Below are positions 1-64,000 of a stretch of DNA of 64,000 nt, piece by piece; the stretch's first letter is position 1, and every line of letters starts with the position of its first letter. The position numbers were made by a program, and so were the translations under genes. Origin of the DNA: a virus. Under the pieces are notes generated by a model. That model searched no databases. It saw only the letters and a program-made list of their open reading frames with translations, and was not told where the DNA came from. The DNA is taken from positions 14,478-78,477 of the IMG/VR virus record IMGVR_UViG_3300046777_001575; one strand, given 5' to 3'.

Positions 1-3000
1 TTTCACCAAGACCTTCCCATAACTTAACTGGAACTGCTTTACCATTATCAGACTTAATCTTATAAAAGAAAACATTGCTAACACTTTCTCTTTCTTCTTG
101 AGACAAATTTCCCATACCAAGTGCTGCAATTTCAAAATAATACCCAACATTTGTTGATGAATTTAGCATAAACGCAATGCCACCAGACCCGCCAGATATA
201 TTAATATTTTTATCTGGCGTACTACCATTTACGACATAGTAGGTTGCGGAACCATTTGATGTTTGGCCCCTGTCTGTACTATTTTCAATTTTACCCACAA
301 TTCTCATTCTTGTGCCAAAATGTTTGTATTTGTTGTCGTCTAAAGACTTATGCACATATGATATAAAATTTCTTGGCTTTTCTTTAGTAGTAAAGTTTGG
401 TCCAGTCAGAGATAATGCTGATGATTGCAGAGTGCCACTTTGAACTGGTGTTGATGTACTGATCTCTCCTAAAAATGATGTAGACATAAAGTTTTTAATA
501 ATTCCACTTCGAGAAGATGTTCTTGCAAGAGCATCTGAAGATATTCCAGAATCAGTTAATTTGCCAGAACTAGAAACAGTTGTTGCTGGCAAAGTTAAAT
601 CTTTTTGAAATAGGTATTCGGATGACATATAGCATCCTTTTATGTTTTCATCAGATTTCCAATAGTCTGAAATTCCAGCATTATGCTCGACTATTTTAGT
701 TCCAAACTGACCACGACCATGTTTTTGAACTTCGCCATTTTGTAATTTGATCACTCCATTTTGCTCAAAATATTTTGGCTCAGAATATATTCTAACAAGA
801 CCAGTAGGATATATTTTTCCATTGAATGGAAGTTTAGAAAAATAGTTTTGATATTCTTCTGTTGATGTTATCCAAACATTTCCAAATCCAGAAACATTAT
901 ACTGAACTGCATCATATTTTATAATTTCTCCCTGTGAATAAAAGTATCCATTATATCTTGTAATCCAGTAGGCTGCCTCTCCAAGACTAAATGTATTGTT
1001 TATTAAAATATTATTTTTAACTGCAGGAACATCGGCTGTCAAATTTGAGTTAAGAGGAATTGCACTAAGAACATAAGCAGACTGATTAGCGACTTCGTTG
1101 TTAATAGATTTTGTGTTTTGAGTTCCAGAAACTTCCCAAAGAAGCGCTGGCTTATATGTATAATATCTTTCATTATCAACAAGGCTTGCCTGCCTAATAG
1201 ATCCTATCGATCTTTGTATATGCCTTGTAGTATAGTTAATTGCTCCATCGTTATATACAGAGTTTTCTTGTGTTGAAACAGAAATTATGTTTGAAAGTTT
1301 TGGCTTGTTTGTTTTATTTTTAACTTCAGAATCAGTAATAAAATCTTTTGTTCCTTGAAGTGCAAAATCGGTAGGTCTTTCTTTTTCAGATGGCATTATA
1401 TAGTTTTTACTCATCATAACAAAATTATTATATTCATCAAAAAACATAGCAGTTTGTGTTGATATAGCCAAATCTTGTAGAACTTGAGCAACGCTATTTT
1501 CTGGAGCAACAAAGAAGTATGGAATAATTATTTCTTTTTCACCTGGAACTCTTTTAAAAGTATAGTTAGAAAAACCAATATGATCTAAAAGCAAAGACAC
1601 TGCAGAACTAACAGATACCTCTGTCATCAAAATTTCTGGCGCAGTTATTGATTCAAGATACCAATACAGATCTCTTAAATTTATCGATACACTCTTTGTC
1701 ATTAAGTCTTGTTTTGGGAACGCATCAGCATAAAGAGTTTTGATTGGAACATAATAGTCCCAGCCATTAACATCAGCAATAACCTCATGGAATCTAAACT
1801 TTATATGCCTTGCAATATATTTAGATATAATACTGTTTGTATTATTTGGGTTAAATGCTTGATCGTAGTCAAAGATACTAATGTTGCCACTAGACGCAAT
1901 TAGTTGACCAACTGGTAATCCAGAAACTCCCAAGTCTGAAGCGCTTTTGGTTATTGAATAATCTAGTGTCTTATCAGAAATATTCATTATAAGTCTTGGA
2001 GAAATTTCAATAAGATCAAACGTAGAATCTTTATTTTGCATAGTATCAACAACAATTCTAATGCCATCAATATATTCAAACTCTCTAAATTGTGGCTTGT
2101 TATCAATCGATCTAATAAAAATATCTGGTGAGGTAGCATCAGTAATAAAGTTAGTTAACCTATCAACTGTTTCATCTTGAATATACCACCCATACTTCGG
2201 TGTAATTATTGTATAGTCTGTCCCGTTCCAAATATGAAACTTTCCAATGTCATTTATATTTTCTTTAATAAGATATGCGTATCCAATTACAGATTCCTCT
2301 GGTCTTAAAGATATACTTGAATATGTTTCTGCAAAAACAAAAGTAGATCTCCATTCGTCTGGAATAATAAGACCATATGCAATTTCTACATATCCATCAC
2401 TTTTAATTATTGAAGATCCATCTATTCTTCTAGATGCTGAATTAAACGATATTGTGTCTTCCCAATTACCATTTTTTAAAAGTTGAATTTTCCATTTACT
2501 AGGAACTTTTTGGTTAAGTTCTCCAAAAAATGGATCTGCAAATGTTCCTGTAGGTGAAGAGAATGGCCCCAAGTCTTCAGTTCCAATATGTGTTTGCATT
2601 TTTACGACTACTCTATTTACTGGAATTTTTTCTTTATACACTACAAACGGACACGCATCTTCTATATAATTTTGAGAGCCACGAACATTCGATGCTATAC
2701 CATATTCTTGGCCATTCTCAGTTCTGTAAGATGTCCAATATTTAAATTTATCATTTTTATCTGGCATATAATATCTAGGTCTATCTGCCATAACTATGTT
2801 TGGATGATGAAGTTTTCCATTTTCAAAAAATACAGCCTTGTTAATTCCAGATCTTGGTCTAAACTGTTCAAAACATGCTTCTAAAGAATATAAGGTTTGT
2901 GTTTTTTCTTTTTTAGTTAAAATAGTTGTTGGTGTATCTTCATTATCAAATGTTCCATCAACCAATACATCAGCGTCAGTTGCTCCTGTATAAAAATTTC

Positions 3001-3193
3001 CAGCATCATTTATATCAAAACTTGTTGGAAGAGATGAGTAAATTGATGATATTTGATTAGGTCTATATCTATAATTTCCAACATGCTTTATATTGGTTGG
3101 TATATTCATGTTCCATTCTGCTGTAATTATTGACTTGTTTTTTACTGTGGAAGAAGTCTCTAAAAATGATTGAAGTTCCTTGTCTACAAACAT
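1..3193 (-). CDS. Large minor tail / tail-tip protein, truncated by the window edge (>1060 aa)
   Basis: Not in the ORF track because it runs off the edge. ATG at 3193 overlaps the upstream stop (TAATG) and reads [32 protein letters not shown]... Position two genes after the tape measure. I translated only the N-terminal part by hand. Confidence 0.7.
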   Translation of the reverse strand, partial: MFVDKELQSFLETSSTVKNKSIITAEWNMNIPTNIKHVGNYRYRPNQISSIYSSLPTSFDINDAGNFYTGATDADVLVDGTFDNEDTPTTILTKKEKTQTLYSLEACFEQFRPRSGINKAVFFENGKLHHPNIVMADRPRYYMPDKNDKFKYWTSYRTENGQEYGIASNVRGSQNYIEDACPFVVYKEKIPVNRVVVKMQTHIGTEDLGPFSSPTGTFADPFFGELNQKVPSKWKIQLLKNGNWEDTISFNSASRRIDGSSIIKSDGYVEIAYGLIIPDEWRSTFVFAETYSSISLRPEESVIGYAYLIKENINDIGKFHIWNGTDYTIITPKYGWYIQDETVDRLTNFITDATSPDIFIRSIDNKPQFREFEYIDGIRIVVDTMQNKDSTFDLIEISPRLIMNISDKTLDYSITKSASDLGVSGLPVGQLIASSGNISIFDYDQAFNPNNTNSIISKYIARHIKFRFHEVIADVNGWDYYVPIKTLYADAFPKQDLMTKSVSINLRDLYWYLESITAPEILMTEVSVSSAVSLLLDHIGFSNYTFKRVPGEKEIIIPYFFVAPENSVAQVLQDLAISTQTAMFFDEYNNFVMMSKNYIMPSEKERPTDFALQGTKDFITDSEVKNKTNKPKLSNIISVSTQENSVYNDGAINYTTRHIQRSIGSIRQASLVDNERYYTYKPALLWEVSGTQNTKSINNEVANQSAYVLSAIPLNSNLTADVPAVKNNILINNTFSLGEAAYWITRYNGYFYSQGEIIKYDAVQYNVSGFGNVWITSTEEYQNYFSKLPFNGKIYPTGLVRIYSEPKYFEQNGVIKLQNGEVQKHGRGQFGTKIVEHNAGISDYWKSDENIKGCYMSSEYLFQKDLTLPATTVSSSGKLTDSGISSDALARTSSRSGIIKNFMSTSFLGEISTSTPVQSGTLQSSALSLTGPNFTTKEKPRNFISYVHKSLDDNKYKHFGTRMRIVGKIENSTDRGQTSNGSATYYVVNGSTPDKNINISGGSGGIAFMLNSSTNVGYYFEIAALGMGNLSQEERESVSNVFFYKIKSDNGKAVPVKLWEGLGE

Positions 3194-3831
3194 TATACTT
3201 CTTCCAAAGTTACAGAGACATTCCAGTAGTCAAACTTTGTTCCTCTTTTTTCAACTGAGTAATTAAAATTACTAATAAACATTTCTATTAGTTGATTATA
3301 CTGTCTAAGACGATCATACGGGTCTGGCTGACCATTAAAAACATCTTTTTTGTCATACGCAAGAAAAACCCAGAAAGAGTCTTTATGATTTTCATACCAC
3401 TCAAGCATATCTGCTCCACCTGCGCCACCATCTGTTGTATATGATGTATGTGGCGATATGCCAGTTTCTGCATTAAATGCTGGAATATTAGAATGAGATC
3501 TAGACGGAATCATATTCCAACTGGTACTAAGTTTTAATTTATCTGCAATATGATAGGATCTCATTCTTCCATTAATCATTCTTTCACGCTTTTCAATACG
3601 TTCATCTGAAAACTCTAATGGTGATCTGTTGTCATCTGTTAAAATTAAAAACTGATTAATTAGTGTGTCGTCTGGTTCACCAGTTGTATCTGCACCAACT
3701 TCTAACCCATATGGAACATATAACTTATTAATTATGGTGCCTGAATTTTCAGACCAAAGCATACCACTAGGTCTACTATATCTTTTTCTTCCTTGGATAT
3801 AAGAGTACCTTGGATCAATTTCGTCTGCCAC
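3193..3831 (-). CDS. Minor tail protein (distal-tail-like)
   Basis: 212 aa directly after the tape measure; C-terminus [10 protein letters not shown] is typical of Dit-like proteins. Mainly synteny. Confidence 0.55.
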
Positions 3832-6800
3832 TTATACCAATCCCCCTAATTCTTCTGTCTTCTGTTTGTCTAATTGTTGACATTACTGCCTGTGCAATCT
3901 CGTTTGGATTAGCATCTGTCTTTGCATTAACAGTTAATGTATATGTATTATTATACACTGCTCCCCCTGGGTTTTTACCACTATTCATTGCTCTGAGAGT
4001 ATCAACACCATGTGTATCGACTGCATACTTACTCATTATAAATTCTCCTGGAGTTAACATTGCTGGGATAGTATCTGTTCCTCTTGCAAAACCACCACTA
4101 GCAAAATATTTAGGAGGTACTATTCCACCCATGCTAAAACCAAATCTACCAAACACGCTCTTTAAAGCATTAGTTACTGTTGCAACAGGTTTTGTAACTA
4201 TATTTTTTACTGCTGATGCAACATTGGATACCCCAGTTGCAACTGCCTTGGCTACTGTAGAAACAGTACTTGCAACTGTTTTTACTACCGCAGTTGCTGG
4301 CTTTGTAACTGCTGCTACAACCTTTGCAATTGGCTGATTTACACCTAAATTCCACCCAACAGAAGGAACGGATGTTGTTTTTGTTAATGGGCTTCCACCA
4401 AGTGGATTAAATGTAGGGGTTGTTGTTGCTGTAGGCTTAGGAGTAGGTACTGGATTTGGTGTTGGATTTGGTGTTGGATTTGGTGTAGGGGTAGGATCTG
4501 GTGTAGGATCTGGCTTTGGTGTAGGGGTAGGGTCTGGCTTTGGTGTAGGGGTAGGGTCTGGGGTCGGAGTAGGCTCTGGTGTTGGTTCTGGTGTAGGCTC
4601 TGGTGTAGGGGTAGGCTCTGGTGTACCAGATGTTGCTCCAGTGATTGCATCATTGCCACTTGACTGTTGATTATTATATGCCTGTATTAATTTGTCTTGA
4701 GTATTTAAAGCAAGTTGCATTGACTCTATAAACTGCTTACTTCTTACCATAGCAAGATCTACCTGATTTTTAATTGCTTCCCAAGCATCTCTTGTTTTTC
4801 CAAGAACAGTTAAATTTTCAATATCAGTTTTTAATTGAATTTGTTTTAAACGAATAAATTCTTGAGCAGGTTCTATCTTCTTTTCTTCTAAATCAAATAT
4901 CTCATTTTGCAAATCTTTAATATCAGACTCAAGTTCTTTCCTAGTTCTATATGTTTTTGTAACTGGGTCATAGGCTTTTACTGAGTTGAGTTCATACTGT
5001 CTAGATTGCTCTAATGCTTCTCTCTGCTTTGTTACAGCATCAGCAGCCTGCTGTGCTCTCATTTCTTGTGCAGCCCTTGCCGCTGCTGCTATATCTCCAG
5101 ATGTTAGAGCCTCAGCAAGTGTTAGTTGGCCTCTTTGCTGATTAGCAATAGCAGCATTAGCCTTTTCAACATCGTCTAGTGCTTTGATTCTTTCATCATA
5201 TTTTTCATTAATTTTTTGCTCTTGATCTTCAATAGCCTTTAAGGATGCTTCCTTATCATCAATTTTATATTGAATTCCAGCAATAGTATTTTGTGCTTCC
5301 TCAATTATTTTATTGCTTTCTTTAGTGTCTAAATTAAACTTTATTTGAAGTGCAGTTTCTTCAACATCAAAGGCCTCCATAGCGTTACTAAATCCTTGAT
5401 CAAACATGTCTTGCATAAACCCAATAGTGCTCTTTAGTTGATTTAGTCTTTCATTAAAATCACTCACCATCTTATTTAGTTCATTTTGTGCAGCAATAAT
5501 TTGTGCTCTATCTGCACCCTTACTTATTAAACTGTTTATTCTTGATTGTTGAGCAGCAATAGCATTTTCCATTGATCTTAAGTTTTCATCAGAGCCAATT
5601 GCAAAAGCAGTTTCTGAACTGTATTGTTGTCTAATTCTATTTTCTTGAACTCTATCTTTCTTAAATTGAGCAATGTCTGTTTTTATTCCTGAAACTGCTG
5701 CAGCCTTTTCTTGTGCAATAGTTAATGCTTTATATTTTGCTATAAGTGATTTTAAGGTTTTATCGTTAACCCCATTTGCAATTGCTGCTGCAATTGTTTT
5801 ATCAGAAATTAATTCGTATGCATTGGCAACTGGCACTCCAAGTTTAGACAACTTATCGAATGCAATAGTTTGATTTGATAATGCTTTAGACTCTTCTTCC
5901 ATGCTAGAATTAAAATCTCCCATGGTGATTGAATACAAAGCCTCTTGAATATTTTTAGCATCTCTTTTTAGTGCAATAATATTTCCCTTGTTGTCAAACT
6001 TAAACAAAGAATTTTTTCTCTTTTCATATTCTTTTGGATCCATGCCAACAATTAGTTCAATAAGGTCCTGACTTCCACCTAGTGCTCGAATATCATTTTC
6101 TATACCACTAAATACATTTATTGTCTTGCTGCCTCCAAATAATTTATCCAATGCCTTACGAGAAGCAGACCAGCCTTCTGTAACTTTGATTTGATTCATT
6201 CTTACATCTCTAAGTTTCTTTACAAGGTCGTCAAGTGGAGAAGCCTCAACCTTGCTTCCTCCACCAGTATTGCCACCTGTTGGAGCATTTGTATTAACTT
6301 GAACATTATCAACAACAGCCTTGTTTCCTTGAGCCTCTATATATTTTTGTACAATATAGGATTTGCTTCCAGTAATACCAGCACCACCTCTTGGGCCAGT
6401 TTCTTTACGCCAAGCCTTGAAATCTTCGCTTTCAAGTATCTGTGGTTCTGGAACATTAATTAATGTAGAGATAGTAGTTGTATAAACTTTTTGCTGATCT
6501 TCAGTTAGAGTATTGAAATATGCTTCATCAAATGCTGCAGTTCCCTTAACCTGTGGCATAATTTCATAAACAATTTTTGCTGTTAAATCTTTGCTTCCTT
6601 CAATGCTGTCAAGCATTTTGTTTAGTCTGTCGTATGCTTCTTTATTCTTTGGATCTATGTAATAACTTACCATTACATCTGATGGTATAACAGCATTAAG
6701 ATTATTTAACTTAATTATATTTTTTGTAAAATCAAGAGCATCTGAGTCTTTTTCAAATGCTTCTACCTTAGTAATAAATTTTGTTTGTACTGTTTTATTG

Positions 6801-9800
6801 ATTTTATTGTCTGCACCAAGAATATTTTGTGCTGCAACACCAATTGACTCAGAAGTTGCACCACTAAACTTTGTAATAATATTCATCATCTTTGGAGCAA
6901 TATCTTTATTGTCTGTTGCTAACTGAAGAAGGCTTCTAAACACTGCTGGAGGTATATCGCCACTTGCCATCTTTGCCTGAATCAAGAACTCTTGTCCACT
7001 ATCAATAGCACCAGACTTTCTCAAATCTCCTGCTTGCTGATTAACAACATCAAGATAAGCCAATTGATTTGGATCATTCTTATATTTTGCAGTAGTAGCC
7101 TTTTTCATTCCAGACATCATTGCTTCTTGAAGTCCTCCAGCACTATTGTACTGGCTAACAATGTCTCCTTGCAATGCTGCTTGGGCACCTGTTAGTTTAT
7201 CTCTTTCTTTGATATACCTGGTTTGCATTTCATTGGCTTCATTAATTTTACCCTGCAACTTTAACTCTTCAATTTTCTTTTGATAATACATATCAAATGA
7301 ATCAAGCATTTGCTTGTTTTGCTCCATAGCAATTTTTGCATCAACTGCATATGCTGCTCCTAAAGTCCCTGCTTGTTTTGTAAATTTCTTTGATGCAAAA
7401 TAGCCTCCGATAGCACCTGCTGCTGCACCAATTCCTCCACCAATTATTGCTCCAACAACGTTTCCAACTACTGGAACAGCGGTACCAATTGCTCCACCAA
7501 TTGCTGCGCCTGCTGCTGCTCCTCCAAGAGCAGAAGCACCTATTCCAACCTTTTGCATTGTTTTTTGTCCAGCAAGTTTGGTTATAGGATTTGCATTTTG
7601 AATATTTGAGATACTGCTCTTCATATTCTTAGAATTTTCTTGAATCATTTTCATTCTAATTTCAAGCGGCTTATCTAAAAGGTTTTCTCCATTAGGTCCT
7701 AGAAGACTTTCTAGTTGAGCAATAACCTTAAGACCAATTGACATGTCTCCTGCTTGTCTTGCAGCATTCATTGCTAAACTCTTTGCCTGACCTATATCCA
7801 TAGCACCTGACATAATTGCAGAAGATAACTGACTGCTCAAATCTTTTACTGCAACATTTCCCTTGCCTGCAGCATTTTGTTCAGCAATTCTCTTTGTTAA
7901 TGCTTTACCTTCTGCAGTCTGAGTAAATGCTTCTCCATACGTTGTCTTTCCTGTTGCTGGACCAAGCATTGAAAAAGAGTTTTTGCGTCTCAGGTCCATT
8001 TGTTCAGATGCTGTTACTTTACCACTAAACTTTGCTATTTCATTAATTGCAGAAGTTGTTCCTTTAAACTTTTCGCTTTCTTCCAATACCTTTTTCTGTG
8101 CTCCGTCAAATGCCATTCTTAGCGCAACAAAGGATCCAACTGTTGCTGCAAGACCAATTGCTAGTGCTGCTGCTGGACTCTTTAGCATTGGCAAAATCAT
8201 TGACAATCCCATTAAAGGCATCATAACCTTTTGTGATATTTCTCCAACTTTGCCTGGGGCCATAGATCCAATCATTGCTGCTCCAGAAGCAATTCCTACT
8301 GCTCCCCCAAGACCCATCCCTGGTCGTTTACCTGCATCAATTCTTGCTTGTCTTTTTGCTGCTCTATTTTCAGCAAACTTAGTTAATCTTCCCATTGGCG
8401 TTCTTGCTTTTGCTTCTGCTGCTGCTCTTGCATCAATAATTGATTGCTGGTATGCAACCTTTGCAGCCAACTTACTTCTTTTTTCTTCTAATGCTGCTTG
8501 TTTTCTTCTTCCCCGCATAACTGGATCAATTGGTCCAGTAGTTCCATACATAGCAGTTTTGTTTGCATTAATTCTTGCTTGTGTTCTTGCTTCTGCTCTT
8601 TGTCTTTTTTCAATTTGGCGACGTAAAGATTTTGCATCAGCATCTATTGGTCCTGTTCCATACAACAATGTTCTTGATGCTGCTGCTGCTGATTGAGAAA
8701 GAGTTGTTCCGATTGTACTACCAACAGATCTTGCTTCTGCAATAGATCCTCTTGCTCCATCTATTAATGCTGTTGCTACTGTGCTCCTTGCTTCTGGTGC
8801 ATCGGATTTTCCACGCAAGACCATAGGCTTTTGACGAATTTTTGGCTCTGTTGATGCTGGGGCTAGTCTTGTATCCTTTGTACTTCCAGTAGATGACTTA
8901 ACTCCAGCAGGCTTACTTGTTGTCTTTGGTTTTTTTGTTTTTCCAGTTTTTGGATCTTCTACTACTTCGTCTGGTTTAATTAAAATAGATGTATGAAGTT
9001 TGTGTATTTTTTTCCAATCAACCTTTTTACCTTCTCTAAGTCTATCGACCATTGCTTGATAATATGGTCTTTCTTCTGGACTAAGGTCCATAGTTGCTAG
9101 TGTTTTTTCTAGTTTAGGTAAAACTCTATCAATTTCAGCATTCATTGCATTGTGATATTCTTGAGCAGTCATCCCCTTTGCAATATCTGCTGTTGCGTTT
9201 CCAAACCAGAATGGAGATTTTCCTGCTGCAGGGCCCTTAACACCACTCAGGTTTATTTTTGCCATCTCTTCCATTGAAGGAAGATTTTTTACAAAGTCTC
9301 TCTTGCCAGATGCTCTATCAAATACTCCTGCTGCTCCAACATCTGCAATAACATTTCCACCTAAGTTTCCAGCCTTTAGGTCTTTGTCTATTCTAAGGTT
9401 TGCTGCTACAAGTTGTCTAAAATACTGTTCTTTTGTAAAGTTCTTGCCCATCTTTGAAGAATCAAACCTTGCATCATATGGAGACTCTAATACAATTATC
9501 TTTCTCTTACCGCTTGGGTCTGTAGGATCAATCATTGTCCTTACAGTTTGTTTTGGAGCATCTAGTCCATGAACATCACGAGCAATTTGAGTTGCTCTTT
9601 GTTCTGCAAGTGCTCCCTTTTCATCAAGCATAGGCTTAACAAATACTCTTGATCCATCTGGCTTTTCATATAGTCCACCTAGGCCACTAACAGGGAAACT
9701 GAATCCAGTAGTTGGAGAGATCTGTTTTCCAAAGTCTGTTGGAGATAACTTGCCAGACTTGGTTTTTGCTGCCTCTTTTGCAATATCCTTTAGTATCTTT

Positions 9801-12763
9801 ACATTCTTTGCTTGGCTTGGGTTTGCTGCTCTTTTTGCTGCTTCATCACTTCTGCGCTTAGATTCTTCATCTTGGCTTATTGATACACGATGACCAGAGC
9901 CAAGTCTGTTCATATTTACAACAGTTCCATCATTAAGTGTAACAGTTGAAGATCCAGTCTTAACAGCCCCACTCTTTTTGCTTACTCTTTCTTCAATAGT
10001 AAATGATTTGATAAGTCCCTTTTCAACTGCATTACTAAGAATCTTTCTGCTTTCTTCTGGAGTTGTTCCAAGACCTTTTCCAAGCAAGAACTTTGTAGAT
10101 GTTTGATACAACTTTTGAGCATCCCTATATACAGTGCTTGAAGCAATCTCTGGACGTTCTGCTGGAATTCTCTTTGTAAAAATGTCACGAACTAAATTAT
10201 CATTTACTCCTTTTATCTTCCCATCTGCAAAATCTTGTTTAATTATTTCAATTATTGCACGATCCATTGCCTCAACACTTGCTGCTGGAAGTCTAGAAGG
10301 GCTCCACTTTCCTGGACCAAGTTTTTCCCACTCGGCTATAAATATTTTTGGATCTACACCTGCACTAGAAGTCATAGACTTATTTAAGTGCTCTGGGAAA
10401 GTAAATGCAAGTTTATGAAGTGTGGCTGTTGTTGCTGGAAGACCCTGTGATTTTAAAATTGCTTCAAGTGCTCTAAGTTTACCCTTTTGATCATCAGACA
10501 GAAACGCATTATCTCTTATGATGTCAGAAATAAGTTTTTGTTCACTCTTTCCACCAACGTGTGTGATATTTGTTTTTGTTGCTACATCTACTCCAGTGCT
10601 TCCCTCATTAAATCCCTGTACTTTTCTACCTGCAACCAATTGTGCAATCATTGGTCTGTTTGCTGGATCTTGTGCTGATTTTGCTGGAATAACTGCTTCT
10701 CCAGGTGTAAGCATTGTTGGAACAGAGTCGGTATTACCGCTTCCTGGAACTTGCGTAGTTCCTGTAGAATACTTCTTTAGTCCTGGACCCTTACCTCCAC
10801 CTTTAACTGGACCCGTGAAGCCTATTTGTGCTGCAATTGCTCTCTTATATGCTGATGCAAGTGAGTTAACTGCTGCTGCCTCAGAAGTAAATGTTTGTTG
10901 AAGTCTTTGATGTACTTGGTCAAGGGATGCAGCAACTGCTGATGCTTCTAACTGCTCTTTAGTTAGATAAGATGTTTGTTCTCCTAAAATCTTGCTTGTA
11001 TTTCCAGTTTTGTTATACATTGACTTCATGCTTGCAAAAAGTTTAATAATGTTTGCAGCAGCGTTTGCTATCAAACCAAATGTCATAAGGAGAACTGGAC
11101 CAATTCCAGCAACTGCAACAGTTAAAATAGTAATAAACTTCTTTGTTCCATCTCCAAGGTTGTTAAACTTATCAAGAACTTTGCCAACAAACTCAACTAT
11201 AGGGGTAAGTGCTTTTAAGAATTGTTCTCCTACTGGAGCAAGAGAAGTTTTAAGATCTTCCATAGATTTCTTAAACTTATATGTTGTTGTATTTTGAATC
11301 TTATCTAATTCTCGCTGTGACAAGATAGCAAGTTCTTCTGTAGTTGCCCTTGTTAGACCTAATACTCTTTGCGCTTGTGTACCTTGCGCTGTTACGTTCT
11401 GAAATAATGTAGATAGTCTTGAGAACTGGAACTTACCAAACAACTGTTCAATAGCACGAGCACGATTAAGTGGATCTAAGGTATCTAGTGCCTGTGCAAA
11501 ACCAACAACAGTAGCCTTTATGTCTCCCTTATTTGCTTCAACAATGCCACGAATATTAACACCAAGATTTCCAAGCATCTTTGCTGCTTTATCAGATGGA
11601 TTAATTAATGATGCAAGACCAGACTTTAGTGCGTTAGCACCTTCTGATGCGTTGATTCCACCTTCCTTCATTGCTGTAAGGAAGAATGCCAAATCTTCTA
11701 CATCTCCACCAAGTTGCTTAACAACTGGACCAGCCTTTGGAATTGCAACTGTTAAGTCTTCAATTGATACAACAGTTTGGTTTTCAACTGCGTTAAGAAA
11801 GTCAATTTTCTTTGCAAGATCTGCTGAGGCAACACCAAACGCATTTGTTACCGATATTGTTGTTTCCAATGCCTGTGTTTGTTCAACTCCACCAAGAACT
11901 GCAAGCCTTGTTGCCTGTGCAACCTGTGCAGTTAGTTCTGCCCCCATCTTACCCATTGCTGCTGCATCTGCAGCCATCTTCATGGTGTCTTCAACTGCAA
12001 CTCCATACTTGGTATATTCTTTAGCAAGAGTTTGAATCTGCTTTATCATTGCATCTGTTTCTTCTTGCGTTGTAAACATTTCTCCGTATACACGCTTGAA
12101 TCTGATTGCTTGCTCTTCAAGTTGCATAAATGTCTTTGAAGCCTGTGCTCCAAGCATTGCCAATGGGACTGTGAAACCAACCATCAACTGACGGCCAGCC
12201 CACTGTGTATTCTTACCAAAATTTAGAAGATTTGTGGATCCTTGTTTTAATAGTTGATTAAGGAGTTGCTGTCTCTGTGCTGCGATTGCTGTTTGAGTGC
12301 CTAGATTCTTCATATCTAGGGTAAGAGGTCTTACAGCGATTGCCTCTAATGCACCATTTGCACCACGACCCAGTTTAATATACTGTGTCTGAATATCTTT
12401 TACACGCTCTCGTGCAACCTTGTTTATTGTTTCAAACTCAGACCTAAATAGTCTTCCAAAGGTTTTTGTGGCTGCTCCAGTGTATCTAAAATATTCTCTG
12501 GATGTTAACTTGTTACGTTCTAACGCATCAGTAAAATGCTCTGTGCTTGTTGTTACTTGTCGCATAGATGCCTGGAATTGTCCAGTAGCATTTATTGCGT
12601 TCATCAAGTTTTTTGCTTGATTTGCTGATACTGCTGCTGCTGCAGTACCAGACTTTGCCATTTGTGTATGGAAGGCTGATATTTGACGTTGTAGAAGTTT
12701 TAGACTTGCTAAAGCATCCGACGTATCAATATTTACATTAATATTGGATTGAATATCAGCCAT
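3815..12763 (-). CDS. Tail tape measure protein, multidomain (TP901-type core, kinase-like insert, Gly-zipper segments, coiled coil, Pro/Thr linker)
   Basis: 2982 aa, Ala/Gln-rich, TMP core (…[16 protein letters not shown]…), located after the tail chaperones; SD GAGGTG upstream. Confidence 0.93.
4430..4625 (-). repeat. Pro/Thr-rich tandem repeat inside the tape measure (PEPT/PDPT/PNPT)
   Basis: [58 protein letters not shown]. Confidence 0.9.
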
Positions 12764-12781
12764 CCATTAACACCTCGTTAT

Positions 12782-13108
12782 TTAGTTGTTTGCAAGATTG
12801 CCTAGCAAAGTTGCGTCAGAAAGTTTAATTCCTGATGCTTCTTCAACAATCTTGTATACAGTTGGAAGATCTAGATTTTCTTCTAAGGCTTCCTTGTCTT
12901 CCGCCAATTCTGGCTTGTACTGTTGCATTGCGATTTGTACACAGTCCATGAGCAAATCCATAGACTTTTCGTTATCTTCTGCGACCTTTGCAATATCTTC
13001 AAACTTCTTCATAAATGGACGAAGTAGAGAGATCTTTAGTGGTCGGACCTTGACTTTTGTACCGTCAATTAGTGTTACTGTCTTTTCTTCTGTTGTGGCG
13101 GTTGCCAT
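12782..13108 (-). CDS. Tail assembly chaperone, short (gpG-like)
   Basis: 108 aa acidic helical protein immediately before the TMP; SD AAGGAGG; homologous to the N-terminus of 13167-13844. Confidence 0.75.
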   Translation of the reverse strand: MATATTEEKTVTLIDGTKVKVRPLKISLLRPFMKKFEDIAKVAEDNEKSMDLLMDCVQIAMQQYKPELAEDKEALEENLDLPTVYKIVEEASGIKLSDATLLGNLANN

Positions 13109-13134
13109 CTATTCCTCCTTATAAGGTTTAGTCA

Positions 13135-13143
13135 ATTATACCA
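13135..13143 (-). promoter_or_regulatory. Extended -10 promoter TGGTATAAT (representative of the late-gene class)
   Basis: The same TGnTAnnnT element recurs before many minus-strand genes (near 13851, 17612, 22799, 26560, 29765, 30556, 34505, 37135, 37803, 38395, 41821, 44904, 45950, 47923, 47996, 49705, 50291). Confidence 0.7.
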
Positions 13144-13166
13144 TAGGACAGGCTTATTTTTTGTTA

Positions 13167-13844
13167 TTAATAACTTTCATAATCAAGACCCATTCCTATA
13201 CCAAAACCAGCCTTTTCTGCATTTTTACCTTGTAGGGCAAGTATGTCATTTCCATCACTCACTGCACCCTTGCTAAAAACCCTGGCTTTCATATCTTCCC
13301 ATGCATTGCTATTTCCAGAATTTTTATCTAAATCTACACCCTGCATAGCAGCAGAAAACTTTTTGTCAGAATAGTCTAGTTCTCTTTTAATTTGTAATGT
13401 AGCGGTCAACTCTTGCATTGATAAAGAAGACTCTAATTCTTCATAATCTTTCCATATACCAAGCAAAAAAACCTCGGACTCTAATTTAGCCAAATCCAAT
13501 GTCTCCCAACTGGATCCACTTTCTACCGCTTGAGATTTTACTGTATCTTCTGACTTTTCATTAATTTTGATTCCTGCTGCTATATCAATAATTTCATATA
13601 TTGTAGGCAAATCAAGATTATCTTCTAATTGCTCTATTGTTTTTATTGATGGATAGTATTGTTGCATTGTAACAAGAGCACATTCAGCCAATATAGCAAT
13701 TGACTCATCATCTGTTTTTGCTTCTTTAATCTTTTCAAATGTTTCTAAAAACTCTCTAAGATATTTTATTTTTAAAGGAGCAGCAATAATTATGCTGTCA
13801 TCTATTAAAGATATTTTTTTAGTATCGTATATTTTAGTTGCCAT
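13167..13844 (-). CDS. Tail assembly chaperone, long (gpGT-like)
   Basis: First ~95 aa align with the 108-aa neighbour (LID…PLKI…MQQY…LE.NLDLPT.Y.I…GIK), followed by a ~125-aa extension. Confidence 0.7.
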   Translation of the reverse strand: MATKIYDTKKISLIDDSIIIAAPLKIKYLREFLETFEKIKEAKTDDESIAILAECALVTMQQYYPSIKTIEQLEDNLDLPTIYEIIDIAAGIKINEKSEDTVKSQAVESGSSWETLDLAKLESEVFLLGIWKDYEELESSLSMQELTATLQIKRELDYSDKKFSAAMQGVDLDKNSGNSNAWEDMKARVFSKGAVSDGNDILALQGKNAEKAGFGIGMGLDYESY

Positions 13845-13858
13845 TATATAAGTATATC

Positions 13859-13892
13859 AAACAGAAAGGCCCAACCCCGAAGGATTGAGCCT
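13859..13892 (-). terminator. Intrinsic terminator after the major tail gene
   Basis: AGGCUCAAUCC-UUCG-GGGUUGGGCCU followed by UUCUGUUU. Confidence 0.85.
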
Positions 13893-13910
13893 CTCATATA
13901 TTAAGTTGTA

Positions 13911-14567
13911 TTATGCTGTTAGGGAACGATCTACGATCTTTCCGTATGACGCATTGTCGTTTGGAAGAAGACGGAATGATACTTCAAACATTGAAGCCTC
14001 ATCACGCTTTGCTGATACTGTAACATTCTCAATTGAGAGTGCACGGTATGCAACATAGATTCTTTCCTTTGGCTCTAGAGAAGAACCAGAACCTGGTCCT
14101 ACTGCTACGAGTCCACGCTCTAGCGGAACGTCACCGATATCACCAGCAGACATCTTGAGTTGTGAAACTCCTGATGCTGTTGTTAGATCTGAGTCGTCTC
14201 CAGCAATTGCTACTAGAAGATTTTCTAGTGTTGCTTCTGCGAATGCAGTGTTTAGATTAACTGTCATACCTTGCTTGAACAAACGAGCAACGTCGAGAAG
14301 TTGGTCTACTGCTACTTCACCGAAATCAGGCTGGAATGCGAGTTCCAAACCATTTGATGTGTATCCTACGTTGGTATAGTCATTATTTGATGACAATGTA
14401 TCCTTGTAAGATGTTGTGGATGCTGTGAATACTGGAAGATCTGCTGATGCTTGAGTATCAGTAATTGCTCCAGTTAATGCTTCGTATCCAATTGGACCTG
14501 CATCATGTGTAAAAAGTGCTGCTGCACCCACGATGATGTTACTACTTGAACCACGGCTGTATGCCAT
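13911..14567 (-). CDS. Major tail (tube) protein
   Basis: NIIVGAAALF…VGYTSNGLELAFQPDFGEVAVDQ motif of actinophage tail tubes; position before chaperones; followed by a terminator. Confidence 0.85.
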   Translation of the reverse strand: MAYSRGSSSNIIVGAAALFTHDAGPIGYEALTGAITDTQASADLPVFTASTTSYKDTLSSNNDYTNVGYTSNGLELAFQPDFGEVAVDQLLDVARLFKQGMTVNLNTAFAEATLENLLVAIAGDDSDLTTASGVSQLKMSAGDIGDVPLERGLVAVGPGSGSSLEPKERIYVAYRALSIENVTVSAKRDEASMFEVSFRLLPNDNASYGKIVDRSLTA

Positions 14568-14632
14568 ATATTCTCACCTCTTTCATTTTATTAAAAGGGG
14601 GTTTGTTTCCTCATCATAATTATACTACCCTT

Positions 14633-15163
14633 TTATGATGGATTTATTGGATGCCAGTCATAGTCGATAATGATCTTATTCCCCGCATAAGTACGGGCTG
14701 TACCAAAGTCAATAATATCTCTTGCTTCCTCAAGTTGATATATCTTAAAGTTGTGGAAAAACAGTGGTTTAGACTCATTTGACCAAAGGGCCTCATTTTG
14801 TGCTGCCCACTCATTTATATCTTTTGCAGAATCATCTGCATTGTCCAATAAATCACTTACCATTTGCTGTATATAAACCATCTGCTCAGATGGACTCCAA
14901 CCTTTACTTACATTTCCTGTAGCATAAAAATAGTACAAAACTTGTTCACATTTTATGTATGGAAATGGAGTTCTTCTCATTCTAAACATTCTGTCATATA
15001 CTCCAAACAGTCCATTTGTATCTGGAAAAGTTTGAGTTAGTGAGTCAAGATCTGTTGGTAGTGTTGGAAAAAAATAAGTTGTTTCGTCTGTGCCAAACCT
15101 TTCATCAACTTTTGATGCCAAGTATTTATTAATTATTGTTGGGGGATGATGTACTAATGCCAT
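14633..15163 (-). CDS. Putative tail terminator / completion protein
   Basis: Synteny between neck genes and major tail. Confidence 0.5.
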   Translation of the reverse strand: MALVHHPPTIINKYLASKVDERFGTDETTYFFPTLPTDLDSLTQTFPDTNGLFGVYDRMFRMRRTPFPYIKCEQVLYYFYATGNVSKGWSPSEQMVYIQQMVSDLLDNADDSAKDINEWAAQNEALWSNESKPLFFHNFKIYQLEEARDIIDFGTARTYAGNKIIIDYDWHPINPS

Positions 15164-15837
15164 TATGCACCTACCCCTGCATTAGCAATCCAGCGATAGC
15201 CAGTTGATACGCCCTTTGTCTTACCCATCTTTTTGCCTGCTTGCAAATTCTTTTTATATACTTGTGGGTTTTCAAGATACTGTGCGATTCCACTTACTCT
15301 TAAGAATGCTTGAGAAAAATATCTATTAAAGAACATATCAAACACTTTTTCAAAACCACCCTGAACTTCTGTTCCTCCAGGATTTAAAACTTCTACTGGT
15401 CCCTGTGTAAATACTGTCTCTCCATTTTCTTCAAATGCTAAAACTTGTGCAGTTCTAGGTCTTATTGTGACTGGTATCCCCTGTTCCATAATTCTAGCCT
15501 TATCATAAAATGGTGTTCTAGAACCATTTTTAATTGATGTTGATTGACTAAACGAAGACTTAAAAGAAAGGCCTAGATTGCTGGTTGTATAAGATATATC
15601 ATATAGTCTTGCGCTTGGACTTCCTGTTTGGTTCCACTCATATATATGATGTAGCATATCTGGGTTAACTCTTGCATTTGAGTCAATAAATTCTTTCATT
15701 AATTCTACCGTTTCCATTCCTACTGTTTTTAAGAATATAGTTTTTCCTCTTTGAATACCATCTAAAAATCCAATAGAGTAGTCAACAATGTTACTCATTT
15801 CCTTCTTAAACTGGTTAGAATTAAATACGGCTCTCAT
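15163..15837 (-). CDS. Putative neck / tail-completion protein
   Basis: Synteny; coupled to its neighbours. Confidence 0.5.
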   Translation of the reverse strand: MRAVFNSNQFKKEMSNIVDYSIGFLDGIQRGKTIFLKTVGMETVELMKEFIDSNARVNPDMLHHIYEWNQTGSPSARLYDISYTTSNLGLSFKSSFSQSTSIKNGSRTPFYDKARIMEQGIPVTIRPRTAQVLAFEENGETVFTQGPVEVLNPGGTEVQGGFEKVFDMFFNRYFSQAFLRVSGIAQYLENPQVYKKNLQAGKKMGKTKGVSTGYRWIANAGVGA

Positions 15838-16283
15838 ACGTCACCTGTTTGATTTTCTGACCTTCTGATTACTACGTTATAGGACTCAACTACTCCAAAT
15901 GGTCCAACAAAAGGCTCGTATGTGGCTATTTCAAAGAGGGTCCCCTTACCAGATCTTGGACCAGAGGTCTCCATATAAACAAGGTTACCGCTTTGATCTC
16001 TGATATCTGTTATTAAGATATTGGTTAGAGAATTTTTGTTATCACGAGAAGATATTCGAATATCTGATTTTGTTCTGCCAACTAAAATTGAATTCTGTGT
16101 TATATTTACGTTTGGCTTTACTTCTTCTTTAAAAGCAGATCCGCCAGATGAAAATGTGCAAGCAAACACTCTATCTAAAACCCATTGCTTTTTTATTGCA
16201 CCGTAGTTGCCTTGTTCTACTATAGGATGATAAACTGATGCTTGAAGCGGATACATGAAGTCTGGGGTTTCGCAAACAACCAT
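15834..16283 (-). CDS. Putative head closure (stopper) protein
   Basis: 149 aa, beta-rich, after the connector. Confidence 0.5.
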   Translation of the reverse strand: MVVCETPDFMYPLQASVYHPIVEQGNYGAIKKQWVLDRVFACTFSSGGSAFKEEVKPNVNITQNSILVGRTKSDIRISSRDNKNSLTNILITDIRDQSGNLVYMETSGPRSGKGTLFEIATYEPFVGPFGVVESYNVVIRRSENQTGDV

Positions 16284-17164
16284 TATAAAACTCCAATTTT
16301 TGTAATAGACTTATTATACTTTGAGAGTATTTTGTCTACAATTATATTTCCTGTCCCCTGGAAAATACCTTTATCAAACTGAATTCTATATTGATCAGTA
16401 TTGTATGAAGTAACAAATCTCTTGTAATAGTCTAACTTTCCACATTCAATATCATGAATCAGCATCTCTGTTGCTCTAACAATGTCTGATGGCACGGTAG
16501 TGTATCCATGCTCTACTACAATTCTATAGTCCCAAGTATTTCCAAACCCTCTGTACACAAACTGTGGGTCAAGTGAGTCTGAAGATGCTGCTGGTAAAAC
16601 CAGTGGAGCAGATTCAGCACGATTAATATTGTCTATTGATTTTTCAACAATTGCTGTTTTGTCTGATGTGACCTCAAACTCTCTATCTGTTACTAATTTG
16701 TTATTTTCATATACTGACAAAACCTTCTTTACGTCATCCCATATTGGTAAGTAATCTGATCCTGTTCCTGTAAAATGTAAAACCTTTTTCTTATAATAAA
16801 ATCCTTCTGGAACTATTGAATCAATTATTGCTCTTGCAATTTCTTCATTATCAGCGTATGAAGCAATTTCTGATGCAGTACTTGCTTTATTGTTTGGATT
16901 AACATATGGCCTGGTTACCTCATATGTGTCATCAAAAATAATTTCATCTAAAACTTTAATTTCTACTCTATACTCAGAGTCATATCTTCCAGGTAGATTG
17001 ATTGTAATTGTATCTCCCGTCGATAGTTCTTCAAACTCTAAAGTAGAAAATGAAAGGTCCGCCATATCAGTTACCAAAACTGTAACATCTTTATCTGTAA
17101 TAGATGCAGGGATAGTGTAAGTAACTGGTATGTCTGCGTATGGCGGAACTCTCAATATATCCAT
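16283..17164 (-). CDS. Head-to-tail adaptor / connector
   Basis: C-terminal HGYTTVPSDIVRATEMLI motif typical of gp6/gp15-like adaptors. Confidence 0.65.
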   Translation of the reverse strand: MDILRVPPYADIPVTYTIPASITDKDVTVLVTDMADLSFSTLEFEELSTGDTITINLPGRYDSEYRVEIKVLDEIIFDDTYEVTRPYVNPNNKASTASEIASYADNEEIARAIIDSIVPEGFYYKKKVLHFTGTGSDYLPIWDDVKKVLSVYENNKLVTDREFEVTSDKTAIVEKSIDNINRAESAPLVLPAASSDSLDPQFVYRGFGNTWDYRIVVEHGYTTVPSDIVRATEMLIHDIECGKLDYYKRFVTSYNTDQYRIQFDKGIFQGTGNIIVDKILSKYNKSITKIGVL

Positions 17165-17167
17165 CTT

Positions 17168-17593
17168 TTATTGCCCAAAAGCCTTCTTGACTTCTTCTGG
17201 TGTAGCAATACGAACATGTGATCTTGTTAGCCACTTGTCAGCCTGTTCCTTGGTAACGATGTTGTAGCCTTTAGAAATTGCTCCAACCTCTTCCCAGCGA
17301 ACACTCTTAGTTGAATGAATTGCAACCTTTTCTGAATTATCAACTTCTGGCTTGATTTCTTTCTTAGGACCATCTGCTGCCATTGACCCAATAGCACCTG
17401 TTTGTGTAAAGCCTAATGATTGAACTGGCTCTTTTACTGCTGGTGCTTCAACTGCTTTTTCGGCAATTGGTTCTGGTGTAACTGCTTCAACGGCTGGCTC
17501 TGCTACTGACTCTGCTGGTGTTTCAACTACTGGAGTTTTAGCAGGCTCTTGCTGTTTTGCTATATATTCTGATAACGGACTATTATTTTCCAT
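17168..17593 (-). CDS. Hypothetical head-associated protein (Ala/Pro/Glu-rich N-terminus)
   Basis: 141 aa ORF after the capsid gene with SD AAGGAGG. Confidence 0.6.
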   Translation of the reverse strand: MENNSPLSEYIAKQQEPAKTPVVETPAESVAEPAVEAVTPEPIAEKAVEAPAVKEPVQSLGFTQTGAIGSMAADGPKKEIKPEVDNSEKVAIHSTKSVRWEEVGAISKGYNIVTKEQADKWLTRSHVRIATPEEVKKAFGQ

Positions 17594-17621
17594 TGTATCC
17601 TCCTTGTTTGTATTATATCAT

Positions 17622-17662
17622 TAAAGTATTAAGGGGGACAGGAGAGTGAACTCCCGCCCCCC
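17622..17662 (-). terminator. Terminator-like hairpin after the capsid gene
   Basis: GGGGGGCGGGAG-UUCACU-CUCCUGUCCCCC (12 bp with G-U pairs) followed by UUAAUACUUU. Confidence 0.7.
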
Positions 17663-17683
17663 ATTAAAGGTACTGTTTACAGA

Positions 17684-18817
17684 TTATGAATCTGAAGCAG
17701 CGTCAGCGAATGCAATTGCATCCTCTTCTTCCCATTGAATACCAAAGCGGACGAATACTGTGTATTCAATTGTGTCCTTCTTTGCTACGTATTCACGGTT
17801 TACAGTGATATCTCTTTGGAATCCCCATACACGGTTGGCAGGGAATGTCAAATCGATATAGCCTGCTGGGTAGTAAGGAACTTCCTGAACTTCAATTCCG
17901 AGAACACGAGTTGTACGTGCTCCACCGAATGTCTGTCCGATACCATCGAGGTATGATTGACGATTTGCCTGAGTGCTTCCTGGAACCTGTCCAGCAAATG
18001 CCTCAGCAACTGCGTCAGCAAGTGTACCGTTGTTCTTAACGATTCCACCGAATGCGTCAGTACCTGCATAGAACTTAAGATTGTTCTTAAGTGCACGGTA
18101 CTTACGTGGCATTGCATTGATGATGCCCTGCATTACATCAGGTGTCCAGGCATTGTTTGATACCTCTACAACTGACTCATGTGCATCTCCGTTTGTCTTT
18201 ACCTTGTTGATAAAGCCTGGCATGATTGACAAGAATGCTCCTGTCGCACCATCACCATTGATAGCGAGATCTTCGATATCATTTGCGAATGCGTTGGTCA
18301 TCAAGCGTACCAAGTGATCTTCTAGAGCGTCACCTTCTACACCATCTTCCAATGATTCTGCTGTTACTTCCCAATCAAGACGAATCTTCTTGGTAGTAAG
18401 TTCGACCTTAGAGAATGTTGCACCTGTGTTTGTGTAGTTGCCAACTGCTTGCGCTGCTGCACGAATTACACGCTCACCGACGTTTACCTTCTCAAGTTCC
18501 ATTGAGTTAGCCTTCATTGTTACACGACGGCCATCCTTTGCTAACACTGTAGCGTCCCAAACATAGTCGATAAAACGACGTGCCTGCTCGGGGCGCAAAA
18601 TTCCAGAAGCCGCTGAACCACTAGGGTTAACAGCGTTTGCTCCGCTTGTAGATCCAAGAGTTGCTGTTGGAATATTACCAAGTGTGTTTGCACCTGGATC
18701 TGTTACTCCACCAATTCCACCTGATGCGAAAGCACCTTGACCCTGGTAAAGACCTGGTGTAGTTCCACCTAGATCTCCACTAGCGCCTGGCTGGTTTTTG
18801 ATTATTTCTTCTGACAT
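17684..18817 (-). CDS. Major capsid protein (HK97 fold)
   Basis: GILRPEQARRFIDY…ELTTKKIRLDWEVTAESLED…ANDIEDLAINGD. Start re-set to MSEEII (18817) after SD GGAGGTG. Confidence 0.92.
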   Translation of the reverse strand: MSEEIIKNQPGASGDLGGTTPGLYQGQGAFASGGIGGVTDPGANTLGNIPTATLGSTSGANAVNPSGSAASGILRPEQARRFIDYVWDATVLAKDGRRVTMKANSMELEKVNVGERVIRAAAQAVGNYTNTGATFSKVELTTKKIRLDWEVTAESLEDGVEGDALEDHLVRLMTNAFANDIEDLAINGDGATGAFLSIMPGFINKVKTNGDAHESVVEVSNNAWTPDVMQGIINAMPRKYRALKNNLKFYAGTDAFGGIVKNNGTLADAVAEAFAGQVPGSTQANRQSYLDGIGQTFGGARTTRVLGIEVQEVPYYPAGYIDLTFPANRVWGFQRDITVNREYVAKKDTIEYTVFVRFGIQWEEEDAIAFADAASDS

Positions 18818-18840
18818 ATTGTCACCTCCTAGTGATTTGT

Positions 18841-20175
18841 TCATTTGAATAGATCGGCTGTTTTGAGGAAACTACCGCCCCATAGGGATTTTTCAACCAT
18901 TTCAGGTTGAGACTGAAAGATATCGCCGATATCTCCAGACTTTCGGAATGCGGTGTCTGCTTCCACAGCGTCTACTCGTTTTCCAAATTCATTAAACTCA
19001 TTTGTTACTGATGCAATATCTTTTGCAACGGCTGCAAATGAATCCTTTACTACATCAACATCTACCTTTGAAGACTTAAGAAGTTCTACTTCTGCTTGCA
19101 AAGATTTTACTGTTGACAATAGATCGCTAAAGGCTGATGTTAGATTATTCTTGATTTCTGCAATTGCTTCAACAACTACATCATCTGACTTAGATACATC
19201 TGCGCTTGCGTCTGCTACCTTTTCAACTGCTTCTGCAACTGGTGCATTTTCAGTATTTTCTACAACTGCTTCTTCTGACTTTACAACTTCTGCTGTTTCA
19301 GTCTCTTCTGCTTTTGCTACTTCGGTAACTTCTTCAACCACGGCATCTGCCTCTGGAGCGACCACAACATCTTCAACTACATCTGTCTTTTCAACTTGTG
19401 TCTTTGATTTTGTCATATGTTGTACCTCCTTGTTAATCTTAGAAGTATTAATGCCTTTAGCACTATCAACTAAGAATTTTATCATTGTTGTTTTTTCATC
19501 ATCCGTTTTTTCAACGAACCCTATGTTTTCCATCTGCTCTCCAGTAATGGGGCTAAGTTCTGACTCGTTTTCAGATGAAATTACAATTCCATTTTCCTTA
19601 TCATAAAAAACATTTTCTAATACTGTTGTATCTGCTTTAATTACGTCAACACCGTCAACCTTTTCTACAGATACAATATTTGCAAACTGATTTGCTGGGG
19701 AATCTACAAGACTCAACTCAACCAAATCATAATCTTTAATAATTCTAATCTGTGAGTCTGATTTTTCATCATAACCATCATCCCACTTATTCATACGACC
19801 ACCAATAGAAAATCCTGTTAGTGTGCCGTCCAAAACCTTTTCCCATGTATCTTGTGCACCCTTTGAAACATATGCAGATACAAAAACACCTTTATAAAAT
19901 TTCTTTGATTCTGGATCAAAGTACTTATCTTCTTTAAAGTTAATCATTTTTCCAACTGCTAATGGTTGGTGCATTTCACGAATATTACCACGGAACTTTG
20001 CAAATGCATTCATAGACGCTTCAGAAGTTACAATGTCGTTTTGCTTGTCAAGATTATCTAGAGATGCAAAACCAGAAACAATGCGTCTTTCCTTGTCTAC
20101 CTTACTAAAAGGCATCGAAAGACGAAGATTTTCCCCATCTGAATTCCAATGGGCTTTTGATATATTGCTCACCAC
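18841..20175 (-). CDS. Prohead protease fused to an acidic scaffold-like domain
   Basis: HK97-type protease motifs (RIVSGFAS, REMHQ, GFSIGG, LVELSLVDSPAN), then a Glu/Ala-rich coiled coil. Confidence 0.9.
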   Translation of the reverse strand: MVSNISKAHWNSDGENLRLSMPFSKVDKERRIVSGFASLDNLDKQNDIVTSEASMNAFAKFRGNIREMHQPLAVGKMINFKEDKYFDPESKKFYKGVFVSAYVSKGAQDTWEKVLDGTLTGFSIGGRMNKWDDGYDEKSDSQIRIIKDYDLVELSLVDSPANQFANIVSVEKVDGVDVIKADTTVLENVFYDKENGIVISSENESELSPITGEQMENIGFVEKTDDEKTTMIKFLVDSAKGINTSKINKEVQHMTKSKTQVEKTDVVEDVVVAPEADAVVEEVTEVAKAEETETAEVVKSEEAVVENTENAPVAEAVEKVADASADVSKSDDVVVEAIAEIKNNLTSAFSDLLSTVKSLQAEVELLKSSKVDVDVVKDSFAAVAKDIASVTNEFNEFGKRVDAVEADTAFRKSGDIGDIFQSQPEMVEKSLWGGSFLKTADLFK

Positions 20176-20228
20176 TATATTATATACCCTCTTTTTTCAT
20201 ATCTTGAATACTGAGATATAGATAACGA

Positions 20229-20810
20229 CTAATTTCTCCACCCTGGTCTTGCAGCCCTGAATAGCGCATTAAGAGATTTTTCACTCATCTGAAATAGCCC
20301 CTTTGATATACGCATATATTCGCTATCTTTTTGTGCTAGATGAACAAAAAGAAGGGTTAGGTGATCATCTTCACTAGAAGAGGGAAAGTCTGGTCTTCCA
20401 TGTACTTCCTCTTCACCCTTAATAAAAAAGATAGAGTTTGGTACATTGCTAAAACTTTCACCATTAATAATCAATGGCCAATCGATAGTGCCATCAATAA
20501 CCATGTCCATTACCCACTCGCCAGTAGTTATATCTTTGTGTTCTCTAAGTTCTGGAACTAGACCATCTTTAATTCTGTAGTCAACTATTTGACTGTATAC
20601 GATTTCTAGTGAGTCATCTCCAGTTTCTTTCTTTGCTATATTTAAAAACATTGTACTAAACTCTTCTGGCAAAAAGACTACCTTGTAGTACCTAGTAAGT
20701 TCTTCACCATAAGACCAAGAACTCATATCTTTTTTTTGATCTAAAACATATGCTTTTATTTTGTCAAAAGTTTCATTATCAAAAAAATTATTTTTATATA
20801 TAGATCTCAT
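20229..20810 (-). CDS. 2OG-Fe(II) oxygenase-like protein
   Basis: HKD…WPL…HGRPDFP; paralogous to 40048-40587. Confidence 0.6.
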   Translation of the reverse strand: MRSIYKNNFFDNETFDKIKAYVLDQKKDMSSWSYGEELTRYYKVVFLPEEFSTMFLNIAKKETGDDSLEIVYSQIVDYRIKDGLVPELREHKDITTGEWVMDMVIDGTIDWPLIINGESFSNVPNSIFFIKGEEEVHGRPDFPSSSEDDHLTLLFVHLAQKDSEYMRISKGLFQMSEKSLNALFRAARPGWRN

Positions 20811-22402
20811 TATGATGAAGACCGACCCTCACCCTTTGGATTTCTTCCAGATACAGTTGAAGTACTGTCAGAATTATTATTTGTTCTTTCTGCATCTCTT
20901 GCTCTTGTAGTATTTGCCTCTGCTGCGGTAGTTGGTTTAATATCTAACACTTCGTCTCCGCCTTCTCTTTGTGGCATGTCCAAAATTACTCTTGCCTCAT
21001 TTGGAGTTATGATTTGATTCTTGACATATCTTTCAAGAATTTGAGATTGTGCAATTTCATCAGTAAGTGTTAATTCGTTGAACACAAACTCAAGAATGTC
21101 TGTTTTTTCTCTAATGATTTTATTGATCATCTTTTCAAGTTGTCGTTGTGCTGGTCTAGCAACCTGTTCCTTAAAGGTGCGATCCTGTGCAAGTGCTGCT
21201 GCAATAGAACCAGAATCGCCACCTCCAAGTTTAGACAGTGGCACTTGATGTGCTACTAGGATGTCATCACGGTTTTGTTTACGATACTCTTTAAATGAGC
21301 CGTCTTGTATACCGTCTTCGATGGGATCCATTTTAAATTCAACTTTATTATTTTCGCTATCTCCTGGAAGTGGAATATATAGCGTTCTGTGCGATTGCCC
21401 TCTAAGATTTGTTTGTAAGAACCTAAACATCTTGTCTTCTGCATCTCCAGAAAGTTTTGCACCCTTTAATGTTACAACATATCTTGGTACTGCCTTGTTA
21501 GCAAAATAATCAATATTGTACTGTGAAGCAAGTGAGTCTCCATGTAATGAGTTAATAGCCGACATGATGTCAGGAACTCCATAAAATGTATTAAGAGGTG
21601 AGTATTGCTTAAAGTGAATAATTTCATTTGGTCTTGAATCAGTTGTTAAAGGATTTGGATTCTTTGCTCCAAAGTTACGGAAGTAAACAATCTTGTTTCC
21701 AATGATCTGTACGTAACCATCCTTGAGTCGTCTTACTCGCATTGTAGTTGCTGGTATATGTCCAACATATCCTATCTCACCACGAATAGTTCTACCAATT
21801 TCTAGATAGCCATTTCCTGTTGACTGTAGGTCTGTATAAACCTTTTCCATTGTTGCTGTAAATGAGTCGTCATCATTAAGAGATTCTAACCAATCACGCA
21901 TTTCAATCTTTGCTCGTTCGATTCTCTTTCTGGCTTTTTGTGTTGCGCTATTATCTTCTGCTGACTCAAGCCTCATGAGGGTTCTTTGAGAAACCTTAAA
22001 CTCGTATCCAAGTCCAACAATGTTTTCTACCTTTGCGTCAATAGCAGCATGATTAGCAAAAGATGTATCGTAGTAGTTTGCCAATTCATAAAGATTCCAT
22101 GGTGGCGTAATGACATCAAACATTCCATAGCCGTTTACATATACTAGCCCTGGATTTATCTCTTTTGACTGTGCTCCATCAATACCGCTTTTTCCAGCAA
22201 GTGCTGCTGTTGTATATTGAGTTGTTGGCTGTACCATCTTTGATGAAAGCCTAGAGGTTCTTCTTTTAAAGTTTGCATCTAGACCGTCTAAACTTTTTAG
22301 GGTTTCCCAAGTTCCAGTAAAAGGATCTGACTTTGCAAATGGGTCATCTTTCTTAATTGCATCATCAATTTTTGCACTAATCACATATTCATTATCTTCC
22401 AT
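20810..22402 (-). CDS. Portal protein
   Basis: TGNGYLEI, NEIIHFKQYSPLNTFYGVP, ITPNEARVIL; located upstream of the protease and capsid genes. Confidence 0.93.
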   Translation of the reverse strand: MEDNEYVISAKIDDAIKKDDPFAKSDPFTGTWETLKSLDGLDANFKRRTSRLSSKMVQPTTQYTTAALAGKSGIDGAQSKEINPGLVYVNGYGMFDVITPPWNLYELANYYDTSFANHAAIDAKVENIVGLGYEFKVSQRTLMRLESAEDNSATQKARKRIERAKIEMRDWLESLNDDDSFTATMEKVYTDLQSTGNGYLEIGRTIRGEIGYVGHIPATTMRVRRLKDGYVQIIGNKIVYFRNFGAKNPNPLTTDSRPNEIIHFKQYSPLNTFYGVPDIMSAINSLHGDSLASQYNIDYFANKAVPRYVVTLKGAKLSGDAEDKMFRFLQTNLRGQSHRTLYIPLPGDSENNKVEFKMDPIEDGIQDGSFKEYRKQNRDDILVAHQVPLSKLGGGDSGSIAAALAQDRTFKEQVARPAQRQLEKMINKIIREKTDILEFVFNELTLTDEIAQSQILERYVKNQIITPNEARVILDMPQREGGDEVLDIKPTTAAEANTTRARDAERTNNNSDSTSTVSGRNPKGEGRSSS

Positions 22403-22404
22403 AA

Positions 22405-22791
22405 TTATTCCTCATCACCATATAGAGCAATAGTATCTTTTGCTGCTTGAACCGCACCCAGATCATTAAGATTTGGAATTAGTCCAGACTTCATTCTGTC
22501 AACCTGTTCTGAATACTCTTCTTCAGAAACTCTTGTTAGTCCTGGAACAAATACACAAGTTCCATCTCCTGGATCTCCATAGTGCATTGCTGCCTTTTTT
22601 AATTCTGCTATTCTAGAAATATCATTTTTATCTGAAGGGATATTCAGCACAGAACCATTACCATCTGTAAACCATTTACCATTTGCTTTTTTGTAGACAT
22701 AAAGTCCCCAGTCATAGTTTTTTTCAATGACCTGTCTTCGAACATTTTTTACAATTGGTTGACCAGTTTTTGGGTCTATTAATGAATCCAT
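22405..22791 (-). CDS. Hypothetical protein
   Basis: 128 aa ORF with a leaderless-type promoter. Confidence 0.65.
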   Translation of the reverse strand: MDSLIDPKTGQPIVKNVRRQVIEKNYDWGLYVYKKANGKWFTDGNGSVLNIPSDKNDISRIAELKKAAMHYGDPGDGTCVFVPGLTRVSEEEYSEQVDRMKSGLIPNLNDLGAVQAAKDTIALYGDEE

Positions 22792-22809
22792 AACTATAAG
22801 TATACCATA

Positions 22810-25800
22810 TTAAACTGGATCAACAACTACTTGGCTCCAGTTTACGTCAGAATATCCAGTATATCTATAGTTTCCAAACCTTAAAACCCTGCTATCGTCT
22901 ACTATAATCTTGTTTGTTCCTGTATAACTCTTATAAACTTCTGCTGGGTTCACACCATAGTAACTTGTTTCTGATAAGACCAGAACCTTGTTCCAATTAA
23001 ATGATCCGACATTCCAGAACTTCCAGTCCAAATCTGTCGCATTAAGCACCTTAACCCTAAACCAAGGCCTTTCAGAAACATTCTGAACCTCTTGCAAATT
23101 TGTTGACTGATAGAATGAAATATTGTTAAATAGCAATGGGCCAGTTAGTCTTATTGCTCCTTCAAAATATGAAAAATCTAAAATATTTGCAAAACTAATG
23201 CCAATAAATCCCCAGTCTTGAAGTGTAATTACTGGTTCTTTTACTATCTTGCCGTTCCAGTAAAACCCTATGCCATCTTGTATTAATCCAGTCTTAGAAT
23301 TAATTGCATAAATTTTTGCTCTTCGTCCGCTAGGATCGCAAGCAACAAGATAAAACTTTATATACGAATCACGACTTTCTATTTCAAAAATTTGTGTTGG
23401 TGCATATGGGAAATAGTCACCATCAAACCTAACAGCAAGTTGCATTGCAATAACCTTAAAACCATCAGATCTACTACTATTAACTGGAATCATAAGACCT
23501 CTATTTATTAGTGGATCATATTTTCCTTTTAACTGAATACCACTTGTTTTTGTTAAATAAAGATATGGAGATGACGCATTATAAATTGAAAATGGATTAT
23601 CCTTTTTAAAATTATAATATATGCCAGTTTTTGTATATGGGTATATTGGTGTTCCAAATCTAGTACCAATTGGGCTTGCATCTGATTCATTAAGTGCCTG
23701 AGAACAATAAGATAAATTTTTTATATTTACATTATTTATTTCAGAATTTTTTACATTTATATCTATATGCGTTACTATTGACAAATCATTAAAATCAACT
23801 CCAGAGGGTGGATAGATGATCATATTGTCTACAACCTCATACTTTGTTGTCATCCAATCTGAACCTGGAATTAGTACACCGTCTCTTGATGGTCTTTCTA
23901 TTTTTGTAAAATAAGAAGATGGCGCATTTGCCCCAAGTTCTGTATATTGAAAGGTTATGTATGTTTTTACAAGTGCCCCGTCAGTATCATATCTATAGTC
24001 TTTTGAAATTTTATTTTTTAAATCTTCATAATCATTATATCCAGTAAACAAATAATTATCTAAAGATTCATAGGTTCTTTGTATTGGGGATCCATACTGA
24101 TTAGCAAGATCTTCATATGTCCAAGCAACTGGACTAGTCTCTATTGCAATTGTTTTTGTTGGAATTGGATAATTAATATTAAATTGAATAAAATCAAGAT
24201 CAAAATATTGATCGCCTCTTTGATCAAGAACAGACTCTGCAAAATACGTTAATGGCAGATTATCTTCCCAATATGCGTTTGATGCAACAGCAAGTGTATA
24301 CTTGTCAAACAAGATATCGGGAATCAGGGTATAACTTGCAGTATGCTCAACTAAAAAGTCTTCCTCTAAAAGAATAACTCCTCCACCAGAAATTGCTCCT
24401 GGGGATGTATCTGTTGTCCCTCCGTAAGGTGGCAAAGATGTGGTATCAATTCCTGCATCAATATCTACTATTTCATTATTTTGATAGGCAAAGAATAAAT
24501 CTTCGTTTAACTTTGGAACCCCAACCTCATTAAATAAGTTTTTAATTTTTTGAAAATTATATTTAGTTGCAAATCCAACATTGTAAATTTTTCCATCAAA
24601 TGTTGCAGTGTTTGTTTTATCTCCACCAACGTACATTCTTAAATCTGAATAGGACCCAAAAAAATCTGATACAGGATTTCCAAAAACTTCTACAAATCTA
24701 GGGATATTAATACCTGCCTCAAAGAACTCATTGTTGTTTAAAATTTCAGAAGAATATAAGATTTCTGATTGTCCATTTATGCTTATAATATATTTTAAAA
24801 CATTATTTTCTACCTGTATCTTAAAATAATTAGAAGTATTTTCTTTTTCAATTTTAAAAAGTATTTGTGGGCCTATTACACTACCTTTTAATTGAAAACA
24901 TCCATAAAATGCTGAAACTGGAGTTTTTAAAACATCAAAATTTTCAAAAAATAAATATCCAGATACGTTATTCCACAAAGTATTTGGCTTAAATGAAAAA
25001 TATTCTCTATTATCATAAAAAAAGTTTGAAGCATCTTCTACTAAATTAGCAACCCTATTATCTTCAAACAATTCTAACTCTGTTTTAGAAGAAAGAAAAA
25101 CTTTTGGAAGTGGATGAGATATTACAGAAAGTGATCTATTTGATGTTGACATATTATCATTAAAACCCTGATTCCAGGAACCTATTTTAGGATAAGAATA
25201 ATTTGCAGTATAATCTGCAAAAGAGTAGTCAATTGCAACTGACGTACCGCTATATGCTGTATTTATATTTTCTGGAACCTCAACACCCTGGCCAAACACA
25301 TACCGTCTTTTTGCAACTTGGCTAGGAACCAAATATGGGTATATTCCAACACAGTCTACGTCTATTGGAGATACATCATCATAAGCATAAAAGCCAATCC
25401 AGTCTTGATCTTTGTTGTCGGTATTTAGTTTTGATGGCAAGTTTGCAGAATCCTGTGAATATGGAATTGATATAACCTCTTCTCCATTAATTAAAAAGGA
25501 TGCATTGTCTTTTCCAATCTTTAAATGAACAAGCATTGGCCTTGTCCACTCTCCAATATAGTTTGTTTTATACTCATTTCCAATTTTTAATCCTACAGAA
25601 GGGCCATCCACATAAACTCCATCTGTTGAACCAATAGGACCAATTATTCTTTTCCTAGTATTTGTGTAAGAGTTTATTCGAATCCATGTTTCAAGTGTAT
25701 ATTGTTTAAATTGTCCTAAAGAATTTAACATTCCAGCACCAGGAATAATTAAAGAAGGTTTTCCATTATTTTCAAATAAAGTTGTGTGCCCAGAAGTTCC

Positions 25801-26550
25801 ATAAATCAGTGGTATACCAGCATTTTTTGCTTTTATCATGTTATCAGAAACAAGATAATAGGCATTTAATTCTTGAAGACCATAGCATTTAGCAATAATC
25901 CCTTTGTGTGGAGACAAAGCAATTGTTGATGGAATATCTATAACGCTAGTTCCTAAAGAACTTGAAGCAAACTCTTCTGACCATTGGCCAAGAGTTATTC
26001 CGTTGACTCTAAATGCATGCTCTTCATTTTTATTTTCAACATATGTAATTTCAAATACTACCCTAATATTTGAGTCATCTGGTGGCGCATCAAAAGTTTC
26101 TGATATAAAAATCCATTTATTGTTTACAACTGTATCAAAATTTTTAAGATGGGTGACGGTTTGATCACTTGTCGTATCTACATATTCATACCCAATTGAT
26201 AAACTTGTAATATAGGAACTTTCTGAATAAAAATAACCACCTACACAAAATGTTTTTAGGTATTTACTTAAATCTTGTATGTTAATTAACTCTTGGCTTT
26301 TTGCAGTAATTGTTGTTGTTCCATCTAATGAACCAGTTGCAACAATTCTACCAACATAACTATCAATAAACGGTGTATCAGAAGTTTTGGTATATGCGCT
26401 TGCCAATCCACCATTTATTGACCAGTTAGAAAGATTTCTTTGTGACTCTGATATTAAAGAAATATAGTCTGCTCCATCATCAAGAGCCCATAGCCCAATA
26501 GGATGTTCTGCAAACACCTTTTCTGCATATAAGTTTGATAGAGTAGACAT
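22810..26550 (-). CDS. Large virion protein with concanavalin/LamG-like domains
   Basis: AEHPIGLWALDD N-terminus; YTLETWIRIN; MYVGGD…FDGKIY beta-sandwich motifs. Confidence 0.65.
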   Translation of the reverse strand: MSTLSNLYAEKVFAEHPIGLWALDDGADYISLISESQRNLSNWSINGGLASAYTKTSDTPFIDSYVGRIVATGSLDGTTTITAKSQELINIQDLSKYLKTFCVGGYFYSESSYITSLSIGYEYVDTTSDQTVTHLKNFDTVVNNKWIFISETFDAPPDDSNIRVVFEITYVENKNEEHAFRVNGITLGQWSEEFASSSLGTSVIDIPSTIALSPHKGIIAKCYGLQELNAYYLVSDNMIKAKNAGIPLIYGTSGHTTLFENNGKPSLIIPGAGMLNSLGQFKQYTLETWIRINSYTNTRKRIIGPIGSTDGVYVDGPSVGLKIGNEYKTNYIGEWTRPMLVHLKIGKDNASFLINGEEVISIPYSQDSANLPSKLNTDNKDQDWIGFYAYDDVSPIDVDCVGIYPYLVPSQVAKRRYVFGQGVEVPENINTAYSGTSVAIDYSFADYTANYSYPKIGSWNQGFNDNMSTSNRSLSVISHPLPKVFLSSKTELELFEDNRVANLVEDASNFFYDNREYFSFKPNTLWNNVSGYLFFENFDVLKTPVSAFYGCFQLKGSVIGPQILFKIEKENTSNYFKIQVENNVLKYIISINGQSEILYSSEILNNNEFFEAGINIPRFVEVFGNPVSDFFGSYSDLRMYVGGDKTNTATFDGKIYNVGFATKYNFQKIKNLFNEVGVPKLNEDLFFAYQNNEIVDIDAGIDTTSLPPYGGTTDTSPGAISGGGVILLEEDFLVEHTASYTLIPDILFDKYTLAVASNAYWEDNLPLTYFAESVLDQRGDQYFDLDFIQFNINYPIPTKTIAIETSPVAWTYEDLANQYGSPIQRTYESLDNYLFTGYNDYEDLKNKISKDYRYDTDGALVKTYITFQYTELGANAPSSYFTKIERPSRDGVLIPGSDWMTTKYEVVDNMIIYPPSGVDFNDLSIVTHIDINVKNSEINNVNIKNLSYCSQALNESDASPIGTRFGTPIYPYTKTGIYYNFKKDNPFSIYNASSPYLYLTKTSGIQLKGKYDPLINRGLMIPVNSSRSDGFKVIAMQLAVRFDGDYFPYAPTQIFEIESRDSYIKFYLVACDPSGRRAKIYAINSKTGLIQDGIGFYWNGKIVKEPVITLQDWGFIGISFANILDFSYFEGAIRLTGPLLFNNISFYQSTNLQEVQNVSERPWFRVKVLNATDLDWKFWNVGSFNWNKVLVLSETSYYGVNPAEVYKSYTGTNKIIVDDSRVLRFGNYRYTGYSDVNWSQVVVDPV

Positions 26551-26587
26551 TATAAGTCTATTTTACCATAGAAGACTTCTTATTTTT

Positions 26588-27082
26588 TTAATTTTTAGGA
26601 ACCCACAACTTCTCACTACCCTTATTGTGATACCTAGCCATCACAAATAGTAAGTCTGAAAGTCTGTTCAGATATTTTGCAATATTTGTATTTATACCAT
26701 CTATTTTCCAAACCTGACGCTCTGCTCTTCTAACAATAGTTCTGGCGTTGTGCAGTGGCCCAGTAGGTAATATAAAAGAGTGCAGCGGTTCTAAATATTT
26801 ATTATAATCATCTATAATATTTTCTAAATAGATAACTCTTTCTTCAGAAATTTTTATTGTTAACGCTCCAGCAAGTTCTGCACCTAAGTCAAAAAGATCA
26901 CTTTGAATTCTATCTGTAATATCATTATGAAATTCGATTGCCATACCGATAGCAGAATTTGCCTCATCTATCACACCAATAGCCTCTATCAGGTCGCTAC
27001 TTTTGTCTACTATTTTGTTGTTGGCGGTTGATGTTTTTCCACCGTCCCCTGTTTTTGTATAAATACGAGTTAGATGAACCAT
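26588..27082 (-). CDS. pduO: ATP:cob(I)alamin adenosyltransferase, PduO type
   Basis: IYTKTGDGG, GVIDEANSAIG, IQSDLFDLGAELA, FILP, ARTIVRRAER, YLNRLSDLLFVMAR. Start re-set to MVHLTR (TAATG overlap). Confidence 0.93.
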   Translation of the reverse strand: MVHLTRIYTKTGDGGKTSTANNKIVDKSSDLIEAIGVIDEANSAIGMAIEFHNDITDRIQSDLFDLGAELAGALTIKISEERVIYLENIIDDYNKYLEPLHSFILPTGPLHNARTIVRRAERQVWKIDGINTNIAKYLNRLSDLLFVMARYHNKGSEKLWVPKN

Positions 27083-27246
27083 TAGTGTCCCGTCAAAGAT
27101 CTCCAAATATCAATAGTCATCTGGTTTGCTATATATAGTGCACAAATATTTATAACTAGTTGAAAAATATATTCAATAGTTTTTGGTTTCTTTTTTTGCA
27201 AAGGAAACTGTATTACATTATTTAAATTTTTATATGCTAGTTTCAT
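27082..27246 (-). CDS. Small 54-aa putative membrane protein
   Basis: MKLAYKNLNNVIQFPLQKKKPKTIEYIFQLVINICALYIANQMTIDIWRSLTGH*; ATGA and TAATG overlaps with both neighbours. Confidence 0.7.
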   Translation of the reverse strand: MKLAYKNLNNVIQFPLQKKKPKTIEYIFQLVINICALYIANQMTIDIWRSLTGH

Positions 27247-27698
27247 GGAAACCTAACCTTGCCATTGTCAGCAAACACTAAGCCAATGGAGTCTCCTGGA
27301 TTCAAATATTGTTCATTAATTGCAAGTTGACCCCAGCCCCACTCTTTAGTAGGGAAAGGCAAAAATTGTTTTTCTTTAATAATAATTGCCCAATATGCTT
27401 TTTCTGATGGCATTCCGTCGCATGGCTCAATTGTTGCATTTGGCAAATTGTTTACTCGACAAACAACAGCGTCACCCCATCTTTTTGTACCTTCTATTGT
27501 TAAGCCAGCCTGTTTTAATAAGTCTAAGGCAATAATTTCTGTAGAAGATTCTACGCATTGATTTGACTTTGTATTATTATTTAATGAGCCGTAATCAATA
27601 TATAAATTAATACACTTACTGTCTTCATTTGTTACAAGAGGCAGACCAAAGAATGCCAGTGTAATAATGACTATAGACATTAATGTTTTTTGAATCAT
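27243..27698 (-). CDS. Exported transcobalamin-C-terminal-like (DUF4430-type beta-grasp) putative B12-binding protein
   Basis: N-terminal hydrophobic segment, then C..IDYG…C…ALDLLKQAG…VCRVNNLP…YW…W…LNPGDSIGLVF; lies between nrdJ and pduO. Confidence 0.65.
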   Translation of the reverse strand: MIQKTLMSIVIITLAFFGLPLVTNEDSKCINLYIDYGSLNNNTKSNQCVESSTEIIALDLLKQAGLTIEGTKRWGDAVVCRVNNLPNATIEPCDGMPSEKAYWAIIIKEKQFLPFPTKEWGWGQLAINEQYLNPGDSIGLVFADNGKVRFP

Positions 27699-27700
27699 TA

Positions 27701-29731
27701 CTATCCAATCTTTATTTCGCAATAATCAGTAGTGCAGTAAGCCTCACCTTGTGCTTCTAGATTATCTACTCCGTCGTAAATAGCACTAAAGTCAATATGC
27801 TTCAGTTTACCAATATAGGACTCATACTCTTCTTCAGTAATTTGAGTGTATGGCTGTTGTGGATAAACAGTATTTCCCATTGGCAGAAATGAGACTGCCT
27901 TTAATTGTCCCTCGTACATATGCAGTGCTGGGACAACATGCTTTGACTCTGTTTCCTTATCAAATGAAAGTGTTACAGAAACACCATTATCAGACCAGTA
28001 CTTCTGAGCAGTTGCAGCAAGTGCGATCTTTTCAAATAGGGTTACATCCTTTTCAGATCTTGGGTGACCTGACTTGATTGGGAAGTATACGACTGATGTG
28101 TTTGCTGATACTACGTCATCTTCGATTGTGTACCCTGCTGCTTTGAACAAGTGCATCATTGGATCTGTGTTTCCAAATCGAACTGCACGAAGGAAGAAGT
28201 TTCCTCCAGGTCCCCAGTGAACTCCAGGAGTTGCGCCAGAAAGAATTGAAACTGATCCTGATGGCTTAACTGTTGTTACACGAATTGATTCACGAACACA
28301 AAGCCATTCTGAATATGAGTGATCATATTTACGAATTGTTGTGTATCCTTCGTCCATCCATTCACGAACCGTTGGCAAACCTTTTTGATCAGCAAATGAT
28401 GCAATGCCAGTAAGTGATGTACCAATACGACGATTGCGCTGCATGATGCCATTAGTCTGTTGCCAGTGTGTTGGAACGAGTGTTACAGTCTTTCCATAAA
28501 GATATGCAAACTTCAGGGTACGCAGGAAGTCCTCCTTGGATTCATGACGATTCAGGTGCACTTCTACAAGTGTACACAATTCGTATGATTCCAATGGCTG
28601 CTCCGCACATGGGTTAAATCCCATCACACGATAATCTTTACCGTCTGGCGCATCCTTTAGTCGTCCATAATTACGAGCAACATCAAGCCAGATAAAACCT
28701 GGTTCTCCATTTTCTGTAATCAAATCTACATAGTCTTCATACTTAGTCCCCACCTCTGCTGAGATAGAGTTATTAGACATCCAAGCCCAACCTGGATTTT
28801 CTGGGTCAAAAGAATTGCGCTCTGGAAACACTTCTGCATTCTTAAGATTCATGAATGCTTGGTCACCTTCATTTCCTAAAGCAAGGGTTGCAGAACGACG
28901 AACATTGCCAGATACTACACAGGTACCAATTAGGTTTACTAGGTCTACAATGGCACGAGAATCTAGTGTTTCACCTGCTCTGGAGCCGATTACACGGTCT
29001 ATCTGATCATGCAACTTAATAAGAGGTGCAGGTCCCGATGCAACGCCACCAAAACCTTTAATTGGTGCTCCAAGAGGTCTAATTAAGTCATAATTAAACT
29101 TTTGAATACTTTGATTTGGTCTTAGGTAAGAGTTAATTAAAAGTCGTACCGACTCCACCCAACCCTCACGAGTGTCTGGAATTTCAAAGATCTCTTCTGG
29201 CTCCGTCGGTGTATAGATTGCAAAATTCTTATCCTGTCCAACAGTGTCAAAGCCTACACCAATGCCAAGCATTAATGCATCCATCACCCAAGCAAATAAG
29301 GCTCCTGGATCATTTTTATCAAGATCTTTTGTTGAAACCATTGCACAATTTTGTAGTGCTGCTGAGTTCTTCTTTTCCATAGTCATAGGAGTTCCAAATG
29401 CCCACATGCCACGACCTGGTGGTGTCCACTTTAACTCAAACATTCTCTGGAATGCTTCCTGTGCTGACTTCTGAGCCTTATAGTCATTCCATGGCAAACG
29501 ATTTTCCTTAGCATGATTCTTCTGTACGGAATACATACCCTCGATTACACGACGACAAACTTCGTGCCATCTTTCCTTAGTTCCATCTTCCTTCATTCGA
29601 GAATATGTACGAATAAAAGTAATCTCTCCAAGTGAATTTTCTGCTGCATCTTTGAATCCAAATGGGCTTTCTGCATTCTTGTACTTTTCTACAAAATCCT
29701 CTGGAAGTTTAAAACTAAAAAAATCTGACAT
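27701..29731 (-). CDS. nrdJ: Class II (AdoCbl-dependent) ribonucleotide reductase, monomeric RTPR type
   Basis: PPGRG, NPCAEQPL, TTVKPSG, C-terminal CTTDYC redox pair. Confidence 0.95.
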   Translation of the reverse strand: MSDFFSFKLPEDFVEKYKNAESPFGFKDAAENSLGEITFIRTYSRMKEDGTKERWHEVCRRVIEGMYSVQKNHAKENRLPWNDYKAQKSAQEAFQRMFELKWTPPGRGMWAFGTPMTMEKKNSAALQNCAMVSTKDLDKNDPGALFAWVMDALMLGIGVGFDTVGQDKNFAIYTPTEPEEIFEIPDTREGWVESVRLLINSYLRPNQSIQKFNYDLIRPLGAPIKGFGGVASGPAPLIKLHDQIDRVIGSRAGETLDSRAIVDLVNLIGTCVVSGNVRRSATLALGNEGDQAFMNLKNAEVFPERNSFDPENPGWAWMSNNSISAEVGTKYEDYVDLITENGEPGFIWLDVARNYGRLKDAPDGKDYRVMGFNPCAEQPLESYELCTLVEVHLNRHESKEDFLRTLKFAYLYGKTVTLVPTHWQQTNGIMQRNRRIGTSLTGIASFADQKGLPTVREWMDEGYTTIRKYDHSYSEWLCVRESIRVTTVKPSGSVSILSGATPGVHWGPGGNFFLRAVRFGNTDPMMHLFKAAGYTIEDDVVSANTSVVYFPIKSGHPRSEKDVTLFEKIALAATAQKYWSDNGVSVTLSFDKETESKHVVPALHMYEGQLKAVSFLPMGNTVYPQQPYTQITEEEYESYIGKLKHIDFSAIYDGVDNLEAQGEAYCTTDYCEIKIG

Positions 29732-29820
29732 GTGTTTCGTCCTTTCTAAAACGGAATAGAGTTAATTATAGCAGAGTTTTATTAAAAGTAAAACTCTACC
29801 TAAATGTATTGTTGAGAGTT

Positions 29821-30534
29821 TTATTTAAAAGTTTTCTTTTGCCAAAACTTAAGTCTATAACCATTTTGAAAAGTAGATCTAACCTTATTACTTTGTTCTT
29901 CTACTTTTTTTGTTGAGAAGTTTTTGTCTAATTCCATGACCCAATCTTCTCTTTTAAATGGAAAAATTTGAGACATTGGCGTTCCCTGCTTTATGGTTCC
30001 TTTAAAATTCTTTTTTATTAAAAAAGAAAGATGTCCATCAGTAAAATAGTTATCAGTATCAACTACAGCATCTATAGCCTTTAGTGGTGATGGTGGTTGG
30101 TGCATTGGGCTTGTAAAAAATGTGCTATATCCAGCACTAGTTTGTACCATCCAAGTAGGATGAATTCTTAAAATTTTATTGCAATAGATATCGCTATCTA
30201 TCGGCAAATGAGATACCTGTTCTTGTGAATGTTCACTTATTAATAAGGAGTAATACTTGTTCATGGCAGCAGGAAGTTGAATGTTAACATTTCCATCAGT
30301 TGTGTCTATATATATATCACATGGTACCTTTAGAAGATATCCCATTGCCATTGCATCAAAAAACGCTTGACATTTTTTTACTGTTAACCTCATGACACCC
30401 TTGTCAGGAACATCGCTACCTGAAATTGCAGGTTGCTCTTTATACCAAGTCGGAATATTTTTAGTTGCCTGCTCTGGTTCTGGAACAATATTAACTAATT
30501 GAGGATACATTTGAAGAAATCTAACAGTGTTCAT
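29821..30534 (-). CDS. Conserved phage hypothetical protein (possible dUTPase-like beta fold)
   Basis: TVKKC.AFFDAM..GY and IKQGTPMSQIFPFKRE motifs; fold assignment is tentative. Confidence 0.45.
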   Translation of the reverse strand: MNTVRFLQMYPQLVNIVPEPEQATKNIPTWYKEQPAISGSDVPDKGVMRLTVKKCQAFFDAMAMGYLLKVPCDIYIDTTDGNVNIQLPAAMNKYYSLLISEHSQEQVSHLPIDSDIYCNKILRIHPTWMVQTSAGYSTFFTSPMHQPPSPLKAIDAVVDTDNYFTDGHLSFLIKKNFKGTIKQGTPMSQIFPFKREDWVMELDKNFSTKKVEEQSNKVRSTFQNGYRLKFWQKKTFK

Positions 30535-30566
30535 ACAAGCCTTTCTTTTATATTAATTATATCATA

Positions 30567-30980
30567 TTAAAGGGTTTGCCACAATGTTAGATCCTGTAAT
30601 CCTAAAAGATAACTTGGAGCAACATAGAAATACAATAACTCCTCATCATCCTTTACAAATGTTGAGTTGTCTACTCCTTCGGACATTATTAAAATATTTT
30701 TAGAATTTGGCTCAACTACAACAAACTGGTCTTTAATATAAATATTTTCAATAATAGTATTTTTTTTATTTGTATATATTTTACCATAAAAAGACAAACT
30801 TTTATTAAATCCAGAAGTAAATTTTACTCCATTATGCTTATATAATATTTTTTCATTAGAAAACAAAACTTTATAGTCTTGTTTTTCATAATTTATATTA
30901 TTTTCTTTACACATTTTTTTTACTAGTTTATTAATAGATAATTCTACGCTAGTCTCTATATTATCAACAATGTATTTCAT
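30567..30980 (-). CDS. Hypothetical protein (very AT-rich)
   Basis: 137 aa; ATGA overlap with the upstream gene. Confidence 0.55.
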   Translation of the reverse strand: MKYIVDNIETSVELSINKLVKKMCKENNINYEKQDYKVLFSNEKILYKHNGVKFTSGFNKSLSFYGKIYTNKKNTIIENIYIKDQFVVVEPNSKNILIMSEGVDNSTFVKDDEELLYFYVAPSYLLGLQDLTLWQTL

Positions 30981-31486
30981 CTTCTTGAAACCATTCTACC
31001 AAAAAAAATATATGGATATATTGGTTGATCAAATAACTCTTCTCTTAAATCCAATGCTTCTTCTACTGGGGTATCTTTAATACGATCAGTATTTAAAGCA
31101 GCAGAAAACAATCTGTTTCCACTTTCTGGACCATAGTCGTGTTTTAAATTTTTGTTAAATAAAAAATATAGTAATTTTGCACCGTAAGCCAATGCTGCCT
31201 TACCTACACCATTATTCCTATATATTGGCGATACATACATTCTGTCTGTAAAAACATCTCCAGAATCATCATGTTTTTTCCATGTTGCGTATACTCCTGG
31301 GTAATCATTTAAAATATAGTCTCCAACATAAACAGACCCGCTTGGATATTTGTCATTAAAGTATACTATTGCTATTCCATCTATAGGGATTTTTCCTTCA
31401 AAGAATACATAGTGTACCCATCCACCTTCAAGTTCTTCTGGGTGCTTAAGTTCTTTAAAACCAGAAGTGTCTATACGCTCAAACAC
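30977..31486 (-). CDS. GNAT-like acyltransferase
   Basis: DRMYVSPIYRNNGVGKAAL matches the acetyl-CoA-binding motif A (V.P.YR..G.G). Confidence 0.6.
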   Translation of the reverse strand: MFERIDTSGFKELKHPEELEGGWVHYVFFEGKIPIDGIAIVYFNDKYPSGSVYVGDYILNDYPGVYATWKKHDDSGDVFTDRMYVSPIYRNNGVGKAALAYGAKLLYFLFNKNLKHDYGPESGNRLFSAALNTDRIKDTPVEEALDLREELFDQPIYPYIFFGRMVSRR

Positions 31487-31501
31487 AGAAAACTATTCTG
31501 A

Positions 31502-32743
31502 TCAGTATCCATCATAGACCAAGAAATGGTCTGTGTAAAACATATCATATGGTTCACAGTTAATAGAGATAACCTCATGTGGAAGGTTTGAAAGGATGAA
31601 CTCGGTTACTGGGGTCCATGTGTTAGTATCTGTTGACCATAGTTCGTCTGTTTCTAATACATCTGCAGCCATTATAATTCTGGCAACACCATCTCTTTTT
31701 ATAAGCATACCGTGATTTGCTGAATAAAACTCTCCGTTTAGAGATACGGCTTGCTCTGCTGTACGTGATCCTATATTTACAATTGTTGTTACCTTATCAG
31801 GAACCATCTGAAGATCGGATGGATTACGGCTCCAATTAGCAACATCTTGTAGTGTAAAGTTAGATCCTAATCCAGGAATTTCTGTAGAAACAAGTTGATC
31901 CCCAACCTTAAGAGTTGATGCCTGTGTATATCCATTTGTAGTTAAAACTAGTGTATACATACTAACAGATTTACCTGCACCGAATGCTCCGAATGCTGAG
32001 AAAGCACCGAAAGCACCGAATGCTCCGAATGCTGAGAAAGCACCAAAGGCACCGAAGGCTCCGAATGCTGAGAAAGCACCAAAGGCTCCGAAGGCACCAA
32101 AGGCACCAAAGGCTCCGAAGGCACCGAAGGCACCGAAGGCTCCGAAGGCACTAAATACTGTTGTAACTGATCCAGACTGACTAGAAGTTTGTGAATTACC
32201 ATTTGCATTTGTAGCATATACATTATATGTCTGTGCAGTACCTTGCTCTTGACCAACATCTACAGATGTTGAAGATGTATCTCCTGATTTTCCATCGTCA
32301 GAACTCCAACGATAATTAGTAATAGCCTTACCACCATTTGCTGGGGCTGACCATGAAACGGTATCTACACCTGCTGAAGGAGATGATGCTGATGGAGCAC
32401 TTGGCGTTGCTGGGACAGTTGTAACTAACACAGAAGATGATACTGAAGAATATGGAGATTCTCCACTAGCATTGATGGCCTTAACTGTAAAGGTATAGTT
32501 TGTGTTAGATGACAGTCCTTCTATACGAACTGGAGAAGAAGAACCTGTTGCAGTATGACCACCACTAGATAGCACTGTATATGATGTTGCTGCGTATACA
32601 CCTGATGGGGTAAACGCTACATCTACTGCGCCATTGTCATATGCTCTATTTGTTCCAACATCTGTTACTGATGTTATTGTTGGTGTTCCTGGGGCCAAAA
32701 AGTCATTGGCTCCTTGACTCATTCTGCCTGCTTGCTTTGACAT
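31502..32743 (-). CDS. Virion protein: two fibronectin type III domains, (F-G/S-A)20 repeat, C-terminal Hint domain
   Basis: FN3 (GLSSNTNYTFTVKAINASG; WSAPANGGKAITNY). Hint-like: SVSMYTLVLTTNG…LKVGD, YSANH, INCEPYDMFYTDHFLVYD. Confidence 0.8.
   Translation of the reverse strand: MSKQAGRMSQGANDFLAPGTPTITSVTDVGTNRAYDNGAVDVAFTPSGVYAATSYTVLSSGGHTATGSSSPVRIEGLSSNTNYTFTVKAINASGESPYSSVSSSVLVTTVPATPSAPSASSPSAGVDTVSWSAPANGGKAITNYRWSSDDGKSGDTSSTSVDVGQEQGTAQTYNVYATNANGNSQTSSQSGSVTTVFSAFGAFGAFGAFGAFGAFGAFGAFGAFSAFGAFGAFGAFSAFGAFGAFGAFSAFGAFGAGKSVSMYTLVLTTNGYTQASTLKVGDQLVSTEIPGLGSNFTLQDVANWSRNPSDLQMVPDKVTTIVNIGSRTAEQAVSLNGEFYSANHGMLIKRDGVARIIMAADVLETDELWSTDTNTWTPVTEFILSNLPHEVISINCEPYDMFYTDHFLVYDGY
31976..32155 (-). 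repeat. 9-bp-unit coding repeat: 20 tripeptides FGA/FSA
   Basis: 180 nt with varied synonymous codons. Confidence 0.95.
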
Positions 32744-32766
32744 ATCTTAATCTCCCTTAATTTGTA

Positions 32767-34464
32767 TTATGCTGATAAATCTCCGAAGACTAGCCATCCA
32801 CCTGGTGTCTTCATTGCTGTTGCAACTGAATTAGTTGTTCTAAATTTTAATCCAGGGGTTCCAACTACGCCATTGCTAGAACTAAACTGTGCCCCAGTAC
32901 CAGACTCTTGGTAAAAGTCAATTGACTGTCCAGTTGAGTATCCTGATGCAGGAAGTGTAATAGTTACGGCTCCTGTTAGTGGGACAAATTTGTCTGCTTC
33001 TCCTGCTGCAAGTGTTGCAGATGATGAGATTGCTGTTGCAAATGTTGTAATTGAAGGAACTCCAACCTTTGTCTGTGTACCGTCTGAAAACACTATACCA
33101 GATGAAGGAGTTACTGTCGTTGCCTCAAGTGCTCCAACCGCAAGGGCATCAAGTGATCCTTGTGTAAAGTCAACTGTTGTTGCTGGCTCTGTTGTTACAT
33201 CCTTAAACAACTTCCACTTAGAGTCAGATACGTCTCTTACGATACCTGCGTGATAGCCAGTCTGACCATCATTGTAGGCAACTACAAGACCAAGGTCAAC
33301 TGTGTTTGCTGCATTTTGATGAGCAAGTTGAACCATATTGTCTTCAATCACAATAGATGTTGCTGAGGCATTAAAACTTCCACCATTAACTGTTATATTT
33401 CCATCAACAACAAGGTTGCCGTCAATTTCCATATTTCCAGTAAATGTCTGATTTGCTGCATTTTTGTAAGCCAACTCTGCAGTATTTGTAATGCCATGTA
33501 CGTTCTCTGTTAGAGATGCGTGGGTGTTAACAGAAGTATCTACATAACTTGTAGTTGCAACTGTGTTATCTATATCAAATCTATTGTCAACTGAATTCCA
33601 ATCAATTCCTGTACCAGCAAGAGTTGATTGGTCTACAGTTGCACCGCTAATAGCGTTTGTCAAATCTGTTTGTGTTACAAGAAGTGATGTATCTGCAATT
33701 CCATGGACATTGGTTTCATCTAGATTGTGAACTGAGATTTTATCGTCTGCTGCTTGTCCTGCTGCTGTAATTGCTTCAGTTTTTGCTGTATCAATTGCTG
33801 ATGCTTGTGCTGCAGAAACTGGCTTATATTCATCTGCTGTGTCGTCTACATTTCCAAGTCCAACCATGGCCTTAGTAATACCAGAAACTGTTCCTGTAAA
33901 TGTTGGTGACTCAATAGGTGCTTTAAGACCAAGTGCTGTATTTACATCTGCAGTTAATGCTAGTGCTGATGTATCTGCAATCCCGTGAATATTTTCTGTA
34001 AGATTCTTATGAGCCAAAACACTGTTATCTGCATATTCTTTTGTTGCAATTTCTGCAGTATCTGCAATGCCGTGAACATTTATAGTATTTTGTGTATGAG
34101 TTAAAAGTGACTGTCCAAAGTAATCTCTTGCTTCTTGAAGAGCCCCTGTAGCAGTAACATTTATAAGATCAACTCTTTGATTTGTTGCGTATAGTGACAA
34201 AAAGTCAGGATTGTCACCAAGTGCTGCTGCTAACTCATTGAGTGTATTTAAAGTTTCTGGGGCTGCATCAATAAGATTATTGATTGCTGTCTCAAGTTCT
34301 GCTGCATTAGCAAAATATTGTAGGGCAGACCATGTGGATGTTCCATTTCCCATCTTAAATTTATTTGTGTCGGTTTCAAAACCGATCTCACCTGCTGCCA
34401 AAACTGGATTTGCAGCCGTCCATTGGGCTGCAGTACCTCTGCGCTGTTGCATTCTTGTTGCCAT
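32767..34464 (-). CDS. Tail fibre protein with Mtd/hyaluronidase-type N-terminal domain
   Basis: RMQQRRGTAAQWTAANPVLAAGEIGFETDT; APETLNTLNELAAAL; several VHGIADT repeats. Confidence 0.8.
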   Translation of the reverse strand: MATRMQQRRGTAAQWTAANPVLAAGEIGFETDTNKFKMGNGTSTWSALQYFANAAELETAINNLIDAAPETLNTLNELAAALGDNPDFLSLYATNQRVDLINVTATGALQEARDYFGQSLLTHTQNTINVHGIADTAEIATKEYADNSVLAHKNLTENIHGIADTSALALTADVNTALGLKAPIESPTFTGTVSGITKAMVGLGNVDDTADEYKPVSAAQASAIDTAKTEAITAAGQAADDKISVHNLDETNVHGIADTSLLVTQTDLTNAISGATVDQSTLAGTGIDWNSVDNRFDIDNTVATTSYVDTSVNTHASLTENVHGITNTAELAYKNAANQTFTGNMEIDGNLVVDGNITVNGGSFNASATSIVIEDNMVQLAHQNAANTVDLGLVVAYNDGQTGYHAGIVRDVSDSKWKLFKDVTTEPATTVDFTQGSLDALAVGALEATTVTPSSGIVFSDGTQTKVGVPSITTFATAISSSATLAAGEADKFVPLTGAVTITLPASGYSTGQSIDFYQESGTGAQFSSSNGVVGTPGLKFRTTNSVATAMKTPGGWLVFGDLSA

Positions 34465-34520
34465 ATTTTATTTCTCCTTATGGGGTCTGCCCAATTTCTT
34501 ATCTTATTATAACATCAATT

Positions 34521-34976
34521 TTAATTGAAGTTATCTGTTGCACTGCCTCCGTCAAACACAACTGTCCATTCTGTTGTAGAAGGCCCTCCTGCATCTAGTC
34601 CTATTCCGAGTGGGCTATTAAAAGAACCACCTTCATAGAATTGAGACACTATGAATCCAGTTCCGTCAATTGCTGTATCGTGAATATGTTGTGGAAGATT
34701 ATTTGTATCATCAATAGTTGCTTGGGTATACCAAACTCCGTTATAATAAAAATTAACCCTATTTGTTGAGGTATCTAGCCACTGTGATCCATTAGTTGGT
34801 GAAGAAGGAGCAGTTGTGCCTACAGCCATAGACAATGTTAAAGAGTCTACATACTCCTTGGTTGCTGCATGTGAAGCAAGAGTTGGTTCTCCTACTGTTA
34901 CTGCGCCTCCGAATGTTCCGCCGTTTGCTACGATCAGTCCATTCTTGACCTTGAAGTCTTTTTCTACTGTTGCCAT
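34521..34976 (-). CDS. Minor fibre-associated virion protein
   Basis: KDFKVKNGL N-terminus shared with 35016-36662; HAATKEYVD. Confidence 0.65.
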   Translation of the reverse strand: MATVEKDFKVKNGLIVANGGTFGGAVTVGEPTLASHAATKEYVDSLTLSMAVGTTAPSSPTNGSQWLDTSTNRVNFYYNGVWYTQATIDDTNNLPQHIHDTAIDGTGFIVSQFYEGGSFNSPLGIGLDAGGPSTTEWTVVFDGGSATDNFN

Positions 34977-35015
34977 TTACTACTCCTTCTTCCAACTATT
35001 TTTATTTTTTAAAAC

Positions 35016-36662
35016 TTAGTCATTGTAAGCAAGCAGTGTTGCTGCTACAAGAACTTCTGAATTATTGTTTGCTGTTGTTACGTTTAGGTTATACGCTGAT
35101 TGTCCATCCCAAACAACAGTTGCTGTTGCAAGTGGATTTTCTGAGGTATAAATTGTTCCGTACTCAACAACTGCAACATTGTTACTTGCATCTGTTGTTG
35201 CAAGAATTTCAGTTACATGAGAGAAAGATCCACTAATTACACGAACAAGGTACTTTGCGCTGCCCTTATTTGTTGCAAATGAGTGAACTGTTGCTGTTGA
35301 AGCAGTTGGAACATTTGTCCAAGTTGCTTCTTCACGACGAACCCAAGTAATATCAACAGATTCTGGCTGAATGTTTGAGCCAGAGACTGCATCAAGTGCT
35401 CTTTGTTCTGTGAAGTAAAGATTTGTTGTACCTTCAGTTAGGTCATCAGTATCAGAATCTGCAACACCGTTTTCTGCGGTAATTGTAAGACCACCATTAC
35501 CTGTACCAGTAATTGTGATATTTGTTAATGTTGCAGTTGTAAGAAGTGCTGCTGCTGAATCCTTAGCACGAGCATCTGTGAAGTATTGACTTGAACCTTC
35601 TGCAACATCGTCTGTATCAAGATTATCAATACGAGTATTTGTTGCTGAATCAAGTCCAGAAGCATATCCTTCTGCTGCAGTTTGTGCTGCTGATGCTGAA
35701 CCTGCTGGATCATAGTTTCCTGCAAGTCCATCAGCATAATCTTCAGCATTTGACTGTGCTGTTGATGCTGCTGTATCTACATAAGCCTTAGTTGCTGCTT
35801 CAAGATTATTTACTGGGTCTGCATGAAGAACAAGAGCACCAGTCATGGTGTCTCCAGCCTTTGCAACCTTTTCTCCTACTGAGGTAGCAAGGTTTGCTGC
35901 AAAGTTAGCGTCATCGCCAATTGCTGCAGCCAATTCATTGAGTGTGTCAAGAAGTGCTGGTGCAGAATCTACAAGATCTGCAACCTTTTGATCAGCATAA
36001 GCCTTTGCATCTGATTCTGCTGTATCAGCATATGATTGATATGCTGTGGTAATAGCAGCCTCACGAGTGTCTGTGTATGCTTTAGCAGCATTAGCCTTTG
36101 AGGTAGCGTCTGCTGATGCTGTAGCCTCTGCTGCAGATTGAGCATTTGCTGCTGCACCTGCTGCATCATACCATGTGTCTACTACAAATCTATCAATTCC
36201 AACAAAAGATATAGCATTTGGTCCAGTACCAGGATAAACTTCAAGACCGCTAACTGAACTATCTCCGATTGCTCCATGTGTATTTACAGAAATCTCTCCA
36301 TTTACAATATCAATACCCAATCCTTCAGAAAATGCTCCACGAGCACGAGTATCTGTGTAATAAAGGTTGTTTGAACCCTCTGAAAGACTGTCTGTATTAT
36401 GATTTGAGATGTCAGAAACTGTACCTGTTACATCACCAACAAGATCTGCTGTAATTGTGCCTGCAGCAAAGTTGCCTGAGCCATCACGCTTTACGACCTT
36501 ATCTGCTTCATTTGCTGAGGTGGCTGTACCACCAATTAAATTGACGACATAATTTTGATCGTCTTGCTTTTTTGTAAGAATATCATAGCCATTAACTGTA
36601 GCAGTTGTACCTTCAACGACGAGACCACTCTTAATCTTAAAGTCTTTATTTACTGTTGCCAT
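35016..36662 (-). CDS. Tail fibre protein
   Basis: TDxLxEGxxNLYYT repeats, APALLDTLNELAAAI, AATKAYVD. Confidence 0.75.
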   Translation of the reverse strand: MATVNKDFKIKSGLVVEGTTATVNGYDILTKKQDDQNYVVNLIGGTATSANEADKVVKRDGSGNFAAGTITADLVGDVTGTVSDISNHNTDSLSEGSNNLYYTDTRARGAFSEGLGIDIVNGEISVNTHGAIGDSSVSGLEVYPGTGPNAISFVGIDRFVVDTWYDAAGAAANAQSAAEATASADATSKANAAKAYTDTREAAITTAYQSYADTAESDAKAYADQKVADLVDSAPALLDTLNELAAAIGDDANFAANLATSVGEKVAKAGDTMTGALVLHADPVNNLEAATKAYVDTAASTAQSNAEDYADGLAGNYDPAGSASAAQTAAEGYASGLDSATNTRIDNLDTDDVAEGSSQYFTDARAKDSAAALLTTATLTNITITGTGNGGLTITAENGVADSDTDDLTEGTTNLYFTEQRALDAVSGSNIQPESVDITWVRREEATWTNVPTASTATVHSFATNKGSAKYLVRVISGSFSHVTEILATTDASNNVAVVEYGTIYTSENPLATATVVWDGQSAYNLNVTTANNNSEVLVAATLLAYND

Positions 36663-36681
36663 TTTTTATATCTCCTTTTAT

Positions 36682-37128
36682 TTATGCCTTAAGTCCCATA
36701 CGTGCAAAACGTACAGTGACTGGCTTGATCGCAGGATCTGGAGTGACTGTCAAAGCCACGGTATTTCCAGTGCGAGAGACATTAACGGTGCCAATATTCC
36801 CATCATTGTCGATTGTTCCATATTCGCTGACTGATACATTTGTACCGTCAACGAGAATTGTCATTTCAGTTGCGTAGAACTTATTGTCCCCTGCTGTAGT
36901 CTTTGATATTGAAATAATATACTTGACCATACGCCAAACTGTAGCATCAAAGTTATCAATTACAGTTACGTTCTCAATACCAGTGATTGTATTTTCATTA
37001 TTTCCTGCTGATCCCAAGTCTGTTGACTGAGATGACAGGGTGTCAATTAAATCTTCATAGTTTTCTTGAGTAGGTCTATCTCCTGTTTGAAATAGGCTCT
37101 TAACTCCTGGAATTGATATCTTTGCCAT
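36682..37128 (-). CDS. Virion protein (C-terminus resembles that of 35016-36662)
   Basis: KYIISI…ATEMTILVDGTNVSVSEYGTI vs KYLVRV…VTEILATTD…VVEYGTI. Confidence 0.6.
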   Translation of the reverse strand: MAKISIPGVKSLFQTGDRPTQENYEDLIDTLSSQSTDLGSAGNNENTITGIENVTVIDNFDATVWRMVKYIISISKTTAGDNKFYATEMTILVDGTNVSVSEYGTIDNDGNIGTVNVSRTGNTVALTVTPDPAIKPVTVRFARMGLKA

Positions 37129-37161
37129 ACTGAGATTATAGCATGTATTTTAATAATATAA

Positions 37162-37386
37162 TTAAAGAATATAGTTACTATACCCAATAACCTGTAAAGG
37201 AATTCCTGGAGTATTTCCCAAGCCAATAGCCTGTATTTGAAGTGCTGTAAACCTAACTCTAAATGGCAAGATCTCTTTAATTACTGATTGGCGAGTAAAG
37301 TCTTGTATTTGTATTTCTGGATAATCAATAGGAAATATTTTTTCTGTCTTATTTTTTAAATTATCAAGGATTACTGCTGTTGCCAT
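37162..37386 (-). CDS. Hypothetical virion-module protein
   Basis: 74 aa, TAATG-coupled. Confidence 0.55.
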   Translation of the reverse strand: MATAVILDNLKNKTEKIFPIDYPEIQIQDFTRQSVIKEILPFRVRFTALQIQAIGLGNTPGIPLQVIGYSNYIL

Positions 37387-37796
37387 TAATCTGTTACATC
37401 TTCAAGGATCTTCATGCTACCCTGGCAAACTGTCCATACTCTTGTTGGGTCTGATACTTGAATATCAAAGATGTCTCCTGTTTGAAGTTGTGCCGACTCT
37501 TCTGCCGTAAGCCAAACTGTGAACTCTCCAACCAAATCATCTTCATCTGCCCTTGGAGTTATATTCATAACAAGCACAGCATCATCAGTAATAATTCCTG
37601 GCTTTGTGTTTGGTCTTTTAATTTTCATTGCAATATCCCACTCAGATCCCTCGCCTTTTAGAACAAGTGGTTGTTTAGCATCATCTGTTACATAAACCTT
37701 AAAACCAGAAGTATCTCCACGAACTACAGTCCAAATAACTGTTGGTGGTTTGTTACCGATATCGTATGATGTTTGAGATCCTCTTTGAATAGCCAT
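37386..37796 (-). CDS. BppU-N-like Ig-fold fibre/baseplate adaptor
   Basis: VVRGDT…FDIQV…TVCQG pattern shared with 45503-45943 and 47514-47915. Confidence 0.5.
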   Translation of the reverse strand: MAIQRGSQTSYDIGNKPPTVIWTVVRGDTSGFKVYVTDDAKQPLVLKGEGSEWDIAMKIKRPNTKPGIITDDAVLVMNITPRADEDDLVGEFTVWLTAEESAQLQTGDIFDIQVSDPTRVWTVCQGSMKILEDVTD

Positions 37797-37808
37797 AATG
37801 TTATTATA

Positions 37809-38387
37809 TCACGACAAACCGTCTTTGAGTGCTCCCCATGTACCATTGCCTTTTGTTTGAACAACTATCATTCCACCATTTGGCTTTGTTGCTTTAATTG
37901 CAAGCACCCCTACATATCTTGCTGGACCAGTTGCTGGACGACCTGCGACTAAATTTCCAAGATTGTCTACATAAATTTTTGTTCCAGCAACAACATCGCC
38001 AAAACCTGTTGTATTCATTTGTATAATTCCAGAAACTACCGCAATACCGTCACCGCCAGTAGCACTTGAAGGTAGCATATCTGATTGCAATAAACCAAGT
38101 ATCGGAAAATCTGGGTTATGATCAGGACTTGATGGATTATATTTTTGCACAAGTGGTTTTAATTTACCATCATGAGAAGTGCTTCCAGAAATAAATACTG
38201 GAGTTCCTGCGGGTAGTGCAATAGAAGAACTTGCATTTCTTACAGGAGAAGAAACGCTTGTCATTCCTAATGGTGGCAAAATATCATTTAAAGCATCAAC
38301 TAATACTTTAAAGTCTCCGTGTACATTAACTGGATCAGATGCAATAGGATATTTCATATTAGGATAATTAGATGACTGGTTAGGCAT
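37809..38387 (-). CDS. Virion protein (possible capsid-decoration/fibre type)
   Basis: LPAGTPVFISG…GIAVVSG…GTKIYVDNLG pattern. Confidence 0.45.
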   Translation of the reverse strand: MPNQSSNYPNMKYPIASDPVNVHGDFKVLVDALNDILPPLGMTSVSSPVRNASSSIALPAGTPVFISGSTSHDGKLKPLVQKYNPSSPDHNPDFPILGLLQSDMLPSSATGGDGIAVVSGIIQMNTTGFGDVVAGTKIYVDNLGNLVAGRPATGPARYVGVLAIKATKPNGGMIVVQTKGNGTWGALKDGLS

Positions 38388-38413
38388 AATCTTTATTATA
38401 CCACCCTATAAAG

Positions 38414-38443
38414 TTGACTTTTGGCCAAAATTTGTGTTATACT
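38414..38443 (+). promoter_or_regulatory. SigA-type promoter of the lysozyme-like gene
   Basis: TTGACT-N18-(TGT)TATACT. Confidence 0.65.
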
Positions 38444-38490
38444 TGGTAGTAACACCTACCAAGGTGTTATTGTTTTCTAAGGAGGAAACT

Positions 38491-39054
38491 ATGATTAAAT
38501 TTATCGAAAGAAACAAAGAGATCATTAGCACACTCAGTATCGTGGTATTAGTTAGTGTTTTTTCAAATTCTGCTAATGCTTCTGTAGATCTTGATACTAA
38601 AAACAATCTTAGCCTGGAACAGGCTCAGACTGAAAAGACTACCTCGAAAGAGGTTTTTTTGGTTTCTAAGGCCAAAAAGTTGGAGAGTTTTGAAAACAAG
38701 ACATCTCTTACAGACCTAGAACTAAAAGAACTGCTTTCTCTGGTTGGCTTCAAGGGTAGAGACCTTGTTGTTGCCTGGGCAGTAGCAAAAAAGGAGTCTA
38801 ATGGTAGACCATTGGCATTCAATGGAAACCACAAGACTGGAGATTCATCCTACGGGATGTTTCAAATTAATATGATAGACAACCTTGGTCCTGACCGTAG
38901 AACCAAGTTTGATCTTGATTCAAATGCTGAGTTATTTAACCCCGTGAAGAATGCAGAGATTGCATACTACATGACAAACGGTGGAGAAGACTGGTCTTCT
39001 TGGAAGGGTATAACCCCTAAGACCAAGTACTGGATGACTAAATTTCCTAATTAG
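38491..39054 (+). CDS. Secreted lysozyme-like / lytic transglycosylase (SLT/Rpf-like)
   Basis: Signal-like N-terminus; AVAKKESNG (catalytic Glu), SYGMFQIN, NAEIAY, WSSW. Start after SD AAGGAGG. Confidence 0.85.
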   Translation: MIKFIERNKEIISTLSIVVLVSVFSNSANASVDLDTKNNLSLEQAQTEKTTSKEVFLVSKAKKLESFENKTSLTDLELKELLSLVGFKGRDLVVAWAVAKKESNGRPLAFNGNHKTGDSSYGMFQINMIDNLGPDRRTKFDLDSNAELFNPVKNAEIAYYMTNGGEDWSSWKGITPKTKYWMTKFPN

Positions 39055-39069
39055 TATATAAAAATAAAT

Positions 39070-39098
39070 TACCCCCTAGAGAAATCTGGGGGGTTTAT
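39070..39098. terminator. Hairpin between convergent genes (likely bidirectional terminator)
   Basis: ACCCCCTAGA-GAAA-TCTGGGGGGT followed by TTATTT. Confidence 0.75.
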
Positions 39099-40051
39099 TT
39101 ATCTCTTCTTGGTGGCATTCCATATCCACGATTTTCTATAACAACATGAGAAGAATAGTTAGGAATAAAAGTTAAATATTTTTTAGAAAGTCCAGTAAGT
39201 TCACAAAACTGCTGGACTTTTTCTTTTGGTATATCTAGCATACCTGACATTAATAAGGACAGCCTATCTGTTGATTCTTGCACATGGCTCCAATAAACTT
39301 CTTTTCTATCATCTGCCCATGGACGTAATGTTTCTCTTGTAACGGTTCCATTTGGCTGCTTATGAGACTCATGGTGAAAAACATCTCTAGTTCCTATTGA
39401 ATATATTTCCCAATTTGCTGCAAAAGTTCTTAATGATAAACAGATTTCCTCGGTATTAAAAGATTCTTTTTTTGATATTCCAACCTCGTCAACCCATTTT
39501 TTGGGAGCAAAAAGATAACAACAGGTTGCCCAATATGACCTTACTATTTCATTATTTTTTAAAACACTATACCCTGGAAAACTAAAACCAGGAATAAACT
39601 CATTATAGTGGGAGGCATATTTTGAAAAAGTATCAACACCAAAATCAACTGAATTATCCGACATAAGTTCATAATTTGCTGGAGCATAAGCAATTATAAT
39701 ATTTTTACCTAAAGAGTTTATTTCTTTATATCTAGTACAAGCCAAATCATCCCATCCAAAAGACGCATAGGTATGAGAATCAAACTGTATAAAAAAATCA
39801 TACTCCAGGTCAATCTGTATTGCTAAATTTCTAGCCCAACCAAGTCCACCTCTATATTTAGAAATATCATAATGCAAATACCTAATTTGATTTGAAGGTA
39901 TAAAAGAAAAATCAAAAGTTTCAGAATCTTCAGAAACTAAAGAGAAAAACAATCTATCTTTATATTTGGCCTCCTGCCACAGTGATTTGATTGTTGTATA
40001 AAATTCTGGATCACAATAATTAACAACACTAATTAATATTTTTTCGTTCAT
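39095..40051 (-). CDS. GT-A glycosyltransferase, GT60-like (Skp1-hydroxyproline / polypeptide GlcNAc transferase family)
   Basis: ILISVVNYCDPE…TIKSL, GLGWARNLA, FIQFDSH…GWDD, EEICLSLR.F…W, FHH. Confidence 0.78.
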   Translation of the reverse strand: MNEKILISVVNYCDPEFYTTIKSLWQEAKYKDRLFFSLVSEDSETFDFSFIPSNQIRYLHYDISKYRGGLGWARNLAIQIDLEYDFFIQFDSHTYASFGWDDLACTRYKEINSLGKNIIIAYAPANYELMSDNSVDFGVDTFSKYASHYNEFIPGFSFPGYSVLKNNEIVRSYWATCCYLFAPKKWVDEVGISKKESFNTEEICLSLRTFAANWEIYSIGTRDVFHHESHKQPNGTVTRETLRPWADDRKEVYWSHVQESTDRLSLLMSGMLDIPKEKVQQFCELTGLSKKYLTFIPNYSSHVVIENRGYGMPPRRDK

Positions 40052-40587
40052 TTTTTCTTTCTTATGTGTGTCTCTAGATATTCTGGTCCCTCAACAAAAT
40101 ACCAATGATCTGGTTCTGCAAAATGAAAAAAAACCATAGCAACATTATTGTTGCTTGGATTTGGAAAATCTTCTCTCCAGTGTTCTTGATCATTTCCATA
40201 ATAAGCCAACGCTTGATTTGGCTTTAAAGAATATGGAACGCCCTCAACAAAAAGGGGCCAGATTTCTTTTTGATATACACATAAGTCTAAAGTATATGTG
40301 CAAGCGTTATCATCCTTGTGTCTATACAGACTAGCATCTGGGCCTTCATAGTGTGCAAACAACGAGTATGTTGGTAATAAGTTTTCGCTTTTAAAAATTT
40401 TTCTAGCAATAGGAACCAGTTTAATTGATATTTCTTTTAAAATTGGCAAAGATTTTTCAGAAGCAATATACCTAGAAAACCCATTCTGATATTCAAGACT
40501 TTTTGGATCAGGAATAGAACTTATTAAATTATCGTAATCTATTTGATTTAAAACATTCTCTATGAGAATAGGATTTTGAATATTCAT
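40048..40587 (-). CDS. 2OG-Fe(II) oxygenase-like protein
   Basis: LYRHKDDNAC…WPL…HWRE; HxD…H triad. Confidence 0.7.
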   Translation of the reverse strand: MNIQNPILIENVLNQIDYDNLISSIPDPKSLEYQNGFSRYIASEKSLPILKEISIKLVPIARKIFKSENLLPTYSLFAHYEGPDASLYRHKDDNACTYTLDLCVYQKEIWPLFVEGVPYSLKPNQALAYYGNDQEHWREDFPNPSNNNVAMVFFHFAEPDHWYFVEGPEYLETHIRKKK

Positions 40588-41168
40588 TTAATCCAACTTG
40601 CTACAGCATATCTTGTTCCATCAGTAACTTCTGAAACTGAATGATTATATACATATGTTGATGGGAAAATTATCATTTCATTTGCTTTTGGTTTATATGA
40701 TATCTCAAATCTTGGAAAGTTTATTTCTCCACCAGTATAATTATCGTTTAAATAGTAAACACTAGAAAGTCTTCTATGGTATTGTGGATGATCATCTATA
40801 TGATTTGTAAAATATTGACCCTTTCCATATTTTAGAAGTTGATAATTGTCGTGATCAGAAAAATAAACTCCGTAACTAGCCATATATTCTTTTTCTGCAA
40901 CAACCAAAGTGTTATAAAATAGGTTAGCAATATTTTTCTGAAATGCATCTACAAGTGTTGAATACTCTTCATCTATACCATTAATAAACGGAACAGATAT
41001 AGAACTTGTGTTTCTTACTTTTGTATCTACCCCGCCAATAACTGTTGCAGAAAACCACTCAATACCAGAAGATGTCATTCCTTCTTCTATATCGTTCACT
41101 AAATTTTCATGACCATCAATTAGATCAGAATAAACAACTATGCCTGGAGCAATTTCTTTTTTTACCAT
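40584..41168 (-). CDS. Prolyl-4-hydroxylase-like 2OG-Fe(II) oxygenase
   Basis: YQLLKYGKGQYFTNHID, YYLNDNYTGGEINFP, IIFPS, HSVSEVTDGTRY. Confidence 0.88.
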   Translation of the reverse strand: MVKKEIAPGIVVYSDLIDGHENLVNDIEEGMTSSGIEWFSATVIGGVDTKVRNTSSISVPFINGIDEEYSTLVDAFQKNIANLFYNTLVVAEKEYMASYGVYFSDHDNYQLLKYGKGQYFTNHIDDHPQYHRRLSSVYYLNDNYTGGEINFPRFEISYKPKANEMIIFPSTYVYNHSVSEVTDGTRYAVASWIK

Positions 41169-41408
41169 TTACCATTTCCCTATCGGACAAAAAGCCTTTT
41201 CAAGTTTTGTTTTTGCTTTCATAAAACAACCACACTTTTTACATTGTGTTGTTAGTTTTATTAACTCTGGGCAACTTTTGCAAAGACTATATCTTTCTGC
41301 TGCTTTTTCTTCACTTGCCCATTCAGTGTTTGGATTAACAAGATCCCAGGGACGAACCTGTCTCTGTTCATTGTTTTGTTTACTTTTATACTCTTCCCAT
41401 TTATTCAT
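41169..41408 (-). CDS. Small Cys-rich protein (DUF6171-like, probable metal binding)
   Basis: R…CKSC…CKKCGCF…K……CPIGKW. Confidence 0.7.
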   Translation of the reverse strand: MNKWEEYKSKQNNEQRQVRPWDLVNPNTEWASEEKAAERYSLCKSCPELIKLTTQCKKCGCFMKAKTKLEKAFCPIGKW

Positions 41409-41794
41409 TCGTATTGCCCTGGTAGTTTAAATGTATCATCTAAGAACTTCCATCCTACTGTAACAATTCTTCCATACTCATGACCATCGTCAACATTGAT
41501 AGCCTTTGCATCTGAAAGCAAGATAGAGTATAACATTTCATCACATAAAATTGTTTCTACAACTTCATTGTTTTTAATAATATTTACTGTATATGAACCA
41601 GTTTGTTCGTCAATGCTATTTTCTGTAAAACTATCTGCAGAATAAAGCATTGCTCCAATATTAGAATCAACAACATCAATATGAACAACTTCATCACCAA
41701 CAACATATGCTATAGCCATTCCTGCAATATTGTTTGCTAATTTATTTTGTTTGTCTTCTGCTGTTACCCATTTAACATCCTTATAATTAATCAC
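41405..41794 (-). CDS. Hypothetical protein
   Basis: 129 aa, GTG start, SD AAGGAG; first gene of the oxygenase/GT operon. Confidence 0.6.
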   Translation of the reverse strand: MINYKDVKWVTAEDKQNKLANNIAGMAIAYVVGDEVVHIDVVDSNIGAMLYSADSFTENSIDEQTGSYTVNIIKNNEVVETILCDEMLYSILLSDAKAINVDDGHEYGRIVTVGWKFLDDTFKLPGQYE

Positions 41795-41851
41795 AAATAT
41801 CTCCTTATTTCTCTAATAATATTCTATCATAAAAAGACTCTACTGTCAAAA

Positions 41852-44800
41852 CTAGCACGAGGATAGGCTTCCAAGCGGATCACATGCTCCTGGATACATG
41901 CAGTATGGAGAAGGAAGGTTGGCGTAGTCAGACTGGCTACATGTACGATTTGAACTTGCTGGTGGAGTTGGGGTAGGAGCAGGTGGTGTTGGTGTAGGAG
42001 CATAATCTCCCTGACAAATATTTGGACATGATCCTGGAGTTATACACCATGTTCCATTGCCATAGGTTCCACATGCACCACCATAACTTACGCAAGTATT
42101 GCAGTCAGCAGTTGGTGTTGGAGCAGTTGGTGTTGGTGCAGTTGGTGTTGGAGAACAGTTTGTAGACTGGCAAGCAGGGAAGTCCCCAGTTGTGTATATA
42201 CATTGACGTGAGTAGCCAGTACCAGAACCAGAATTATCATATCCTGGAGTTGTATATGAACAGTTTCCTGTTCCACCGCACTGATAACTTTCAGTACACT
42301 TCCACTGTGCAGTTACTGCAGTTGGTGTTGGAGCAGTTGGTGTTGGTGTTGTAGGAACACAACCATTAGTTTGATCTATATTTGGACAAGAACCTGGAGT
42401 TACACATGTTCTATAATATTCTGAACCAGAAGGGCATCCAGAATTTGGTCTTGTTGCATATGATCCATCAGCATATGGAGAATAAGTATTACATGTGTTA
42501 CAGTCAACTGTTGGAGTTGGGGCAGTTGGAGTTGGGGCAGTTGGAGTTGGGGTAGATCCACACAAAGACTGAGCATTGGCCAATGCAGTTTGATAATTTG
42601 TGGTTACTCCTGATTCAGTACATCCTGTTGCACTTTGATATTCTGCTCTAGCAGTATTGCTATTTGGACCATCAATTACTTCTGGGAGACCATTACAGCA
42701 TCCATAAGCATAATAGAATGTTTGAGTTGGTGTTGGGGCAGTTGGGGTTGGGGCAGTTGGGGTTGGTGTTTGAGAATATTGATATACAGTTATTCCAGCA
42801 TTAAGACCACAAATATCTGTTGTTCCTCCAGCAGGACTCTGAGAAGCAACAGTTCCATTATTTTGTTGAGTTGCACCAACTGTTGTATAATCTAAGTATT
42901 CAAATAACCATCCAGAAGCAACAATTGCATTTCCTGCAGCAGATTCTGTCATTCCTACAACATTAGGTAATGTACAATTTGCAGGTGGTGTTGGGGTAGG
43001 AGCAGGTGGTGTTGGTGTTGGAGCAGGTGGTGTTGGGGTAGGTGTAGAAGAACATCCTGTTGGTGCAGGTCTTGCAGATACTATTGAGCAATCAATCTTT
43101 GTCGCTCCTATTCCACTAAGCAAGTTTGTGTATACTGAACAAGCCTCATTTATATTTGTTGTCAAAACATTGTTTGCATCAACTGTGTATGATTCTGAAT
43201 ATGGCTGACCGTCAAGGCAATATGCAAGATAAACTGTTCCAGGGTTTACAACTGGAACTGATGGGCATCCGCCACCATATCCAAGAAGAGCAACTATTTG
43301 CTCACTAGTTAACGATGGATTTGTTGTTGTTCCAACAACTACAGTTGAACTTGCTGTCGCTGTTCCATATGCTCCACCTCGGCTACCAACGATTACTGGA
43401 TCGCAATAAGTATAAATGTTATATGTTCCTGGGGTTGGTGTTGGTGTTGGGGCTGGATCATTTATACAAGAAACACCCAAACTGGTATACAATGGAGAAG
43501 ATGCTGTTCCCTGTACACATGTAAAGTTAGTTGCTCCATTTTGACTTAAACTATTTCCAATTCCAGTACATGCTTCATTTACTGATGTATATCCACCATA
43601 AGATATGTCCATACCAGAGTATCCGTTTATGTATCCACTGCTATCACAATATGCATAGGTTATGTAGATTGGTCCTGATGTTGGTGTTGGTGTTGGTGCT
43701 GGAGTTGGTGTTGGGGAAGCACCAGGAGTTGCAGCAAATGTTATTGATCCTGTAGAACTTTGATATCCAGCACGGGATGCAGTTATATATACTGTATAAG
43801 ATTGGTTTGGTGTTAGACCGCTAATATTAAATTCTTCTGGAAATTCTTGATTCTGTGTTCCTAAAGAAGAAGAATAAGAGTTACTATAGTCGTGATTGGT
43901 TATAGTAACATTTGCATAAACGGAACTAGGATAAACATTCCATCCTGTTGTATATGTAAGTGTTGGCGTTGGAAGCGTTGGCAATGTTGGTGTAGGTGTA
44001 GGGGCAGGTGGTGTAGGTGTAGGGGCAGGTGGTGTAGGTGTAGGGGCAGGTGGTGTAGGTGTAGGGGCAGGTGGTGTTGGTGTAGGGGCAGGTGGTGTAG
44101 GTGTAGGGGCAGGTGGTGTTGGTGTAGGAGCAGTTGGTGTAGGAGCAGTCGGTGTTGGTGTTGGGCTTACTATGTTAAGTAAATTTCCAAAAAAAAACCA
44201 TGTATCTGAGCCTATCTTTGAAAGAGTTCCTTTTGAGTACTGACCATCCAAAGAACGAACATTTGATTTGCTATTAAGAAATACCGAAGAATCTTCTTCA
44301 GTAATTGTCGTAAGTGCTGTACCTATTTGAATTATGTCAACAGAATAACCTACAGGAATTTGTACTGAAGAATTTTTTGGAAGAGTTAGAGTGTTTGGAG
44401 TAGAAGTAGATAGAAGAATAGTTTTTCCAATATCTTCTGCAGAGAGTGTAAAACTTTCTGTTTTTGTTATTACTGTTCCAGTGTTTGCAAGTGCTGGATC
44501 CAAGTCAAATCTTAAATCTACAGAATTCCAATCAATACCATTTCCAGCAAGATCTGAGTATGCTGATGTTGCTCCATTAATACCATTAGTAACTGCTGTA
44601 TCAACATATGCTTTTGTTGCTAGATTTGCAGTGTTAGCAATACCATGAACATCTGTAGTCTTTGCGCTATGTGTTGCATCTGCATCTACAAGATTTTGAA
44701 GGTGTTTTGCAATAGATGGGTTTACTAGGTTTGCAGGATTTACATTTGCGCCATCATAGGCATATGATCCATAGTGATAAAGCCGTAGGGCTGCCTGAAT

Positions 44801-44884
44801 ATCTGCAGCATCTGAAAGACCAGGCACTTTGGTAGGGAAAAGCCCAGTGCCATTGACGGTATTATCAATATTTTCTGCTGCCAC
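41852..44884 (-). CDS. Mucin-like fibre protein: adaptor domain, Pro/Thr linkers, FN3-like, PASTA and Cys-rich modules
   Basis: (PTPTPPA)n and (PTPTA)n blocks; PASTA LPNVVGMTESAA…VASQSPAGGT; many paired Cys. Confidence 0.8.
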   Translation of the reverse strand: MAAENIDNTVNGTGLFPTKVPGLSDAADIQAALRLYHYGSYAYDGANVNPANLVNPSIAKHLQNLVDADATHSAKTTDVHGIANTANLATKAYVDTAVTNGINGATSAYSDLAGNGIDWNSVDLRFDLDPALANTGTVITKTESFTLSAEDIGKTILLSTSTPNTLTLPKNSSVQIPVGYSVDIIQIGTALTTITEEDSSVFLNSKSNVRSLDGQYSKGTLSKIGSDTWFFFGNLLNIVSPTPTPTAPTPTAPTPTPPAPTPTPPAPTPTPPAPTPTPPAPTPTPPAPTPTPPAPTPTPTLPTLPTPTLTYTTGWNVYPSSVYANVTITNHDYSNSYSSSLGTQNQEFPEEFNISGLTPNQSYTVYITASRAGYQSSTGSITFAATPGASPTPTPAPTPTPTSGPIYITYAYCDSSGYINGYSGMDISYGGYTSVNEACTGIGNSLSQNGATNFTCVQGTASSPLYTSLGVSCINDPAPTPTPTPGTYNIYTYCDPVIVGSRGGAYGTATASSTVVVGTTTNPSLTSEQIVALLGYGGGCPSVPVVNPGTVYLAYCLDGQPYSESYTVDANNVLTTNINEACSVYTNLLSGIGATKIDCSIVSARPAPTGCSSTPTPTPPAPTPTPPAPTPTPPANCTLPNVVGMTESAAGNAIVASGWLFEYLDYTTVGATQQNNGTVASQSPAGGTTDICGLNAGITVYQYSQTPTPTAPTPTAPTPTQTFYYAYGCCNGLPEVIDGPNSNTARAEYQSATGCTESGVTTNYQTALANAQSLCGSTPTPTAPTPTAPTPTVDCNTCNTYSPYADGSYATRPNSGCPSGSEYYRTCVTPGSCPNIDQTNGCVPTTPTPTAPTPTAVTAQWKCTESYQCGGTGNCSYTTPGYDNSGSGTGYSRQCIYTTGDFPACQSTNCSPTPTAPTPTAPTPTADCNTCVSYGGACGTYGNGTWCITPGSCPNICQGDYAPTPTPPAPTPTPPASSNRTCSQSDYANLPSPYCMYPGACDPLGSLSSC
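43985..44165 (-). repeat. 21-bp tandem repeat encoding PPAPTPT
   Basis: ggggcaggtggtgtaggtgta repeated about 6 times, plus 15-bp APTPT units. Confidence 0.9.
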
Positions 44885-44903
44885 TATAGATCACCCTGTT
44901 TCA

Positions 44904-45500
44904 TTATACCACCGTAATAAAGAGATGAACATATTTTGGACCAGACATTGCGACCCATTCTCCATCTAGATATTCTACACCCTCTATTTCAAGTGGTAGG
45001 GCAATAAATCCCTGAGTTGTATCTACTTCTTTTATAATTAAGTTTGTTGCTAACGGTCCAGCAGTTTCTGGTGATGAGATACTGTATTGAACGCTAAATC
45101 TTGACGAACTAATAGTTCCTTCTGCTAAATCATATATGCTTGCAAGGTTTATTGGAGCAATTGTTAGTTTACCATTTACTGGAGTTAAAGGACCTTTGGT
45201 TTCAGAATAAAAGTTTGTTTTTAAACTAAGCATTGGTGTCCACTGTGATCCAGTTGCTGTTGCTACTCTTTGAAAAACAGTCTTATATGTTGGTGAAGAT
45301 GGACTATAGTCAATTGCAATATCTAATGGCTGAATGTCTTGTACTATTACCTTATGAACATTTATATCTTGTGGATTTCCAAGTGATCCAACAATGATAC
45401 TTCCACGGTCACCTGTTGGACCAAAATCTAAATCCAAACTAATTGTTTCTGGTCCACCAAAAACAGTTAAGTCATCATTTGATAATAGTATGTCTGCCAA
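44904..45500 (-). CDS. Hypothetical virion protein
   Basis: 198 aa; DFGPTGDRGS short collagen-like motif. Confidence 0.55.
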   Translation of the reverse strand: MADILLSNDDLTVFGGPETISLDLDFGPTGDRGSIIVGSLGNPQDINVHKVIVQDIQPLDIAIDYSPSSPTYKTVFQRVATATGSQWTPMLSLKTNFYSETKGPLTPVNGKLTIAPINLASIYDLAEGTISSSRFSVQYSISSPETAGPLATNLIIKEVDTTQGFIALPLEIEGVEYLDGEWVAMSGPKYVHLFITVV

Positions 45501-45502
45501 TG

Positions 45503-45943
45503 TTATGCTCCAGTTACCTGATCAGTAATTGTTATTTTGCCAGTTAGTAGTGTGTGAACTAGTGGATAAGATTCTGGATTTCCTGCAGCGCCTGCTGGCT
45601 TTACCACCTCTACGTCATAAACGTATTCTGTTCCTGCAACTAGCGTTGTTGAGTCTTGCGGTCTAATTGCACACCTTACATGTGTTCCATCATCCCAAAT
45701 TCTTGCATAGCAATTTATTTTATTGGCAACTCCAGCAGTTCCTCTTGCTGTAGATATTGTAAATCTTGCACTATCATATGGGGCAATTGTATCAATTACG
45801 CCGTCTATTGTACTAGAAGAATCTGAGTCAATCTGGTAAGATGACAAATTAAAAACCGTTCCATCATTCTTTTTCGGGTAAATACGAAATTCAAAGGTAT
45901 CACCCTTATAGTAGTTAAAGTCATAAGTCGCTGGAAATGCCAT
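45503..45943 (-). CDS. BppU-N-like adaptor
   Basis: YYKGDTFEF…YVYDVEV…LLTGKITITDQVT. Confidence 0.55.
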   Translation of the reverse strand: MAFPATYDFNYYKGDTFEFRIYPKKNDGTVFNLSSYQIDSDSSSTIDGVIDTIAPYDSARFTISTARGTAGVANKINCYARIWDDGTHVRCAIRPQDSTTLVAGTEYVYDVEVVKPAGAAGNPESYPLVHTLLTGKITITDQVTGA

Positions 45944-45950
45944 GGTTTTA

Positions 45951-46682
45951 TTATACCACGCTGACGTATACAGAATTGAAAATTACTGATGCATCAAAGT
46001 CTGTTCTTATCTGGGGGACGGCACCATTTCCCCACATGTCTTTATCCTCTATAAAGATTTGCTGAGTAATAGAAAGTATATAAGTTCCTTGATATTTAAA
46101 TGACCCTATTAACTGAACAAATTCTTTATCTTTGCTTGGAAAATAGGTTCTTATCCAAACCTCTGTATTTGATGTATGGGTGGTTAGTTCAAAGTTATAG
46201 GTTACAAATACCTGAGATCCTTCTTTTATACCGTGAAAGTTTAAAGCCCTTTGATTACTATTCCAGAGACTTGTACATTCCGCAGGAAGATATGTTTCAT
46301 TTTGTCTTTTTCCTTTAGTATCAAGAATAAGAGTTACCCACCCATCATCTCCTTGAGTAATACCCAACTTTATTGGTTTATCGAGCATATTAGTATATGA
46401 TGCCCAGCCAGCCTGCTGACCAGCGGAAGATAAAGAACTTAATCCATCTTTTCCAGAAGGTCCTTGAGGACCTCTTGGCCCCTGCTTACCCTCTGGGCCT
46501 GGTTCTCCCTGCTTACCATCTTTTCCATCTCTGCCTGCAGGTCCTTGAGGCCCAACTGGTCCAGGAACTGGGAGGAAAGATAATGTATTTTCCGATGAAA
46601 CACTAGTTTTATTTTGCTCAACTTGTGCAGCATAAGATGTTTTTTTTGCGCTAGGAAAATCCATGGATTTAGAAACTGCCAT
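45951..46682 (-). CDS. Collagen-repeat virion protein
   Basis: About 13 Gly-X-Y triplets: GPVGPQGPAGRDGKDGKQGEPGPEGKQGPRGPQGPSGKDG. Confidence 0.85.
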   Translation of the reverse strand: MAVSKSMDFPSAKKTSYAAQVEQNKTSVSSENTLSFLPVPGPVGPQGPAGRDGKDGKQGEPGPEGKQGPRGPQGPSGKDGLSSLSSAGQQAGWASYTNMLDKPIKLGITQGDDGWVTLILDTKGKRQNETYLPAECTSLWNSNQRALNFHGIKEGSQVFVTYNFELTTHTSNTEVWIRTYFPSKDKEFVQLIGSFKYQGTYILSITQQIFIEDKDMWGNGAVPQIRTDFDASVIFNSVYVSVV

Positions 46683-46699
46683 AGGAGCATTATCTCATA

Positions 46700-47146
46700 T
46701 TATTCACAAATATAAGAAAATGACATATGAAATTTATCATTAGTATCTAAAATAAATGGAGAATTATGATCAAATGGCTCATCAAGTGCACTTGACTTTA
46801 AGTTCCAAACTGTCATACCAATACTTCCAGGTGATAAATGACCTTTAATACTATAATGATCAGTAGCACCATTATTTGCATGATGAATTGATCCACCATA
46901 AACATCTGTATGATACTTTGATGCTATTGGCAGTGTCAATGAATACTGCCCAGTTCCAAAATTAGTAACAGTTGTAAATAATACATCTATCTGCACAGTT
47001 ACTAAATTACCAATTTTAATGTAAGAGCCAGTTGCTGGTGTTCCAGTAAATGTTAATCCTGTAGCAGACCATATCGGATTATACGAATTAATTTTTGTAG
47101 TAAGTCCTCCGACATCTCCGAAGGCGGGATGTGTAAAACGTGCCAT
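46700..47146 (-). CDS. Receptor-binding-head-like small fibre protein
   Basis: GSYIKIGNLVTVQI…FGTGQYSLTLP pattern typical of fibre tip domains. Confidence 0.55.
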   Translation of the reverse strand: MARFTHPAFGDVGGLTTKINSYNPIWSATGLTFTGTPATGSYIKIGNLVTVQIDVLFTTVTNFGTGQYSLTLPIASKYHTDVYGGSIHHANNGATDHYSIKGHLSPGSIGMTVWNLKSSALDEPFDHNSPFILDTNDKFHMSFSYICE

Positions 47147-47427
47147 TATGAACCACTTTCAAGACTTGTTCTTAATACTGCTAATTTCATTTCGTTTACA
47201 GAAGATATTGCATATAGAGCATCTTCGCCAGGTAACTCAAAAGAAATAGAATGGTTTGGCATAATTCTAAATCCATAGGATAAAGATGTAACATCTTCGG
47301 CCCCAATGTATATGTATCCAGAGTCATTTACATTTTGCAATGTTATGTCCATGCCAGAATGAGAACCATTTGGGGTAAGCCTTGTTGCTTCTGTGTTACT
47401 AAGAGTTCTTAGTACATGCTGTGTCAT
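47146..47427 (-). CDS. Hypothetical virion protein
   Basis: 93 aa, coupled to its neighbours. Confidence 0.55.
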   Translation of the reverse strand: MTQHVLRTLSNTEATRLTPNGSHSGMDITLQNVNDSGYIYIGAEDVTSLSYGFRIMPNHSISFELPGEDALYAISSVNEMKLAVLRTSLESGS

Positions 47428-47514
47428 TTATTTACCTACCTTAAAGGTTTTATTTTTTATTTTAATTGTTGATGGGAGTTGTGGTTTTGGTGATGAAACC
47501 TTAATTACTGCCAT
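47428..47514 (-). CDS. 28-aa basic peptide
   Basis: MAVIKVSSPKPQLPSTIKIKNKTFKVGK*; fills the gap exactly (TAATG overlap upstream, stop abuts the next ATG). Confidence 0.55.
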   Translation of the reverse strand: MAVIKVSSPKPQLPSTIKIKNKTFKVGK

Positions 47515-47915
47515 TATAGACTCCCAGTGACATCGCCAATTACAGATATAGTTCCAATAACTGGAGTCCAAATTGTCGGTCCATCCATATTAACATTTGG
47601 TCCATCAATAGTTACCTGAAGATCAAACATTAGTTCAGCAACTATACTCTTATATCCACTGCCCCAAAGTTCTGTTATTGAGGCTGGAGCCATAATGTCG
47701 ACATACCCTGCGCCAGGAGTTACCTCTAGTTCATCCAGGAAATCTGTTTTTGAATCATAACTTGTTGCTTTATAGGTCCAGTCAGAGGTATCAAAATATG
47801 TAGTTTCATCATCTTCTAAAAATTCAATACGAAGCGGAGAGGTATCTCCTCTGACTACATTCCACTTGATAGATACTGGATCTGCTCCAAACACCTCTGG
47901 GCCACACATACTCAT
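47514..47915 (-). CDS. BppU-N-like adaptor
   Basis: WNVVRGDT…FDLQV…TPVIGTI. Start re-set to the ATG 7 nt after TGGTATAAT. Confidence 0.55.
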   Translation of the reverse strand: MSMCGPEVFGADPVSIKWNVVRGDTSPLRIEFLEDDETTYFDTSDWTYKATSYDSKTDFLDELEVTPGAGYVDIMAPASITELWGSGYKSIVAELMFDLQVTIDGPNVNMDGPTIWTPVIGTISVIGDVTGSL

Positions 47916-47934
47916 AATCTTGATTATACCATGA

Positions 47935-47989
47935 AAATTGACTAATACCAAGGTTGGTGGGTATAGGACAAACCAAGGTATTAGCCAAT
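47935..47989 (-). ncRNA. Candidate small hairpin RNA with its own late promoter
   Basis: TGGTATAAT at 47996-48004, then GGCUAAUACC…GGUAUUAGUC stem; no supported ORF. Confidence 0.35.
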
Positions 47990-48182
47990 AATAAAATTAT
48001 ACCATAATAGACAAAAAGGACATGATATTAAAGTTTACCAAATTGTTACAATTGATAATGTCCGTTTTGTTACTTTTAAGATGAAATGCCAGGATTGGGA
48101 TGGTGTATACTTAAATATATATAAGAAAAGAAATATCCTTATAGTTTTAAAAACTATCTTATATATAATATATAGGAGAAAA

Positions 48183-48257
48183 ATGAGAAAAATAGTTAAT
48201 CGAATTAAGTTGTATTTTATCAAAAGAAAAAATAAAAATCAAAGATATATCTATTAA
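48183..48257 (+). CDS. 24-aa basic peptide
   Basis: SD AGGAG, then MRKIVNRIKLYFIKRKNKNQRYIY*. Confidence 0.35.
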   Translation: MRKIVNRIKLYFIKRKNKNQRYIY

Positions 48258-48259
48258 AA

Positions 48260-48514
48260 TTAAATTTTGTTTTTTGATATATATTCTATAAGTATATCGT
48301 ACATGTGGTCTAGTTTTCGACTCATATCTTTTCTTTTTTCGTCTGCGTCATTAATACGATTTTCAAGCCTATTAACCTGGTCTTTTAGCGATGATCCAGA
48401 ATTCGGTTTAAGTTCGCTTAAATAATGTTTTACAAGCCACTTGATTCCAAAAGCAATTGATGATACAATTGTTAAAATGGCTACAATTAACGAAGCCCAA
48501 TCTTGTACGGTCAT
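48260..48514 (-). CDS. Membrane protein (one TM plus coiled coil; holin-like/lysis-associated)
   Basis: WASLIVAILTIVSSIAFGIKWLV; ELKPNSGSSLKDQVNRLE. Confidence 0.55.
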   Translation of the reverse strand: MTVQDWASLIVAILTIVSSIAFGIKWLVKHYLSELKPNSGSSLKDQVNRLENRINDADEKRKDMSRKLDHMYDILIEYISKNKI

Positions 48515-48543
48515 GAAAATATTATAAGGGGTATTTTAACAAA

Positions 48544-49314
48544 ATGAAAACAGACATACTTGAAACATTAGAGCATTCTAAGAATTTAATAATATCCCCT
48601 GATATGGATGGTTTTATGACCGCAAAATTAATAGAGCGTTTTAACGGTTCGCAAATAGTAGGTTCGTATGATAAAAATATTTTATGTCTCGCCGACGGGA
48701 TAAATCCAGAAGAGTGCTTGTTCGTCGACTGCGACATGAATCGTCAAGAGTATGTATCTTTAGGAAACCATATGCGGTTATTAAAAGACAATATGTCAGT
48801 TGAGTCATTCAATCCGAATGTGCACTTCGGCGTTTCGACATATAGCGACAAGTTTCCTTTCGCAACCGCTTTTTTGGTTTCGTTCGCAACAGAGGTTCAA
48901 ACCTCCAATTCTGACCTAATACGCATGGCCTTTGCTGATTCAACTCTCAAGAACATGGAGAAGTATGAGCCTAACATGCGAAACTGGTCAAAACGGATGG
49001 ATCATGATGCAGTAAAGTACATAATAGACAATTCGGACATTGCAAAATCAAATGATGCACAGGCAAGGTTTGATTATGTTGATCAAGCATTTGTATCAAA
49101 ACGTTACGGCAAGGAAAGATATTTGGATACCCTAAATAAGGCCCTAGAAGCGCAGGGGATGAAGTTTCAAACCCTAACTAAGGGTATTAAGTACATATGC
49201 GATAAAGTTGGCATAGAAACCCTTATAAGGTATAATAGAGATATAATCTCATATGCCGAGATATTTACAGGAGAATATTCTGTTACTTACGACCAAGAAA
49301 AGGAATGGGTATGA
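48544..49314 (+). CDS. Possible DHH-superfamily phosphoesterase
   Basis: IISPDMDG (DxDG motif I) and LFVDCD (motif II); GNH where DHH is expected. Confidence 0.4.
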   Translation: MKTDILETLEHSKNLIISPDMDGFMTAKLIERFNGSQIVGSYDKNILCLADGINPEECLFVDCDMNRQEYVSLGNHMRLLKDNMSVESFNPNVHFGVSTYSDKFPFATAFLVSFATEVQTSNSDLIRMAFADSTLKNMEKYEPNMRNWSKRMDHDAVKYIIDNSDIAKSNDAQARFDYVDQAFVSKRYGKERYLDTLNKALEAQGMKFQTLTKGIKYICDKVGIETLIRYNRDIISYAEIFTGEYSVTYDQEKEWV

Positions 49315-49496
49315 CAAAAGAAGAAGTTATTCAAACAATGATTGATACAGTAAATGTTTATAATATTAATTTAATGAAGCAAGCCAAGATGAGCGAAGAT
49401 GAAATTACAAAAAATATTGACGGACAGTACCCCGCACTTCACTACATGTTTACTTTAATATATGATGATCTTGAAGTTAAGGATGCTTTTAAGTAG
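49305..49496 (+). CDS. Hypothetical protein
   Basis: 63 aa; overlaps the upstream stop. Confidence 0.55.
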   Translation: MGMTKEEVIQTMIDTVNVYNINLMKQAKMSEDEITKNIDGQYPALHYMFTLIYDDLEVKDAFK

Positions 49497-49509
49497 AATC
49501 TGAAAAAAA

Positions 49510-49698
49510 TTATTTGCCACAACTGCAGTTAGTGCAGCAGGTTTCTGAAAATAATTTTACAGCAAGGTTTGGTTCTTCTGGTCGACCTAAGTCTTCCCAA
49601 AATTTTTCTCTGCCAATGGAATCGGTTTCGACTATAGGCTTTGATTCAAATTGGAAATTATCATCCCAAGCGTTTTCTAAGTTATCTAATATTCCCAT
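49510..49698 (-). CDS. Hypothetical protein with Cys-rich C-terminus
   Basis: …CCTNCSCGK; leaderless promoter TGATAGAAT-N6-ATG. Confidence 0.6.
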   Translation of the reverse strand: MGILDNLENAWDDNFQFESKPIVETDSIGREKFWEDLGRPEEPNLAVKLFSETCCTNCSCGK

Positions 49699-50284
49699 TT
49701 AGATATTCTATCATAGTTTGTAGTGTTTCCACATTATCATTTACTTGGCCAAGAACCCTATTGCAGTTTGAGCATAACAAACCTCTAATGCACTTGCCAC
49801 AGGATTTAGACCCAGAACAACAAGCATGGTCGTGATCTACTGATAGGCGTTTTTTATACTTTTCAGGTTCCCCGCAAATTTTACAAACCCCATTTTGGGA
49901 TTTTTCCATATTCACATAGTCATCTCTTGTCAAACCATAATTTTTTAAATTTCCTATATGGCCAATGAGATTATCACACTCAATGCAATAGGTATAGGTT
50001 AGGTATTTGCCATTTTTTCTTAGTTTGGGAAAGTCTGTTTTATCAAGATACCGTTCGCATTTGCGACAATGAATTTTTATACCCTGGAGTTTTCTAGGCA
50101 TAACTCTTTTTGGATCATCTTCTGCTAGGTCATATTCTCTTACACAAACCTTACACCAGGGTTTTAGTCCATCTTGTGCTTTAGAGAATTTATGAAAATC
50201 AGATGTTTCTTTGTAGTTCTGACATTTTGTACATTGTTTTAAACCATCTTTGTTGTATTGTACTCGTGTGTATTGTTTTCTCAT
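49682..50284 (-). CDS. Endonuclease VII-type HNH nuclease with N-terminal Zn ribbons
   Basis: YGLT…QNGVCKIC…LSVDHDH…IRGLLCSNCN…G. Confidence 0.9.
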   Translation of the reverse strand: MRKQYTRVQYNKDGLKQCTKCQNYKETSDFHKFSKAQDGLKPWCKVCVREYDLAEDDPKRVMPRKLQGIKIHCRKCERYLDKTDFPKLRKNGKYLTYTYCIECDNLIGHIGNLKNYGLTRDDYVNMEKSQNGVCKICGEPEKYKKRLSVDHDHACCSGSKSCGKCIRGLLCSNCNRVLGQVNDNVETLQTMIEYLNGNIR

Positions 50285-50432
50285 AAATCAAGTATACCAG
50301 ATTTCAGATTTGTTGTCAGATTTCTCATTTAGATAAAATTGGAATATTTTGTTCAGATGTACGATACATACTACAAAAAAAATAAACACAAAAAAATAGT
50401 GCGCCCATTAGGGACACACTAGATCATTTAGT

Positions 50433-50684
50433 TTATTTAATGACCCCCGCTTGCATAAGGGCTACATACCGCTTAGCAATTCTAATTGCCATAGGGTGAG
50501 GGGTAGGGCGTAGCGCACCTTTTTCCCATGTGGCAGGATACTTATTGTTAATTCGTTGAGCAACACGAATTGGTAATTCATACTTAGGGCGAGGTGCATA
50601 ACCTGCAGCCTCTAAGCCAAATTCTTTAGCAATGTCAGAACGAATTTCGTTATAGTAGTTATTTAGTGTAGTCATTTTGACCAC
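50433..50684 (-). CDS. Hypothetical protein
   Basis: SD GAAAGG; leftward promoter TTGACT-N17-TAGTAT at ~50712-50740. Confidence 0.6.
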   Translation of the reverse strand: MVKMTTLNNYYNEIRSDIAKEFGLEAAGYAPRPKYELPIRVAQRINNKYPATWEKGALRPTPHPMAIRIAKRYVALMQAGVIK

Positions 50685-50878
50685 CTTTCTTTTTTAATTC
50701 TTATAGTAGTAATACTAGCATAGAAATGTCAAAAAGTCAAGTTTAGACACGGACAAATCGGACATTTTCTTTGTGATTTAGACCACATGACAAATCGGAC
50801 ATATTGGACACACGTCTGTCAAGTCGACACGCCGATAATGCTATGATCGTTACGGAAATGTTATAATTCCCCTAAAAA

Positions 50879-50894
50879 TGTGATGTGATTCACA
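50879..50894. promoter_or_regulatory. CRP/GlxR-type box TGTGA-N6-TCACA (representative)
   Basis: Perfect copies at 50879, 52199, 53231, 54599, 60311; 1-mismatch copies at 50772, 52075, 55853, 56141, 58197. Confidence 0.75.
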
Positions 50895-50934
50895 ATCCCA
50901 ATTGTTCTAAATGTCCGTTTTGTACCCCTCAATT

Positions 50935-50956
50935 TGTCAGACCCCCCTGCTACACT
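50935..50956 (+). promoter_or_regulatory. RecA-NDp/PafBC-type promoter TGTCAG-N10-TACACT
   Basis: Exact spacing; first of 8 copies. Confidence 0.75.
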
Positions 50957-51012
50957 TGTAGGTATACAAGGTTGAAAAAGAAGTAAGCCCCTAAAAGAAA
51001 GGTAGTTTCTAA

Positions 51013-51999
51013 ATGACTACACTAACAATAATCGAAGTATGTAAAACACATACACCTAATAAATCTGCTATCTCTATGGTAGGAGATGACCAATTCACTT
51101 TCTGTGAGGTCTGTGAAAATAACATAGAGCGTTGGTATAACGATACCGACCCAGAGCGTCTACCTATGTGGACAGATTGGAAAGTGTCTAAATGATAAAA
51201 GACTACATTGACCAAAATGAGTTTTATCTTATCAAAGATGAACAACATTTTTGCTGTGGCGAAAGCCAATTCGTCTATGTGTGTAAATCACACGGAGAAC
51301 AAATGGATTGCTACTTTTGCGGTTTCGACTACTCTACAGATTGCGAGGAACAACACTAATGACTACACTACTACGCCTTGACTCCGTATGTGGAAAGACA
51401 CATACTTTCGTTGATGTCTATGACATAAACCTAAACCCTCACGGCTCTATCTGCTGTGATAACTGTCAATCAATCCTAATGTGCCGAGAGGCATGGGACT
51501 ATCTCTATAAGGAGAATAACTAATGCCAGTATTTGAGTTTACCACTTTTATCAACATTGAGGCAGATAACTATGATGATGCAATTGATGTATTTGACTAT
51601 AAACTAAAAACAGGAATAAACAGAAGCGATGTCTATGTCGCAGAAATTGAGGAACAGTAAATGACTAAATACAATGTGCTTATTTCTTATGTCGTAGAGG
51701 CAGAAGATGAAATGAGAGCGGTATTCGCTCTAAACAAATCACTCTATCCACTAAGTGAAAATGAATTAGAAAAGTTTAACGCTTTTCATGTAGAGGAGGC
51801 TACACAATGAAAACACTACAAGAAAAATTAGATGAAGCCGCTCTAGCACTAGAGCCAATCTTATGGGAAACACTAAAAGAAATTGAGGAAAACTAAAATG
51901 GAAAAAGATTTATTCGGATTTGCTGATGCAATTAATTTGGATCATCTCAACTTAGAACAACTAAAAGAATTAGAAAAACTTTTAGAAAAAATAAAATAA
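51013..51999 (+). CDS. Operon of seven tiny early genes (51013-51195, 51192-51359, 51359-51523, 51523-51660, 51661-51810, 51807-51896, 51898-51999)
   Basis: Mostly ATGA/TAATG overlaps or abutting, several with SD; the first three are Cys/His-rich. Confidence 0.7.
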
Positions 52000-52049
52000 A
52001 AAAACAATTTTGCAGAAATAAAAACTCTGCAAAAATTGCACGTGCAGAG

Positions 52050-52070
52050 TTATCCACAGGCTGTGTATAA
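52050..52070. promoter_or_regulatory. Paired DnaA boxes
   Basis: TTATCCACA-ggc-TGTGTATAA; similar pairs at 53197/53209, 58161/58173 and 63549/63561, plus 63636. Confidence 0.7.
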
Positions 52071-52242
52071 CTTATGTGGTATAAATCACATACGACACGC
52101 CGTGTTTGGGCTTGACTTTTTGAGTTTTGTGTGATAGTCTTACTACATAAGAAAAACTAAATAAAGGACAAATTGGCTAATGAGCCTAAGCAAATAAATG
52201 TGAGATAAATCACAGTGAGCCTTAGCAAATAAGTAGCCAAAA

Positions 52243-52264
52243 TGTCAGACCCCTCTGATAGGAT
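52243..52264 (+). promoter_or_regulatory. PafBC-type promoter TGTCAG-N10-TAGGAT
   Basis: Exact spacing. Confidence 0.75.
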
Positions 52265-52295
52265 AGTCTTATCAAAATAAAGAAAGGAAGTCAAA

Positions 52296-53146
52296 ATGAC
52301 TTACACTATAACACTAGAAACCTTCAATGGTTCAACTAAAAAAATCGCTCTCCCTTCTCGTGGTGCGGTTGCTCAATTCATCTCAACTTATCCAACACAA
52401 CTTCCCGTAGGTGTTGCGGTAAAAGTATCTTGCGACGCTTTAGGCGTTAGCGGAACACTAAGAGGAAAGGCGGTTCTCTAATGATAAACTCCGTTCTAAC
52501 AATTCCTTGTGATGAATGTAATTCAACAGGTCTAATCTTTTTTGGTAATGATTTTGACTATGATGTAGAAACCTGCTCTTGTGATTTTGGCAAAGAACAA
52601 GACCTCAATTTTTTCAACAACTAAAAGAATAGGAAATAAAAATAATGACAAAAATAATTGAACACTCTCTAAAGTTTGTAACCGAGTTTGATGAAACTCA
52701 TCCAGTATCACAGCAAGCCCTTGCTATTCCTCACTCAGAATTAGTAAAAATGCTTGAGCAAATGCTAAAAGAATTAGTCGTGCCTGCACTTGGTCCAGTT
52801 ATTGAGGAAATAAATAAAAATGGTTCTTATGCAATTCTAAAGGTGGCCGAATAATGATGACACGAAAAGACTATGTAGCAACTGCTGAAATTTTATCTTC
52901 TTATAAAGATTTAATCGCTGATGAATTTACTTTTCAAGATTTAGTAAATGATTTTGGTGCAATGTTTGAGGCAGATAATCCAAGATTTAATTTTGAAACT
53001 TTTAGAGAGGCTTGTGAAAAATGAATAGACTACTAACAACTATTGTTCAACTATTTTTAGCGGGAACTGTTTTTATTTTATTCCGCATGATGTTGCCAAT
53101 GTTAAAAGAAGATTTGCAAGAAATAAAAAACGATTTGCAAAAGTAA
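52296..53146 (+). CDS. Operon of five small early genes (52296-52481, 52481-52624, 52645-52854, 52854-53024, 53021-53146)
   Basis: Coupled ORFs; 52854 has the phage-common MTRKDY…DNPRF…F..AC pattern. Confidence 0.7.
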
Positions 53147-53151
53147 ATTGT

Positions 53152-53178
53152 GATCCTGAGCAAGATTCAAAACTGCTC
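53152..53178 (+). ncRNA. H-type pseudoknot element, copy 1
   Basis: GAUC-CU-GAGCA-A-GAUU-CAAAAC-UGCUC. Confidence 0.7.
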
Positions 53179-53377
53179 AAATTTTGGACGTGGGACTTAT
53201 CCACAGGCTGTGGAAAACCTTTAAGTACGATGTGAGATTTATCACATGGCTTGAGCGTCTCATTATTTAAGATTACTCGCTAGTAAGTTGATATTTTTTA
53301 TCTAATAGGATAGACTTACATAGTAAGAAAAAATAAATAAAGAAAGTCTATTTATCTACGGCGTGTCTAACCGAAAA

Positions 53378-53399
53378 TGTCAGACCCCTATGCTAAGAT
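53378..53399 (+). promoter_or_regulatory. PafBC-type promoter TGTCAG-N10-TAAGAT
   Basis: Exact spacing. Confidence 0.75.
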
Positions 53400-53432
53400 A
53401 GAATTATCAACAAAAAAGAAAGAGGTTGCCCA

Positions 53433-54531
53433 ATGGCTACTAAACTATACACAATAGAAAACCTACTTGTAGGAAAAACTTATCGTTCTAACTCTCGCCA
53501 CTTTGAGGGAGAAATTGTTTCTGCCCGACCAAGAACAGAAATTTGGTATGGCGAAAATACAGAAGCCTATCTAATTGAAGTAAATACTCGCAGTTTGCGA
53601 AATAAGTTTGCGACTATCGCAGTAAAGGTTGGTGAATAATAATGGGATACATAGAGATTTTTAGAATTGACAATGAAGGCGCAGGTTGGATAGACTTGTC
53701 CCAAGCCAATAGCGATGAATTGTTTAATTTAGAGTTAGGCTTACTTAATGAAGGCGCACTATTTACAACGAAAGAGGCAGACTAATGGAATACCTATACG
53801 CAGTTACTAGCACTAATGATAACGATACTAACCCTGAGTGGGTTGGTCGCTATTCTAATGCCCTTGAAGCAGTAAATGTCTTTAATAGTTTTATTGACTA
53901 TGGTGATGCAAAAGAGTATCGCACAGTTAATTTATCAGAGCCTTCAGGCAAAATGCACACTAAGATTTTTTATACTAATGGAACAGTAGGAGGTAAGTAA
54001 TAATGGGTTCAGTTACAGCAATAGGGTTGGCAGATAGTGTCCTTGACCTTGAAACACAATTACTTTATCACCTTAGAGGTAATCACTATCCTCCAGTCCC
54101 CGCAGAAATGGTAACACCTTGTATTGAAGCAATTGATGCTGCCTATGAAGAAGACTATGACCGCATGATTGACATGCCTATGGTTGGCGACTTTCAAATT
54201 ACTTATAAAGGTAGCAAGCAAGCACCTGCATGGGCTATCATAGAGCAACACCACCTTCAATTTTTTATTGACCCAGTAGATGAGGATTGAAATGTCTGAT
54301 ACAATGATTGACATGGAACTAGTCTTTGCAGATAACTTAACACCAGATCAATTAATGATTGGTGATTTAATTAAAATTGGTGACGACATTCTTGAAGTAA
54401 AATTTATTGAAAGTGATTCTACTGGAGATAACTACGACATACAAACTGAAAACGAATTTGGTGAAACAGAATTTACACAGTATAGTTATACTGATTTAAT
54501 TCCGTTGTATGTTTTTATTCAAGAAGAATAA
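53433..54531 (+). CDS. Operon of five small early genes (53433-53639, 53642-53785, 53785-54000, 54003-54290, ~54292-54531)
   Basis: Closely packed ORFs with SD sequences. Confidence 0.7.
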
Positions 54532-54660
54532 TAAAAATATTTTTATGCACTTCCCCGCATAAAAATGCACGTCCCGCAGTCGGGCGTGTCGTGATCTATG
54601 TGAGATTGATCACATTAAGCAGATTTGACATTTTCCCCCGATTTATGATAAGATTATTTT

Positions 54661-54807
54661 ATGAAAAAAACACCAGAGGAATTACGCAGGCTTATGGAAT
54701 TGCGCCGTAGCAATGCTGCTTCTGCCGTGCCCTCTAAAAAAGCCTACTCTCGCAAGGGTAGAAAATGTCAGTCTGAAATGCTACAATTAAAATATAAAAA
54801 CTACTAA
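54661..54807 (+). CDS. Small basic protein (leaderless)
   Basis: TTGACA-N18-TAAGAT-N6-ATG; MKKTPEELRRLMELRRSNAASAVPSKKAYSRKG…. Confidence 0.65.
   Translation: MKKTPEELRRLMELRRSNAASAVPSKKAYSRKGRKCQSEMLQLKYKNY
54766..54787 (+). promoter_or_regulatory. PafBC-type promoter TGTCAG-N10-TACAAT (inside an ORF)
   Basis: Exact spacing; precedes 54824-55000 and the GP88-like gene. Confidence 0.7.
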
Positions 54808-54989
54808 GAAAGGTCGTGCCCCCATGACATTCGAAAACGATGAATTCTATGATGAATTCTATGCAACAATATGCCCTTCATGCAATGAAAATTCAATAGA
54901 TGAAAATGATGAAAAGTGTGGCTCATGCATGCTAGATGAATTGGCTGAAACCTACAATGAGGATATTGCCTTAGAAATGAGCCTAGGCC

Positions 54990-55724
54990 TTGACTACTAA
55001 TACACTTAAACTAAAACGCTCTAATGATAGAAAGGTGGCTAACCTTGTCACAAAAAATGGAAAACAAGCCGCAATTGCCAACACATTCGGATTACCCGCA
55101 GGAAAAAACTATTCATGTCCTGGCGCTACGAGTGTCTGCGAAACTGTTTGCTACGCTGGCAAATTGGAAAAAATATTCCCAGGAGTAAAAACTAATTTAC
55201 TACATAACTGGGACCTGTTAAAAGACGCAGATCTTACAACTATGTACACTTTACTTTCTGATATGATTGCAGAATTTAAAACTGATTGTGTAAAGAAAGA
55301 CGCACCTATGCTATTCCGCATTCACTGGGACGGAGATTTCTTTAGCGATGAGTACGCACACGCATGGCGCATGGTTATTGAAGAACAACCCGACATTCAA
55401 TTCTGGGTATACACACGAGTAAAGTCTGCAGCGCTTATTCTTAAGGATGTATCTAATCTTTCACTTTATTTTAGTACTGATAGTGAGAATGTAAAAACTG
55501 GCGTTGACTTAAAAAATCAAAACGGTATTCGTCTTGCATACCTTGCTAAAAATTTCGCAATAGGTCAAGCAGACATGAAAGAAATGATTGGTAAGCCTGG
55601 CGCTAAATGTCCAGAAAATGCAAAACGCATTCCACTAATTAGCAATGCAGGCTCCGCTTGTGTTTCTTGCTCACTTTGTGTATACTCTAAAGCAGACATA
55701 GTTTTTTCTGCAACTAAGAAATGA
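54990..55724 (+). CDS. Gene-product-88-like (radical-SAM-related Cys cluster) phage protein
   Basis: FGLPAG…CPGATSVCETVCYA, FRIHWDGDF, FWVYTR, C-terminal CP…CVSCSLC. Confidence 0.75.
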   Translation: MTTNTLKLKRSNDRKVANLVTKNGKQAAIANTFGLPAGKNYSCPGATSVCETVCYAGKLEKIFPGVKTNLLHNWDLLKDADLTTMYTLLSDMIAEFKTDCVKKDAPMLFRIHWDGDFFSDEYAHAWRMVIEEQPDIQFWVYTRVKSAALILKDVSNLSLYFSTDSENVKTGVDLKNQNGIRLAYLAKNFAIGQADMKEMIGKPGAKCPENAKRIPLISNAGSACVSCSLCVYSKADIVFSATKK

Positions 55725-55961
55725 GTTAAAGTGAGTAATACACAAATTATTTTTTTCTTTTGGTGTTTAGTTCTTTTATTTTTTATGCAATGATCGCAAA
55801 GGTGGGCACGTCCGCAAAATCTAATTTGTCAAGTTACGACACGCCTTTAAGATGTGATTAAGGACACACTCAAAATCCTCCCCTGAATTGGTATTTTTGA
55901 CATTTTTCTGCTAAAATTATAATGTAGGAAAAACCCCCACAACAGAAAGGCAAGACCCAAA

Positions 55962-56132
55962 ATGACACTTCACGGATACACTTACCAAATTGGTGATTTA
56001 TTCACAACAAGTAAGACAGGCGTTACAGGTCGTATCGCAGGTTTTACACCAATGTCTAATAAGGTTACTAGAGTTAGTCTGGTTTTGGCAAATGGCTCAC
56101 GCCGTTTGGCTATGGTCAAGACAAGCAAGTAA
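55962..56132 (+). CDS. Small beta-barrel (SH3/KOW-like) protein
   Basis: MTLHGYTYQIGDLFTTSKTGVTGRI…; SD GAAAGG. Confidence 0.65.
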   Translation: MTLHGYTYQIGDLFTTSKTGVTGRIAGFTPMSNKVTRVSLVLANGSRRLAMVKTSK

Positions 56133-56239
56133 TCTCACATTGTGAGAAATGTCAGAAATGGATTTGACATTTTTATCCCCAAAATGTTATACTTAGGTAT
56201 AACCAAATAACAACCCCTAACAGAAAAGGAAATAAACAA

Positions 56240-56404
56240 ATGGCAGTAAATACAGCACTATACAAGGTCGGAGATACTTTCACAACACAGAAGTCAAAGA
56301 TTACAGGAACTATCTTGGAAATCAACCCACAGGCTAATGGTAATGTTCGTGTAAAGTTAGATGTAGATGGCAAGGCTCGCTACACAACTTGGACAGCAAA
56401 GTAA
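56240..56404 (+). CDS. Small beta-barrel protein, paralog of 55962-56132
   Basis: MAVNTALYKVGDTFTTQKSKITGTI…; own promoter TTGACA-N18-TATACT. Confidence 0.65.
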   Translation: MAVNTALYKVGDTFTTQKSKITGTILEINPQANGNVRVKLDVDGKARYTTWTAK

Positions 56405-56421
56405 TTTAGCAAACGCTAAAA

Positions 56422-56450
56422 AGTCCTGAGCAAGACTACTAAAACTGCTC
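56422..56450 (+). ncRNA. H-type pseudoknot element, copy 2
   Basis: AGUC-CU-GAGCA-A-GACU-ACUAAAAC-UGCUC. Confidence 0.75.
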
Positions 56451-56487
56451 AACACAACCCCCAACTAACAGAAAAGGAAAAGACCCA

Positions 56488-56913
56488 ATGGCTAGAAACG
56501 GAAAATCTATCAGCGTGAAAATCGCTACACCTAAAGTAATCAAGGCACTAGAAACACGCCTTGCTGAGTTAGAAAAGTCATACGCCACACAAGGCGAGAA
56601 CGAGGCAAAGTATCAGAAAGCCCGTGATAAGTGGCAAAAGGAAATCGGTAAGTGGGCTGTTGCTAACTTTGCTAAGGCAGAGAACATCAGAACAAACTAT
56701 CGTAATTGGAACAAAACCCTAAATGTGGATTTTGACCTTATTGTAAATGAAAGTGATTTCCCTAAAGAGCCTGAAAAGGACTTTGAGGTAATCCACTCAC
56801 ACTCTTACAATGAGATGAAAGAGGAAATCACGAACGCAATTCGTATCCTCAAAATGACAGATGAGGAAGTTGTAAATACTTCCACATACAACGCTATTGC
56901 TCGTTATCTATAA
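56488..56913 (+). CDS. Hypothetical protein
   Basis: 141 aa; SD AAAGGA. Confidence 0.75.
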   Translation: MARNGKSISVKIATPKVIKALETRLAELEKSYATQGENEAKYQKARDKWQKEIGKWAVANFAKAENIRTNYRNWNKTLNVDFDLIVNESDFPKEPEKDFEVIHSHSYNEMKEEITNAIRILKMTDEEVVNTSTYNAIARYL

Positions 56914-56923
56914 ATAACAGCAA

Positions 56924-56950
56924 CCACCTGAGTAAGTGGCTAAACTGCTC
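56924..56950 (+). ncRNA. H-type pseudoknot element, copy 3
   Basis: CCAC-CU-GAGUA-A-GUGG-CUAAAC-UGCUC. Confidence 0.75.
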
Positions 56951-57017
56951 CCCGCAATCCCCCTGCGTTCAAGGCAGAGTTTCTGCGAAAGTCCCCTGGG
57001 GGATCATAAACGGGTAT

Positions 57018-57047
57018 TTGACAAATGTCAGCCTCGTGCCCTATAAT
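57018..57047 (+). promoter_or_regulatory. Dual promoter: -35 TTGACA plus -26 TGTCAG sharing TATAAT
   Basis: TTGACA-aa-TGTCAG-N10-TATAAT. Confidence 0.8.
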
Positions 57048-57080
57048 TAAATAAATACCTAAAGAAAGAAGGAAGCCCCC

Positions 57081-57578
57081 ATGGGATTAGATATGTATCT
57101 TAGTGCTAAGAAGCACATGGAAAAAATTGACTGGAAAGCGCTAAGAGATAATGAGGAATTATCTTATTCATCACCTGAAGCCGTTTATCCTAAGTTTAAT
57201 GATTTAATGGAACTAACGCAACTAAGCGATGTTGCTACAGATATCTATGGTGCAAGTGTAGAGGTTACCTGTGCCTACTGGCGCAAGGCTAATCAAATTC
57301 ACAAATGGTTTGTCGATAATGTACAACAAGGTGAAGATGATTGTGATAACTACTATGTTTCACAAGATAAATTAATAGAGTTGATTGCAATATGTAAGCA
57401 TGCATTAGAAACTAAGGACCCTAGCCTGCTACCGCCGCAATCAGGATTTTTCTTTGGCAGTACAGATATTGATGAATGGTATTGGAAAGATTTAGAAAAT
57501 ACTATTAGTCAGTTAGAGCGTATCTTTGCTTTACCTGAAGTAGATAAATTATCATTCTACTACACTTCCTCTTGGTAG
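57081..57578 (+). CDS. Conserved phage hypothetical protein
   Basis: MGLDMYL…YWRKANQIHKWFV…GFFFGS…YTSSW. Confidence 0.8.
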   Translation: MGLDMYLSAKKHMEKIDWKALRDNEELSYSSPEAVYPKFNDLMELTQLSDVATDIYGASVEVTCAYWRKANQIHKWFVDNVQQGEDDCDNYYVSQDKLIELIAICKHALETKDPSLLPPQSGFFFGSTDIDEWYWKDLENTISQLERIFALPEVDKLSFYYTSSW

Positions 57579-57600
57579 GGGAAGTTAGTAGGATCCAAAA

Positions 57601-57630
57601 TTGACAATTGTCAGCGGTACCTAGTACAAT
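57601..57630 (+). promoter_or_regulatory. Dual promoter: -35 TTGACA plus -26 TGTCAG sharing TACAAT
   Basis: TTGACA-at-TGTCAG-N10-TACAAT. Confidence 0.8.
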
Positions 57631-57662
57631 TAATATTAACAACTAACAGAAAGAGGGCCCCC

Positions 57663-58088
57663 ATGGACCAGCAAGAAACAGCAGTAAAGATAGTAAACGC
57701 AACAGAAGACTTTCTTAAGTCAGAAATTGAAAAGAAGGACCAACGCATTACTCAACTAGAAGAGCACATTCAAAAAGTAACGCAGCGCTCATATGCAGAT
57801 TCTGCAGACCGTAACCGTATCACAGAGGCCATGCAAGAGTGGACCTTGGAGCAATTGGACGAAGGGTCTCTTACAGAATCACAGGCCGAAGAGATTGCAG
57901 AAATTATTGGCTTTGAGTTAACAAAAGAATTCGAAGTTGAAGTAACTGTGATGTACTCAGTCACTGTTAATGCTCGCACTGAAGAAGAAGCACAGAATGC
58001 AATTCATGATATTGATTTTGATTCTGTTTCTTATAACGATGATTCAATTTCTTATCTGTCATCCTCAATTGACAGAATAGATATTTAG
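57663..58088 (+). CDS. Hypothetical acidic coiled-coil protein
   Basis: 141 aa ORF after a promoter and SD. Confidence 0.75.
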   Translation: MDQQETAVKIVNATEDFLKSEIEKKDQRITQLEEHIQKVTQRSYADSADRNRITEAMQEWTLEQLDEGSLTESQAEEIAEIIGFELTKEFEVEVTVMYSVTVNARTEEEAQNAIHDIDFDSVSYNDDSISYLSSSIDRIDI

Positions 58089-58103
58089 TAGGGGGCTACT
58101 AAT

Positions 58104-58130
58104 AAACCTGAGCATGTTTTAAAACTGCTC
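58104..58130 (+). ncRNA. H-type pseudoknot element, copy 4
   Basis: AAAC-CU-GAGCA-U-GUUU-UAAAAC-UGCUC. Confidence 0.7.
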
Positions 58131-58261
58131 CTCTTTTCCCCAAAAAAATGCACGTGGGGTTTATCCACAGGGTTATCCACATGATCAAGATCACATTGTG
58201 AATTACGACACAGTTACGAAATGTCCGAATTATCCCATGTCTAACTATCCCGATTTGTATT

Positions 58262-58283
58262 TGTCAGCCTATCCTGCTATACT
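58262..58283 (+). promoter_or_regulatory. PafBC-type promoter TGTCAG-N10-TATACT
   Basis: Exact spacing; upstream of the DUF932 gene. Confidence 0.75.
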
Positions 58284-58314
58284 TGAAATTCAACAACAAA
58301 AAGGAGAAAAACTC

Positions 58315-59337
58315 ATGGCACATGACCTAGAAACACAAAACGGAAAAACATCTTTTGCTTCTTTCCGTGAACCTGCTTGGCATGGATTGGGAACTGTCTT
58401 CACAGAAGAAAAAACAACTGCAGAAATGCTAGAGGCTGCAAACCTCAATGGTTGGAATGTTCGTCTGGAAGATTTAGAAACCCCCTCACATCTAACAAGC
58501 GACAAGAACTACCAGTATGTTCTTCGCACTAACCCTACTGATAACACACAAACCGACATTCTTGGTGTCGTTGGTGAGCGTTATCATGTTTTGCAGAATG
58601 AAGATTTATTCTCATTTGGTGATAACATTCTTGACGGCGGTGGTCGTTGGGAAACTGCTGGCTCAATCAAGGGTGGTCGTGTTGTATTCGGTGCTCTTGC
58701 ATTAGAGCGTGAAACAATTCTAGACCCTAGCGGTGTTGCAGATAAAGTAAAAACTTATTTGCTCATCAACACATCACACGATGGCTCAATCGCAATTCAG
58801 GCTTCAATCACACCAGTGCGTGTTGTCTGCGCTAATACTCTCAACCTTGCTCTTGGTGGCGTAGGTCGTAAGAAAAATAAGGGTATCAAGCAATCATTCA
58901 AGATACGCCATACACAAACTGCAAATGGTAAAGTGCAGATTGCTCGTGAAACTCTTGGGCTTGCTAACACTTACATGGACGAATTCGATAAAATGGCTAA
59001 GGCTATGATTGAGAAGGAAGTTTCTGCTAAGCAATTCAATGACATCATTCTTGCTGCATACGCTAAGCCTGAAAAGGACGCTAAGGGTGCTTTCAAGAAA
59101 TGGGAAAATAAAGTTGATACTATCAACGACATCTATACTGGCGAATTCAATGGAATGATTGCTGGTAATGCGTGGGGTGCTTTCAATGCACTTACTGAAC
59201 GCCTTGATTGGTATCGTTCTGCTCGTGGTGGTTCTAACGAGTCAATCCTCGCAAGTGCAAGTGGTTTTGACCCTGCTATCAACGCAGAAAAAAATCGTTT
59301 GCTAAAAGTTGTGCAAAATGTAATGCAGATTGCATAA
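58315..59337 (+). CDS. DUF932 / phage-plasmid-like protein (TIGR03299 type)
   Basis: REPAWHGLG, WETAGSIKGGRVVF, YLLINTSHDGS, TPVRVVCANTL. Start re-set to MAHDLE after SD AAGGAG. Confidence 0.88.
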   Translation: MAHDLETQNGKTSFASFREPAWHGLGTVFTEEKTTAEMLEAANLNGWNVRLEDLETPSHLTSDKNYQYVLRTNPTDNTQTDILGVVGERYHVLQNEDLFSFGDNILDGGGRWETAGSIKGGRVVFGALALERETILDPSGVADKVKTYLLINTSHDGSIAIQASITPVRVVCANTLNLALGGVGRKKNKGIKQSFKIRHTQTANGKVQIARETLGLANTYMDEFDKMAKAMIEKEVSAKQFNDIILAAYAKPEKDAKGAFKKWENKVDTINDIYTGEFNGMIAGNAWGAFNALTERLDWYRSARGGSNESILASASGFDPAINAEKNRLLKVVQNVMQIA

Positions 59338-59344
59338 ATAAAAA

Positions 59345-59372
59345 ATTTCCTGAGCATGAAATAAAACTGCTC
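59345..59372 (+). ncRNA. H-type pseudoknot element, copy 5
   Basis: AUUUC-CU-GAGCA-U-GAAAU-AAAAC-UGCUC; 7 nt before the tRNA. Confidence 0.75.
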
Positions 59373-59379
59373 ACCATTA

Positions 59380-59453
59380 GGTCCGTTAGAATAGTTGGTT
59401 AGTTCGCTACCCTGTCACGGTAGAGGTCACGGGTTCAAGTCCCGTACGGATCG
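59380..59453 (+). tRNA. tRNA-Asp(GTC)
   Basis: Acceptor GGTCCGT/ACGGATC, discriminator G, anticodon arm CTACC-CTGTCAC-GGTAG, T-loop GTTCAAG; CCA not encoded. Confidence 0.93.
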
Positions 59454-59639
59454 CAATTAATAAATATGCATTGCAGTGCATAAAAAATGCACGTGAGTAC
59501 AAACCAGACAATTCGGACATATCAAAAATGTCAAATTGAAAAATCTTTACGAAGGCTATTACTGATCTCCCAAAATGTCAAACCTAAAAATCTTTACGAT
59601 AGAGTTGACATTTCCCAGGTTCTAGACTACAATTAATAT

Positions 59640-60578
59640 ATGACCCAACAAGTTGCAATATATGAAATGGAATACTCATGCTCTCCTGGCGGTATTGACT
59701 GCTGGGAAGCAACTATCAATGGCTATGGTACTAGTAGTACTGCTAGTGATTTTAAGACTGCTGGAGAGGCTCTTAACTGGGTTCTTGACAGATACCCTGA
59801 TGAAATGTTAGAATTGACAGTAGTTTCACTCCCCGCATATGAAAAGGAAATAGCATGACCCAAACAGAAATATTCAATAAAGTAATACAAACCATCTATG
59901 ATGACAACTTCTCTCATGTAGATTTCATGGACAACATGGGTGGAGATTGTGATTGTCAAATCCACAATGTATTAAACTTCTTACATGAATACGAGGTAGC
60001 ATAATGTTGGGTTATACTAAAGAAGATTTAGATAATATGCAGTATGGTGTTGACTGTGTTCTACTTATGATCAACTCTGATGATAACCCTGCTATCTTTA
60101 ATTATTTAACTACTACCTCAGAATTCCTAGGTGGTCTATGGGCAGAAGGGTATTTTGACTAATGTGGACTAAGTATAGTTATGTTTGTTCAGACTGTGAC
60201 TCTCTTATTGAGGTTACTACCAATAAGGCTCCCGTGCTAGATCCAGGGTGTGTCTGTGGTTTGGATACATTTGTTACCCGCACAGCCCTAGAGCCAACGG
60301 TAATGCCAAATGTGATGAGTATCACATCCTCAGATGTTGTAAAAATCAACACAAACCCCTATAATTAATATATGGACCTAAACACACTTATAGAATATAT
60401 GAGAATACATCTCATCAGTCTATATCAGGATGCAGAAATGCTTCAAGATAAAATGGACAACTTTAAAGGTGACCTTGACTCTTGGGACTATCAGGAGTTA
60501 GAGATTGCTGATATGAATAATACAGGCGAGATTGCCGCTACTCAACACCTTTTGTCAGTGGCAGAGGGTAGAATATAA
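59640..60578 (+). CDS. Five small early genes (59640-59858, 59855-60004, 60004-60162, 60162-60368, 60372-60578)
   Basis: Leaderless promoter TTGACA-N17-TACAAT-N6-ATG; coupled ORFs. Confidence 0.7.
60553..60574 (+). promoter_or_regulatory. PafBC-type promoter TTGTCAGTG-N8-TAGAAT, leaderless to ATG 60581
   Basis: Full match to the mycobacterial RecA-NDp consensus as I recall it. Confidence 0.78.
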
Positions 60579-60580
60579 TC

Positions 60581-61301
60581 ATGAACACAACACAACTAGA
60601 CCCAAGACTGCAAAAACTCGTAGACCTAGGGGAATCAGGTACTGATATCCTCCATGGTGAACTCAAGAACCTAATGCTTGAGGCTGAAAAGGAATACCTT
60701 GAAGCACAACAGATTGAAGAAGATAACGACTATTCCGACGCTATGGAATCCATGGAGCGGAAGTACTGGGAAGGCATGTGCGACGCATACTCTCATGTCT
60801 ATGCTCTTACATACCAACTAGCATTTGCTATTAGTGATAGGGCTAAGAATCGTGGATAAATTTATCGAAATGACAATGGATGAGTGGGAAGCCACATATA
60901 AGCCTATTTATAATCATATTGATAAGAATGCCTCATTCCAAGATGAGACAGGCCAAGGTATCATGTTTGAAACCTATGGCGATGAGGTAGAGTTTGTTAA
61001 ATCTCAGGACCCTGCAAAAATTTGGATGTATGGTGATGGAGACGATGGTGGCTCCTATATCTGGTCTGGCTGGGGATTTGTAAATAGACTAGGATACTTC
61101 ATTACTGAGGTTCCGTGCCCACCTGACACAACGATTCAGATTCAGGTTAGTGTACCTTGGTATTTCTGCGAGAATTGCGAGGCAGAACTAGAAGACCCTG
61201 ATAATCTTATTAGAGATGCCTTTGATGAGGCAGACTTGCAAAAATGTCCTGAATGCGCTACAATTGAAGAAATGACCCTAGTAGGAATGGAAAAGAAATG
61301 A
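60581..61301 (+). CDS. Two hypothetical acidic proteins (60581-60859; 60852-61301 with C-terminal Zn ribbon)
   Basis: ORF track; CENC…CPEC. Confidence 0.7.
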
Positions 61302-61636
61302 CCCAATACATAATCGATGAACTAGAACTCGTAGGCTCCTTTGCTGTTGACAGCGGTCAAGCAATGGTAGGCGACCCCTGCTATTTAGACCAATGGAAAA
61401 CCAATGAAGGCGAGGAGTGGAACCTAGAAGGCAAGGCTGGAGATTACTCTTATCACGGCGCAAGTGCTATGACAATTCAGGCTAATGCTGGAGTGCTGGG
61501 CACTGGCTCTGCAGTTGTATTTAATACAGGCTATGGAGATGGCTATTATCCTGTCTATGTTAAGTATAATGAGGACGGACGAATTGTTAAGGTAGTTATT
61601 GATTTTGAAGGTGACTTAGATGAGGAACAAGACTAA
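61298..61636 (+). CDS. DUF4241-like protein
   Basis: FAVDSGQAMVGDPCY…TGYGDGYYPVY…VVIDF. Confidence 0.75.
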   Translation: MTQYIIDELELVGSFAVDSGQAMVGDPCYLDQWKTNEGEEWNLEGKAGDYSYHGASAMTIQANAGVLGTGSAVVFNTGYGDGYYPVYVKYNEDGRIVKVVIDFEGDLDEEQD

Positions 61637-62174
61637 TGCCACTATACACAATCATCGCTACACGAGAAGTACAGTATGAATTTAATATTGAGGCTGAAGA
61701 TGAAGCCTCTGCCATTGAGGAGATCAACCGTATTGAACTCAATGAAGATGTTGAAGAATATGCCTATGACTGGTATCCTTTAGAAGTCACCGAAATTAAT
61801 GAAGAGGAGCAGGAATAATGGGAGACAGAATCGTATACACAATCAAACAAGATAGTAATTTATCTTTAAATTTATACAGTCACTGGGGTGGCTATGATAG
61901 ATTTACTAGTCTTGCCAATGCCCTGAATGCAGCACGGCCTAGATGGGATGACTCATCATATGGCGCTAGAATTATTGTTTCTCAATTGATTGGGGACCAA
62001 TGGGCTGAAGAGACTGGGTTTGGGCTCTGGGCCTCTAGCGAAGATGGCTACTATGGCGGGGACCATCCAGATATCACAATTGATTTTATTAATAAGACTG
62101 TTACAGATGAAACTGGGACCCATACATTTGAACAGTTTATAGCCTACCATGGAAGTTTGACTGCGACGGTCTAG
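61636..62174 (+). CDS. Two hypothetical proteins (61636-61818; 61818-62174 with LYSHWGG motif)
   Basis: TAATG-coupled ORFs. Confidence 0.7.
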
Positions 62175-62195
62175 GTATTGGGTCACCTAGGCCAC

Positions 62196-62240
62196 AGGGG
62201 GAGGGGCATGCGTGGGGCTTGCTCTTTCCCCCACTTTTTG
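62196..62240 (+). terminator. Probable intrinsic terminator
   Basis: G-rich/C-rich stem (GGGGGAGGGGCA…TGCTCTTTCCCCC) followed by ACTTTTT. Confidence 0.55.
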
Positions 62241-62264
62241 ATACAATGTATATAAGGGAGAACT

Positions 62265-62709
62265 ATGCGTATAAATCGTAAACTAACAGAAGAAGAAAAA
62301 GTTGCCAACAGATTGGGCAATATGGTTTCTGACCTTCGTGTTGATTTGGAATTGGTCGGGGAATATATAGCATATTCTCAGCCCCATGTAGTTTATAATC
62401 GCTTACAGGTTATTGCCGAAGCAGCAAAAGAAACTAAGGAGAATACTAATTATGCCAAAAACCACATTTGAAAACAAGGCTCTAATTTTAGGGCAACTAT
62501 GGATAAACTATAAAGCAGATGAGGAGTGGATTGACTTTTTTGTTTACAACGATTTAGGTTTGCCACTTGCTTTCGCATTTGCCGAGGGAATCATAAACCA
62601 CACACCAACATTAGAACAATACATAAACGAAACATGGGATTTGTTCCTTGAAGGTTTGGATACTGAGGATGAAGGGTTTGAAGATATTGAGGATTTGTTA
62701 GAAGATTAG
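62265..62709 (+). CDS. Two hypothetical proteins (62265-62471; 62452-62709)
   Basis: SD GGAG before both starts. Confidence 0.7.
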
Positions 62710-62749
62710 CAATCCTGCCCGAAAGGGCCCACGTGCCATATCTTTATCA

Positions 62750-63645
62750 AATTGTCAAACCAAAAACCTTTGTATCCAAACATTACGATCCAACCTAAAA
62801 ATCCCCAAACCAGAACATTACGAACCTCCAAAACCTTCCCCCTCCAGAAGATTACGATCCAAACCTTATATCCCCAAACCTTATACCATAGATATCGAGG
62901 TTTGTCAAACCATATATCCACGATGTTATACCATATCCAAACCTATTTGTCAAACCAGGTGTATAATTATATTATGAGTCCAAGACATTTTGCAAACCTT
63001 AGACAGTCAGATCCTCAAGCATATAAAAAAGGAGAAGACAAGGTTTGGAATACCTTTGTAGGTATTACTCATACTATAGGTTTGAATAGATTCTTTACCT
63101 TTACCCCCGATTTTTTACCAGGCCCCGCCAAAGGCGAGAATATCACAGGCCGCTTTGAGCCAGGGGAAATCCCAGGGGATCAATAAACAAACCAATAACA
63201 CCCCCTATAGAATAACAAACCTTTTCCCTGGTTTTCTATAAATTACATAATAGTTTTATTAAATAACATTACGATATTGGTAAATTTTCCCCTAATTTGG
63301 GGATATTTTTATGGGCATTTTCATGCATAAAAAGACTTGACAAACCATGGTTTTGCATGTATAATGCCCAAACCTTATATCAGGATATGATGGTTTGACA
63401 ATATCGGGCAAATGTGGTATGAGGGTTTGGGATAGGGAGGTTTGTCGGTTTGACATTACGATCCCCTTTATGATATACTCCAATCTCCACTATCCTCCAC
63501 TTCACTCCACTTCTACCCTATCTAATAATATAATCAGTAAGATTAATCTGTGGATAAACCTGTGGATAACTATCAAACCCAAGGCACCACAACACCTTAA
63601 CAAACCTTATTTTAAGGTATCCTAACACCTTAACCTGTGGATAAC
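62750..63645. repeat. Iterated-motif region (CCAAACC, TGTCAAACC, ATTACGATCC, DnaA boxes); possible replication origin
   Basis: Dense short repeats, AT-rich tract at ~63230-63290, three TGTGGATAA. Confidence 0.45.
62974..63186 (+). CDS. Hypothetical protein (leaderless)
   Basis: TATAAT-N6-ATG; MSPRHFANLRQ…. Confidence 0.5.
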   Translation: MSPRHFANLRQSDPQAYKKGEDKVWNTFVGITHTIGLNRFFTFTPDFLPGPAKGENITGRFEPGEIPGDQ

Positions 63646-63661
63646 CTGCTATACTTAAACC

Positions 63662-63790
63662 ATGCTAGATGTATTATGTTTTGACTGTGGGGGTATGTTT
63701 AAGGTTCCTTATGGAACTAAAGACCTAACCAAACAATGCCCTAAATGCCTAGATAAACTATGGCAATCTCAAACCTCATTTGAGGAATAG
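63662..63790 (+). CDS. Small Zn-ribbon protein (leaderless)
   Basis: TGCTATACT-N6-ATG; CFDC…CPKC. Confidence 0.55.
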   Translation: MLDVLCFDCGGMFKVPYGTKDLTKQCPKCLDKLWQSQTSFEE

Positions 63791-64000
63791 CCAGGGGATC
63801 AAGAATCCCTAATTGCCCTATTGACCATACGGATCAAACCTTTTCGAGTTATCTTCGACGCATCAAATGTCTCAGTATAACCACCTTGGGGCATATCGTC
63901 CTTATCCAGGAAATGTCCATGCTTATCTCTTAATGTGTTTAGTACTAGGGTTTCTACGGCTCTTGCCTTATCCCGTTCGGAAAACCACCAATACTTAATG

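Follow-up and report, generated by a model that had tools for sequence, protein, structure and literature searches.

The 64,000-nucleotide window analysed here (positions 14,478 to 78,477 of the IMG/VR virus record IMGVR_UViG_3300046777_001575) contains a very small, interlocked RNA fold in five true copies, and this fold belongs to a large family that occurs in the phages of many bacterial groups. Its structure, conservation, placement, and co-transcription with the downstream sequence were established in this analysis, and we infer nuclease blocking, and the direction of that blocking. The knot's probable role is that of a roadblock shielding the ends of messages; our preferred and still tentative explanation (probability roughly 0.4) is that it would form a protein-independent exonuclease roadblock at gene ends, capping the 3′ end of the upstream message.

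A preliminary description of this DNA had reported five copies of a pseudoknot, and all of them were recovered here at the same positions, each on the plus strand, together with the claimed stem 1 pairings and a GAGCA/UGCUC stem 2 with one U-G pair (Table 1). The same description had located the copies 5-17 nt past a stop codon; as measured from the stop to the beginning of stem 1, the gaps are 5, 17, 10, 15, and 7 nt for copies 1 to 5, respectively, and at copy 4 a small hairpin occupies the intervening space. Copy 2 ends 38 nt before the start of the next ORF (56488-56913), and tRNA-Asp does begin 7 nt downstream of copy 5, where the predicted RNase P site of this tRNA would leave a 7-nt tail on the knot. 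The loop elements CU and AAAC are identical in all five window copies. A pattern search of the window returned four copies with a narrow gap and five with a wider gap (0.01 expected from shuffles), and a covariance model (R1) separates the five copies (34-47 bits, E ≤ 6e-9) from all else, the next-best window match (13.7 bits) being inside a large minus-strand ORF.

Table 1. Pseudoknot copies and associated features in the window.
Feature	Position	Strand	Upstream ORF	Details
Pseudoknot copy 1	53152..53178	+	53021-53146	Stem 1 GAUC/GAUU; stem 2 GAGCA/UGCUC; base +1 = A; 40.2 bits
Pseudoknot copy 2	56422..56450	+	56240-56404	Stem 1 AGUC/GACU; longer loop 3 (ACUAAAAC); 34.3 bits
Pseudoknot copy 3	56924..56950	+	56488-56913	Stem 1 CCAC/GUGG; stem 2 GAGUA/UGCUC with U-G pair; 40.2 bits
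Consensus sigma-70-type promoter	57018..57047	+		TTGACA-18-TATAAT; 67 nt 3′ of copy 3
Pseudoknot copy 4	58104..58130	+	57663-58088	Stem 1 AAAC/GUUU; 46.1 bits
Pseudoknot copy 5	59345..59372	+	58198-59337 (DUF932 gene)	Stem 1 AUUUC/GAAAU; tail ACCA; 47.4 bits
tRNA-Asp(GUC)	59380..59454	+		63.8 bits to RF00005

The fold is an H-type pseudoknot of 27-30 nt. A C-G pair that never changes closes the variable stem 1 (4-5 bp); loop 1 is C(U), stem 2 is a purine-rich helix of 5-6 bp, (U)GAGYA/UGCUC(A), the junction is a single base, and loop 3 ends in an invariant AAAC, which probably lies in the stem 1 minor groove. The U of loop 1 can pair with the base that follows UGCUC. Copies 1, 2, and 5 have A there, as does 60% of the family; with this A, stem 2 often reaches 6 bp and loop 1 shrinks to a single C. 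A pattern search of IMG/VR phage contigs gave 158 matches. At least three contiguous stem 1 pairs in a fixed register are present in 141 of the 158 unfiltered matches (3.5% expected per hit). On 131 aligned copies, 97.7% of cells are paired (vs. 26-42% in slid registers), double changes are found at 7 of 9 pairs, and the closing pair is C-G without exception (131/131). Stem 2 (5 bp) is paired throughout (100%), 4 of its 5 pairs show double changes, and it covaries in extra copies (e.g., GGACA/UGUCC and AAGCA/UGCUU); the search for such stem 2 variants gave 0 matches in 1.06 Mb of reversed-sequence controls. G-U pairs were found on the sense strand only, which places the motif on the sense-strand RNA. 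In nested folding, stem 2 alone provides only -5 to -7 kcal/mol, and the conserved loops are therefore needed for stability. The earlier reading of a compact, covarying H-type pseudoknot past stop codons is borne out by about 200 independent copies.

The carriers are unrelated phage types (crAss-like, T7-like, sipho-, podo-, and T4-like, including T4-like cyanophages), the flanking gene families are diverse, and several copies per genome follow unrelated genes. Because of this diversity of flanking genes and carriers, no phage partner or specific gene appears to be involved, and the unrelatedness of the carriers likewise disfavours the earlier suggestion of a tag for a phage-encoded protein. 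The preliminary description had matched the motif to no known family; comparison with Rfam 15 likewise gave no match for the knot, including on 46-nt slices at E ≤ 10, and no description of the motif was found in the published literature.

Three aspects of placement, namely the stop-to-knot spacing, the bias in long gaps, and the position of tRNAs, point to a tie between the knot and its upstream gene. Between the stop codon (TAA in 74 cases, TAG in 25, and TGA in 9) and the closing C of stem 1 there is a hard floor of 8 nt: only 2 of 108 distances are shorter, and the counts from 8 nt upward run 23, 15, 11, 12, 9, and onward. The ribosomal helicase boundary lies at about +11/+12 from the P site, and the 8-nt floor places the first base of stem 1 at about this position relative to the P site of the terminating ribosome, which would thus never be required to unwind the knot. 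In long gaps, the knot is more often closer to the upstream stop than to the downstream start (27 vs. 13). A same-strand tRNA lies 4-13 nt 3′ of the knot in 16 of 195 copies, and none of these 195 lies within 25 nt downstream of a tRNA; in Arthrobacter phage Amigo the order is SSB gene, knot, 3 nt, and tRNA-Gly. The next start codons peak at 20-39 nt past the knot, with a minimum of about 17-20 nt, and the knot does not overlap the downstream Shine-Dalgarno sequence.

RNA contigs bridge copies 1 and 2, and there is no U-tract terminator at the window copies, which the preliminary description had called mostly free of U-tracts; an intrinsic (Rho-independent) terminator was rejected on these grounds. 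Terminator-like sites occur within 200 nt downstream in only 9 of 178 cases. Furthermore, downstream genes at 20-39 nt and tRNAs at 4-13 nt leave no room for a promoter, which also argues against a terminator. Just past copy 3, RNA-contig depth drops 30-100 fold, in a sum that includes relatives and is taken over assembled contigs, which cannot show ends. Copy 3 itself would end a transcription unit, and would not lead the next one, given the consensus promoter downstream of it (Table 1).

Among the options raised in the preliminary description, an exonuclease-blocking or end-marking element would be the best fit to the spacing floor, the tRNA placement, and the co-transcription. Under the 3′ cap explanation, each copy would be transcribed within the sense mRNA and then fold into a compact mechanical roadblock at the gene end, without the help of a phage protein; situated just beyond the footprint of the terminating ribosome, the knot would stay folded during translation of both neighbours. 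The polycistronic RNA may then be cut downstream, either where RNase P acts on a neighbouring tRNA or where another endonuclease cleaves the G-poor, A/U-rich tail, or may alternatively be trimmed back from its distal end, and 3′-to-5′ exonucleases would halt at the knot, such that the upstream message would survive. The REP hairpins of E. coli and the triple helices of MALAT1 and the PAN ENE are intercistronic or 3′ stabilisers of mRNA, and in the MALAT1 and PAN ENE systems RNase P, acting at a tRNA-like structure, generates the 3′ end. The phage knot shares with these elements a compact structure just past an ORF, inside or at the transcript end, that is proposed to stop 3′ exonucleases, and the succession of knot and tRNA parallels that of triple helix and mascRNA in MALAT1; the fold (a pseudoknot as opposed to a hairpin or U-A-U triple helix), sequence, and organisms differ, however, and the phage function is one that we infer. 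Against a 3′ cap, a helix of 9-11 bp is short for stopping RNase R, and plain frameshifting pseudoknots of similar size fail to stop Xrn1 (PMC10321173).

The -1 frameshifting pseudoknots of luteovirids (e.g., BWYV, 28 nt) resemble the phage knot in size, in a stem 1 of 4-5 bp, in a loop 1 of 1-2 nt with a C able to form a major-groove triple, in a one-base junction, and in an A-rich loop 3 in the stem 1 minor groove. The phage knot differs in its longer stem 2, in lacking a slippery site, and in lying at least 5 nt past the stop, and a frameshift element, which would be expected 5-8 nt past a slippery heptamer in overlapping reading frames, was rejected because the knots follow stop codons and have no overlapping frame. 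The BWYV knot does not block Xrn1 (PMC10321173).

The main rival to the 3′ cap, possible yet rather unlikely, is a block acting in the opposite direction, by which the knot, as a bacterial counterpart of viral xrRNAs, would stop RNase J, or the 5′-end-dependent scanning of RNase E, on arrival from the upstream cistron, leaving the downstream RNA to outlive the upstream RNA. The sharp ribosome-spacing floor suggests that the knot resists unwinding from its 5′ side. Additionally, the knot resembles, at the sequence level, coremin (xrRNA-C) and its Watson-Crick variant (xrRNA-WCC), which occur in beny-, cucumo-, and other RNA viruses (PMC6546385, PMC10520033, PMC10321173). Common to the phage knot and coremin are a short first stem (4-5 and 3-5 bp, respectively) whose closing pair is a sequence-specific C-G and a loop that begins with C. 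The spacers are partly alike: that of coremin accepts changes and insertions in its 5′ part, and phage loop 3 likewise varies there in sequence and length. The coremin spacer then has an essential AAACUA (A15-A17, C18, U19, A20), and every phage copy has AAACU at this place, followed by G (R in variants). With xrRNA-WCC the knot shares canonical pairing of the loop with the bases after AAAC, and the heptaloop CGAGUAA, which is a single U away from the phage loop CUGAGUAA, was Xrn1-resistant in the BNYVV coremin context (PMC6546385, PMC10520033, PMC10321173). In contrast to coremin, the phage stem 2 is a covarying helix of 5-6 bp (vs. none or 3 bp), five bases of the loop pair downstream, and the loop (C-U-G-A-G-Y-A-W) departs from the coremin consensus, YGAD or YGNNAD, in having U rather than G as its second base. 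Moreover, hp2, the second hairpin directly after the spacer, without which neither coremin type resists Xrn1, is not a regular part of the phage element: a hairpin within 6 nt and with an MFE ≤ -5 kcal/mol follows in only 54 of 191 copies, and the mean z of the 3′ flank is -0.43. The phage knot also differs in lying past stop codons in DNA phages of bacteria, which have no Xrn1.

Host range also bears on the choice between the two directions. Real copies occur in genomes or phages of Firmicutes, Actinobacteria, Cyanobacteria, Rhodobacterales, Bacteroidota, Saccharibacteria, and others, and are depleted in beta/gamma-proteobacterial genomes (1/26 vs. 27/97, p = 0.008); no full-length intergenic match was seen in the phages and plasmids of beta/gamma-proteobacteria. 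RNase J is above cut-off in 8 of 10 carrier genomes and in 0 of 5 beta/gamma genomes, and, taken with the depletion, this pattern indicates a 5′-to-3′ enzyme at least as much as a 3′ cap. The phyletic pattern is confounded, however, by two enzymes typical of beta/gamma-proteobacteria, poly(A) polymerase I and RNase II, both of which assist in overcoming structures at 3′ ends. In four cultured phages (Lj771, StB12, poppyseed, and phig1e), the only copy precedes the scaffold and major capsid genes, a position that fits protection of the downstream RNA better than a 3′ cap. Against RNase J blocking, long-gap knots hug the upstream stop and a promoter often follows, such that the downstream gene's own transcript would lack the knot, and no copy is found just 3′ of a tRNA, where a new 5′-monophosphate end would need protection.

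It is improbable that the knot is instead a tRNA-acceptor mimic, serving as a signal for RNase P or a tRNA-end enzyme, in which the stacked stems and an ACCA-like tail would imitate an acceptor arm, in the manner of the tRNA-like structure of TYMV; polycistronic RNA would then be punctuated by the knot or would gain from it a tRNA-like 3′ end that resists trimming. Copies do lie near real tRNA genes, and the tail after UGCUC is A (60%) and then pyrimidines, with ACC the commonest trinucleotide (28/195) and ACCA present in 17 of 195 copies, compared with about 6 expected from position frequencies. RNase P prefers U at -1, a G-C first pair, and an A discriminator, and the knot fits all three determinants. 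However, only about 15% of copies have CC next, the U at -1 probably pairs with the A at +1 and so lengthens stem 2, and the stacked helix is 9-11 bp, as compared with about 12 bp, ending in RCCA, in a tRNA-like acceptor; furthermore, RNase P is universal, which leaves the beta/gamma depletion unexplained.

We likewise give little weight to readings in which the knot is bound by a conserved host protein or is itself a small-molecule aptamer or self-cleaving ribozyme. The near-invariance of the loops and stem 2 across phyla is the usual mark of a binding pocket or active site, and the preQ1-I aptamer is similar in architecture: the preQ1-I riboswitch (RF00522) likewise folds as an H-type pseudoknot, spans about 30 nt, and combines a short loop 1 with a loop 3 rich in A. 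Set against this are the absence of any gene-family link or Rfam match and the several copies per genome after unrelated genes. The ribozyme option of the preliminary description is neither favoured nor disfavoured by these data, and its aptamer or riboswitch option is disfavoured, given that the flanking genes are unrelated and that the fold stays at least 17-20 nt from the next start and leaves the Shine-Dalgarno sequence untouched; a preQ1-I riboswitch in particular was rejected, as the knot is not 5′ of queuosine genes and sequesters no Shine-Dalgarno sequence. Least probable is a translation insulator that would block post-termination ribosome sliding, re-initiation, or inter-cistron pairing so that each gene is translated from its own ribosome-binding site only: the post-stop floor on one side and the minimum to the following start on the other agree with ribosome footprints, and coremin halts scanning ribosomes in eukaryotic extracts (PMC10520033), but copies directly before tRNA genes, copies that end transcription units and precede promoters, and the host range are left unexplained.

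A family this common and conserved merits an Rfam entry even without a known function, and the motif would aid phage annotation by showing where genes end and which strand is coding. Should the knot stop bacterial exonucleases, phages would have in it a very small and portable stabiliser of mRNA that needs no protein, and a general means to tune gene dosage within operons. The xrRNA idea would in that case extend from eukaryotic RNA viruses to DNA phages, and synthetic transcripts in Gram-positive bacteria, actinobacteria, and cyanobacteria could be stabilised with a simple part. It is conceivable, though rather doubtful, that the knot represents a class of exoribonuclease-resistant RNA that would be the first in the bacterial world, protein-free and roughly 28 nt long, kin to coremin by descent or convergence, that the phages and mobile elements of RNase J hosts would use as general punctuation to set the relative lifetimes of cistrons.

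The window covers the last 64 kb, at the 3' end, of an IMG/VR phage contig that measures 78.5 kb, comes from fresh water, and is estimated to be 72% complete. From base 1 to ∼50,000 it encodes large minus-strand genes, including portal, head protease, major head, tail fibres, and ribonucleotide reductase, and from ∼51,000 on it continues as a plus-strand arm of small genes with many sigma-70-like promoters. All five copies of the pseudoknot (hereafter, the knot) are in this arm, on the plus strand, against a chance expectation of 0.01 for the pattern. A covariance model made from relatives, as proposed in the preliminary description, parts these copies (34–47 bits) from the rest; the runner-up (13.7 bits, at 4705–4742) is without the motif, falls within a 2982-aa ORF, and is not a copy. 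The other particulars of that description also hold: the positions of the five copies, their stem-1 pairings, the one U-G pair in stem 2, the CU and AAAC loops invariant among the five, the 5–17 nt between stop codon and copy, the tRNA-Asp 7 nt beyond one of them, and the lack of U-tracts.

Copies of the knot in the window
Feature	Position	Strand	Basis
Knot copy 1	53152-53178	+	pattern + covariance model
Knot copy 2	56422-56450	+	pattern + covariance model
Knot copy 3	56924-56950	+	pattern + covariance model
Knot copy 4	58104-58130	+	pattern + covariance model
Knot copy 5	59345-59372	+	pattern + covariance model

No cultured-phage relatives of this region were recovered by megablast or blastn, which returned tRNA matches only, and the two 141-aa ORFs adjoining copies 2–4 are not paralogous. 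The region is present in RNA libraries, and metatranscriptome contigs, in which RNA ends are not visible, span copies 1 and 2. Contig depth, pooled over relatives, drops 30–100 fold directly after copy 3 in all four runs, a weak hint that is not counted as evidence here. A consensus promoter lies 67 nt past copy 3 and includes TGTCAG-N10-TATAAT (window 57027–57047). Perfect DnaA-box consensus sites (TTATCCACA) number eight in the window, versus 0.87 expected (52050, 53197, 58161, and 58173 on the plus strand; 63549, 63561, 63636, and 27858 on the minus strand); seven are in the early-gene arm, including a tandem pair directly after copy 4 and a trio near 63.6 kb, and these sites could belong to an origin of replication or to promoters responsive to DnaA. 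The motif AAAAAUGCACGUG(G/A)G occurs downstream of copies 4 and 5 (58146–58158 and 59485–59497, the latter past the tRNA), with a degenerate, weaker form at 53186, after copy 1; its count is not significant alone (13 versus 8 expected at one mismatch), and a promoter or operator specific to the phage is one possible reading. In RNA contigs of related phages, different genes are joined exactly at knot edges (window 56918/56420 and 59373/56225), which suggests that gene-plus-knot units are swapped as cassettes among relatives.

The knot belongs to a kind of structure already known, but as an RNA family it is new and absent from catalogues. Comparison with Rfam, also proposed in the preliminary description, gave no family match for the knot in Rfam 15, even for 46-nt slices at E ≤ 10; a cmscan of 14 kb and of 46- and 106-nt slices returned tRNA plus chance box-D-like matches only. 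No account of the motif was found in the literature on phage xrRNA and pseudoknots, on exoribonuclease resistance and RNase J, or with the string CCUGAGCA.

Searching IMG/VR with the conserved letters only (stem 1 was left out of the pattern) located the motif in at least 120 contigs. Among the matches listed, 141 of 158 have three or more contiguous, same-register stem-1 pairs (3.5% expected per match), and most of the others pair with a longer junction. Matches to the same pattern in bacterial genomes serve as a built-in control for stem 1: 67 of 123 lack any stem-1 pair, and look like chance, while 40 have three or more. Across 131 aligned copies, 97.7% of cells are paired (26–42% with the partner slid), with double-sided changes in seven of nine pairs. 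Because the letters of stem 2 were fixed by the search pattern, variants were sought by descriptor search of the fetched contigs; this located GGACA/UGUCC, AAGCA/UGCUU, GGGUA/UACCC, AGACA/UGUCU, and AGGCA/UGCCU, with none in reversed control sequence, and these variants, which still pair, define stem 2 as RRRYA/URYYY. One stem-2 position is G-U in 38 of the 131 copies, where the opposite strand would give A-C mismatches, which places the fold in the sense RNA. A relaxed search on loop invariance returned mainly reverse complements of true copies, since stem 2 is self-complementary in outline, and few non-canonical loops.

Nested folding recovers stem 2 only (−5 to −7 kcal/mol), often lengthened by the loop-1 U and the following base (A in 60% of copies), such that loop 1 may consist of just one C spanning a stem of 6 bp. 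Approximately 10 nt on either side of the knot are G-poor, which probably avoids competing pairings. The 45 nt upstream fold better than shuffles (mean z −1.09), and a G+C-rich hairpin followed by AGGAU immediately precedes stem 1 in several unrelated contigs (L008, L028, L065, L106, L031, L061, and L118). A sub-class of knots (IMG/VR contigs L007, L010, L056, L072, L083, and L108) combines a junction of 3 nt with a stem 1 of 6 bp, AUAGAC/GUCUAU, and is always preceded by a conserved, structured ∼50 nt ending GUGGCUA, together with which it may form a larger composite RNA.

The knot lies between genes and points the same way as its neighbors across 195 non-redundant copies, in agreement with 11 of 11 annotated cultured-phage examples. 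On convergent versus co-directional neighbors, a crude gene caller gave output too noisy to set polarity. Between the stop codon and the stem-1 closing C there is a hard floor of 8 nt, with counts of 23, 15, 11, 12, and 9 upward from there, then falling, and only two cases below it. At the floor, with a stem of 4–5 bp and the stop codon in the A site, the first paired base is at ∼+11/+12 from the P site, which is where the ribosome begins to unwind mRNA; the knot is thus placed as near the stop as possible while always escaping unwinding by the terminating ribosome. Downstream, 17–20 nt or more separate it from the next start codon, mostly 20–39 nt, which just fits a ribosome-binding site, and in long gaps the knot is closer to the stop codon before it than to the start codon after it by 27 to 13. 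Sixteen copies have a tRNA gene of the same strand (Asp, Arg, or Ser) starting 4–13 nt after them, and none of the 195 is within 25 nt downstream of one; in Arthrobacter phage Amigo, the order is SSB gene, knot, 3 nt, tRNA-Gly. ACCA directly follows the knot in 17 of 195 copies (∼6 expected), before tRNAs and ORFs alike, including copy 5 in the window (59373–59376), and this tail looks like a tRNA 3' end.

The main alternative to a protective role at the 3' end, and one we consider less likely, is the opposite polarity, in which the knot would block 5'-to-3' decay by RNase J as a bacterial counterpart of the xrRNAs. The knot resembles the coremin xrRNA of RNA viruses and its Watson-Crick variant, with which it shares a C-G closing pair, a loop beginning with C, and a tolerant 5' spacer; the AAACU essential to coremin also stands in the knot, followed there by G (R in variants) where coremin has A, and an Xrn1-resistant heptaloop is one U away from the phage loop (PMC6546385; PMC10520033; PMC10321173). 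However, coremin needs a second, downstream hairpin (hp2), which was sought at the copies and is not present as a rule, being missing from most. The host range is in keeping with RNase J: with chance matches as the yardstick for the amount of sequence searched, real copies are 1 of 26 matches in beta/gamma-proteobacterial genomes versus 27 of 97 elsewhere (p = 0.008), and RNase J scores above its cut-off in 8 of 10 genomes with the knot and in 0 of 5 from beta/gamma-proteobacteria, although this phyletic signal is confounded with other beta/gamma-proteobacterial traits. No full-length intergenic copy was seen in beta/gamma-proteobacterial phages and plasmids, with 27 Vibrio records left out; partial BLAST matches in Staphylococcus kayviruses, Erwinia, Acinetobacter, and Serratia are inside coding sequence, do not span the motif, and were counted as chance. 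In four cultured phages (Lj771, StB12, poppyseed, and phig1e), the one copy present lies ahead of the scaffold and capsid genes, as a 5' block would have it, but where a knot closes a unit and a promoter follows, the next transcript can get no protection from it.

Lesser alternatives are a tRNA-acceptor mimic or RNase P signal, with which the excess of ACCA tails is consistent, a translation insulator, and a host-protein site, aptamer, or ribozyme. The preliminary description had offered exonuclease blocking or processing, protein binding, and an aptamer or ribozyme; its observation is confirmed and extended, and its interpretation is borne out in part, with exonuclease blocking favored and an aptamer or ribozyme among the lesser readings. 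A partner protein encoded by the phage is unlikely given how varied the carriers are: crAss-like phages, a T7-like Paracoccus phage, Lactobacillus, Staphylococcus, and Bacillus phages, Roseobacter SIO1, T4-like cyanophages, Arthrobacter and Mycobacterium phages, and mobile-element-like regions of Saccharibacteria. Cultured carriers include Bacillus phage Page/poppyseed, Lactobacillus phage phig1e, prophage Lj771, and Synechococcus S-RIM4. Saccharibacteria make up a disproportionate share of the bacterial genomes that carry real copies (the MAGs L136, L138, L149, L167, L178, and L236); their knots come after small genes of the DUF3768 or DUF7249 families, which are typical of the leading regions of conjugative elements, and phage knots often follow DUF932 or ArdA. 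The knot is not a terminator, since a tRNA at 4–13 nt or an ORF at 20–39 nt downstream leaves no space for its own promoter and RNA polymerase therefore reads through, in agreement with the RNA contigs spanning copies 1 and 2 and with how seldom terminator-like sites lie close by (9 of 178). A gene-specific riboswitch is unlikely too, as the flanking genes are unrelated: upstream families include DUF932 (the commonest, 16 of 105), ArdA, DUF3768, DUF2958, DUF4192, SSB, and reductase genes, downstream genes are a broad mix, and no Pfam family is common to the proteins on either side.

Three features call for explanation: a fold that remains closed beside translating ribosomes, its tie to gene ends, and a sequence constant across hosts. 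They are most simply accounted for if the fold acts by itself, as a compact mechanical roadblock. Its layout, like that of the luteovirid frameshift knots, would suit triples between loop 1 and the major groove and contacts of AAAC in the minor groove, which may lend it strength beyond its 9–11 base pairs. We tentatively favor a 3' cap for the upstream message (probability roughly 0.4), a polarity chosen because of the tRNA asymmetry, the pull to the upstream stop, and the promoter past copy 3, and not exclusive of a 5'-to-3' block. A short tail after the knot would be left by RNase P at an adjacent tRNA, by a different endonuclease cutting the G-poor, A/U-rich stretch beyond the knot, or by trimming from a distal end; 3' exonucleases would then stall at the knot, and the upstream message would persist. 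The nearest parallels are the REP elements, which act as stabilizers within operons of E. coli, and the triple helix of MALAT1, where RNase P generates the end by cutting at a tRNA-like structure. As judged from sequence, protecting message ends is a plausible role for the knot.
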